Notes under the pieces: generated by a model
Database searches by the model: none
Told to the model about the DNA's origin: nothing
Seen by the model: the letters and a program-made list of their open reading frames with translations, nothing else
Shown here: piece after piece, positions 1-64,000 of the stretch
Numbering within the stretch: the first letter of the stretch is position 1
How the letters are laid out: every line of letters begins with the position of its first letter
Position numbers and translations under genes: made by a program
Assembly: GCF_035084215.1 (NCBI RefSeq)
Contig: NC_090346.1
Coordinates: 14,384,001 to 14,448,000, forward strand
DNA length: 64,000 nt
Direction of reading: 5' to 3'
Source of the DNA: Heptranchias perlo
Lineage: Eukaryota

Positions 1-490
1 TGGCCCCCGGGGGAGGGGGGGATTCCGTGTTTACACAGAGCTCACTCGCCTCAGCACCATGTCAATAAACGGCAGCACAAGCCTAACTTGCTACCGACAC
101 AGAGGGGGCGGCAGTCTTCCCGCCGCCCTCTTGATTGACAGCGAGCCAGGCCAGTGAGTGATCAGAACCCAGGGAGGTGCGGCGAACGCGGGCCGCCCGA
201 CCCCACCAATCAGACGCCAGCTTGTCCAAGTTCGGTTGAGTGGGCACCAGCACGCGCGGGCGAGGGGGCGGGGCCGGCCCGCGTGCTGCTAGAACCAGCC
301 GGAACCAACCAATCGCAGCGCCGACTCCGGCGTGGGGTGATCCGTCGTCATCGCTTCACCCGCCCCCCTTTTTTGTGGCGATTACATCATCCAACCAACT
401 TACCCGCCCCACGTGGTGTCTGGGAGTCGATAGTTCCTATGGTTAACATTCGAGTGTATTTTACAAGCGTCGAGGTGGGAGGGCGCAGTT
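1..490 (-). promoter_or_regulatory. CpG-island promoter of the gene downstream of TOM1L2; sterol-responsive architecture (probably SREBF1)
   Basis: GC/CpG-rich. Perfect SRE-1 GTGGGGTGAT (=ATCACCCCAC) at 332-341, CCAAT at 206-210 and 309-313, GC boxes at ~103-110 and 263-275, E-box CACGTG at 410-415. Minus-strand donor GA|GTGAGC at 41-45. Gene identity is inferred only from human TOM1L2-SREBF1 adjacency. Confidence 0.75.
46..60 (-). other. Candidate 3' end of first exon of the downstream gene (ATG GTG CTG AGG CGA | gtgag; MVLRR or 5'UTR/uORF)
   Basis: ATG at 58-60 (minus) followed by a donor GTGAG at 41-45, inside the CpG island. It does not match the known SREBF1 1a/1c N-termini or their phase. 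Confidence 0.35.
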
Positions 491-723
491 TTGTTTCACC
501 AGCTTGACTTGGAATCGTAAAATGTTGCAGCGCAGAAAGAGACTGTTTGGCGCATCATGTCTGCACACGTGTTTTTGTGCTCATGAGCCGCCTAGTCGCA
601 CTTTTTAAAACACCCTCTTTTATTAAACGTGCTCATTCGAAAGAATTCATGGAATCTGCTTCAACAACATTTGTGATCTAGAATTCGGATGTATTTTCTA
701 TGATGTGGAGATACCGGTGATGG

Positions 724-775
724 ACCAGGTTATAGTCCAACAGTTTTATTTGAAACTGTTGGACTATAACCTGGT
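724..775. repeat. Perfect 23-bp inverted repeat (two head-to-head Penelope-type terminal fragments)
   Basis: accaggttatagtccaacagttt (724-746) / 6-nt spacer / aaactgttggactataacctggt (753-775). A related sequence occurs at ~10661-10690. Confidence 0.85.
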
Positions 776-783
776 GTTGTAAG

Positions 784-945
784 ATTCCTTACAGATGTAT
801 TTTCTAACCGTCCCTTAATTACTTTAAATGTGCGCCCTCTCATTACTGTCTCACCGACCAGGGGAAATAATCCTTCACTTTTTATCTTAAAACCCTTCAT
901 AGTCTTGAACATATCCATCAGGTCACTTCTTAACCTTCTCAATTC
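784..945 (-). mobile_element. CR1-type LINE 3' fragment, degraded
   Basis: Translation RRLRSDLMDMFKTMKGF...LFPLVGETVMRG resembles the CR1 ORF2 C-terminus seen elsewhere in the window. Confidence 0.7.
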
Positions 946-990
946 CAGGCCCTAAGCTCTGAAATTCCCTCCCTAAATCTCTCCACCTCT

Positions 991-1534
991 CATAGAAATC
1001 ACAGCAGGCTATTCGGCCCATTGAGTCCATGCCAGCTCTATGCAAGAGCAATCCAGCTAGTCCCACTCCCCCGCTCTATCCCTGTAGCCCTACTGTTTTT
1101 TTCCTTTCAACTACTAATCCAGTTCCCTTTTGAAGGCCATGATTGAATCATGGTGCCTCCACCACCCCCTCAGGCAGTGCATTCCAGATCATAACCACTC
1201 ACTGTAAAGAAGTTTTTCCTCATGTCACCTTTGGTTCTTTTGCCAATCACCTTAAATCTATTGCCCTCTGGTTCTTGACCCTTCTGCCAATAGGAACAGT
1301 TTCGCTCTAGCTGATTTAAATTTGTCTATCAAATCTCCTCGCAACCTTCTCTGTTCCAAGGAGAACAACCCAGCTTCTCCAGTCTATCCACATAACTAAA
1401 GTCCCTCATCCCTGGAATCATTCTAGTAAATCTTTTCTGCACCATCTCCAAGGCCTTCACATCTTTCCTAAAGTGCGGTGCCCAGAACTGGACACAATAC
1501 TCCAGTTGTAATCAAACCAGTGTTTTATAAAGGT
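991..1534 (-). mobile_element. CR1-type LINE 3' fragment
   Basis: Closely similar to 30722-31260, which encodes CR1 ORF2 C-terminus [15 protein letters not shown]. Confidence 0.85.
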
Positions 1535-1584
1535 TCATTTAAGTTGTTCCTTAAAACTTTCTGGGTCTGAAATTGAGTGTGAAA

Positions 1585-1959
1585 ATGCCTGAGGACAAGA
1601 AAGCAGCTCCCAAAAAGGGCGCCAAGAAAACCCTGAATAAAGCACCAGCCAAAGGCGGCAAGAAGCGTAGAAAGTCGAGGAAGGAGAGTTACTCCATCTA
1701 CATCTACAAAGTGATGAAACAGGTTCACCCCGACACCGGCATCTCCTCCAAGGCCATGAGCATCATGAACTCCTTTGTGAACGATATTTTTGAGCGCATC
1801 ACTGGTGAGGCTTCCCGCCTGGCCCATTACAATAAACGCCACACCATCAGCTCCCGGGAGATCCAGACCGCCGTGCGCCTGCTGCTGCCCGGGGAACTGG
1901 CCAAGCACGCCGTGTCAGAAGGGACCAAGGCAGTGACCAAATACACCAGCTCCAAGTAA
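1585..1959 (+). CDS. H2B: Histone H2B, intact ORF (124 aa); orphan, probably a retrocopy
   Basis: [12 protein letters not shown]...[26 protein letters not shown]...AVTKYTSSK. No neighbouring histone genes, no 3' stem-loop, oligo(A) 17 nt after the stop, and inserted within an L2 tail. Confidence 0.92.
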
Positions 1960-2569
1960 AACTCCACAATGAACTGAAAAAAAAAACACCTACCTCTTTG
2001 ACCAAGCTTTTGTTCACCAATCCTCATATCTCTATGTCAAAATTTTGTCTGATAATGCTCATGTGAAGCGCCTTGAGACTTTTTACTATGTTAAAGGCGC
2101 TATATAAATGCAAGTTGTTGTTTATATTTACTGAGGCCATCTACTGGATGGCTTAGGTGCTCACCTGATTGAAGGGGGGATCCTCATTACTGTATGCAAG
2201 TCGGGTTCCCATGATGTACAATTTCGAGGAACAATTGGGAGTGTGCGCCTAGCATGCTCCACCCAGTTGTACCGGGCGGTGAACAGGAAGAGACCCCAAA
2301 AAGGTAAGTGAAGAATTAATTTTTGTGAGGCGAGTAGGAGCAAGAATTCTCTTCCAGGCCCCACTGGGGCCCTGGGCTCTCTTTCCCCATCCCCATCCCC
2401 TCTCCCCTCCTGGGCCTACCTTCCTGCTGGCCAGGTCGTACTCTGGGCTGTCTGGCCCTGAAAACGGATTAGGGCCTCCGGTCAGCAGGATCAGGCGGGC
2501 GGTACATGCGCTCGGCTGGCTAACTGCTCCAGAGTTAAACTCTACCCTGTAGCATCACTAGAGAGTTAA

Positions 2570-3035
2570 ATGAGAGGTTATACCTATCAGGGAAGATTGA
2601 GCAGACTGGGGCTCTTTTATCCAGAAAAGAGAAGACTGAGGGGGTGACCTGATAGAGGTCTTTAAAGTCATAAAAGGGTTTGATAGGTTAGACATAGAGA
2701 GGATGTTTTCCGCTTATGGGGGAGACCAGAGCTGGGGGCCATAAATACAAGATAGTCACTAATAAATCCAACTGGGAATTCAGCAGCAACTGCTTTACCC
2801 AGAATGTGGTTAGAATGTGGAACTTACTAGCACAAGGAGTAGTTGAGGCGAATAGCTTAGATGCATTTAAGGGGAAACTAAATAAACACGAGGGAGAAAG
2901 GAATAGAAGGATATGCTGATAGGGTTAGATGAAGTAGGGAGGGAGGAGGCTCTTGTGGACCATAATTACCGGCATGGACCTGTTGGGCTGAATGGCCTGT
3001 TTCTGTGCTGTACATTCTATGTAATTCCATGTAAC
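2570..3035 (+). mobile_element. CR1-type LINE 3' fragment
   Basis: Translation ...CFTQNVVRMWNLL...VVEANSLDAFKGKL and the typical tail gggctgaatggcctgtttctgtgctgta. Confidence 0.8.
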
Positions 3036-3386
3036 TCATGGAGGGTATATGCATGAATTAAGTTCATTGCATCATTTAATCCTCAAGAATACTCCCCTTG
3101 ATTTAGAAAGATGAGACGAGGCTGGAGAGGGGGGCCAAATTACTTTGTACTCATCCTAATAATATCTCCAAAGTTCTACAATATGCAATCACAATTGTTT
3201 TTAGGGCAGTATTTGTGCAGCCAAGAAGGGCAATTTAGCCTAATAGCTAGGTATACCTCTAATCTAATTTTTAACAGGCAGGAGGAAAGTCATGTGAATG
3301 GTGGTTTCTCTTTGTTTATTTGCTGTTGGAGTAGGGTTGCCAACCCTCCAGGATTGTCCTGGAGTCTCCAAGAATTGCAGGTTAAT

Positions 3387-3480
3387 GGGTATGGTAGCAT
3401 AGTGGTTATGTTACTGGACTAGTAATCCTAGAGGCCCGGACTAATCATCTGGAGTCATGAGTTCAAATCCTGTCACGGCA
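3387..3480 (+). promoter_or_regulatory. tRNA-derived Pol III internal promoter (A and B boxes) heading the LINE
   Basis: A box TAGCATAGTGG at 3395-3405, anticodon-like arm CTGGA-CTAGTAA-TCC(T)AG at 3414-3431, B box GAGTTCAAATCC at 3459-3470. Confidence 0.8.
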
Positions 3481-6400
3481 GCTGGGGAATTTAAATTCAA
3501 TTAATTAAATAAAATCTGGAACTAAAAAAACTAGAATCAGTAATGGTGGCCATGAAACTACCGGATTGTCGTAAAAACCCATCTGGTTCACTAATGTCCT
3601 TTAGGGAAGGAAACCTGCCGTCCTTACCCAGTCTGGACTATATATGACTCCAGACCCACAGCAATGTGGTTGATTGTCAATTGCCCTCTGAAATGGCCTA
3701 GCAAGCCACTCAGTTGTAAAATCTCGCTTAAAAAAGTCATAATAAGAATAAAACCGGATGGACCATCTAGGCACCGGTCACGACAAAGGCAAACCAAGCC
3801 CAGTCGACCCTGCAAAGTCCTCCTCACGAACATCTGGGGACTTGTGCCAAAATTGGGAGAGCTGTCCCACAGACGAGTCAAGCAGCAGCCTGACATAGCC
3901 ATACTCACAGAATCATATCTTTCAGCCAACATCCCAGACTCTTCCATCACCATCCCCGGGTATGTCCTGTTCCACCGGCAGGACAGACCCACCAGAGGTG
4001 GCGGTTCAGTGACATACAGTCAGGATGGAGTAGCCCTGGGAGTCCTCAACATTGACTTTGGACCCCATGAAATTTCATGGCACCGGGTCAAACATGGGCA
4101 AGGATTACCACCTACCGTCCTCCTACCGTCCTCCCTCAGCTGATGAATCAGTCCTCCTCCATGTTGAGCACCACTTGGAGGAAGCACTGAGGGTAGCAAG
4201 GGCACAGAATGTACTCTGGGTGGGGGACTTCAATGTCCATCACCAAGAGTGGCTTGGTAGCTCCACTACTGACCGAGCTGGCCGAGTCCTGAAGGACATA
4301 GCTGCCAGACTGGGCCTACTGGCAGGTAGTGAGCGAACCAACATGAGGGCAAAACCTATTTGACCTCGTCCTCACCAATCTACCTGTTGCAAATGCATCT
4401 GTCTATGACAGTATTGGTAGGAGTGACCGTGACCACAGCACAGTCCTCGTGGAGATGAAGTCCCGTCTTCGCACTAAGGACACCATCCAACGTGTTGTGT
4501 GGCACTATCACTGTGCTAAATGGGATAGATTCAGAACATATCTAGCAGCTCAAAACTGGGCATCCATGAGGCGCTGTGGGCCATCAGCAGCAGAATTGTA
4601 TTCCAGCACACTCTGTAACCTCATGGCCTGGCATATTTCTCACTCTACCATTACCAACAAGCCAGGGGATCAACCCTGGTACAATGAGGAGTGTAGAAGA
4701 ACATGCCAGGAGCAGCACCAGGCGTACCTAAAAATGCTATAGACAGAGCTAAGCGATTCCACAACCAACCGATGAGATCAAAGCTCTGCAGTCATGAATA
4801 GTGGTGGACAATTAAACAACTAACAGGAAGAGGAGGGTCTGTAAACATCCCCATCCTCAATGGTGGCTGAGTCCAGCACGTGAGTGCAAAAGACAAGGCT
4901 GAAGCGTTTGCAACCATCTTCAGCCAGAAGTGCCGAGTCGATGATCCATCTTGGCCTCCTCCTGATATCCTCATCATCACAGAAGCCAGTCTTCAGCCAA
5001 TTCAATTCACTCCCCATGATATCAAGAAACGGCTGAGCGCACTGAATACAGCAAAGACTATGGGCCCTGACAACATCTCGGCTGTAGTGCTGAAGACTTG
5101 TGTTCCAAAACTAGCCGCGCCTCTAGCCAAACTGTTCCAGTACAGCTACAACACTGGCATCTACCCGACAATGTGGAAAATTGCCCAGGTATGTCCTGTC
5201 CACAAACAGCAGGACAAATCCAATCTGGCCAATTACCGCCCCATCAGCAAAGTGACGGAAGTTGTCGTCGACAATGCTATCAAGCGGCACTTCCTCACCA
5301 ATAACCTGCTCACCGATGCTCAGTTTGGGTTCCGCCAGGACCACTCGGCTCCAGACCTCATTACAGCCTTGGTCCAATCATGGACAAAAGAGCTGAATTC
5401 CAGAGGTGAGATGAGAGTGACTGCCCTTGACATCAAGGCAGCATTTGACTGAGTGTGGCACCAAGCAGCCCTAGTAAAATTGAAGTCAATGGGAATCAGG
5501 GGGAAAACTCTCCAGTGGCTGGAGTCATACCTAGCACAAAGGAAGATGGTAGTGGTTGTTGGAGGCCAATCATCTCAGCCCCAGGACATTGCTGCAGGAG
5601 TTCCTCAGGGCAATGTCCTAGGCCCAACCATCTTCAGCTGCTTCATCAATGACCTTCCCTCCATCACAAGGTCAGAAATGGGGATGTTCGCTGATGATTG
5701 CACAGTGTTCAGTTCCATTCGCAACCCCTCAGATAATGAAGCAGTCCGTGCCCGCCTGCAGCAAGACCTGGACAACATCCAGGCTTGGGCTGATAAGTGG
5801 CAAGTAACATTCGCACCAGACAAGTGCCAGGCAATGACCATCTCCAACAAGAGAGAGTCTAACCACCTCCCCTTGACATTCAACGGCATAACCATCGCCG
5901 AATCCCCCGTCATCAACATCCTGGGGGTCACCATTGACCAGAAACTTAACTGGACCAGCCATATAAATACTGTGGTTACAAGAGCAGGTCAGAAGCCGGG
6001 TATTCTGAGGCGAGTGACTCACCTCCTGACTCCCCAAAGCCTTTCCACCATTTACAAGGCACAAGTCAGGAGTGTGATGGAATACTCTCCACTTGCCTGG
6101 ATGAGTGCAGCTTCAACAACACTTAAGAAGCTCGACACCATCCAGGACAAAGCAGCCCGCTTGATTGGCACCCCATCCACCACCCTAAACATTCACTCCC
6201 TTCACCACCGGCGCACAGTGGCTGCAGTATGTACCATCCACGGGATGCATTGCAGCAACTCGCCAAGGCTTCTTCGACAGCATCTCCGAAACCCTTGACC
6301 TCTGCCACCTAGAAGGACAAGAGCAGCAGGCACATGGGAACAACACCACCTGCACGTTCCCCTCCAAGTCACACACCATCCCAACTTGGAAATATATCGC

Positions 6401-6592
6401 CGTTCCTTCATCGTCGCTGGGTCAAAATCCTGGAACTCCCTTCCTAACAGCACTGTGGGAGAACCTTCACCACACGGACTGCAGCGGTTCAAGAAGGCGG
6501 CTCACCACCACCTTCTCAAGGGCAATTAGGGATGAGCAATAAATGCTGGCCTCGCCAGCGACGCCCACATCCCATGAACGACTAAAAAAAAA
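3387..6592 (+). mobile_element. Near full-length APE-RT non-LTR retrotransposon with tRNA-derived 5' head; disrupted ORF
   Basis: APE motifs (TNIWGL, PDIAILTESYL, VGDFNVHH), RT motifs (QFGFR, LDIKAAFD, GVPQG, FADD), 3' AATAAA and A tail at 6584-6592. Several frameshifts, stops and deletions. Confidence 0.93.
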
Positions 6593-6809
6593 TGTGATGA
6601 AACCTCCAGGAATACGTCCAACCAGAGTTGGCAACCTTATGTTGGAGACACTCGTGTGTTTCCTCCATCCCTATTACCACACCGCTGTATAAATGGAGGG
6701 GAGTTCTGTGTCTCCCACAGTGTCCAGGTCCCAAATTCCCTCTATTCCTATGATAACATGCTGTTGGAGACATTGGAAAATGTGAACCTACATCATTCCT
6801 CTTCAAAAT

Positions 6810-7585
6810 TAGGGTTCAAAATATAGAAGATTAAGGGGTGATCTAATTGAGGTGTTTAAGATAGTTAAAGGATTTGATAGGGTAGATAGAGAGAAACTAT
6901 TTTTTTCTGTTGGGGGAGTCCAGAACAAGGGAGCATTACCTTAAAATTAGAGCTAGGCCAGCCAAGGGTGATGTCAGGAATCACTTCTTCACACAAAGGG
7001 TAATGGAAATCTCGAACTCTTCCCACGCCACCCCAAAATGCTGTTGAGGCTTGGGGTCAATTGGAAATTTCAAAATTGAGATTGATAGATTTTTGTTGGA
7101 AAAGGGTATTAATAGACATGGAACCAAGGCAGGTAAATTTAGTTGAGATACAAATCAGCCATAATCTAATTGAAAGATGGAACAGGTTTGAGGGGCTGAA
7201 TGGCCTACTCCTGTTTCTATGTTCCTAAAATTATGAGGGGTTGTGATAGAGTAGATAGGGAGAAATTGTTTCCACTGGCAGGAAGGTTGGTAAGCAGAGG
7301 ACAGAGATTTAAGATATTTGGCAAAGGTACCAGAATTAGTCAAGGAGAATTTTTTTTTTACACAGCGAGTTGTTATGATCTGGAATGCACTTCCTGAAAG
7401 TGTGCTGGAAGTAGATTCAATAGTAACTTTCAAAAGGGAATTGAATATATACTCAAAAAGGAAAAATTTGCAGGGCTATGGGGAAAACGTGGAGAATGGG
7501 ACTAATTGAATAACTCTTACAAAGTGCCGGCACGGGCACAATGGGCTGAATGGCCTCCTTCTCTGCTGTAAGACTCTATGATTCC
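6810..7585 (+). mobile_element. Two tandem CR1-type LINE 3' fragments (~6810-7225 and ~7226-7585)
   Basis: CR1 C-terminal coding remnants ([11 protein letters not shown]; FFTQRVVMIWNALP). Each ends in the gggctgaatggcct tail. Confidence 0.8.
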
Positions 7586-7967
7586 TGTCATTACGATGGG
7601 CTCAATAGGGGCTGGTGGCACACTTCAAAAGAAAAAAAGTGGTGCTCGTAGGTCTTGGGTGTGCTTCTCTGCTGCCCTCCTAGCGCTCCAATCTACAACC
7701 TAAAGACAGCTCAAGTAACAGGGATTCATCCAGTAGAATTAGCATGCTGCTGATGTGCCTTGGAGCACCAGCACATATCGCCAACTGTAGTGCTCTTAGG
7801 CCACTCTCCTAAGACCCGAGACCTGTGACCTCCACACTGCTGCTTCCAATCGAGCCTGGTGACCTACAATTCCCAAAGCTCATGGGGAGGGAATCTGGCC
7901 TTGTGCTTTAAGTTTTAAATGCAGACATGATGGCAGGTATAAGACTCAGACACATGGGTCTCTGATT

Positions 7968-8250
7968 GTCAGAGGTGCTGACTTTAGGATGAGATGTTAA
8001 ACCAAGGCCCCGTCTGTCCTCTCAGATGAATGCACGAGAGTTCTCCCCTGGGTCCTGGCCAATGTTCTTCCCTCGACCAACATCACTAAAATAGATTATC
8101 TGGTCATTTTCATGTAGGACCTTGCTGTGCATAATCTGACTGCCATGTTTGCTTGCATAATAATAGAGACTGTACTTGAAAAGTAATCTATTAGTTGTGA
8201 AATGCTTTTGGACATCCTAAGGAGGAAGTAAGATGCTATATAAATGGAAG
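7968..8250 (+). mobile_element. DeuSINE (SacSINE1-like) fragment
   Basis: Deu-domain-like core ggatgagatgttaaaccaaggccccgtctg...gtcctggccaat with an L2-like tail. Confidence 0.7.
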
Positions 8251-10694
8251 TTATTTTTTTTCCCTTTAGACACTGCGATAGACTGCAAATGGCATGTAAG
8301 CTTTGAATGTGAGATTTTATGCTGCTATTACTGGACTGTTCTGTACTTTGACCTAATACATGAATCTCAGAGCGGCAATGGATAGACCATTACATCAATG
8401 CTGTATCATTTACACACATACATAATGGAAAGACTTAACACTTTTTGCAATGGATACAGTGTACACAATTCTACATTAGATCACTATACAATTAGTATCT
8501 GTGCTGTAATTGCTCATCGCACTGTTATAATACCCTGGGGTATACTTACTCAGCACATTGATTTTGGTTTTATTTATACCTCTCCTTAAATCTCTCCATT
8601 AAGATTCTGCTCACCATTGCTGTGACTGTCATGGTAATTTGAACCTCCATTTGCTGTCCGGTTAAATCAGTAAAATGTACTTCAGATAGCATAGAAGGGC
8701 CAGTGTCTGTTCAGTATAGGATCGGATGGTGATAATGAACTCCAAGCATACAATTCTCAGAGTAAGTCCAATACATATAGGGCTTTGGTTTAATGATCAA
8801 CTACTACTTTATTCCGTCCCCCGCCCCAAACCTGTAGGTCAAACACACCACACTTGTTTAATGCAACTTTCCATATTTTATGTAGAACAACTAACAGTTA
8901 GGAGGTGAATTACAGAGCTGTTTGCAGACTAGTCATTTTAAATGGACCTTTGAAAATAATAGGGGTTGCACAGTTCTGCATTGAAAGAAGTTAAATATAT
9001 ACAACAGTAAGCTTTTGGCATTTCAAAAGAAAAAGTTTGATTTTAAATTAAATTAAATAATTATTTTAATGACACTGCTATAAGCCTCTTGTTATAATAA
9101 ATCTATGGTGGGAGACATACCCAATAAAATGAGGGGTGCAGCCATTTCATGTGGTTTTGTTCCTTAGTGAGGGGGCCATGATAATGTGCATGGTTTTGCT
9201 ACATCAAATTGTTTATAACAAGGGTCTGTAATTACCCTCTCAATGTGCAATAGCTGGCCTCAGCACCCCCAGGCTAAAAGGGGGGGGGGGGAAAGGGGGA
9301 AATCAGCCAGGGTTCTCACTCCCAATCCAGTGACCCCCTCCCCTCCCCTCCCAACTCAGAAAGTATGCATGTGGGGACTGTGATGACTCCCCTGGTCAAA
9401 TATTCTGCATGTGAAGAATAGCCCAATTGTTCAAAGTATCAGAGGGCCGCTGGCACACGTGGAACTGTATCCCAGCAACAGTCAAGTGCTTCATGAAGGC
9501 AGAGAAAATGGGAAAAATAACAATACGTCTAACAGAGCGCAGCTTCATCCCATTCATCCACTAATCAGTAAAATTCCAGCATTGACATTGCTCAGTTGGT
9601 GCAGTGAGACCTTGGGGTGTGGCAATGAGTTTAAACTTTTTAAAAATAATTTTCTTGGCCTTCCCAAACATAATGCGAAACATGAAATGCAAATTACATA
9701 GGAGCAGGGATCAAAATTCCAGTAAGTTCAGGTGACCAAGATATTTCTCAAGCCAGCAAATTATGAATATCAGAAGTCAAGTTGACTATCCATTTCTTAA
9801 TACACGACAACCTATTACACATTTATTCCTAGTTCTACAAATCAAAAAAGAGATAAGACATTGTGATTATCTTACCAATATTCTGCTCTGTGGTAAGACA
9901 CGAAGCAGAACTATGTGGGTGCACATACAAATTGTTAATGAGTTTAAATAAAAAGAAGAAAGCAGAACCTTTCCATTCAATTAGGATTAGTCATTTAGGT
10001 CGTTAACTTCCCATGTGCCTTCTTCAGTATGTTTGTGTGTCTCATTAAAGCTTCCTGTTGCAATTTCAGTGCCATCTGCCCAGGGATGCAGTCCCTATGG
10101 GCACAATTTAAGATTTCCTACTCAGTCTTTGATATTTCCGAGTGGGCTGATTTCCGTGACAAACAAAAATAAAAAAGTAATAATACTGTGTTTGAAACTC
10201 AGAACCGTTCGAGCTCCGACATGCTGTGGCACCGAATGGTTTATTGCCCACCAGCCTCACTCGAAACCGAATTCCAAAATTCAGCTGCATCACTTATGGG
10301 AAAGTTGCCGAGTGTTAGCCAGGTGGTCCCTACAAGGAGATTGATTTTGAACTACATTTGCCCGAGGTGGGGCTGTATATGTGTGTACATGCTGGTTGTA
10401 GCCAGGACTCACGCCAAGATCAGTAAGATAAAAAAAGTTGTTGAAGACTTCGGTCAGCTTGAAGCAGCAACATTTCAGAATAAGACTTGTGAGGGGACTC
10501 CAGGGTGCCGTTTCCTGCTCTCGCGTCGCACTGGGAAATTTCATCAACTTTGCATCTAATTTCCTCCCTTCCCTCGCCTTCACATGGTCCATCTCCGACT
10601 CTTCCTTGATTTTTCTGAGGATAGGCTGTCAACCAATATCTAATTGTAAACAATTTTACAACACCAAGTTATAGTCCAGCAATTTTATTTTAAA

Positions 10695-10733
10695 TTCACA
10701 AGCTTTCGGAGGCTTCCTCCTTCGTCAGGTGAA
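10695..10733 (-). ncRNA. Minimal type I hammerhead ribozyme motif (Penelope-associated), intact core
   Basis: Minus strand reads TTCAC-CTGACGA-A-GGAGG-AAG-CCTCC-GAAA-GCTT-GTGAA: helix I, CUGAnGA, helix II, GAAA, palindromic helix III. Confidence 0.75.
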
Positions 10734-11898
10734 CGATGTGCATCACCGGCATCTCCACATCATGACAACCAATATCTACTATAAGCCCACCGACACCCTT
10801 GATTACACTTCCCCCTGCCGCATTTCCTGTAAGGACTCTATTCCCTTCTCCCAGTTTCCCCGTTGCATCTGTTCCGACGATGCCACCTTCCACACCAGTG
10901 CGTCCGATATGTCTTCCCTTTTTCCTCAACTGAGGATTCCCCTCCACTGTAGTTGACGGGGCCCTCGATCGTGTCCGTCCCGTTTCCCGCAATTCTGCCC
11001 TCACCCCTTCCCCTCCAGAACCAGGAAAGGGTCCCCTTTGTCCTCACCTTCCACCCCACTAGCCTCCACATTCAACATATCACCCTCTTCCATTTCCGCC
11101 ACCTCCTGCACGATGCCACCACTAAACACATCTTTCCCTCCCCTCCCCTTTCAGCATTCCAAAGGAACAGTTGCCTCCGCAACACCCTGGTCCATTCTTC
11201 CATCACCCCCCAACACCCGCTCGCCTCCTCACGGCACTTCCCCATGCGAGCGGAGGAGATGCAACACCTGCCTTTTCACCTCCTCCCTTCCCACTGTCCA
11301 GGGCCCCAAAGACTCCTTCCAGGTGAAACAGCCATTCACTTGTACTTCTTTCACTTTAGTATACTGTATTCACTGCTCACAATGTAGTCTCCTCTACATT
11401 GGGGAGACCAAACACAGATTGGGTGATTGCTTTGCTGAACACCTCCACTCCGTCCCCAAGCGTGACCCTAACCTTCCGGTCACTTGCCATTTCAATTCTC
11501 CGTCCCACTCCCGCTCCGATCTCTCTGTCCTTGGCCTCCTACACTGTTCCAATGAAGCTCAACGAAAGCTCGTGGAACAGCACCTCATCTTTCGATTAGG
11601 CACTTGACAATCTTCCGGACTCAACATTGATTTCAATAACTTAAAATCATAACCAATAGTCCCATTTTCTCAGACAGCAGCTGTTGCTAATGGTTCTGCT
11701 GTTGCCATTTACAGCTGTTCTAGACCCATCTTTTGTTTCTCTACTTGTCCCATCAACCCTTTTGTCATTCAATCACTCCTGTCCCCCACCCTATCACAGA
11801 CATTCCCTTTTGTTCTTTCGTCTCCTCCCCTCCCTTTCCTCCTCACCTTTGTATGGCTCTGTACCAGCTTAAAAACTGTTAAATCTTTCATTTCTGTC

Positions 11899-11935
11899 AG
11901 TTCTGATGAAAGGTCATCGACCTAAAACGTTAACT
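11899..11935 (+). ncRNA. Degenerate hammerhead motif in the Penelope 3' repeat
   Basis: AGTT-CTGATGA-A-AGGTC-ATC-GACCT-AAAA-CGTT-AACT. The core GAAA is mutated to AAAA. Confidence 0.65.
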
Positions 11936-12394
11936 TGTTTCTTTTTCCACCAATGCTGGCTAATTGCTGGTATTTCTGGCATCTTCTGTTTTTATTTCAG
12001 ATCTCCAGCAGCTGCAGTATTTTGCTTTTGATCCAGGGCAATGATGTTTGCTTTGCAATACAAGGCTGCCTAAATTTAGAACTGAGATAAAAAAGGGGTA
12101 TGATTGAAAAAAATGCTAGTCCCTGTGTGTCTGGGGGACTGGGAATAAAAGTTGTTTTTCCTTCAATTTCATTTGAAAAACAATACAAACACCTGCACTC
12201 TCATTCCATAGCTGGGTGAGATCCTTAGAGCATCCCATTCCTTTAATGTACACAGCCCTGCTGTGCATACATGTCAACAGCCAGCATTAAATCCTTGCCA
12301 TCCTAGTGCCTCAGGTCATTTGCCAGTGGTGAAACTCTATGTTATCTTAAGTGAGGCAAAAGACTGCAGCTCAATATTGCATTACAGTTCAGCT

Positions 12395-12925
12395 ACAACT
12401 TGCATTTATATAGTGCCTTTAAAGTAGTAAAATATTCCAAGGCGCTTCAAAGGCGCGATTATCAAATAAAATTTGACATTAAGCCACATAAGGAGATGTT
12501 AGGACAGGTGACCAAAAGCTTGGTCAAAGAGGTAGGTTTTAAGAAGCGTCTTAAAAGGAGAGAGGTGGAGAAGTTTAGGGCGGGAATTCCAGAGCTTAGG
12601 GCCTAGACAGATGACGGCAAGGCATGGTGGTCAGATTAAAATCGAGGATGCGCAAGAGGCAAGAATTGGAGGAGCACAGAGATCTCAGGATTGTAGGAGG
12701 TTAGAGAGAGAGGGGCGAGGCCATGAAGAGATTTGAAAACAAGGGTTGCCGGACCAGGAGCCAGTGTAGGTCAGTGAGCACTGGGGTGATGGGTAAACAG
12801 GACTTGGTGCAAGTTAGGATACAGGCAGCAGAGTTTTCGATGAGCTCAAGTTTATGGAGGGTGGAAGATGGGAAGCTAGCCAAGAGAGCATTAGAATAGT
12901 CAAGTCTAGGAGGTAACAAATGCAT
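12395..12925 (-). mobile_element. L2-type LINE 3' fragment
   Basis: RLDYSNALLASFP...ITPVLTDLHWL is the L2 ORF2 C-terminus, followed by the L2 tail. Confidence 0.85.
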
Positions 12926-12929
12926 GGAG

Positions 12930-13053
12930 CTAAAGCAAAGTACTGCAGATGCTGGAAATCTGAAATAAAAAAAGAAAATGCTGGAAATACTGAACAGGTC
13001 AGATAGCATCTGTGTGGAGAGAGAAACAGAGTTAACGTTTCAGGTCGATGACC
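12930..13053 (-). mobile_element. Penelope 3' repeat fragment (hammerhead 5'-truncated)
   Basis: Reverse homolog of ~11912-12030. Retains GGTCATCGACCTGAAACGTTAAC but lacks CTGATGA. Confidence 0.75.
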
Positions 13054-14541
13054 AAAGAAATGCTTGATTCATGATGCAATTAGGAACCTTGAGCTTAACA
13101 CTTGGTTTTACTTTGCACTTAATCAGTCATTTATCTCTTATTGACACACACACATGCATTATAGAGAGATACATACCTACATATATCCAGAAATCTTCAA
13201 GTTTCAATTACTGTAGGACTGCAATACTTTGTAGGGCTGAGTGTTGTACATTTGATATTAAAATCATGGATCAATAAGTGCTTCCTTTCACATTATGTAA
13301 TCAGGTATTGTCACGGTAATTATAGAGCTAAGGAACCATAAACAAAGTGTAGTTTTAATTGAAGTAGCTTGCCAACAGGGTCCAGTCATGAATGGGGTGC
13401 CAGGCATCAGTGCTGGGTTCCTTTCTGTTTATTAATGATCTGGAGGACGGTACAGGCAGCACAGTAATTAAATTGCAGATGACTCCAAATCGTGTGGTAA
13501 TCAGGACCTTACAAGAGGGTTAAAAATTGCAACTGGATTTGGATTGGGGAAAGTGGTTCCATGATTGACAAATGGCCTTCAATAGACACATGTTGATTTA
13601 TACACACAGATGTACATAACAGCATAGCATATAACAAGTAGATGTTGGCATCATTTCTATAGTTTGTAACTTGAGAAATGTGTTCTAAAGTGTCTGAGAA
13701 AGACATAGGGGTGTTAATTGACTGACCTGTGAAAGTTCAAACGTAGTGGCAGGAGGCTACAGTTAGGGCAAATAGTCCTGGACTGTATGGCATAGACCAT
13801 TCATAACAAAACTATGACCACAGTAATCATGTTATGTAAGGCTTTGGTCAGGAGCTTGCAACAAAAAGAATGGCCAGATGTGTTCCTGGAGAAAGTGACG
13901 CTGCATGTTGTAAATCCATTTGCTGGATACTAAAGGGTACAATGTACAAAACATTGTTTACTACATTTTTATTGGCTGAATAGTAAAATATTTTTTAAAG
14001 ATGTCAGAAAAGATGAATGTTTCAATAACTAATTTGTTACTGAATGGATGATGAGCAGTTGTTCAATGGTTCATTCATTCTGAAACCAAAATTCCAAGAA
14101 ACAACTTGAAATAAAATCAATAAACTAGTGTATATTTTGCTTATAATTACCACAACATAACATAAAAACACTATAATGGTGGCTGTTGTAAGTCCAGTGG
14201 ATTAAGTGGTCGCGTTATGAAGAATATAATTACATTGTACTCCGAAATGCATCAAATGAAGTGCCAAAAAGAAAATTTTCTGGGGGAGCATGTCTCCAAA
14301 TTCCACTAGATGTAGCTTACCCACTTTTAAAATGGTCAATACACCACTGGCATAAGTGGATGTTTGGTCAGGACAGGATCAAGCTCTGTTATGACGCCCT
14401 ATGATCGAATTACCTGCAGGCACTTGCTGTTCTGGCTCATGCATAAAGAACTGGCTGCTGGGCAAGGTAACTAAAGGTTGGTGGTGCCTTTGGAACCATA
14501 TCCTAGGATGAGTCATTGCATACTGGAAGAAGATAAAGAGA

Positions 14542-14546
<5 letters not shown>

Positions 14547-14573
<27 letters not shown>
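14547..14573. repeat. (GA)n microsatellite
   Basis: About 13 GA units. Confidence 0.9.
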
Positions 14574-14577
<4 letters not shown>

Positions 14578-14936
14578 ATCACCAATTACCACAATCCCTC
14601 TCCAATTCATATCTCCAACAATATTGTCTTGTTGGCATCTTTATGCTGTTCTCCTTCAGGCAAGTCAAACATTGTGGCTGAAAGGTACCTGAAATATGTA
14701 CATCACATGGCTTTTCCTCTCTCATGCCCTCAGTGCAAGATAAAATTGACAGAGCTAAGCACCGCTGAAACCCCCTCAATGAAACAGCAAAGCTTGAACA
14801 TCTGCTAAAGCCTGGATTCAAATTTGAACCTTCTAGTTCACAATACAATGCACCAGCTCTAACTGCAGGTCTGTGCCACTATTAAGTAATGAACAGAACA
14901 CTAGGGCAAAAAAAAAAACAGGTACACACACTAGTG

Positions 14937-14942
14937 TTTATT
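14937..14942 (-). promoter_or_regulatory. Probable distal polyadenylation signal of TOM1L2
   Basis: AATAAA on the minus strand followed by a GU/U-rich downstream element (tgtgtgtacctg-T11). It also marks the transition from repeat-poor to repeat-rich sequence. Confidence 0.55.
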
Positions 14943-17900
14943 TATAACATTACATGCAAGGGTCAAGCACTACAGAATTTAAGCAGTAGTGACAGTTCAG
15001 TACAAACCACACATTCATTCCATTTTTACATGGATGACTGACATAATTTACAAGTCTGCAGAAACACAAAGTCAGTGAAACGACAGGTTACAGACAAGCA
15101 TATATGCTGTGTATTCTCATATGTGGAAATTAAACCCAAAAAGCTAAAATGTTCATAAATAAATTAAACCACACTCCTACACCTACTGACTAACATACAG
15201 GGGTTTAGCTCTTACAGCCTACAAAGTTAGTGTTATATGAATGTAATTGAACAGGTCACTGTTAAGCTGCATAATTTTGAGTTGGTTATATGTATACCAA
15301 GCCTTTGTAAAAAGCAATCACTTCCCTGCAGTGGAAACCCACCATCGAATGGCAATGATAATCATGAACCTTACTTGTAATGAATGAGATCCAGGATCTA
15401 AACCGGGTTAATTCTTTAATTCATCCCCCTCCCCTGTTCATTTACAAAAGGGAAAGCTTTGTTTGAGAAAATCAATTAATTAATTTTTGAAAAAAGTTTA
15501 CAAACACTCCTAGTACAGATCAACCACCGAGACAGCTTCATTAAAAAGCATTAGGTGTCCGTTTATAAAGGATCAAGTCTTTCCTGACGAAATTAGGAGT
15601 GACACCGGAGTCTGAGGTTGCATTTACACTGTAGCTACTGGTTGGAGATCACTGCAGTTTGGATTTTAGCCAAGGTGTACCTGGTTTAATTCCCTGCTGC
15701 CCAGGGGAGATTTGCACATGTATGCTTATACGCGACCAGAGGTTACTCCAAGCGTGTGTGCAGAGAGAGAATTAAACCTCCTGGCCAGACCTGTCCAAAT
15801 GAACACCCTCAATTAGAACAGTTCTTTTTCCCAATCTGGCTAGTTAAGCCAGGAGTTGTAAGGACAATATACCTCCTAACAAAATGGAGGAAAAAAACAC
15901 ACAAAATCCATCATCTATAATTTTAAGCCTCATAATAACAGGATTACACAACTGGAAGCACAAAATGCCACTGGGGAGAAGTTAAAAAGCCACAATAATT
16001 TTTAACTGGGGGTGGGGGGGGTTTGGAGTTCACACTGCAGTCGGTTTGGAGAAGGCAGGGAATTTCACACTGCAGTCTGTGGCCCCTCCTCATCCCCTTC
16101 TGAACTTAAGTGAACAAGTGGAATAACATGACAGCATTGATGTGCTTTAGTTACTGAGCATTTGTAAATTATTTTATTGCTTTTTTAAATATTACATTTG
16201 TTTCCCATTTAAAAAAAACCCAACTGTTTTACATATCCTGACAAACAGTTTGCAGTTGGACAGCACTTTATTAACTTCAATAAAAATTTTAATATGATCA
16301 GACGTAACATCTAAAGCAACAGTTCATCTCGTGGGGAAGGGAAGGGTAGTGTTGTGGCCTTTTGACTATTTTAAATGGGGTCTCCATAATCATTTTGCTT
16401 AGTACCAGTAACAGGAGTCATATATCCATCTCATTCTCCCAAGATCCAGAGGGGAAAGGGATGTATGCTATCCAGTACCCAATAAGAAAGCCCTGGTCCC
16501 AAACTGGGGTGATTACACACAGTCATCCACAGGACAATGTTGTTTTGTTCGACGGCATTTCTGAGTAAGGTTGTAGTGAACAGTAAAACTAATTTTAGAC
16601 ACTAGTGTTTGTTTTTTTTTTGAAGGAATTCACAAGACACCAGTGAACAATTTAGTCCCATATTTACAATGTTTATCCCACATTATCTGCTCATTGGTTT
16701 AAAATTCTTTTAAATGTAGTCAGTGGTTAGTATCAAGAAACAATCGTTATTTGTAGTATATGTAATCCTTGTATTTTAACAGTAGCTGAGAATTTATGAT
16801 GATTTAATGACAGATGAAGGTACCAACTCAAAAAATATGTATCTCAACAGATGAAAATGAATGAAAGAAAACCCCAAACCATCTAACTGGTTTTCCAAGC
16901 TGAAAGGCTGGTTTAGAAAACTCACCACTGCACTCTCATGAAGATTTGTGAAAGTAAATTTTAAACTGTTACAAAACGCTCACATTTTCAACCCATTCCT
17001 TTAACAAGCATTCGATTGAAGTGATTCGCAAATCAGAAGGATTCTTTTGCTACTATGCAAGTGGCAACACCTACAGGGGCTACCACTAAGGAGGTAACAT
17101 TTACTCCACTCGGTTGAGGTTATTAATAATTACTACACCGTTTGAGATGATCAGATAGGTGTTGCTAAACACTGTTGATCATAAGGAGTTTAATGCTACT
17201 AGTGTCATTGCTATACACCATACTACCCTACAATAACAGAAATATTATATTTGAATTCCATTGCTGTTAATTGCTTGGGCACATCACTTTTATTTTTGTT
17301 AATTAACATGTTTGGCAGGTTATCAAATTATACATACCTTATACTACCAACACATTGTCTACTTATCAAAGTATCATTGAGGATTTTTTTGTTACTGAAA
17401 GTTTTTTTTTTACAATAAATCCATTGAACTGTACATTAATATTCGTATAAACAGTTACTAACCCTTTTATACACATTTGAACAGCATTCCTCCAGGATGG
17501 TATAATACTCTATTTTGATCTGCAGGGCTGTTTTTCCAGTTTTTTCCCCTTCAATCATTGCTTTACAATCATGTAACGTTTTGGGAAGGAAAATGAAGCA
17601 ACTCGACTTTAAGCTCCTGGGAAGCTCATGTGACTGAGCACTTAATTCCCAAACCCGGGGAGTGGATTTTGCATCCCAAGCCAATTCAATCCATCCCACT
17701 CACCTGGATAGGAGGAAGAAACGAGGATACGTTCTAAATCATTCCTCAGCTCAATGGAGAGATGAAGCAAACTTGTAGATGGGAGGCAAGAATCTGCTAG
17801 AATCGGACTGCACTGATCAAAAGGACTCTAAGGCCTCAGTTTAATAGACCTGGATGGGTTCAAACAATATTCACACCTTCACTGTGGTGATCCTTCTGTT

Positions 17901-18717
17901 GTTTTCTTAGCTTTGACCTCTTTTCCACAAGTTACATCACCAGTGCCCCTCAAAACATTAAATAGGATGCACAAAAGGCTGAGCAAAGTACATCGGAAAT
18001 GCAACAAACAGCTTCTACCAGCAAAGCTTGTTAATGTTATTTGGGCAATTTAATTGGGAAAAGCTCTGCAAAGAGATCTCACAACTACCCTAATCCTAAT
18101 CCTTTCATATTATAAAGGTGCTTAAAATAAGTAACCACATGGCCACACCTTAGTGTTTGTATTTATACTGTAAAATAGACCAAGTTCGAAAACCCAACAA
18201 AATGCTAATTTAACAGCCATAGTGTCCAACAACAGCCCAGTACCTGAAACACTGATCTCTCAGCTGTGAAAAGCTCAGCATGACCAGCGAGTTAGATGCT
18301 CAATAATTACAGTTTGTCAGTCTTACAACAGTTCTTGATGGGTCTGAGCACTGATCAAGAGAAAAAAATTAATGGATTTATTTTCATTACCAAGCTTGGA
18401 TTTTCTGTGTTGTGAAAAATAAGATTCATGGGTTGATATTTCATTACAAAGGAGGATACTACTAACCCTAACCATGCATAACATACATATACTAACCACC
18501 TTACCATGCATACATACATCCATCCATCCATCTTTTAATTGCAATGCAAGACAGACACTGATTCATCACACAACTGCATTAATTTGTGTATTGGGGGGTA
18601 GACTCAATAGATCAGATTCTGAATTATTTTGTATTACTTTGCATTGTTTGGTGTTCAAAATATTCTGGCAGTGCAGAAAATTTATAGCATGAGAATGCAA
18701 AGACAATATTTAAAATA

Positions 18718-18820
18718 GTTGAAATAAAAACAGAAAATGCTAGAAACACTCAACAGGTCAGGCAGCATCTGTAGAGAGAAACAGAGTTAACATTTCAGGT
18801 CAATGACCTTTCATCAGAAA
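18718..18820 (-). mobile_element. Penelope 3' repeat fragment with hammerhead motif
   Basis: Minus strand reads TT-CTGATGA-A-AGGTC-ATT-GACCT-GAAA-TGTT-AACTC at ~18784-18819. Confidence 0.75.
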
Positions 18821-19383
18821 CGTTTAAGGTCATACGAAATTTAACCCTCTGGATCTAGTAACTTGGGTTTAAAAAAAATCCTTAGCGTCTACTATTTTTT
18901 TTACAAAACAATAAATCCTGAAACAGCACAATGCAGTTACTGTCGTTCGCCATAATTCTCATGGTGTTGACCACTTATACAGATGAGTTCCACTTTTTCA
19001 GAGAAAGAATTCATGCGAGTTTGAAAGGCAATAATTCTCTGTAGCTCTCCTGATTTTGAGGTGGTTTTATGTTTGGCACTTTTGTCAATCAGACTGCGGT
19101 AGATTGAAATCTGTGTGCTAGCTCCCCCCATTTATATTGTTTAACCTTCCCCCTATTCCCAACAGCAGAATCAGATCCACATTTTCATGGTTGTGATATT
19201 CTCCTGTGGGGATAAGGGAGCCATTTAAAAAAAAAAGTAATGGAAAACAGGTGAGAGATGGCTCATGCCCAAAATTGAAAAGGTTCTTAATGCATTAGAC
19301 AAAGAAGGAAGAATAAAGATGCCACTTTTTTTTTTCAGAAAATGAGTTCAAGTGCCAGAGGCAGTATTATTCATTAGACTGAA

Positions 19384-19595
19384 CAACTTGCATTTAAATA
19401 GCACACTTAACGTAGGAAAACGTTCCAAGGAACTTCACAGGAGCGTAATAAGACAAAAAATGACACCGAGCTAAAGGAGGAGATATTAGGACAGGTGACA
19501 TAAAAGCTTGGTAAGTTTCAAGGAGGCTCTTAAAAGGAGGAGAGGTGGACAGGTTTAGGAGAGAATTCCAGAGCTAAGGGTCTAAATGGCCACCA
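19384..19595 (-). mobile_element. L2 tail fragment
   Basis: Homologous to 12395-12610. Confidence 0.75.
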
Positions 19596-21506
19596 ATAGT
19601 ATCATCCAGTGTGGTCATTAGACATATTTAGGACTTTGCTACCAATACACTATGGGGGAAAAAAACACTTCAGCAAATACACTTTAATGTATGAAACTCT
19701 TACTTCATCAGCTCAACTTGCTCCCACCATTAATGACCAATACTTCACCCTATTGCTTTACAGTTCAAAATACTCTCCATAGGGACAACCCAAGTTTGGG
19801 AAGGAGAAAATCTCAAATTACATTGCTGGTGTTTTTGCACAGTTCCAAGGGGCACCATAGGAAAAATTCACACCAATCGTTAAATTTTACTGAAATCCTT
19901 GTGATAACACTGGAATATATAATGACCAGCTTTCAGCATCACTCTTGGGTACTGTTACAGCTATACAAACTGGAAAGGGAAGATTGAAAGGAAAGAGAAA
20001 ACATTAAAAATATAAATACATTAGGGCCATCATCAATAGCAAAATAACACACTAAATGCTCCTAAGGACTGAGGTACAAGAAAAGGGTCAAACTCTCCAG
20101 CCTTGAAAAGAGGCGAATGAGAGGGGACCTTGTAGAGAATGGAGAAGGCATAGAGAAGGATACAAAATGGTAAAAGGCAGGTTCAGGATTGAGGTCAGGA
20201 AGCACTTGAGTGAATAATATTTGGAATGGTCTTCCAGATAGGGTAATGGAGGAAGAAACTCTGGAATCATCATTCAAGAGACAGTTAGATGCTGCAGCAA
20301 CGGAGCTCTAGGTTTCTATGGAAGAGTGAGCTAGATGGAATGAATGGCCTCCCTCATCTGTATATAACCCATTTAAGCTTGAAGGTGGAAGTGGCACAAG
20401 CCTACATTCGGTGTCCTCCCCCACCAAACAAACCTGAAGTAAGCAGCATCTGGAATTATATCAGTCTGACTTCAGGAGGTGAACTATTTTTCAGTAAAGC
20501 CTCCCTGTGTAAATGGGTTTTCCTGCCTAACAGACTATGGACATGGTTTCTAGGAATTGATGAGTCGTTTAACAGTGGCTCCAGGAAAATAACACTGCTC
20601 CTAGGCGGCACAAACATGCTAGTCAGTTACTCTAAAATCATCAGCACTGGCCCCACATAGCAGGGTTTAACTAAAAGAAAAGACCACACACACACAATCC
20701 AGAAATTGTCAATTCATCGCTTTGCTTCATATAAAGCATGCACAAAAGTGGCTGCTTGCGTGACAATCAGTATCTTCTCTTGGCTACAAGAGTTCATCTT
20801 GCATTTAATGCATATTTCCCAGTGCAGTTCTAGTTGCAACACACTGCATTTTAGTGTTACACATGTAATACAATTAGTATAGTTCAACACACTAAAATAT
20901 AGATTAGAATAAACTTCTGAATTTCTCTAATGTCCCTTATAATACAGACAACTTCTATGATACCTATTGCACTGTACAAGGTGCTATGTCCCAAAACACT
21001 GAAGTCTGGCCAGAGGAACTAGTTTACTTTGAGATTTTTTTTAAAAGCACACTTGTTGAAATTTTACAGTTTTATGAACACTTCGTAATAATGCCAAAGT
21101 AGCCAGTTTTTTTTCATTTCCCTTTTACGAGATACATGTTAACCAGAAAGTATGTCCTTTGGGCTCGTACTGTTTTAGGAGGTAGTGGGTCTAAACCATT
21201 ATATAATTATGTACTGCAAGCATGTTGCAAGTCTAGCTATATATGCGCATAATACTTCATACTGTGGAAAATGTTAAAAGCCAGTGGTTTGAAAAAAAAA
21301 CAGCCCGTCAGTTTTAAACCAAAGAGTGCACACAAAATAAGGCAGTTTATGAATTAGTGGGGAGGTAACGGAAATGCACTAAAGAATTCAAGTGCATCAC
21401 CAGCTGCGTATTGAGAAGCCATAGCTGACTGTACAGCAGCACTCTGCCCAATAACAGAGATTAACCACACGCACGTACGTACACGCAAAAAACACACACT
21501 TGTTAT

Positions 21507-21658
21507 TTACAAAGCGAAGAGGGCATCCTTAGAACGATCCTGCTTCTTTACGCTTGCAGCAAGCACTGTCGGAGGAGTGGAGTTGCTGGAGGGAGGGGAG
21601 GGCAGGTTTGGGACTCTCTCTGCTGCTTTCGCTCTCTCTTCCAAAAATTTATCAAATT
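21507..21658 (-). CDS. TOM1L2: TOM1L2 last coding exon
   Basis: ttttccag| [23 protein letters not shown]...SKDALFAL*. Confidence 0.95.
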
Positions 21659-24600
21659 CTGGAAAAGAAAAAATACATCTAAAACCCAGGTAAGATTTGA
21701 TGTGCTCTTGAAGGTAGCTGGCTGTTCCTTGTTGGTTTAACCCGTTGCCATGCACCATCAAATTGGTGAGAACATGGGCAGCCGACCTGCTCCCACGCCA
21801 CTGCCAATGCCCCTCGAGGCAGCTGTCAGAGGGCACGGGAGAGTCGCCCAGTGAGACTCACCTGCCAGTTTTCCTTCCCTTTGGGAAAGTGTGTTGACTC
21901 TGTTTAGCCTCTTTCCCAATGGCACAGCCAAGCCTGTGAACTCACCTCTGTGGAGAATCACCAGAGCAGCATGTTGGTGCTCCAACCTCTCCGCCCTCAC
22001 TGATTATTTCTAGGGTTTATGAACAGACAACATGATAAGAAATCCTGAATGTATGTATTAACACACTTTATGAGCTTAGTATATTAAAGGATGATCTACA
22101 ACATACTGCTTTACCTGATAAACTACAGCTAAGATATCAGATCAGCAACTCACCTTCACTTGTTACTCCTTCTTCTGCATCATCTCCCTTCTGAAATTAA
22201 AAAATAAGTCATTATGACACCAGTCATGGCCTTCCCACAGCTAGAGGATATCCCATGGATATCAACAAAATTAGACATGTCTAGAACATTTCAGTTTAAC
22301 TTCTTCCCCCCCCCTCAAAGATCTGAAACCGAAGTTAGTACAGTTCTTGAAAAAAAAATCTGTAACAATTTGAGTTTTCTTTTCAATAATTTAGATGATT
22401 ACTCTTACCACACTCACCCTACATGATTATTAAGAGAATTGTGTAACAAAAGAATGTCATACCACCAACTGGTTCAAAACAACCCACAAAAGCATGCACA
22501 CGCATACTGTAAGCAAACCAGTGTAGATAGATTTTAGAGACTAGGAGACAAAGCTGAAATCTCCAGCCACTTTTTCTTTATTTAAAGAGATAAAATTGTA
22601 TAAAGTATTATTATAATAATAATAATAATGTAAAGAGAGAAAAGAGATTTTGTAACCCGGAGGTGAATTTGGAGGTATTATACAGTTTAATCTTTTTCCT
22701 TCCAAAAGGACAAAGCAACATTGCTGGGGTACAGTCTTTGTAATACATCCTACACATAATCTCCATGAGGACAAACGGTTAATATTGGGGAAATGTCAGG
22801 AGTGAGACTAGTATGATCAAGGAGAGCGAGACAAGATCAGAAACTCATTTAAATACACGGGGCTCTGTTTATTATGTGATCTACATCTACGAAACTCAAA
22901 TTTTTAAACCAGACTGAGCAAGTTTCATTCCAAATGACTTTTTGCTCTAGGGCAGGATAATGACCCCATGTGTATTTGTACTATGAAACAATGGAGGCAG
23001 GGAACAGCAGCACTGGGTGTTTTTGTGCCTCAATCACTGTGCCAATAATCAGTCTCTCTTTCTCTTCCACCGTTCCCCCCACCCCGCCACCCCCACCTTA
23101 AAAAAAATTAAACCAGCAAATCCCTTGAATTATCAGAAACTTTCAACAGGATGTGTTATAAATACCCCAACAGTAGTTTTAGGACTTCAGTCTAATTATG
23201 TCTACAATTAGTCTGTGAACAGTGGATGCAATATGAGGAGAAACATGGTTCTCACCTGGATCTCACTTTGGGATAAGGGTGTTGTAATCACAAGCAAGGG
23301 CGCACACGCGCGCATACACACAAGCAGATGCAGTTTATGTCACAGTAGTTATAAAAAAAAATGTACATGGTTTTCAGTAGAAAACTAAAATCTAGGGGGT
23401 ACACAAAAACATTCATGCATGGTTTTTGAACGTCTAACTATAAGAGTGACTTGTACATCAGTAAGATTTACAGGATTTTTTTTTAAAAAAGCAAAATAGT
23501 AGCAATAAAATAGTGAGAGTGAATTAAACACTCGGAATGTAACAGGAAATTGGAGTGGGAGGATGGAAGTTATTCTAGAGCACTAATGGCAACTAGTGAA
23601 CCAAATCTAGATACACAAAGCTCTTGGATCATTCAGTTTTTAAGAAATACAAGAATGGGCAATAGATATACAGGAAACAAAACTGATTCAATACAAATGG
23701 TACAATATTTATCAGCATGAACTCCTTTGTTCAGTTCTGCCATTAATTATTTCATACTTGAGTCTAAGGTTAGCGGGCTTGTTGCCCTCTTTTGCTCCCT
23801 TAGGGGGTTCCCTCCAGACCACATACTTCCTGTGGGCAAGAAAGCAGATGGGTAGCCTGTTCCCAAGCCACAGTTTTAGGTCTTCAGCCTGATTATGACT
23901 ATAATCCATTATCAGTCTGTAAGGCATGAATGCAATTTGAGGATAAACAGGGCATTGCACCCAAATCTCACCCCAGGAAGCACAGGCAAGAGCAACCTCA
24001 TCATGAAAACTCTCCATCCAATTTCCCCCCTCCTCACCCCCAACAGAGACGCACCTGATCTCCACTAAGGACTTCTCTGCAACAGCTCGCTGGGATTGGG
24101 AACTCAGTGGAGGGTGGTGGTAGAGCAGAGTGAGTACAGGTCAAGCCTGCAACTCACCACTTTGTGGTGCCACTACTCCAGAGATCTAATGTCTAAGTAT
24201 TGTAAAGTGATACACATCACCTGGGAGCCATCTGTAAAATATTACTCCCCCTGCACAAGACATTGCAAAAAAAAATGCTCTTGCACTTCAACTTTCTCTC
24301 CTGCCTCCACTAAGTGTGTAACCAATTTACAACTGAGTTGTAACTTTATTCTGATAATTAGGATAAATATTTCAGTATGCATCAACTTGGACAGAGAACT
24401 GATTATAGAATGAGCTACACAAGAATTCTTTCATCTGCATTAGCACCCCCATTCCTCTAGAATAAATCAGGCTGTAACAGTATTAATCATTCAAAAGAGA
24501 TGTCAATACTAAAATGAGGTAGTTCGGCTTATTCTGGGAACATGGGCTTTTCCCATGAATTAATTACTCCTTTGTTTAGCTCACATGAATACTAGGACAA

Positions 24601-27600
24601 TGTACACATTATGTGACGTAGACATTTTTTCAGAATCCACTTCTCCCTCCCCTTTTTCTATATCCCCACAGAACAGATTCTTCCAGGGGTACAATTCCAC
24701 AGGCATCAAGAGCCCTCCAGTACTTCACCCAAATGGCCACGATTAATGCCTCACCCTGTAAGGTGACTATCAATCGGCTATTTCATCGTGGACTACATCA
24801 CAGTTGAACCAGATCCTGTTTTCAATGAACTTCCATGCACGTGCACTTTCCAGGATTCGATGGAGAGGAGTCAGGAGCAGGAACCCTGGCTGATCTCTAA
24901 CCCTGGGGTACTTAGGCTAACTCTAGCACACCCGCCAACAATAGCTGAAATCAGAATCCACTTTCTGATCATTATTGGCTCCAGTTCTAAAAGCACGGAG
25001 CACAATACATCTCGGATCAGATTAAATCTCTCTGATTAGATTACGTCAGCACTCCAAGCCTCTGCTGATGTTTTCGAAGCAATTATATTGCCAAAGCATC
25101 ATGCAAAATTGTCAATCAGCAGCTCAATGGACCTGACATAAACCAATAGGACGCATCTTCGTTCACAAAATAATAAAATGTAAACTTTGATAAAATCTGA
25201 ATTATAATTTTTTCTCCCCAATGTACTCCACAATTTTTTTGATTTGCTGATTTATACAATTAAATCAACTTTTTGCAACAAAAAAAAAGTTTCCGCAGTG
25301 GGAAACATTTTCAAAACTCAATTGTGCAAGTGCACTGGAGCCAGAATGCAAAATACATCTAATTTCTTCTCTCTCTCCCCCACCCATCAACGTTAGTCAT
25401 CATACCCCCGCCACCAAACCATTTGGAAAGTGGGACAGCACAGACTATAATTGCCCCCGTAGACATCATGAACACTGTAGATTATGCATCCTGGCGGACC
25501 ACACATATGGCAGGGGCAGACTTCCCTTCCCCCAACAGATGGCTGGGCAAAATTTCAGCGAGTGACTGGAGATCCTTTTGCCAACCAATACTTAAAGAAC
25601 AGGATGTAATTCAAATCATAAGTCTATGTATTGCATATTTTAATGAGTTTGTTCTTTTTTTTTTAAAAAAAAGGAAAGGAGAAAATACAATTTTACTAGA
25701 AGCATCATTCATAATATGTTTTCACTCCTGATGTAACAATGGGGGGCGGGGGAGGGAGGCAGAGCAGTAATGAGAAAAGTTCAACCCAAAACAAAAAATA
25801 GCAAAAAGCCCCATACCACATCAGTGCTGAGCCATTCTTCAACGTCGTCCATGAGAGACTGTGCGACAGGAATCTACACAGCGGCGGGCAAACCAAACCA
25901 GACAACCAAAGTACAACACAACACAGAAAATAAAAAGGAAGAACAAAACTTAAAATGGGAATGCAAAAATTCAAAATTCAAAAAAAAGGACAACACTGCA
26001 CAGAAATATAATCACAGTGATAACAGGATTCATATCAAAAACACACCAAGATCCAGCCATGAAAAAGTACATGAACCAACAGGCCCTCTAATGGCATCTT
26101 TAGGAGACACAAAAAGGACCCTCATAATGAGGAATACATTACAGAGAAAATATTTTATATAGCTACTCTTTTTTTTAAAGTTTTCTTCAGAAAAGAAGAT
26201 ACATATTTTGTGAAGCCACTCAGTATTTATACAAGAATATATGGGTGTCATCAGTACACACATTGGGAGCAGGGAGTTGGGATCATTTGCCGACAGTCCG
26301 TGGAGCTTAGCTGTGTCAGGGGGATATCGAGTCCCTTGCCTTCTTGGTGATGGGCCTTGTAGAGTTGGGTCATTGCTCTTTGTGTTAGCTTGTAGCCTTA
26401 TTCTGGGGCATGGTCTGGGTATGTGTGGGAAGTGACTGGGTTTCCAGGAAAGGGCTCTAGGCTGCCTGGTACTCCCTGAGTTGCCGGTGGAGTCTGTGTT
26501 ATAAGGTCACTCAATCAGAGGCACAGTCTTAAAGGGGATGTGGGTGGTACAGCACTTTGGAGCTCTAAAGCACCGTGCTAAGGAGTATACGGCATGCATT
26601 CTCAGATTCCCACACAGCGAGTTTCCAGTCCCAGCCATGATGTTAGGAGAGGCATGATGAAGCAACAAAGCACTTTGACAGAAAGGGGAGCTTTCCTGTT
26701 AAAAAGTGAGTAAATCAGAAGGTAGTGTGTCCAATGTCAGAATTTTCTAGTGTGGGGGGTTATACAGAGGTTTTATACAGTTTCTCCAAAGATGGAGCCA
26801 TAAACAGTTATTGAAGGTTACCGCATATTCAGGTAATTACAATGAATGTATAGGGAAAGAAATATATAGACCTTGGTTCAAAGATGTTGTTAATCTGCTC
26901 CTCACGGAGGTAAGTATCAATTCAAGAAATAGACCTTAGTGTTTAATTGTAATAAAAACACAAAGTTCTTCAAATTCAGGAAGTTTTCACTCTTAATCAT
27001 CTTATTAAGCAATTAGTTCACTAGGCTGTGCGAATATTAGCACATGAATGAATACCTTCCCATGAAATTCCTTTTTCTACTATTTTCATGGAGAGATTAA
27101 CCCATTGAAAATAATTGTGCGCTAAAGTTTCCATTGTGTAGCTTCAAGACTTGAATTACTATAGTTCTTTTATTTTGAGGTTCATCATTGAAAAGGTTTA
27201 AGAAAATCAGGGATTAAACGACCATCGCAGAGACAAGGTTTCTTCATTCATGATTTCAGATGTGCCAAGATTTAAACCTGCTTCGCAGCAGCACCAAGAT
27301 AACATTCCTCATGGACAATGCTCAGTTGTAGTATCCCCCTTTTGCACAGCTGCACAAATGGCAACAAGGAGACAAATGCAGCGTATGCTGCACAAATTTC
27401 GATCAGATCCTGCCCTGGAGTACAGAATTATCTTACTGCAATTTTTCAGTATTATGGAAAAAAATTAAAGCTCACAGCAATATTTCTTTTGCAGCCAAAT
27501 CAGTGCACCTCAAATCAGTGACTAAAGATTTTGGGGGTGAAACTGGTCTTGGGTATTAGGGCAAAACTCACTCTTAATGAATCAGCTGCCCATTTTACAC

Positions 27601-30600
27601 TGTGCCCAATTTTCTTTTCCATTGCAGTGTAAAACTTGCTGCCAATTTGCTATGAGCACGTTTCACACTACTAGTGGGGACTAATTTTACCCGTTGAGTA
27701 GATTTGTAAACATTTGGAAAAATTACAGCCTACAAAAAGGGATATTTTAGCCTCCAACTATGACCAGTAAAGCATTTAAATTGGGGAAAACAGCAACACA
27801 GTGTTACAGGTCTCAGGGTATAGAATTCAACTGGCATATATAAAAAGGAACAAAAGACAGCATCAGATAGGGGAAGATTCAAAAGGCCAGAGAGTTCTTG
27901 AAGCAGAAATTGTTAGTCACCACAAAGAGTTATCATTTTTGACCCATGTTTAGAAATCACATCAGTTTATAACTCAGGGTCACATCTTCCAGGGATGACA
28001 ACTTTTAACATAGCTGTTATATCGGAATAGCCACCCACTAATATTTTTTTTGAATAGCAAAACATACAGATAATGCTATGTAATGTTCCACTCATCAAAC
28101 ATGGATATTCTTTGGGTGCAGGTATCAAACTACCAAGGGTCACACATCCTCTTCCTCCCTGTGCCCCTCTTCCATTCAGGTTCACAAACCAGCTATGTAC
28201 CTCTGCGACCAAGAGCAATTTGAGCCCAGATCTCCAGCGTTCTTAGCTAGATGCTTGGAGATGCACAAGCGCAGCCGATGAAATCACCCTGCCCCATTCT
28301 CCCTTCTGTTTGTGGGGAGATGCCTTGGCTATACTCAGCATCTCCCTGTGCAGCACTGCTGGAGATTGGGAGTCCAGTGGAATGGGGAGACAATATTTTA
28401 TCCCTGCACTCGCATGCTGGTGCAGAACGCCATCCACGTAAACACATATTAGACTCAGTAATGAGGAAACGGTAACTGGGAAGTGATCTTTGTAGCTCAA
28501 GGCCAATGAAATGTTGTACAGCTCACAACTAAAAACTAGAAACAAAAACAGATTCTGAGCACTGAATGCGTTTGAGATTAATATAATTCTTTAAGGGCAT
28601 TCTTTATAGCTTTCACAAAATAGTCCAATCTCTAGCACTTAGGACAACTTAACATTATCATGACTGTGGAATATCACCATTTTAGATTCAAAAGACCCAG
28701 AAAATTTGGTTGAATAATTCTGACTTCCAAATATATTTAGACCCAAGTCACATTAATTTAATTAAAAGCTTGGGTTGTAATTGGAGCACTAAAATGATTA
28801 ATATTTTGGGAATATTACATGTCCTGGGTTTTTACAGTTTTGTTGTAGTTACTTTATCTCCTCCCTCTCCCCCACCCCCACCACTAATTTTCTCCTTTTC
28901 TGAAGACGGTGACTGTTGCAGGACACAGATAGCCCCCAGTACCTCAACCAAATTGCCATTCTTTGTGTTGGCAGGCTAATATTCCATACAGGGAATCAAA
29001 GACAAGCCTTTGTGGCACCCTCAACTGCTACCTCAGCTGAGATCAGCTATAGCAGAGACCAGAAATCAAACTTGGGACCTTCTGGCCTGTATGGTGTACG
29101 GTACAGAGTGCTGTTTTTACCAACTACTAAACCATTGGCATGCTATCATTTCAGGAGCCTTAAGTGAGGCTCATTAAATCAATTCAACATTGTGGACTCC
29201 AGTGGACCTGATCCATCGGCATTGACTCTCAGAAGGGCACCTCCACAGTGATCTTCCATGTACTCGTATACATCACAAGGCTCTGTGCATACACAAATAT
29301 CCATTATCTATGCCATTATTTCAATTTTGTGAAGTGGATTCCACAAAACCCCAGTCAGAGTTCACAATTGCTCTGCCTCCAAGTTGGTCCCAGCATAAAA
29401 TCAACCTTGGGGCTCAGTTACTTTACTGGGACGGATTTGAAACGCAGAACCAGCTGCATTTACACTATCAATCGGGAATCAGATTTAGTTGTACATCAAG
29501 TTCATTGCAACGACTCCTGTATGAAGGAAGTGCAAGATCTGTGCTTGTGTGAGAGAAGTGACCCAGATTCCATCTATGTAGATGATTATGAAGATTGATC
29601 TTTTGGGAAGGAAACAAAAAAAGTCCAATTTAAAGTACACTGTTGAATTGTGAAGAACACAGCATCGTTGAATTAGGAAAGAGGTGAGCGCTAGAGAAGC
29701 TGAGGGCTGATTAACGATGGAGTGGGGAAGGTAAAAATCTGGGAAGTAGAAAACAAAATAGGTTGCAATCAAATACAACAGGAAATAACATTTTTTCTCA
29801 AGGGAAATGTATTGTTAATGATTATTGTAATATTCAATGTAAAATATCAGTTATTTTATATTTTTGCTTCTAGGACCTAGACAATTAGTAGGCTTAACAG
29901 AGTTAATAAATACTACGTTAAATCTTGTTAGGTTGCATTCCAAGCTGGACAGTAAAAGACCAATTGATTCACAGCCTAAATCAGAAGATGACGAATGCAA
30001 TCGCTGCACAAAAAGAACATGGAAAGCAGGGTGCACAACACAAAGTCTGGCAAAAAAAACATTCTCTCCTCCCCCCAGAAAAATGAACATAGGTTTCTGC
30101 ATTTTCCGTTGGCTCATCTGTACCATACAGTCGACTTTTATTAGTTTTCCCAAACATCTATACAATCTGATAACAGCCGCTATCTGTTGGCCTTTATGGT
30201 TCTACATGAAATGAGTCCAAGCTAGTGGGAATGGGCTGACAGCACAACGCTCCCTGTAATTCAGGTACCAATCTCACCCATAGTGACCACAAAGCCTGCT
30301 GGTGCGGGAAGTGGAAAATTCAAGCAGGCAGTGCTAAAACACGTTGTTGGAGTAAAGAGAAAGTCACTTGGCAGCTGGCTGTGCTACCCTTAATGCTGAC
30401 AATGGATGACAAACTGTGCGAGAGGTCTTCCGCAATAAGCCCCTTCACGCTAAGGAGTGTAAAAATGAACCCTAACAGAGAGGAGAAAACACAGGAAAAA
30501 GAAACTCCCATTTGGTACTGCATGCCTTGTGAACATCTCATGTATCACACAGTTTGCTGTTGGGCTATCATAAGTGATATCCAAGATTAGGACAAGCTGT

Positions 30601-33600
30601 CTTTCCTATTGGAAGAGTCAGTATTAATTGATAGAAGTAGAGAAGCCACACAATTCATGTACTGTACCTCTCCAGCACAGTGCAATCTTCAATACAAACA
30701 GCTCTTATTCAAGGAATGGTATCAGAGAAAGATTGCAGCACGGAAGGAGGCCATTCGGCCCATCGAGTCCCACTCCCCCGCCCTATCCCCGTAGCCCTGC
30801 AAATTTTTTTCTTTCAACTACTTATCTAGTTCCCTTTTGAAAGCCACGATTGAATTTGCCTCCATCGCCCCTCCCGCACCCACGCATTCCAGATCCTAAC
30901 CACTCGCTGCGTAAAAAAGTCTTTCCTCGTGTCACCTTTGGTTCTTTTGCCAATCGCCTTAAATCTATGTCCTCTGGTTCTTGTCCCTTCCGCCAATGGG
31001 AACAGTTTCTCTCTATCTATTCTGTCTGGACCCTTCATGATTTTGAATACCTCGATCAAATCTCCTCTCAACCTTCTTTGTTCCAAGGAGAACAACCCTA
31101 GCTTCTTCAGTCTATCCACGTAACTAAAGTCCCTCATCCCTGGAATCATTCTAGTAAATCTTTTCTGCACCCTCTCTAAGGCCTTCACATCTTTTCTAAA
31201 GTGCGGTGCCCAGAACTGGTCACAATACTCCAGCTGTGGCCGAACCAGTGTTTTATAAAGCCTTGTTTTGACTTCCTTGTTTTTGTATTCTGTGCCTCTA
31301 TTTATAAAGCCCAGGATCCCGTATGCTTTTTTAACCGCTTTCTCAACCTGCCCTGCCACTTTCAACGATTTGTGCACATATACCCCCAGATCTCTCTGTT
31401 CCTGTATCCCTTTTAGAATTGTGCCCTCCAGTTTATATTGCTTGGCACAAATAGGTTTAGATCTATTCACGTTACACTGTAAGGATGCACACATCTACCT
31501 GATGCTCAAGCTTGGTCTTTTACTATCAGTGTTGGATCAGTAAGGATGTTGTTGGGGGGGGGGGGGGGGGGAGGGAGGGAAGGGAGGTTGTGCTTTTTTT
31601 AATATAAGTATAGCAGGGTACAGCAAATCAATGTGGTGAAAGCTCACCATTCCTTGTGTCATGAGCCACTTGTCTATAGGCTCGATGTCTGGATTGCCAG
31701 CTCTAATGCTCAGCTGCATCAGTTACAGAACATTCCCACAGGCCCAAGAAAGGAGAAGACAAATTAAAGAGAAATCCACATAAGATTACCGTAGAATATC
31801 TTTAGCACACCCTTGCTGCACACTGCTAAGCTTTTTTCAAAAAAAAACTTAAATACATGCACAAAGGTAATGACCTTCAACTCCAAAGTAATAAAAATAA
31901 CAGATAGTTATGCATGGATTACAAAAGAAAGTCATTCGCTTGTTTGAAGTTGATACCAGGCCAAAAATAAAGAACCTCTTACTTGCCTTAGTAACATTCC
32001 CCAGCCATCATTTATCTAGTATGCCCACTGGCAAAACGATGGGTTTACCGAGATTTAGAGTGAAAATTGATTGGCCTAATAAGCGGATTACGTGGTCGAA
32101 CAGAACAATGCATTAAGAAACAAATGCACGTATGTAAGCTTCTGAATATCCATCAAAAACAGCGCAAATTTGTGCACTTGAACGGGAAGCGCTGTGCACT
32201 CATCCAAAATATTTTAACACTGGTTAATAGCAGAAGAATCAGGACTCCGAAAGTGTGGATTTAACTGTGATGTGCATTTAACTGATGTGCACTTGAGTGG
32301 GCTTCAGTGTATGTATGTAGTTTTTTTTCCAAAAATGCCCCTTATACAAATTTATTTGCAAATTGCTGTAGTGAAGATTTCCTTTTGTTCTGGTTCTCAA
32401 TCACTAGAGAAAAAAAATCTAAGCAATTCTCCGTGAAACATTTATAAAAATATTTGCACATATGTGTATTCTTATACAACTGTGCCAGAAACAGACCTCA
32501 CAATGCACCTTCACATGCCGAGGAGCATGTTACTAAGTCAAGCTTGCATAGCTCAACTTAGCAGCTGATGTGGTCTAGGATATTAAAAACAATACTTGAA
32601 TACAGTTCTGTGCTCCAATTAACCCATGAGGACTACAGCAGCATTTCTGCACCAAACTGTGTTCACAGTACCAGTTTACCCACAGATGATTGTGAATTGA
32701 ACAAGGCTCAGAGTCCATTCACTTCTCAAGTTTCACTTTAGCACATTCGACATGGCTAAGATTCATGTCCTCTATTATTCAGAGGTACGTGCATCATGGT
32801 GTGATCTGTACAGACCAAGCAAATTCCAGGTTCTCTCTCCAAGTCTGTGGTGTCTTACTAACTCAGCTGGTGAAGTGGTGTGAACACTACAATTAGCCCA
32901 AGTGCTCAGTGCTCCTGGGATTGGGGGTTGGGGAGGAGCAGGTCAGCCACAGTTCTTCAGTCTGATCACTGTCTAATGACCTCTGCTGGAAGGACAGTGT
33001 TACATCGAAACTACAGCACAGAAACAGGCTGTGTTGCCCTCCCCTCCAAAAATCAATTAATCTGCCGGCGTTCACTTCTCATACATAGAGAATTGCTACA
33101 TGGATGAGGTATCAGAGAGCTGCCGCTACCCAAGCACTAGTTGCTGTGTTTAGGAGAGGTGGGGTAAGGAGAGAAAGTACGAGGGAGGGGAGAAGAAGAG
33201 CTCAAAAAGTCCCTCCAATTAGGAAAATAAAATGCTTTTCTCAATAAAATCATTTTAAAAAAAACTGCATCACATAATAAAGCACACTCTGGAGCATTAA
33301 TACTATTCACTCTAATTGATAAAAAGTGGGGAGGGAGTGAACACACTAACAAAAACTCATGGTTCAGAAAGCACTGCAACATCAGCCTTGGATTTTGCTG
33401 TTCTCTTCCATTACTTTGCTTCCCCTCTTCCTCCAAAACCTATCCATTATTCTTAAAATGAAACGCATTTTGGTGCAGAAATACAACTGCAGTCCTTGAA
33501 ACAGCTTGATTAAATGGATTTGAATTTTTGATTTGCTGATGTATTTCAAACATTATCATTTTGCAGAGCAAGATTTCAGCCATCAAGATTGGTTGCCTTT

Positions 33601-36600
33601 TGAAATGCCTGTCAGTCCTTTCAAAACAGTTTCAGAGTGCACTTAACAGTAATAATCTGATATTCGCTGGTCTGGGAGGACTGTGACCATTTCATCAAAT
33701 GTATGTATGTATGTACACACACACACACATCCTCTTTCATGTCTGAACATTCCACTTTATCTATATGGTAACATGACCCTTTCCAGCAATTTCTGAATAT
33801 AAAAAAATGTAAAGTGAAAAAGTGAAGCCCTTGAAGTAAATAACCTTTACAAAAGACAAATCTTAACACCTGTCGTGACAATTACCAACAGATAACAACT
33901 ATGGTTTGCCCAAGCAACAAATTATTATATTGGTTAAAGTCAAGCTCAATTAAGCAACAGCTTTGATTGCAGCTGGTGAACTGGGGTAAGTAGATAATCA
34001 CAAACACAATAGTACGGTAATTTAGTGAAACATGCAGACAGAAAAATGACAGCAACAATTAGTAACATTTCAAGCATAAAGGGGATCCTCACAAAAAAAA
34101 CCCCAACTGTTTACCAATCTTTAAAAAGGACACAGGTAATTATCCAGAAATAAAGCTGGAGAAGTTATATTTTTGCTTGTAATTACATACAATCACTCTA
34201 GGATCCTAAACCTATTAAAATATATACGGTTCCAGAATGAACATTCCATAAGGATGGAGAAACTATTATTCATGTTAGGTGGTTGTTTTCTTGTGATGTC
34301 ACAAAGCCAGTGCCAGTCAGATTTTTTAAATTAATAACGGATGTGTGGACAGAATACTGTCAAGAGTTAACAGCAGCCCCCCCAAGAGTAGATGATAAGT
34401 GATGGTAAGTGCCAACAAAACTAGAGTTTGAATTTGGAGTTTTCATATTCAAATCTAAATCTGCCCATTCAGATGACTGGAGTTTCACACATTGATTAAA
34501 GTAATAAAGTAGATATAGAGCTAAATAAATGTCAAATTGTACAAATTACACAATTCTTATTTTCACCTAAAACAGAAGTCCACTGTAGCCAACACAATGC
34601 ATAAAGTTAGAGAAAAGTAGGTTGAGTAAAAGTCCTCAAAAGTATTGTATCCAACTCTAATTTGAAACCCAGAACAAGCTATCATTAACCCTTTAAGGGT
34701 TGACGGGACTAGTATTTACTGACATACGTAAACCAACCCTGCATATAGATCACACTCCAAACTTGATCATGCCCCTATGAGGAATGGGGGGTTGGCAAAA
34801 TAAAAACTTGCATATAAGCTGAATTGACAATCTGCTTTGGCTTTAAATCTATGCATAATTAATACAGGAGGTTTGGGGTCAGAATAGATTTTTGTTTCAC
34901 ATCAACATTAGATGTCCCGTACCATGTCGTAGCCAAGCAGTCGTGTAACTTCCCTATACCTTACCTCTGCATACTTCTTCAGCCCAATGTTTCAGCTTAC
35001 TCCCTCCACTCTACTGCACATTCCCCTCTTCCTCAGCTTTGCCATCAGAAGTCGCAGAGCTTTTGCTGCATGCCCTTGTACTCTTCATCTTCTCTCACTA
35101 CCCTCAAAAGCCTTCTCAAAACTTAATACTCTTGTGCCTTCGGTCATCTCCCCCAACTTCTCTCCTACTTTCTGCTCAGTGTGCACTGTTCGCGTGTAAA
35201 GTTCCTTGGGATGTTTTATTATGTAGAAGATGTTATATAAATGTAAGTAGTAATTGTTGTCGATGTCACTTTGAAACTGGGAGGTGTTGATGCAAGAGCA
35301 TTTGTCAGACATTTATTCCTCCCTTGCGATGGGCAAGCATTTGGCCTGTAATCTGAACTTCCCTGTGATAAGACAGTCAAGATCAGGGAATCACCAACAT
35401 AAACCTGCAGCCTACCGCTCTGGAGCACTGTAATCTACAGCATTAACGCATCGCTGCTCATATTTCTCCGGCTATATTATATTTAGCCATTCGATATATT
35501 TTCTAATTTTGCAGGTGTTACATTACAAAAACCATGTGTGTTTGAGAAATGATGAACCATCTAGCGGTTTGACGTATTGGGAGATTTACGTGCTACACCA
35601 TGGAATGTTTATACCGGTCATTTTCCAAACCTTGCACCAATCTCAGCCGCAACACTGGGGAGGTGGCAAGTGAAGGCCTCATTGCTTTCCCACAAAGCCC
35701 ATGAGTATCTGAATAGGACATGCACCCTGTGCTGATTTATTCTAACTACATTAGCAGCCAATTTCAGGACAGAATAGTCAGTGATATTAAAACTGGTCAC
35801 CTGTCCCATGGCCTTTGGCCAAGAGCAGTGCAAGGGGAGAAGATATTTTATTAAAAGTTTCAAGGTTATTTAGTACTCAAAAAGGGATTAAAGGTAAGCT
35901 TTTCTCTTGAGCAGAATGAATAATATGAATAAAGCAACATCTAGCGGCATCTTCGGGACTGTTGGTTAAACTGAAAGCAAACTACAGCAGCCAATTGCAG
36001 TAGCACACAACATGCAAGACAACAAAAAATGTACAGCCAAAATACAACAGTTTATTCTGAAGCTACAAACGGTCTTCTTTTAAATTGAATTCCTTAACTA
36101 CAGTTTTCATGTATATTTGGCGCCACTCGTCAACTGTGTAAGGCCAAATGTGTGGATAATTTACATCGCCAGTCTTTCAGATGAGATACCAAAATAGTTT
36201 ACCATCATTAAAACTTAAAACATTTACACAGAAAGAATAGTTTATTTCAACTCAAAGATAACTTCAAAGAAAAGGTTAAAGCTCTTACCACTGCTGCATT
36301 ATTTTGTCGAACATCGAGGGCAGTTGCCAATCCCCCAAGTGACTGTGGGTCCTCATATGTTACACTACAAGCAAGAAATGTACATTTCAAACATTCACAG
36401 TATATAAGCACCCGGTGGGGAGTTACAGCACTAACTCCGTATGTGTAAACATCACACATGTTCATGTTTAGACTATAAAATGCTCATGTACATTTCAGTA
36501 AGAGACTTACTTTTTGCGCTGATCAGCCAGGGAGCTGCTTCTGGTCTGTGCAAACATATCAAAGTTAGCCAAATCTCGAGTGCCAGGATTGCAGTTGGGC

Positions 36601-39600
36601 AATGAGCTCAGGGTGCCACTAACACTATCTGTACCCAGGTCTGAAAAAAAAATTTCAGTGGCAGTTACATCAATATCAGACTGGAGCTTAAAAAAAAACT
36701 TCATTCAAGCTTGTTTTTAGGCCTTCTCAATTTAATGTGTCAAATAGGCAGAAATTCAGGTTTAAAAAAAAGACATCGGTGAGGGTGATTTCCTCTAATT
36801 GCTATTTGTAGTAAGTTTGTAAACAAATGAGACACGATTTCCTCTGCTGATAACTCAGCAATTAATTCCAATATCAGATGCCTTATCCTAAGGTAACTAG
36901 TAACACCAAGCAGAGGAAATCTTTCTGTGTTTGTTTACAATGTTGCTACACACAGGGACTAGAGGAAATTGCTTCACAATGCTCCCCAATAACCCGGAGT
37001 AAAGATATCGCCTGCCAAAGTACTAAGCTTAACAAACCAGAAGGCTCCAGGTTTAATCTTCAGTCTGTGCCGAGTTAGCTATCTCTGTTGGGGTCCCTTT
37101 AGGGGTGCAATAATTGAACAGTATCCCTGGGTTAGGGAGAGGAAATCAGACAGGCATCCTGCTCCTGATCACTATCGAGTGATCTCAGAGTATGTGTCTA
37201 CGTGAATATCGGGTGAGGACAACATTCGGATCCAGTTTGATTCTCTCCCTCAGTCAAACCACTTTGGGGCATCTTAAGGGCATGTTAAAGATGTTATGTA
37301 AATACAAGTTTTTTTCTGTTCTTTCTAAACAACAAGTGTTGGCAGGCGATTCAACTGTAGAAAGGCATCCTATCCTCATCTGACACATATATGTCCAACA
37401 GAGGTTACTGGATAGAGATCGGGGGGAAATGATGGCCAATTTTTCTCTCTGTAATTCAGGGGCGCTGAGGCTAATGTAGCACCCGTACTGCTTTGCAACA
37501 GGAGTTAGCCATTCAGCCCCTTGAGCTGGTGATTAGCTAACTCAAAACAAACCTGGTTTTGAATCTGAGACCATCTTGGTCTGCGTGGTTCAGCTACTCA
37601 ACGGATACACTTGCTGAGCCATTAAAATTGTTGCGCTTAGATTTATCTTTGTTGATTTTGAAAACATTTTGAGTTTTAAAGTGTGCATGCTGATATCAGG
37701 TGAATTAATTGAGTGTGACTAAGATTACCAACTCAGTGTGCGTTATGGGAGAAAAGAGACGTGAATATCTCAATGGTGTATCTTCCATGGCGCTGCTCAC
37801 AGCAAATTAGATGAAAAATATTTTATTTGACAGTAACACTATACGATGTGATGTATGATGTATTATTCTGCTGTTGCAGTGCAGCTGTGTTTAAGGCCAC
37901 AAAGTCAAATTGCCGTAAAGAGGGACATCCGAAGATCAAACAGAAGTCAATTGTTGTTGAGGAGGGAATTTCGTAAATTGCAGGTGCTTGCAATTCCCTG
38001 CTCCAGGTCAGAAGAAACCAGCATAAAATAACTGGCTTACGTTTTTTTTTAAAAGGAAAATACTTCTAACTATTTGAAGTGTGACAAACTCAAAACATGT
38101 ATACAGACAGAGAGATGGGTAGATAGATAGTTTAAGTGAACGATTGAGCAGGTCAGTGTAGTGTCTTAGGCACAAGACATTTTCAATACAGATCTCCAGC
38201 AGCACATTGAGGTAACAATATCAATCTGTTTGTGTCTTTTTTTTTAATGTTCACAAACCTTTTTTTATGCTGCAGGTAGTAATGAAACACAGGTGAACTT
38301 GAGGTTGCACAGGCTAATCTTGTCTGCTGAAATCCGACAAACATGCCAACCACCCATCACCCTGGAAAAGGTTACAAGAGAACTCACGTAGCCAGATTAT
38401 GATAAACTCCAGTTGGGGCTACATGTTGTTGGCTGACAGACGAACAACTCTTCAGAGCAATTTTTTACATTTGGCAACAGTGATCATATTTTAATGCTTT
38501 ATTTACTGGGATTCCAAGCAGGAGTCAGGGAATTCTGGATAATCTTGGCTGGGTCTGGTTATCCGGGTTAAAAGGCAATGAAATCAGCTTCCTTACCTAG
38601 TCCGGCGAGCTGCGAGGACAGAGTGGGGGCGGTCGTATTTCCAACCATCGGGCTCACTACTGCAGGGGACCCTGGGCCCAAGTCTATTAGATTATCCGCG
38701 TCTGTCACCTCATTCAATACCTGATGAAATGAGAGCGAAGTGAACAAAATGTGAGATATTAAAAACTTCCATCCTTTGAAAACTTCTGTCATATTTTAAA
38801 AGACATCAAGCTAGATTTTTCTGATTACAACTGGCATATACATTTATAGTCTCTCTTTTCACTTATTTGGTCAAAAGACCTCTAGAGCCCTTTAACACAG
38901 CATTCGAAGAAATTTACACAGGCATTAAACTTTTAATATAGATTACATAAAATAGATAGTGTAACAAGGTGCAGCTGGAGATAACTTGATTCCCTATGGT
39001 TGCTGGAGCCACAGACAGATTTATAGGAAATTACATTGGGTACCAATATACAATTCGCAGCCTAATGCCAACTCTAACAACCCTGGTTCAGCAGATGACT
39101 GTGATAAAGCGTGTTTTTAAAAGAAACTGTGTAGTTATTACTTACACCATCTTCTGCGTTCTGAGTTCCACGTCCCGATCTGCATCGTTCAAATCTGTAC
39201 AGAAGACATGGCAAATTACAAAAAGCCATTTGTCTACATATCAACCGTTAGCTTCAAAGACTCCAGCATGTCCCCATGGAGATGCGCCTGAAATAGAGAT
39301 CCCAACATCCTTGCGCTTGGTTAGTTAGTGTTAAGAGTTTCAGTTTGCTGTGACATCTCTCACATTCCTGCCTTATAAAACATCAAAACTAGGTACAGAA
39401 TCTGAACCACTTGGGCTACAATATCAATGTTGCTTTTTGCTTCTTTCCTTCTGACATATCCCTCCAGTCTTCCCAATTTGGTTATGTTCCCAAGTTCCCC
39501 GCAACATTCCCTAAAATACAAGGTAACCACAGAGCCTATCGCAGGGTTCTGCCTATTTTGAATAGTAAATTATAGACTAGAATTGAGTAACTACTGTACC

Positions 39601-42600
39601 ATAAGACCATGAGAGATAGGAGCAGGAGTAGGCCATTCGGCCCCTCGGGCCTGCTCTGCCATTTAATGAGATCATGGCTGATCTGATTTTTACCTCAACT
39701 CCACTTTCCTGCCTTTTCCCTATATCCTTTGACTCTCTTGCTGATCAAAGATTTGTCTAACTCAGCCTTGAATGTATTCAATGACTCAGCCTCCACAGCT
39801 TTTTGGGGTAAAGAATTCCAAAGATTCACGACCCTCCGGGAGAAGAAATTCCTCCTCATTTCCATCTTAAATGGGCGACCCCTCATTCTGAGACTACGTC
39901 CCCTAGTTTTAGATTCCCTCATGAGGGGTAACATCCTCTCAGCATCTACCCTATCGAGTCCCCTCAGAATCTTGTATGTTTCAATAAGGTCGCCGCTCAT
40001 TCTTCTAAACTCCAATGAGTATAGACCCAACCTGTTCAATCTTTCCTCATAAAACAATCCTTCCATATCCGGAATCAACCTAGTGAACCTTCTCTGAACT
40101 GCCTCCAATGCAAGTATGTCCTTCCTTAAATAAGGGCACCAGAACTATACGCAGTACTCCAGGTGTGGTCTTACCAGCACCCTGTACAGTTGTAGCATGA
40201 CTTCCCTGCTTTTATACGCCATCCCCTAGAAATAAAGGCCAATATTCCGTTTGCCTTCCGGATTACCTGCTGCACCTGTATGTTGATTTTTTGTGTTTCA
40301 TGTAAGAGGACACCCAGATCCCTCTGTACCGCAGCATTTTGTAGTATTTCTCCATTCAAATAATATTTTGCTTTTATTTTTCCTCCCAATGTGGATGATT
40401 TCACATTTTCCCACATTATATTCCATCTGCCAAATTTCTGCCCATTCGCTTAACCTGTCAATATCCCTTTGCAGACACTTTGGGCTCGATTTTACCGTCG
40501 GGTTTCCAGCGGGGGGGGCCCCGAAAATCCCGATATCCAGTCACGTGACCGGATCGCGCCGAGATCCCGGCCACTTCCGGGTGCCGCGCTGACGTGCGGG
40601 GCTGCGTGCGCAGGCCCCGCTGGTGGGAATCCCGCAGGCAATTAAAGCCAGCGGGGTTCCACTTGAGTGTACTTACCTTGCTTGTTGAGGTCATTAAATG
40701 AGCTGAAGCAGCTGTCAAAACAGGAAGTGTGGGATTTTAGGTTCAAGGCAGTGTGTTTCACACACTGGGGGAAAACAGTCTCCCTTCCACCGGTCGTGTT
40801 CCAGCCAGCAGCCTGTGGCAGCTGCCAAGGTGCACTCCACAGCGGGTGGGAGAGCCCTCACCCACGCAGGAGGCCACCGCGTCACGTAGGGCAACCCCTG
40901 CCCTCCACCACCCCCCGCCAAGCCAGAGGACAGACCGACGTGAAACCGCAGCCCCAGTGCGAGGAACCACCTACCTACCCTGCACAACCCCTCAGACCAA
41001 CACCTGCCAGATGGGTGGTGCGTTGACATCCTCGGAGGACGAACAGCATGACCAGCCCCAGCAGCCTCGCAGTCCACCTCTGACACGTGGAGCTCCACAA
41101 CAGAGTGCTGTGACACATCCACCTGTACAGCAGGAGGGAGGGCTACCGCAGAGAGAGACGCGTCGCAGAGGGCACTACCCTCCGCACAGGGTCCACAGAC
41201 CGAGGCACAGCTCCCCGGACCTCTCTGAGCAGCAGTGCACACGGAGGCGCAGATTCACTCGACATGTAGTCGTGGAGATCTGCAGGCTCTTTCATGCCGA
41301 GCTGCTCCTGGCTGGCCCCAGCACCATCTGCTTACCTGTCGCTGCCAAAGTCACCACTGCCCTCCACAACTTCTCCTCCGCATCCTTCCAGGGTGCAGCC
41401 GGGTACACCGCCGATGTCTCTCGGTCGTCTGCGCGGAAGAGCCCTGCAAATACACCTGCACCTACTCTGCAGTAACACAATGGGTGGCATCAGTGGTGGG
41501 TCCTCAGTGATACCCAGGAGCGGGCATTATTGGACACAACAGACAGGATTCGCGGAGACATGGCAGTGGTGGTGCCAATATAATGTGTGATGTTTGCTTC
41601 TCTGAAATTCAATATAGGTAACACCCATGGCAAACCCTCAGACACCCTTGTGCATCCCCTTCATGCTCACGACACGTTTGCCGTACGCTGCCTACTGCAC
41701 GTATGCGATGCATGCCCTGTGGCTGCAGCACAGGTGGTGGCAGGTTGAGTGAGGCTGGCCGTGAGAGAGATGCACGAGAGGGTGAGTATGGGATAGAGCC
41801 ATGAGATTGTATGAGGATTGGGTTGCGTGTTAGTGGCGGGTGAGTACTGGCGAGGTGAGTAGGTGCAGGTAAGATGAGGATGGGGTTTGAGTGGGTATGA
41901 GGGGTGATGTGACAGAGTAGTGTTGGCGGTGCCAAAGGAGATGTGGGGTGGGGGCAGTGTTGTGGCAGACGGAGTGTAGGGGAAAGACTACGTGTTCTCA
42001 TTGTGGCTGACCTACTGAGGTCATTGGAGCGCCTCCTGCACTGTATGCAGGTGGGCGATATGTTGGTGGTGCAGGTGACCCCCTCTGCCACCTCGAGCCA
42101 GGCCTTCTTGGTGGCAGAGGCAGGCCGCTTCCTCCCGCCCACTGGGTGGAAGATCTGTGTCCTCCCCCTCCTCCTCACCCCATCTGATGATACCTGGGGT
42201 GAGGCATCATTAAACTGGGAGCAGCCTTCCCCCTGGGCTGCTCCGTGCTGTAATTTGTTCCATTGGTTGCAGCATGTCAGTGGAGGACTGCCCCTTTAAG
42301 TAGAGAGCCTCCAGCTGACAGATCGTACTGCGCATGCGCAGCCCGCCCGACGTGCAGACCAGCAGCGCGGAACCCAGAGGAGCAGGTAAGTGATTCCAAT
42401 TAGTGGATTGCCTGCTACGATCGCGCGGGCAACCCACTAATTTCACCGGGCGCGGAGGCCACGCACCCGAAACCCAACCCGTCGGAAACCCGCAGGCCTG
42501 CTAAAATCAGGCCCTTTGTGTCCTCATCGCAACTTGCTTTTCCACCTATCTTTGTATCAGCAGCAAATTTGGCCACAAGACACTCTGTTCCTTCATCCAA

Positions 42601-45600
42601 GTCATTGATATATATTGTAAATAGTTGAGGCCCCAGCACTGATCCCTGTGACACCCCACTAGTTACAGATTGTCATTTTGAAAATGACCCTTTTATCCCG
42701 ACTCTTTGTTTTCTGTTAGTTAGCCAATCCTCTATCCATGCCAGTATATTACCCCCAACACCATGAGCTCTTATCTTGTGCAGTAATCTTTTATCTGGCA
42801 CCTTATCGAATATCTTTTGGAAATCCAAATATGCTGCATCATTTTATCCATCCTGCCCGTTACTTCCTCAAAGAGCTCTAATAAATTTGTCAGACATGAT
42901 TTCCCCTTCATAAAACCACGTTGACTCTCCTTGATTGTATTATGAGTCTCCAAATGTTCTACTACTACTTCCTTAATAATGGATTTTAGCATTTTCCCCA
43001 ATGACAGATGTTAGGCTAACTGGTCTATAGTTACCTGCTTTCTGTCTCACTCCCTTCTTGAATAGGGGTGTTACGTTTGCGGTTTTCCAATCCGCTGGGA
43101 CCTTTCCAGAATATAGTGAATTCTGGAAGATTACAACCAATTACCAGTGCCCTCCCCCTCACCTTGGGAGAAAACTTCTGGCCTCAAGTGCCAACCTCCT
43201 CTGGGAAATTCCTCCCCAGCATAAGGTAATCAAGTAAATCTTAACCTTTGGAGGCACAGCTAGTTGGTGCACACATACACTGTGCCATCATGCCACAGTA
43301 ACACACATTGATTTTCAAAACCATCTATGCAGATGTTGACAAGCAAACTAGTAGGGCTTCTTTGGTACACAAAGCAGGATTAAAAAAAGATGCAGTTAGA
43401 GACAAGGTGAGATCGCTCACAACTTGAACCTGGTAGTTGGGAGCAGAGTAATTTGTTGAAATTATAACAGGGTACTGGATAGGCAAGTCAGATTTCCTCA
43501 TCTTGCAGTTCAGCAAGTTATTGGTAAAAATCTGGCAGAGTGTGAAATCCCCATCAATTCTTGTAAATGTTTACACTTACTGCATTTGGCACGATTTGTT
43601 ATCCAACTACTGTACTTTGAATTAAAAATATGGAGACAGTGAAAATGCAGGTTTCTGAGCAGATCAGAGCAAGAAGAAACTGCTTGCCACAATAAATCAC
43701 TTACCCTGGTGATAATTAATTCTGCAATTGAACTTCTCCACACAACGGAGAGAGGTTTAGGTGTCAATACTGACTGGAAGAGATCTAAAACTGTAAAAGG
43801 TTACAGCACAGAAGGAGGCCACTTGGCTCATTGCATTGGTGCGAGCTCTTTGCTGGAGCAATCGTAAACTAATCCTACTGCTCTGCTATCCGCCCCCCCC
43901 AATAGCCCTGTATCTTCCTCTGCTTCAAATATTTATCCACTTTCCCTTGAAAGATGCAATGGTCTCTGCCTCAACTAGTCCCTGTGACAAAGCATTTCAT
44001 GCTCCAACAACTCGCTGTTTCAAGAAATTTCTGCTAACCTCTCTTTATTCTTAGTGACTATTTAAAATTGAGAACTCTGATCACTGACACCACAACTAGA
44101 GGAAATAGTCTTTTCCTATTCATCCTAAAGAAATCCTTCAATGGTTTAAAAAAAACCTCAAATCTCCTTTTGGCCTTCTCTGCTCCAGAGGAAATAGCTC
44201 CATAATTGCAGCTTCTCTTGCAATCCTGTCTTAAAACATGAAAGTCTGGCAGTTCTAAGGGTTGTGGCTACAAACCATTGCACACTGTTTTTGCATGGCA
44301 GAACTAGCCAGTGACATTTAGGAACTATAGTGGTGAAGTGCAACACATTTCGCTCAGTATTTTAGTTTCATGCTCAACCTGTTGCAAATGAGGAAAACCT
44401 TTTGCAGAAGACAGCAGGCAGCTAATCACTCACCTCTCATACCGAAGGAAGACATTATTAAGATCATCGTTAACGTGCAAAAGTTCCTCTGTGATCTCTT
44501 CATTGGTTACATTGGAGAGAAGTTCCACAACCCGTTGCTGCATCGCTCGGCATGTATGGTTCAGTTCCTTGTTCAAAGAGCACAGGACATGTTAATCAGT
44601 TCTTTGTCACTTGAAGTACAATAAAACAAAGGTTACTTTTTTGTTGAATGTACATTTTCATCAAGGCAATGAAGATCAGCGAATTGAAAATAGGTATTAT
44701 TTTTTGCTTGTCTCAGTATCATATCAAGCAGTCCCGGGGTGGGTAACGCACAAGAATTGCCCCTAAAACGCTTAACTTCAGGCCATCTGTGTGAATTTTT
44801 TTCATTTCTCACATGAGTCATCCTTATGGCTTCTGGGTCAGGCTGTCAATTTAGTGACAATCTGTGCTGAATTATGAGGCATTTCAGCACCTCTTCAGAG
44901 GTCAAGACCGCCTCAGACCCTGGTACCCTGACGGCTTACATTACAGATGACTTTCATCCTAATTGGATAACCATTTGAAAAGGATGAATGTAAATGATAC
45001 TGGTAAAAGACAAGGAAATGGAATTAGAGTAGATAGCTCCAGTTGAAGAGTGATGGGCCAAATGGCTTCCTTCTGTGCTTTATTTTCTATGACTTTGTGT
45101 GGACTGGATTCAGATCCTAGAGAGGAGAGTGTTCCAATGCACTCAAAACAGCCACCCTCCATTAAAACAGCAACCTCATGTCACTTATTCTAACAGTATG
45201 TTTCAACCATCTTATGAAAAGATGGCTTAAACTCTGGACACCTGAATAAGCCACGAGGCTGCATATAGACTGTACGGCAGATAATATCAAGTTGTCCTAT
45301 TGGAGAACTCGTAGATATTGAAAAATTCTCTTGAGTTAGAAGCAATCTAAAATTTAGAGAATTTAGCCTCGACATTAATGAGATGTGGATCCCTGTTTTA
45401 TTACAGTTTGGTACTATGCAGTAGAAACACTCTTTTGTGTAAAATGCAACTCTCAAATAAATTCAGTATTCTTACCTGCAGCAACTCAAAGTCCGATTGA
45501 TTTTCCTGTCCAGGGACTGTTTCAGTCAGCATCTCAGACATCACTTTTGCATTTCCACGGACAACATCCAGCTCGCTGCGCAACCTGGCAAGCTGCCATA

Positions 45601-48600
45601 CAAAAGGCTCAACTTAAAACAAAGGGTAAACCCTTAGATTAGCCAACACAGGTTACATTGCAAACACAGAAACAGACTCACTCACACATTGAAAAGCCAG
45701 AAGGAGGTTAGAAGTTCTTTGCAGCAGGCTGATTTTAGTCACTATTCACCAATTGGACTTTAAGAAAAAGACAGACTTGCATTTATATAGCGCCTTTTAC
45801 AATCTCAGGATGTCCCAAAGCACTTTACAGTCAATTATGTACTTTTGTAGTGGTCACTGATGTAATGTAGAAAATGAGGAGCTAATTTGCACACAGCAAG
45901 CTCCCATATCAGCAATGAGACAATAACCAGATAATCTGTTTATTTAGTGATGTTGAAGGATAAATATTGGCCAGAACACCGTGGAGAACTCCCCTGCTCT
46001 TCTTCGAAATAGTGCCATGGGATCTTTATCATCCACCTCACAGAGTAGATGGGGCCACGGTTTAACGTCTCATCTGAAAGACAGCACCCCCGACAGTGCA
46101 GCACTCCCTTAGTACTGCACGGGAGTGGCTCCTTTCCTCACAATGAATGATCTTTTGCTGGGTGTTGGGCATTGTATCTTTAAAGCAACAGTACGTCAAT
46201 CACGTATGAACAATTTTTTTAAAAATCACCCAAAAAATAACTTTTGTGACTTTCTGCCGATCAAGGTGAGGGATGATAGCGCTGAGAAATGGAACACTTT
46301 CCCATTCCAGACACCAAGTATCAGCAATAAAAACTTCCAAGCCAAGACACAGATTGAAGTATCCTTCCAAGAATGTGCCTTGGCCCCTTCAGAAAAAAGA
46401 TAATCCCTACTGCACCAATCCAATATCACCCCCTACACCAAGTCTTACATCTTGAGCGACACCTCCCTCGCAGTGCTAAATCAGGGGTAGTTGTATGCTG
46501 TGGATCCATGCCAGTTAAGAATTGGATGGAGACTGTACGACCTCATTTTGTGTAGATCCTTATCTAAAATGCCCTCCATGACATCACCCACCCTACCGCT
46601 GCAACCTCCTCCAGCAGCCTTATATTCCACCTTGTACCCTCCATTTGTGCAGGGCTGACCTACTGTATGTTCCCCCTCCCTCTCGACGGCAGAGCCTTCA
46701 GCCATCACACACCCACTCTCCAGAACTCACTCCTTAAACATCTCCATCCTGCAACATCTCTCTCCACCTTCAAAAGCCTCTTCAAAACTTATTTCTTCAA
46801 CTGTAGATTGTCACCTGCTGTTAACCCTTTTCCTAAGTCCTGTAACAGTGTCCTTTTCTTCTCCAACTCCTCCTGTGAGGTACCTTGCATCGTTTTGCAA
46901 CATTAAAGGCGTTATATAGGTGCAAGTTATTGCTGACCTTTACAGCCAGTAAATTGATGAGGCTTCATTTTGACAGCCAGTCCTATGGGTGTAAGGCCAG
47001 TGTCTAACCCACTGCACCAACCCAGTCATACTCCATTTTCCTGATACTGTATCATAACAGACAGACATGATGAGTCCAGCATCACATCTTCAGAGCTGGC
47101 TGGAGCAAAAGCCAGCAGGAAGAAATGGTTTGAAGTGCGCTACTCCACTACTTAAACAACTCGTGCATTACCTGTCCCACAGGAGGGGTTAAAACAACTA
47201 AAAGTACGTATAACCCATTGATGTCCAAGGCAGAATGTACACCATATCATTAACTGTCAAGATAAATTATTATTTGCACTGATTTTGAAAATAATAAATG
47301 CTCCACTATTCTGCTTTCTGTATGGATAGAGACCTGAGATGTCTACAATGAAGTATGCAAGCTTTGGCAGGATATAGTCTCAATTTTTGGCACCTGGTCA
47401 GCATTTGCAGTGATCGGTCCAGTTACATGTACAGCTGGAAGGCCTTGAGGGACTGAATAGGTGGTCAGCGTGGACGGTGCAGATGGAAAGCTGTTTGTGG
47501 AAGTGGTTTTCTGCAGGGACTGAGGTATTGGTTTGTTCATTGCAGGATCGACCTCAGGAATAAACTGCAATTGAAAAAAATATATTCACATAATTGTATG
47601 GATTCTATATACTTAAGTGTAATATGTAGCAATGTTTGAACTTCAATAGCTTCCATTTTTGGACGAAGTTCACAATGAATGTTAATAATCATTTTCCAAC
47701 TTCTGGCAAAGCAACCATATTCCCTCGTTGGTGCAAAGTGAGTTAAGATCCAATGGCTCATCCGGCTGAATCACTGTGCATTCTCAAAATGAGTGCTCTT
47801 TTTAAATTTAGCGTTTCAACAATGACATAATAAGTTTTCAAAGCATAGCATCAAATCTACCAAAAATCCTGAACAAACATGCACAGAATAGACCAGTTAC
47901 AGTGATGGCAACATAAATTGAAAGCGGAGGCATCCCTAAACAAACGTGGAAATGCACAGAAACTCTAGAGCATAGATAATGATGAGGCTCTATAACTACA
48001 CTCAGGGTGCACAGAAGCAACATCAGTTAGTGTATTTCAGAAATGTCAAGGAGCCAAGACTTGTAAATGGAAAAAATCTTTTTCCCAGATGAAGATAAGC
48101 TCGACAATTGCAGTATTTATTCTGTGGATTTATAAAAAACATAACTTGAAATTTGGCAACCAATCTGGAAGCAGATCATCCTCATTTCAAAAGGAAATAA
48201 TTAATTCCAACATTCTACACATCCAAACCAAAATTATTGATTGTCCCCATTATGAAAGGCAGGGTTAGTTCTGTTGAGGTAATCTGCATGCAGATGGAAT
48301 ATAATTTTATTTTCATTCTTTTGAAAAATAAATGTGGAGATAAACTGGGGAACAGATTGCTGAATTTTCTTAATTAAATGGCTGCAATATGTAATCTACA
48401 CCAAAGATGGCATTCATTACCATATTGACAAACATATAAGCTGCACACCAAGTTAAACCTCTCCCATAATAAAAGGCAGCCCCCTGTGCTTTTTAAAGTA
48501 GGTGTTAACCTGGACCAATGTTCCCATTAAAATAGTGAGAAAGGAGTTTGATACAAATATACTAATCATTTGTATCATTCTTTTGCATCATTTCCAGCTA

Positions 48601-51600
48601 TTATTATTAATTCACCTATTGGCTGCATATTCAAGTTCAACAACTGATTTTTTTTTGTCTTTAACAAAATGCAGTCTATATGCAAGTTAATACTTGGAAG
48701 CATCCGGCTAATAACACACTGGCACATGTTAAAGCTTACTCTCCCTGGTGTGTGTATTGGAGACAGTGCATCCAGGTCTGCCATTGGGAATTCCATCCCT
48801 TTTCTCTTTAACTCTTCATAAATATGAACTACTCCAGTCAGATCTGGACTACTCCTGAAAGCATCAGCCCAAGCCTAGGAGTGAAGACACCAAGCATCAG
48901 AATCTTTCCAACACACATGGAAGATTAATAATTGTCACTGCGCAAATTCTTATAATGACCTGCTATGTCGGGTCTCTGCTCCTTTTAAATTGCCAGGGAA
49001 TTCCCGGTTTCAACCAAGGAGCAGAGCAGGGCATGCATCTACAATAGGTGCAGGCCCACTATTCCACTGTTAATAAGGCCGAAGGGGATGTTCCCAGTCT
49101 TGCATCTAAATCTCCTGTGGTTGCAGCCTAGGGGCACAGAAATGCAGGACTGTCCCAAGAGGTTGGTGGTGGGCCTTGCACTGGGACTGACACCAAGTCT
49201 GGGTACAGCTCAGCTTGGACAGTGCAGCACGCTTTAGGGATGCCTCACTTGTCCAGCAACCAGGCAGGGAGTGATGGGGGTGCCAGAAAAATCGGCCCCC
49301 AAACGTGGGACCTTCTGGTCATGATGTCTTAGTACAGTACCATACTACACTGCACATTCACGCACTAAGCCATTGAGGGAGCTTAATGGCAGAACGATGC
49401 AACTGGCTGATGAAATTCCACTTTGGCACTCAATGTTACCCAATGGGCACTCACTAAAGAGCAGTTAAATTAATAAGTTAAATTAGTGGCTTTCACTGAA
49501 CAACAAACCACGTTTATGACATACCAGCTAATCACTCGTGGTGTTACTTATGGGTAATATGGGGTCTGAAGTGCAGTTGTATTATTTATCTGCTAACCTG
49601 GTCCATCGCTTTAAAGCTTTTACTCAGGTATTCCCAGGAGGAATGGTCTAAATTGGACCTGAAGTCCATGAAAGGCTAATTATAGTTGGAAGTGATTTGT
49701 TGATGCTTTATGCCAAATATAACATCTCGAATGTGAAAGATGCTCTCAAAACTTTTATATGAATAAATAGATATTTGCACAATGAAGAAGCAATTTCACC
49801 GAATGTGTTTTTTAAAAAAAACACACCTGTATCAATCCAAGGACTTTATCCTGCACAATAGCTGGTGGATTATTCTTGGGTAAGACAATTTTTACCAATA
49901 CGCCATCAATGAAGTCACGGTTGGCTACAAGGACATGGAAACGATGACCACAGTTCTTAACACACGTCTCCAAAATCTAATTTTGAAAGTGAGACAAATG
50001 AAGTTATTTATTGAACTTAAACATGCAGCATTTACTCAATACCTCGCAACAAGTTAATCGGACAGCAAGCATGTGATAAGAACATTTTTTCTGCCCTTAC
50101 CCTATAAAACGTGGTGTAGTAGGAGTGTTACTTTGATTGAAGTTCAATTTTAAAAACTGCTCAAAGTTCTTCTTAGAGATTGCTGGTGGCAGAATTAGCT
50201 ATATTACGCCACTCTTAAGAATCTTACTGAAAACCCTGACAAATAAGTTACACAATTGACTTTTTATTCATTAGGTTTCAGGATATTCTAAGTGAAGGCT
50301 GACAATACTGGCAACTACTGCAAGAGCTTGGATTCTGAAAGCCCATTCAGACTCCCACATTCAATCTTCAAGAGACTAATTTTAGAGTCAAGGAATTGAA
50401 GTGGAGAAACAGTTGGTCTTAAATATCTTTAGCATGGTGGTCAAATATAGTAATTATCCAAACAAGCATTGGCTTGCATGTCATCTAAGAACCCTTTTGT
50501 TTAGTAAAATTCAAAGTAGTTTCAAGGGGCTTTGGGGTAAAAGCAATAGCTGCCGAAACAGGGTGGGAGGGGAGAAACAAAAGGTGACGAGCAATGAAGT
50601 ACACTTAGTTACTGCAGTGGAAGGGGTGCCTGCATGTGAAAAGCAGAAAATATTTTCACACACTTGTGGAATAGCGAGTGGATTGGACAAAGCGTTGCTC
50701 GTTAAACTGAGGCCCCATCTACCTGTTCAGCTGGATGTTAAATATCCCAGGGCTCTATACAATGCAAAGCATAGAGTTCTCTTGGTGTCCTGGCCAACAT
50801 TCAGCCCTCAACCAACACCAAAAACAAATTAACTGGTCATTCAGCTCATTGCTGTACGTGAGAATCCTGCACAAATTAGCTGCTGCGTTTGCCTACATAA
50901 CAACAGTGACTGCATTTTAAAAGTAATTTGTGCCAAGCAGTTGGAGACATTTCTCAGAGAGGTATATGAAAGCAATCTTTTTTTCTACTCACCGTTAAAG
51001 CAAGCATCACTTCCCGGTAGTTTTTGTTTCCACTCAGCCTTTTTTTGAGAGCCCTGATTGCATCCTTTGGCCTACAAAAAGGTGGATTTTTTCTTTTAAA
51101 AAGTCAGTTTTCCTAAGCAGGAGTGCAGCACAACATCAATTTTAATAGTGGAAGCAGGGTGATGGGAACCTGAGCAGGGAGACAGAGGAGGGGGAAACAA
51201 GGATAGAAACAAAAGACAGAAAGGGAAGAAGCAATAGTGGAAGGCAGAGAAAACAAGGGCGAAAAACAAATAGGGCCATAGTGCAAAATAAAACTAAGAT
51301 GACAAGCAATCTTAAAAAGACAAGTCTAAAGGCATTGTGTCTTAATGCGCGGAGCATTCGCAATAAGCTAGATGAATTAACAGCACAGATAGATATTAAC
51401 GGTTATGATATAGTTGCGATTACGGAGACATGGCTGCAGGGTGACCAAGGATAGGAACTGAACATCCAAGGGTATTCAATATTTAGGAAGGACAGCCAAA
51501 AAGGGAAAGGAGGTGGGGTAGTGTTGTTAGTAAAGGAGGAAATCAATGCAATTGTGAGGAAGGATACTGGCTCTGAAAATCACGATGTGGAATCTGTATG

Positions 51601-54600
51601 GGTGGAGATAAGAAACCCAAGGGGCAGAAAACGTTGGTGGGGGTTGTCTATAGGCCCTCAAACAGTAGTGGAGATGTAGGGGAGGGCATTAACAGGAAAT
51701 TAGAGACGCATGCAAGAAGGGTACGACTATAATCATGAGTGACTTTAATCTACATATAGATTGGTCAATCCAAATTAGCAATAATACTGTGGGGGAGGAA
51801 TTCCTGGAGTGTGTACGTGATGGTTTTCTAGGCCAATACGTTGAGGAACCAACTAGAGAACAGGCAATCCTAGACTGGGTATTGTGCAATGAGAAAGGAT
51901 TAATTAACAATCTTGTTGTGCGAAGTCCCTTAGGGAAGAGTGAACATAACATGATAGAATTCCTCATTAAGATGGAGAGTGAAGTAGTTGAATCCAAAAC
52001 TAGGGTCCTGAATCTAAATAAAGGAAATTACGAAAGTATGAGGTGCGAGTTGGCCATGATAGATTGGGGAACTTTACGAAAAGGGATGACGGTGGATAGG
52101 CAATGGCTAATATTTAAAGAATGTGTGCAGGAATTACAACAATTATTCATTCCTGTCTGGCGCAAAAATAAAACAGGAAAGGTGGCTCAAGCGTGGCTTA
52201 CAAAAGAAATTAGGGATAGTATTAGATCCAAAGAGGAGACATATAAAATTGCCAGAAAAAGCAGCAAGCCTGAGGATTGGGAGCAGTTCAGAATTCAGCA
52301 AAGGAGGACAAAGAGATTGATTAAGAGGGGAAAGAGTATGAGAGTAAACTAGCAGGGAACATAAAAACTGACTGTAAAAGCTTCTATAAATATGTCAAGA
52401 GAAAAAGATTAGTGAAGACAAAAGTAGGTCCCTTACAGTCAGAAATGGGGGAAATTATAATGGGGAACAAAGAAATGGCAGAACAATTAAACACATACTA
52501 TGGTTCTGCCTTCACAAAGGAGGACACAAATAACCTGCCAGAAATGTTAGGGAACCAAGGGTCTGGTGAGAGGGAGGAACTGAAGGAAACCAGTATTAGT
52601 AAAAAAAAGTGCTAGGGAAATTAATGGGGCTAAAGGCTGACAAATCCCCAGGGCCTGATAATCTACATCCCAGAGTACTAAAGGAAGTGGCCCTGGAAAT
52701 AGTGGATGCATTGGTGATCATCTTCCAAAATTCGATAGAGTCTGGAACAGTTCCTACAGATTGGAGGGTGGCAAATGTAACCCCACTATTTAAAAAAGGG
52801 AGAGAAAAAAAAAAACAGGGAATTACAGACCAGTTAGCCTAACATCAGTAGTGGGGAAAATGCTAGAGTCTATTATAAAAGATGTGATAACAGACACTTG
52901 GAAGGCATTAAAGGGATTGGACAAAGTCAGCATGGGTTTATGAAAGGGAAATCATGCTTAACAAATCTACTGGAGTTTTTTGAGGATGTAACTAGTAGCA
53001 TAGATAGGGGAGAACCGGTGGATGTGGTGAATTTGGATTTTCAGAAGGCTTTTGATAAGGTCCCACACAAGAGGTTAGTGCGCAAAATTAAAGCACATGG
53101 GATTGGGGGGGAATATACTGGCATGGATTGAGAATTGGTTGACAGACAGGAAACAGAGAGTAGGAATAAACGGGTCTTTTTCGGGGTGGCAGGCAGTGAC
53201 TAGTGGGGTACCACAGGGATCAGTGCTTGGGCCCCAGCTATTCACAATATATATCAATGATTTGGATAAGGGAACTAAATATAACATTTCCAAGTTTGCA
53301 GACGACACAAAGCTGGGGTGGAATGTGAGCTGTGAGGAGGATGCAAAGAGGCTCCAATGTGATTTAGACAAGTTGGGTGAGTGGGCAAGAACATGGCAGA
53401 TGCAATATAATGTGGATAAATGTGAGGTTATCCACTTTGGCTGTAAAAACAGAAAGGCAGTTTATTATCTGAATGGTGATAAGATTGGGAAAAGGGGAGG
53501 TGCATTGACACCTGGGTGTCCTTGTACACCAGTCGCTGAAAGCGAGCATTCAGGTGCAGCAAGCAGTTAGGAAGGCGAATGGTATGTTGGCCTTCATTGC
53601 AAGAGGATTTGAGTACAGGAGCAGGGATGTCTTACTGCAGTTGTATGGGGCCTTGGTGAGACCACACCTGGAGTGTTGTGTGCAGTTTTGCTCTCCTTAT
53701 CTGAGGAAGGATCTTCTCGCCATGGAGGGAGTGCAACGAAGGTTTATCAGACTGATTCCTGGGATGGCAGGACTGACGTATGAGTAAAGATTGAGTCGAC
53801 TAGGCCTTTATTCACTAGAGTTTAGAAGAATGACAGGTGATCTCATCGAAACATATAAAATTCTATCAGGACTAGACAGACTAGATGCAGGGAGGATGTT
53901 CCTGATGGCTGGGGAGTCCAGAAAGAGGGGTCACATTCTCAAGATACAGGGTATGCCATTTAGAACTGACATGAGGAGAAATTTCTTTACTCAGAGGGTG
54001 GTGAACCTGTGGAATTCTCTACCACAGAAGGCAGTGGAGGCCAAGTTATTAGATGTATTCAAGAAGGAGATAGACATATTTCTTAATGCTAAAGGGATCA
54101 AGGGATATGGGGAAAAAGCGGGAACAAGGTACTGAATTAGACGATCATTTTGAATGGCGGAGCAGGCCCAAAGGGCCGAATGGCCTACTCTTGCTCCTAT
54201 TTTGTAAGTTTCTATGTCAAAAATAAAAATTATGGCCGTCACATCAACTCATCCCACTCTCTGAACCAACAAATACAAATGCACCAGTGACCTCAGGTGG
54301 CAGCTAACAAATACTACAGCAGTTAGTGGCTTGGGTGATAGCAAAATCCAAACAGTTCGAGTAACTTAAACATATATTTGTGCATTGGGATTATCTTATA
54401 TCATTAAACCCACTTAGCTATGCGGATTCTTGTTGGTTTTAAGGTCTTAAACATTTGCCTTGTAATTAACTGTCCAGAATTAGTTTGATGTAAATAACAA
54501 GAAATCAGACATTGGATTCTTACATTCCTCCTACTTTAGTTCCTTTGTTGAAGTGCCACAATTGTACTTTCAAGGACACATGGAGCATTTTGGTTTTTGT

Positions 54601-57600
54601 GGAAAACAGAGTTTTTTTTATTCTGGATTCAAATTTTCTCTTCTTTCCTGAAGGGGTATACTTGCCTGAGCATTTCCAGCCCTCCAGTACCTTCCCCAAG
54701 TTGCCATTTCTCATGTATGAGCCTGAGTGAGGCTCTAAATGTGGGGAAAACGTGATTCTAAAGATGTGCCAGAGTGAGGGAATTGACATAACAAGAGTAA
54801 ACTCAGGCAGTCATCCCCCCTTATTTCTATTGATTCAGCAACTGGGTCTCCACATTGCTGGTGGAACCCAGCCCACCATCACCCAACTAAGTGAAAGAGG
54901 GAGAATGTTGCATGGAGGTGCTCTCCCCAGACAGGAACACCAAAATTACAAGCAATATCAGAGCGCCTTAACAGTATTCCAGAACAATTAGTAACAGGCT
55001 CGAGGAATTATACCAGTGGGGCTGCATTCTTTGGCCTTGTTACCACAGCAATATGTATTTTTGTCATGACCTATGACTTGAGTTGTGTGTATAGAGGGTC
55101 TATTGGAGACCAAAGACAAGTCTTGCAGAGTATGAACTAACATAACAGTTACAGACGAAGTAAAATAGTTTCTTAGCTAGTTGCCAGAATGAAAACTCTT
55201 TCCTTAATCTCAAATATCCTTTAACAAGGCTAAGGCATCTATGACCTGAAAGAAATAATGGGGTTTTTGGATCAGTGTTGGGTTACCACCTTTGGCCAAG
55301 TCCAAAACTGACAGAGGCAAAAGCATAAAGTGGGATAATTGTTGCAGTTCTGAGATTTGCTTTGTTACTGTGGAAAATTCATTGAAAACCTTAACATTAA
55401 TAATTATAGATGCAAATGATGGAAGTAATTGGAAAAATGGTCTTTCATTCAAAAAGGACTGCGTGTGTCCAGCTTATATTTTAGAAATTTCTAGTCAGCT
55501 CAGTCAAAAACTGGACAGTCTTGTCCAAAATTGGATGGGTGGCAAAACTAGATCAATGTAAACTAGAAATTGTATGAAATATTTAAGCTACTGTTCTCAT
55601 AACAGAAGAAATTCAAAAGATTCAAATAATATGAAATAATAGAACACATTCTGCAAGTGGGAGCATGTTCCATTCCATCAGATATTTGAAGAGATTAGAA
55701 AGACCACAGGCAGCACATAAATTAGCTCACCCATGTACTGTAATGTACATGTCTTCGCCCACATATTTAATATTCATATACTCAAACATTTATTACTTTC
55801 CCTGTTTGAAATCATCTGATACACAAAAGGACCATAACATTTCACGACACCCCTGCTTAATTCTCACCCTTCTTCCGTCTCATTGATAATATCACAGATT
55901 TCCATATTCAGAGCCCAGTCTTCTGTCTGCAGGGATCCATCTGTAGCTCGTTCTGTTAATACAGAATAGCAAAATACAGGAACTTTGTGTAACACATTGC
56001 CTTCAACAGGTGCCATAAGAGTAAGACTGTAAATAAAACAAATAGCTGAGAGGCTATTTGTCTTAAAGTTGCCTGTGCACAAAAGTCAGTTCACCAGCCT
56101 GATGAGTGAAATCTAAGAGACCAACAAGGCTCTAATTTGAAAGGACTATTGCAAGTTTGGGTGCAATATGCTGGTTACACTGCAAAGCAAGGATCAGAAT
56201 CACTCCAAATTAAAAATTCAACCAAAACATTGTTTATATGCAACTCAAACCAGCCAATGTGAACATACAAACATAAAAAATTGATGGGCAGGAAAAGACC
56301 AGCTGGTCCATCAAGCCTGCCCCACACTATAATGGCCGGAGCACCATGACGAAACACTTTCTCCCCCCCCCCACCGCAACCCCACCTCCCTGAGTCCAAT
56401 ACCAAAGCACTGTATCAGGGAGATTGAATAGATGGGGCACAGTCTATAATAGAACATGTCGGTTGAGGGAAAAGGCCAGATGAAGAAATGTTTTTCCTTA
56501 TCCACATTTTTTCATCTTCTTGTCTCTGTTGTGCTAGAATGACGGCTCATAAAGTATTTGGGAGAGAATTGAAGATAACTGAAGTTCAGATTTTCATTAA
56601 TAATACAGAAGTCATGTTAGTATACCATTACTTCATTAACATAAATACTAAGAATTCAAACTTATGTTACATATGCATATTAGATTTATGGATTACACGC
56701 TAGGCTTTCTGGGTTTTAGTTCTAACTTCAAACCTGTTGCGCATATTATTTATGTAAAAAGTGAAATGAAATATCCAAATAAACATACGGAGACAAAGTC
56801 AACGGCCAAAGCACATTTTACACTATTGGCTCGTCTATAATCTGCAATCCATTCTGGTAAGACTATCAGTTGGTCATGCATCATTCTGTTAAGGACTTCA
56901 ATTTTACTGCAGTCTTTGCATTTCAATTTGGTGACTGATAGCTTTCCTTTAGTTTCTTCAGCGAAACTAATTTCAGAGAGATTTGTACATCAACATATAA
57001 TCAGAGCAGCGGTTTGAAGGAATGCAGTGGGATCATTAAGGAATTAACCAAGCCACAGAATTTCCTGCAGAATGAATATGGATGGAATTAATTTTGCATT
57101 TTCTTCTTTTTCCCTCATCTTCAGAAGGCATGGACTCTTGATGGGATACAGTTCTATGGGCACTGGCAGCCCTCCAATACCTACCTCACTTGAAGAGCTG
57201 TGCTCCATACCTGACCTAAACAGTAGGTATGAGCAGGCCATTTGACCGCCAGTCCTCTTCACATATACACACTTTTCAGCAGGGGATATTAGATAATGAT
57301 CAGCAGTGGTTGATTTTTCCCTCCCTATCCCAAAGGAGCTGAGATCAGCTAACACAGCAAAGAAATTATTTGCATTTTTTAAACCACCACCTCCTCAACA
57401 CTTGATAGTCAATTAATTACTTTTGAAATGCAGCTACCGTTATGTAGGCAAATGTGGCAGCCAATTTGCATACTGCTAGGTCCCACAAACATATAATTAG
57501 ATATATGACCAGTTGCTCTGTTTTGGTGTTGGCTCGCACACCCTGTTCTTCTGTCATGGGATCTTTTATGACATGGGCAGATGGGCCTTCGGTTTAATGT

Positions 57601-60600
57601 CTCATCCAAACGATGGCACCTCTGACAGTGCCGCACTCCCTCGGTACTGCATTGAAGTGTCAGGCTAGATAATGTGTTCAAGTCCTACTGTGGGACTTGA
57701 ATCCACAGGTTTATGGCTCAAAAGCATGAGTGCAACCACCAAATCAAATTGACACAAGTGAATCAAACCTTGTGTCCTCTACTCTGTACTAGAGCTTAGG
57801 CTTCAGTTCTGAAATTATGGAATAGCTTTGATTCAGGTTTCAGTTCATTTGGCACCTTCTCAAATTGGTATCACTAGACAGATTGCACTGTTTGGCACAA
57901 TAATGTGTGACTAAGAACACACACGACATTCCGTTAGTAATACAACACTTGAGCTCTAAATATCAAGTCCATGTCCTCTCAAGTCCTTGAATGTTTAAAA
58001 GTGCATGGTTGCAAACAGATGTGACAGAACTTCCTATAGCAGGTAGAGGTCAGAAACTTATCTATAAATAGAAAGTACGTTAGACTCCTGGGTGGAGGGA
58101 GTAGGTCTGTATATGCGAGTAGAGGAATAAATCACGGTCAAAGAAACTGCTATTTTGAAGCTGTGGTTCTCCTTCACCCACGTAAACGAGATCAAAGAAA
58201 CACTGTACACTGCAGGTTGCAAATTTATTATAGGCATACTGACAGAAATATTTTTAAAAAATTGTTTACAGAATATTCCATGTTTCAAAGAGTTTGACAA
58301 CAAAATGTGGAGTATGTTTGTCTTGAACATACTATCAAAGACTAATTTCACCCCTCATCGACAACCAATACACCACAGACTAAAGTAAAAGGGTAGGAGG
58401 CCTTTATGAAATATCCTGAAAAGTCTAGGTCGTATAAACATTATATTAGTCCAATGGAATGAGAACTGATGCACCATCGTTGAAATAACCTTGTTCTGGA
58501 AGTTATTTTCTGCTGTCTTGTCATTTCATGCACTCTCTCTGGCTAAAAGGGAATGCTGCCAACCTGCTCCCTGATCCCCAGCAATCCCACTCAAACAGAC
58601 CACTGGTAAGATACTCCAGAACAGTTAGCAAAACAGGGAAAGGGAGTGAATGGATGCAGGTCTTCCACAACTATGTGTAGTTTCCCCCACCCCCAATCCT
58701 CTTTCCTGCTCTCCCTTAGGCTCAGTTTCTTGCTGGGATAAGGAGCCAGCCCTCCAATATCCCAACCAAGATACCATTCTTGCCGTTGCAGCATATGCCA
58801 GTGGGCCATTTAACCACAGAGGTCATCACAGCAGAGCACAATCTTGTCCTCACCTGAAGTCCACACACACACTCTAATAGGAGTTACTGGGTAGCAAGCA
58901 AGAGTGAAAAACGTGGTTCATTTTTTTCCTTCTCCCTAGTCCAGGGAGATGGATGCAATCTTCAGCACTCCAACTGCCGAGATCAAGTAACTCAACACAA
59001 ACTTTCTGGTCTGTACGGCTTAGTATCACATCGCACAATTACCCATTAAGCCAGCAGGGGAGTTCTCCGCTGCAGTTTTGTTGAGCACTACAAATCAAAT
59101 TATATACATCAAAAATCAATGCAAAATAAATTGTGCATGCACATGATTTACTGTTGCATATGTAGTATACTTGGGTACTACTCCCTCTCCTCCTACCGAT
59201 TTTACAGACATTAATACGATGAGAGGAGAAGCATGACTGAGCGCAAATAAAAATTCTGTAAAGGACATTAGAGTACTTGTGGTAGCCATGCCTTTGTGCC
59301 ATTACAAATCCTGCTGCGCAGTGTGCCATTACTGTGGGATAATGTACACTCTATGAAAAATGTGAGTGAAAGAAGATTACAGATTGACCTTGCTGGCTTG
59401 AAACAAATGTTGGAGAGAAAGGAAATCTCTAAAATTAAATGGCTGGATTCAAGCCATCAACTGTCGGATTGTTTTACTAAAAGTACACGTGCGAAGAAAT
59501 TATTAAGGGTCCTGGAGAAGGGTCGCCTCACAATGTAATGCTTTGAGTGGTATAAGTTGTACAGAGTATGGAAGCTTTTTTTTAAGTCCAAAAAAAATCG
59601 TAGTTTCCGACCTCCACCTTTAGGCAGCCATCCTCCGCTACCGTGTAATAAACGAGATAGCCAGGTGGTGAAGGATAGACTACTGGAGCCTAGTCTTCAG
59701 TTGCTTCCAAGCCTTTATTCTCAGATCCCCTTACACACCCTGCTCCCCCTAAATAAGCTCTCATGTAAATGGATACAAGAGAGTCCCCAATTGATACGCA
59801 CCACCTGAATACAATTAACACTAATTGATATAAATCATCTGGATACAATTAACAATTACATCTGTGGAAGCTCCAATTTTAATCAAAGGGGAATAAATGA
59901 AATCCACCAAAACAACATGTTTTACTCTGGTTCAACAGAATTACCTCTTATTTTTGCCAATGCAGCTCCCATTTCAACCTACAAGCAAATTATAAGATTG
60001 CAAGTGCAGTGTGCATTCACCAGCACAAGTCCACTTTGTGGCACAATGTAACAGGGGCGCTAACATACTAAGCTACCGAGTTGCTTTGAAATAAGTGGCA
60101 TCTAATAACACCGCAAACATGCAAAAAGCTTCTGCGGAGGGATAAAAGTTTCCAAAGGATGTTGATTTTATGCTTATTTATTTTAATGCAAACCAAGTGA
60201 ATTCCAAAAGAAATGAGACACAGCCCTGTAGACTGCTAATCCCGGCTATGCACAGCTCCATTAATTTGTTGCCTTGTTTTCTGTAAACTGGTGGACAGAT
60301 TTACAGTAATTAGTGCTGACATTATGAAGGATTTCTGGTACAAGAGTCATTGTTTGCAAAGAATTCCTATCTGTAACTGCGTGGATCAGAAATGCTGCAT
60401 AAACCTTTTAAAACAGAAAATTCTGTACACTTACGACAGGCTTCAGACCTGCTTTATCATCATGCTGGTCAGAGGCAGCCAAGAAGCAGACATTTCAGAT
60501 AGAATCTCTTTCCCTCCAAGTGAAATCCTAAATTTGTCATTGGCATAATAAATTGGAAATGCGAAACGCTGCCCCAATTCACTGCAGCAGAGCTTCTGAA

Positions 60601-63600
60601 TATCACTGGTACGGGAAGTTTTACAAATATCTGCTCCTAGGCCACTTCTGGCAGCAGACAACAACTCTCAGTGTCCTCAGCAAGACTGTTCACACTGTAG
60701 GTTTGAAAGTTGTAATTCTGTTACTGTAAGTTGCAGTCGACGACAAAATCGACAGAATATAGTAGCAAATGACTACAACAGAAATCATCTTCCAACAAAA
60801 CTAAAAACAGCTCCTTCACTTTTACTAATGAGAACCATGTGCTGCTTACTATAACTTCAAACTTGTTGGATGAGATAAGTGTTGCATAATACTATGGCAC
60901 CAGTCGTAACTTTACTTTTTAAATACAGTCACCCTTGGAAATCAGCGATAGTACTATCGTGGAAAACTATTCGCAGCCACCGTAGTTACTATATATCGAA
61001 GGATCTAAGAAAAAAAAAAGCTATATACAAAAAAAGTAAGCAAATGGGAAACTATCTCTAGCTTGTATGAACAGATCAGACATTCAGCCTGTCGACGTCC
61101 AATTAAAATGGTTTATGTCATCAGCAGTGTTTATATTTGACACTGGAGTGCTGCTACCATGGAGAAGCCAGAGAACCCCACCTCCTTAGTTTATTTCTGG
61201 AGGCAGCAGCATCACCTCATTTACTTTGTTGCACTGTGAAGTGAAGTTAAATGTGTGCTCATTTACAGACAACTGTACTTGGTTAAGAAGTGGATTGAAG
61301 ACTTCCAAGTAGTATAGACACAGATGATCCAAACATTTGTGCAAAACTGTCTTGTTGGGAGTCATGGGTATGTCATGTAAAATGTCATAAATGCAACTGG
61401 TCAATGTTGAATAGTGTAAACTGGATGCTGGATCGATATGCTGTGCAAATTTTGTTTAATCCCTTTCATGACTCGGAGACAAATTTCAGAGTTTTCTTGG
61501 ATTTTTTTCAGTAAGCTTTTGTACTTAGGTACTCGTCAAACTGAGGAATGTCACTGCTGGGTAACACAGCACTTGTGTTCTTTTTGGCATCCAGTGTCAA
61601 TATCAAGCTTAGGTGGGTCAGGTTCGAGTTAGGTGCAAAATAAATCTCCTCCTACACTTTCCTCGAGGGATCGAAGTGTAGCACTTTTATCCCTTCTATG
61701 CATTGCTGTGAGAAAACAACCAACATTTTAAGATCAATCCTTCCCCAAACTCCACCAGTGGGCATTTTCCATTTTGCACATCTGCAATTCTAATGCTGTC
61801 TTTGAAGATGTTTGCCAGTTTAATGGCAATTAATGCTGAATATTGGGTGCTTTTGTGCTTTGAGCAGGAAAGAGTCCTTTTTTAGCAATATAATTTATTG
61901 GCAAGTTTAATGTTTTTCTAAGAATTCTAAATTCACCATCAAGTCTCACATATTAACAATGGGCACTTGAGTGGCAGTATGGGAGGGAGACTGCACCTAT
62001 GAAACCATACCCCAGTAAGGAATCAACACCTTCAGGAGATGTGGGAGCAAATTGGCAAAAAAATAAGGAAAGCTCCCTCCAGATTAGAATGAATCTACTT
62101 TGGCAGTTAAATCTTTAGAAAAATACAATTTCCAAGTTGAAAATGGCAATTTCCAAGCATAGTGGAGTACCAACAAGGTGTGCAACTGAGTGCAATGCAA
62201 ATTTGTAGCCACAATTTCTCACAAAGCTGTACCTGTGGCAGAGATAGAGAAGAATTAAAACACCTCTCTGTGGGGGTCAGTGGGTAGTGCAACAGGTTAA
62301 ATAGCTAACACTGTTGCTTCACCACAAGCTGCAGTTTGGATCCAGCATAGTAGGTAGGATGAAACTTTTCTCCCTCTAGCAGCCATTAGGGATCCAACAC
62401 TGCCATTTTGGCAGTGACACAACATATTAGTGGCCTAGGGAGTGGCCTGGGCCTTACTCCCCAACTAACCCTTACAATTAGGCATGGTGCATAGCATAGG
62501 AAGAACCAGAGAAAAGACAGCTTGAACAAAAAGATCATAATTTTTTCTATAAAAAGATTCTTAGACACCCCCAATCAACAGCAGTAGTAACAAGGTCTAC
62601 AAATCCTTAATTTGGACACAAAATTCACATTTAAAATACAAAAATATCCCATCAAGCTTTGAAAATATGCACTTCCTTTAAACTATACCTATTTAAACCC
62701 TCATTTAGATCACAGTTCATCCACTGATCATAAAACTATAGCAAGTTATTAGTTGTGCATCTGTTGACATGTAATATATAACAACTGCATTGAAAAGTGT
62801 AGTATACAACAAATATTCCTAAAGTATTCATTTTGATGTATGAAACAGATTTTAATGCCTCAATTTTGGGGGAAAAGGGAAAATTCTATATTTATAGTGA
62901 GTTTGCATCCTGTACCGCATTTGTGGTGCTCATTAAAGCTCGTTTGGTGAGTGCACCAAGGTTGGTGGTACCTTTGAGCAACCAGCCAAAAACAAATCAC
63001 TGTGATGGGTACAGTCGCCTTTTACAGGCTTTTTGGATCTGCTCTTTAGTTTGTATCCAGTCAAACCATCTAAACGCGTGTCAGTCACCAAGACGTTTTG
63101 CAAAGGCTCAGGATTTCTCAAGACTGGCGAGTAAACGAATCGCATGTTGCAATTCTAATCTTGGATAAGAGCTTGCGTTTACTCAGCTTCTAAACTGTTA
63201 CGAATTATGCCTTTTTTTGCATTAAAGTTGAAATAAATAGAATAAGAAAATCATTGACTAAAAGAATGCATTGACACAAACGGTTCAAGCTGGTGCCAGG
63301 AGCGACCAGCGTCCAACAAGGACCAAGGAGGAGAGGGCAATCTGATTGCTCCTAAGCTCCGTTCCTCTCAATCGCTTTCAGTAGCTGCAAAACTTGATAA
63401 ATTAATTTGTCCAAAAAATTATAATAAACCTCTTTGGGCCGTTTCGTTTTCAAATGACATTGCAAAAATGTAAACAAACATTTTTCTTTTGGGCGGAAAC
63501 CATTACGCTATGCGTCACCCTGAAAAAACATTTAACAGGCACTGTCCTAATAATTTAAATGACTACCTCCCTCGTTATTTTTTAAAAAGATAAAAACTAA

Positions 63601-63833
63601 ATCCAGAAAGTCGCTGAAGCAAATTAAATGCCAAAAGATGACGCGACATCTTCATGAGGAGATTGATTTAGAAACAACAACAAACAAAAAATGCTTATTT
63701 TACTTCAGGAATAAAGTGAAAGATTATAAAGCAAGGTAGATTTGAGGTGTTAGGGTTGACTATGCGGTGTGAAGCGCTCACCTATACATTGTCCTACAGG
63801 AGTACTGTACGGGTTCCCAATGAAGAACTCCAT
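21507..63833 (-). CDS. TOM1L2: TOM1-like protein 2, whole spliced CDS span (VHS, GAT, C-terminal motifs; 537 aa incl. alternative exon)
   Basis: 16 exons (52,85,79,150,135,171,117,134,49,124,130,76,66,57,37,152 nt) sum to 1614 nt with consistent phases. The sequence is recognisably TOM1L2. Confidence 0.95.
22154..22190 (-). CDS. TOM1L2: TOM1L2 penultimate exon (37 nt)
   Basis: ttcag| [12 protein letters not shown] |gtgag. Confidence 0.93.
25817..25873 (-). CDS. TOM1L2: TOM1L2 exon (57 nt), myosin VI-binding-type motif
   Basis: tgtag| [19 protein letters not shown] |gtatg. Confidence 0.92.
27534..27693. mobile_element. Small Harbinger-type MITE
   Basis: Imperfect TIRs GGGGTGAAACTGGTC / GACTAATTTTACCCG, 3-bp TSD ttg, internal palindromy. 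Confidence 0.55.
30722..31441 (-). mobile_element. CR1-type LINE 3' fragment, relatively young (open frame)
   Basis: ORF 30826-31494 reads RDLGVYVH...[16 protein letters not shown]...[11 protein letters not shown]. Confidence 0.9.
31648..31713 (-). CDS. TOM1L2: TOM1L2 probable alternative cassette exon (66 nt, phase 0/0)
   Basis: gcag| [22 protein letters not shown] |gtgag. Resembles the EPIDxWLxTQGM cassette recalled from long TOM1L2 isoforms. Confidence 0.8.
36289..36364 (-). CDS. TOM1L2: TOM1L2 exon 12 (76 nt)
   Basis: ttgtag| [25 protein letters not shown] |gtaag. Confidence 0.93.
36511..36640 (-). CDS. TOM1L2: TOM1L2 exon 11 (130 nt)
   Basis: tttcag| [14 protein letters not shown]...[17 protein letters not shown] |gtaag. 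Confidence 0.93.
38597..38720 (-). CDS. TOM1L2: TOM1L2 exon 10 (124 nt), clathrin box NLIDL
   Basis: catcag| [27 protein letters not shown]...SSQLAGL |gtaag. Confidence 0.94.
39146..39194 (-). CDS. TOM1L2: TOM1L2 exon 9 (49 nt)
   Basis: gtacag| [16 protein letters not shown] |gtaag. Confidence 0.92.
41011..41475 (+). pseudogene. HARBI1-like Harbinger transposase N-terminus, truncated before the DDE domain
   Basis: [32 protein letters not shown]...[20 protein letters not shown]. Confidence 0.8.
41985..42263 (-). pseudogene. Harbinger Myb/SANT-like DNA-binding protein remnant
   Basis: [33 protein letters not shown]...[11 protein letters not shown] (W...QCRKxxNDL pattern), frameshifted. Confidence 0.75.
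43790..44220 (-). mobile_element. Old CR1-type 3' fragment
   Basis: Reverse CR1 tail (acagcacagaaggaggcca) plus degenerate coding remnants. Confidence 0.7.
44434..44567 (-). CDS. TOM1L2: TOM1L2 exon 8 (134 nt, GAT domain)
   Basis: aacaag| [45 protein letters not shown] |gtgag. Confidence 0.95.
45476..45592 (-). CDS. TOM1L2: TOM1L2 exon 7 (117 nt, GAT domain)
   Basis: ggcag| [39 protein letters not shown] |gtaag. Confidence 0.95.
45774..46125 (-). mobile_element. DeuSINE (SacSINE1-like)
   Basis: Well-preserved Deu core (gagaactcccctgctcttcttcgaaatagtgccatgggatc...ggtttaacgtctcatc) with an L2-like tail. Confidence 0.8.
47394..47564 (-). CDS. TOM1L2: TOM1L2 exon 6 (171 nt)
   Basis: ttgcag| FIPEVDPAM...[11 protein letters not shown] |gtgcc. 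Confidence 0.9.
48740..48874 (-). CDS. TOM1L2: TOM1L2 exon 5 (135 nt)
   Basis: cctag| [45 protein letters not shown] |gtaag. Confidence 0.95.
49827..49976 (-). CDS. TOM1L2: TOM1L2 exon 4 (150 nt, VHS)
   Basis: ttag| [50 protein letters not shown] |gtgtg. Confidence 0.95.
50700..50960 (+). mobile_element. DeuSINE fragment
   Basis: Deu core gttaaactgaggccccatct...gtgtcctggccaa. Confidence 0.7.
50993..51071 (-). CDS. TOM1L2: TOM1L2 exon 3 (79 nt, VHS)
   Basis: ttgtag| [26 protein letters not shown] |gtgag. Confidence 0.95.
51140..54215 (+). mobile_element. CR1-type LINE, whole ORF2 region (APE + RT), disrupted
   Basis: [58 protein letters not shown] and the CR1 tail. Many frameshifts. Confidence 0.93.
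55868..55952 (-). CDS. TOM1L2: TOM1L2 exon 2 (85 nt, VHS)
   Basis: taacag| [29 protein letters not shown] |gtgag. Confidence 0.95.
57410..57755 (-). mobile_element. DeuSINE with tRNA-like head
   Basis: Deu core plus a reverse B-box-like gggacttgaatcc near 57692-57704. Confidence 0.7.
59325..59538 (+). mobile_element. Ty1/Copia-like pol C-terminal (RNase H) remnant
   Basis: [26 protein letters not shown]...[16 protein letters not shown] matches the copia RNase H end (ID...I..V....QLAD..TK). Confidence 0.7.
63782..63833 (-). CDS. TOM1L2: TOM1L2 exon 1 coding part (52 nt)
   Basis: aag ATG G (good Kozak context); [17 protein letters not shown] |gtgag. Confidence 0.95.
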
Positions 63834-64000
63834 CTTGATGCTTCCCCCCCAAACATCCAATGGACGCGGGTGACGTCAACTTTGTCTCAATCTAGCTTGA
63901 TAGCGCAAGTGTCGGGGAATGTTCCCGCCTCTCCTTCACCCTGATTGACTAACGATCCGCACTCTGCCATTTCCCTTGTGTTTATTGGTCAACATCCACG
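63834..64000 (-). promoter_or_regulatory. TOM1L2 5' UTR / proximal promoter
   Basis: CpG-enriched. Perfect CRE TGACGTCA at 63871-63878, CCAAT at 63857-63861, ATTGG near 63984. Confidence 0.65.

Follow-up and report, generated by a model that had tools for sequence, protein, structure and literature searches.

The window, the whole 64,000-nt stretch of Heptranchias perlo contig NC_090346.1 analyzed here, holds on its forward strand a non-LTR element at 3387–6592 that lies inside a MITE of ~100 bp. The left (3332–3386) and right (6593–6639) arms of the MITE have inverted ends (3332–3344 and 6627–6639) alike at 12 of 13 positions, and its intact 8-bp target site duplication (TSD), TGTTGGAG, flanks them at 3324–3331 and 6640–6647, as the initial annotation had described. 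The inserted element begins with a tRNA-Gln-derived head (3387–3482, +1 G at 3387) in which the claimed A box TAGCATAGTGG (3395–3405, from the alignment with host tRNA-Gln), anticodon-like arm (3414–3431, from reading of the sequence) and B box GAGTTCAAATCC (3459–3470, the same in the majorities of the older and main subfamilies) are all present; between the two boxes the anticodon arm is duplicated over ~22 nt. The rest of the 5' module (3483–3719) is an AT-rich tract without TTTT followed by a non-coding body, not of the Deu type, that is predicted to pair back with the head and is found whole in SINE-sized deletions. A single APE-RT frame follows (3720–6529), which is broken in this copy and amounts to 967 codons in the family majority; it contains an APE endonuclease domain (3815–4445; Pfam PF14529/PF03372, with catalytic motifs) and a reverse transcriptase domain (5216–5932; Pfam PF00078). 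The APE domain starts at ~3815, 428 nt past 3387, and the statement that no room is left for an ORF1 holds. The 3' tail (6490–6592), common to the SINE-sized derivatives, ends in A9 (6584–6592). The copy is disrupted, again as noted before, by stops at 4344, 4799, 4868, 5450, and 6296, by a 64-nt deletion at 4734 and by 1-nt insertions. No TSD of the LINE itself is evident at this copy, and TSD lengths in 24 copies are as in the null apart from two copies, with 13 nt and 7 nt. The window also carries pieces of CR1-like LINEs at 42508–43140 (–) and 51140–54215 (+), with ~30% protein identity to the tRNA-headed family.

Window 3387–6592 is a decayed copy of a 3.3-kb shark LINE that has thousands of near-full-length copies. 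A query combining head and APE gave 6,656 candidates, of which 40 were scored, and in all 40 the head is joined to the frame at the same junction, with 89–93% identity, bearing out the prediction of a constant unit; 31 of 39 fetched copies reach the same 3' end within 3.6 kb, in unrelated flanks. In a sample drawn independently of the head (the first 40 matches of an APE 26-mer, from one contig), 36 copies have at least part of the 5' module; among these, 28 start no more than 40 nt from +1 and 19 start at base 1 or 2. The other four begin further in, one of them with a 5' inversion. Neither an alternative shared 5' region nor an ORF1, the latter a sign of an accidental joint according to the initial annotation, was seen among these 40 copies. 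Exact 26-mer matches number 6,086 for the 5' module and 8,913 for the start of APE, the mean divergence of copies from the majority is 3.7%, and the dispersed copies show 5' truncation, a common 3' end and no LTR. The family includes a younger subfamily and an older one, 12–17% from the majority, in which, at 7 loci, the head is likewise followed by APE. Contigs from four organisms span the entire unit (29–30 of 30 bins) and show the same SINE-type joints; in one of these contig runs, loose ends are found at the first G in 1,235 contigs. Pieces of the frame also occur, at 69–94% identity, among the annotated proteins of three shark genera. That a SINE and a truncated LINE came to lie side by side by chance at the window locus is extremely improbable, and this reading is rejected, since the junction recurs among unrelated flanks in both samples, the older subfamily has the same unit, and contigs of four organisms span it entirely; after the junction tests no point in its favor is left. 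We regard it as established that this is a LINE family whose standard 5' end is a tRNA-derived head, whose frame is AUG-less and which has SINE offspring. As a separate observation, family 31-mers are shared at 0.2–0.5 by at least nine organisms, through slow shark evolution or horizontal spread.

The origin of the head is seen best in the older type. A pattern built from the head retrieves the host tRNA-Gln genes, and the older-type head of locus L214 is colinear with host tRNA-Gln (43 of 63 positions identical, score 63 vs a shuffle maximum of 44.5), which gives it the tRNA identity of at least 60% over at least 60 nt by which SINE2 elements are recognized. The alignment of the window head, across the ~22-nt duplication, is marginal (score 51 vs a shuffle maximum of 49), and neither ARAGORN nor Rfam calls a tRNA in the head. 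Relative to the +1 position of the tRNA, the first G is one base upstream. An extra 5' G can be left by a cap, as in L1; here G precedes GGG at the 5' start in 5 of 38 copies vs a 22% background, and there is thus no enrichment and no sign of a cap-derived G, in a comparison that has no control of its own. The B box is invariant (12 of 12) between subfamilies at 12% overall divergence, which is not significant, and A and B boxes in general indicate rather than prove the use of Pol III (PMC3531059). The 5' module folds better than shuffled sequences (z –4.4), and in the predicted structure nt 127–175 pair with the A-box region in a long helix that survives eight one-sided and three two-sided changes between two subfamily majorities; covariation is weak (term +0.42, double changes in 2 of 52 pairs, 15 copies). 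A tRNA-Gln(TTG)-type motif also forms a tandem array in the host genome (G000:C38:2.5–8.9 Mb, period ~3.1 kb, ~70 among the 100 matches listed).

An identity of the body with Deu or SacSINE1 was considered and rejected: the Deu motif (PMC5786205 supplement) finds a different family in this genome, with 7,765 exact motif matches. This motif is absent from the element, and the best BLAST match of four Deu-type SINE loci to the element has E 0.1. Copies of the Deu-type SINE are present in the window at 45775–46091 (–), 7975–8212, and 50700–50922 (78, 66, and 71% to L358). One short motif from a bivalve V-SINE, a single motif rather than the full V domain or HE1, is also absent from the element.

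The family majority, built from 30 copies with two rearranged copies dropped, has 3,298 nt and consists of a 331-nt 5' module, 967 stop-free codons and a 66-nt tail. Two natural copies, L223 and L227, have the frame open over 974 and 973 codons, respectively, with the GDFN, SDH, PQG, and FADD motifs. Judged from its substitutions, the frame is under purifying selection between subfamilies: the young and main subfamilies differ by 21 synonymous and 10 replacement changes, and decay among copies comprises 909 synonymous and 1,570 replacement changes and 121 stops. The majority of the older subfamily covers only ~850–900 columns. Phylogenetic placement of the RT, part of the plan of the initial annotation, puts it in a well-supported clade of 930–990-residue APE-RT proteins from sponge, shrimp, lancelet, moth, and wrasse, with 40–50% RT identity and many of them on 3.2–4-kb contigs. 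The shark CR1-like frame L033 is 31% identical in the RT and stands apart from this clade (support 0.998), so that the family would fall outside CR1, in a placement made against relatives that carry no clade names rather than against labeled references. The RT motifs are presumably not those of RTE or Vingi. Matches in the PDB are limited to L1 ORF2p and R2, those in the Atlas to APE-RT clusters without names, and nothing was found in viral contigs. Many of the relatives sit on short contigs, and the lack of an ORF1 is therefore probably ancestral in the clade and not a consequence of the head. ARAGORN found no tRNA head 5' of the relatives' frames at 44 + 38 loci, in a search where it misses the shark head as well and many contigs lack the 5' end; its single call is antisense and inside L136. 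BLAST of the 5' module against the relatives gave nothing below E 0.01. Animal-type LINE contigs were also seen in many bacterial MAGs (L280–L356), most likely as host contamination.

The frame has no AUG where one would be expected. The APE motifs lie at codons 43–244, the first Met is at codon 251 in L223 and 250 in L227, and codon 281 is the sole in-frame AUG fixed throughout the family. For a working endonuclease to be made, translation therefore has to begin at a non-AUG codon; the clade relatives L133, L280, and L281 have a Met within 21 codons. No conserved near-cognate start codon was found in the leader. The length and the stops of the leader vary, and the true start may consequently lie near the APE border. 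In the young subfamily (L215, L223, and L227) there is a short duplication in the basic leader that precedes the APE domain. In 56 of 61 copies there is an AUG in a different frame at position 276 of the module; the older LINE majority does not have it. An upstream ORF from this AUG combined with a frameshift was rejected, with no conserved slippery site seen by eye and the AUG missing in the older majority.

The suggestion that internal deletion of the LINE yields SINEs is borne out by SINE-sized head-plus-tail deletions with many different junctions. Exact patterns for head-tail joins have 204 and 25 matches, and most of 33 loci examined pair the module, ending at nt 327–351, with the last 75–110 nt at 81–98% identity. 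Among 30 loci that carry the older module, this is followed directly by the tail at 22 and by APE at one. Recurrent junctions come from amplification or from repeated deletion. The 3.3-kb APE-RT element itself lies outside the size (<1 kb) and non-autonomy of SINE2 elements, within which only the ~430-nt derivatives fall. Since the promoter would be internal to the LINE, a single internal deletion would suffice to produce a complete SINE. Among 81 3' tails, GAATTTT(T)AAAA replaces GAATAAAA in 10 (for example L037, L063, L066, and L244), and the AT tracts of L227 and L246 show the same A-to-T change, which probably reflects decay of A runs.

Runs of T are rare in the family. On the plus strand of 3387–6592 there is no run of four or more T (T4), as claimed, and the chance of this is P 0.006 by base shuffling and 0.05 under a first-order Markov model; the longest T4-free plus-strand stretch of the window is 3273–6899, and the runner-up has 1,799 nt. 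TTT runs, said to be common, are in fact few (12, vs 50 AAA, 42 CCC, and 35 GGG). The second T4-free stretch, at 40739–42537, is 59% GC, nearly without AAAA, and resembles another repeat. Among 32 copies, 18 have no T4, four have it in the tail only, and the rest have one to three. In the 3,298-nt majority there are 0 T4, 7 T3, 18 A4, 12 C4, and 7 G4 runs. The expectation that the consensus would be poor in T4 relative to codon-shuffled controls thus held in part, in that T4 is indeed zero but with P 0.11 in shuffles that preserve the protein and its codon usage; for zero T4 in the frame, P is 0.036 by base shuffling, 0.0065 with third bases taken from four-fold sites, and 0.145 under a Markov model. 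T3 in the frame is clearer, with 5 against 12.1 expected from synonymous shuffling (P 0.002), and A3, C3, and G3 are not depleted. Windows with four T in six are also depleted (8 vs 15.3 expected, P 0.003), in keeping with the termination of Pol III that has been described at degenerate T tracts (PMC3141230). Behind the B box lies a nearly pure A/T tract, which is T4-free in 36 of 38 copies matched. One T4-bearing tract belongs to the open-frame copy L227, and five of nine older heads have a T4; we read both as decay after insertion.

As controls we used 106 related LINE frames from other organisms with a long RT or APE frame (48 of 80 metagenome and 58 of 77 MAG loci), most of them richer in T or AT and many from few hosts. 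None of the 106 is free of T4 or as low in T3 per kb, and two are equally T3-depleted by z-score. Four relatives of equal T content have one to three T4 each, giving P 0.07 for zero T4 and 0.013 for T3. The CR1-like element at 51140–54215, for which at least six TTTT had been claimed, has nine runs of four or more T, and shark CR1-like frames have two to nine each; the one used as a control, L033 (2–2989, –), which we take to be a CR1 element, is open over 996 codons and has seven. The comparison of T4 between CR1 and the family is confounded because their base compositions differ. The T-specific depletion is real and of moderate strength, and the absence of T4 alone would be modest evidence for Pol III readthrough, and weak evidence under the nulls that preserve codons or match composition.

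These features might also have arisen under Pol II. In this alternative, which we consider unlikely, the LINE acquired its head from a SINE through template switching, and Pol II transcribes it either from that region or from promoters of the host; the transcript would be capped, the T-poverty compositional, and the non-AUG start reached by scanning or reinitiation, by which other LINEs reach the start of ORF2. LINEs are defined as Pol II units (PMC3531059), an AATAAA lies ~45 nt ahead of the tail of the window copy, the upstream AUG 276 is common, and the T-poor relative L281 has a single T4 in 953 codons, as would be expected if few T4 came with low T content; moreover, RTE-1_DAn and elements related to it have a tRNA-like sequence for which the cited text of PMC5786205 makes no Pol III claim. 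Against this alternative stand the depletion of T3 and of near-T tracts, which exceeds what codon usage accounts for and is not seen for the other bases, a start that is fixed as in the geometry of a tRNA gene and lacks an extra G, and SINE-sized derivatives that are driven by the same module alone. The AUG at 276, furthermore, is absent from the older LINE majority.

We put forward a hypothetical mechanism in which the family is transcribed by Pol III from its tRNA head and the RNA is translated cap-independently without an AUG. This is the best single account, because the head, the fixed start, the depletion of T runs and the missing AUG are explained together, and we give it about an even chance; that Pol III makes at least the template RNA is, in all, probable. 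We propose that TFIIIC binds the A and B boxes and that Pol III, starting at the first G, continues through all 3.3 kb, from which terminators and near-terminators would have been selected out, and stops at the first flanking T run. Ribosomes would be recruited by the structured 5' module to start at a non-AUG codon close to the border of APE, the protein would bind the last ~100 nt of the RNA, and target-primed reverse transcription from the short A tail would insert the new copy. The length of the unit counts against this proposal, since published SINEs are <700 nt, a size tied to the processivity of Pol III (PMC10886601). A division of labor, in which Pol III makes the template RNA and the protein comes in trans from a separate capped Pol II read-through RNA, would explain the avoidance of T runs without ribosomes having to use uncapped RNA, and it agrees with the action of the protein in trans on deletion derivatives. 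It would still require the non-AUG start, and purifying selection on the frame is easier to maintain with cis preference; we regard this arrangement as improbable. The fullest form of our proposal is a LINE made end to end by Pol III, translated from uncapped RNA at a non-AUG codon via its structured 5' module, and from which tRNA SINEs descend directly through a single deletion, with a SINE body that may serve as its translation element. We advance it tentatively, as falling just short of an even chance.

The divide between SINEs and LINEs is defined by polymerase and coding capacity (PMC3531059), and SINEs are described as unable to encode a protein (PMC5786205). If our proposal is true, a natural 3.3-kb coding Pol III unit breaks this divide, shows how an uncapped Pol III RNA gets translated in a vertebrate, and offers both a simple, observable route to new SINEs and a function for unexplained SINE bodies. 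Even under Pol II, this would be a tRNA-headed LINE outside RTE, Ingi, Vingi, and R2 that sheds SINE-like deletions at many junctions, which we did not find in the literature. The natural open-frame copies make the polymerase question testable by promoter and reporter assays. Our literature search found no description of the family or of a Pol III LINE, and six element motifs gave no papers; Repbase and Dfam, which lay outside this search, may name the family.

The nearest hint in the literature is the tRNA-like sequence of RTE-1_DAn and related elements (PMC5786205), likewise autonomous LINEs, which belong to the RTE clade and for which the cited text gives no T-run analysis, position of the tRNA-like sequence or polymerase. 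Single-frame APE-RT LINEs of the CR1/L2 (Jockey) group, including single-ORF L2 subclades (PMC7140322), are similar in having one frame, no ORF1, no consistent TSD and a short 3' end; no tRNA head was found in the single-frame relatives where their DNA was readable. A Pol III promoter derived from a small RNA is known outside the SINE class in the TRIMp3 elements (Cassandra, Helenus, and Ajax), but these are non-autonomous LTR elements of up to 1.3 kb without a coding frame (PMC10886601). The shark Deu-SINE SacSINE1, with L2-2_CM as tail donor (PMC5499810), shares with the family the shark host, a tRNA head and a tail in common with a LINE, although the Deu-type SINE of this genome has no significant match to the LINE described here. 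tRNA SINEs (SINE2) share the head, with at least 60% tRNA identity over 60 nt, the A and B boxes and a LINE-type tail (PMC3531059), whereas the shark LINE is 3.3 kb long and protein-coding. The bipartite non-autonomous elements (Bov-A and Bov-tA from Bov-B; SINE2-1_ACar from Vingi-2_ACar) also arise by an internal deletion that brings the 5' part of a LINE next to its 3' part, a derivation that the cited text reports only for RTE, Ingi, Vingi, and R2 (PMC5786205). There the tRNA head was added after the deletion, whereas the shark LINE itself carries the head, so that deletion alone gives head, body and tail.
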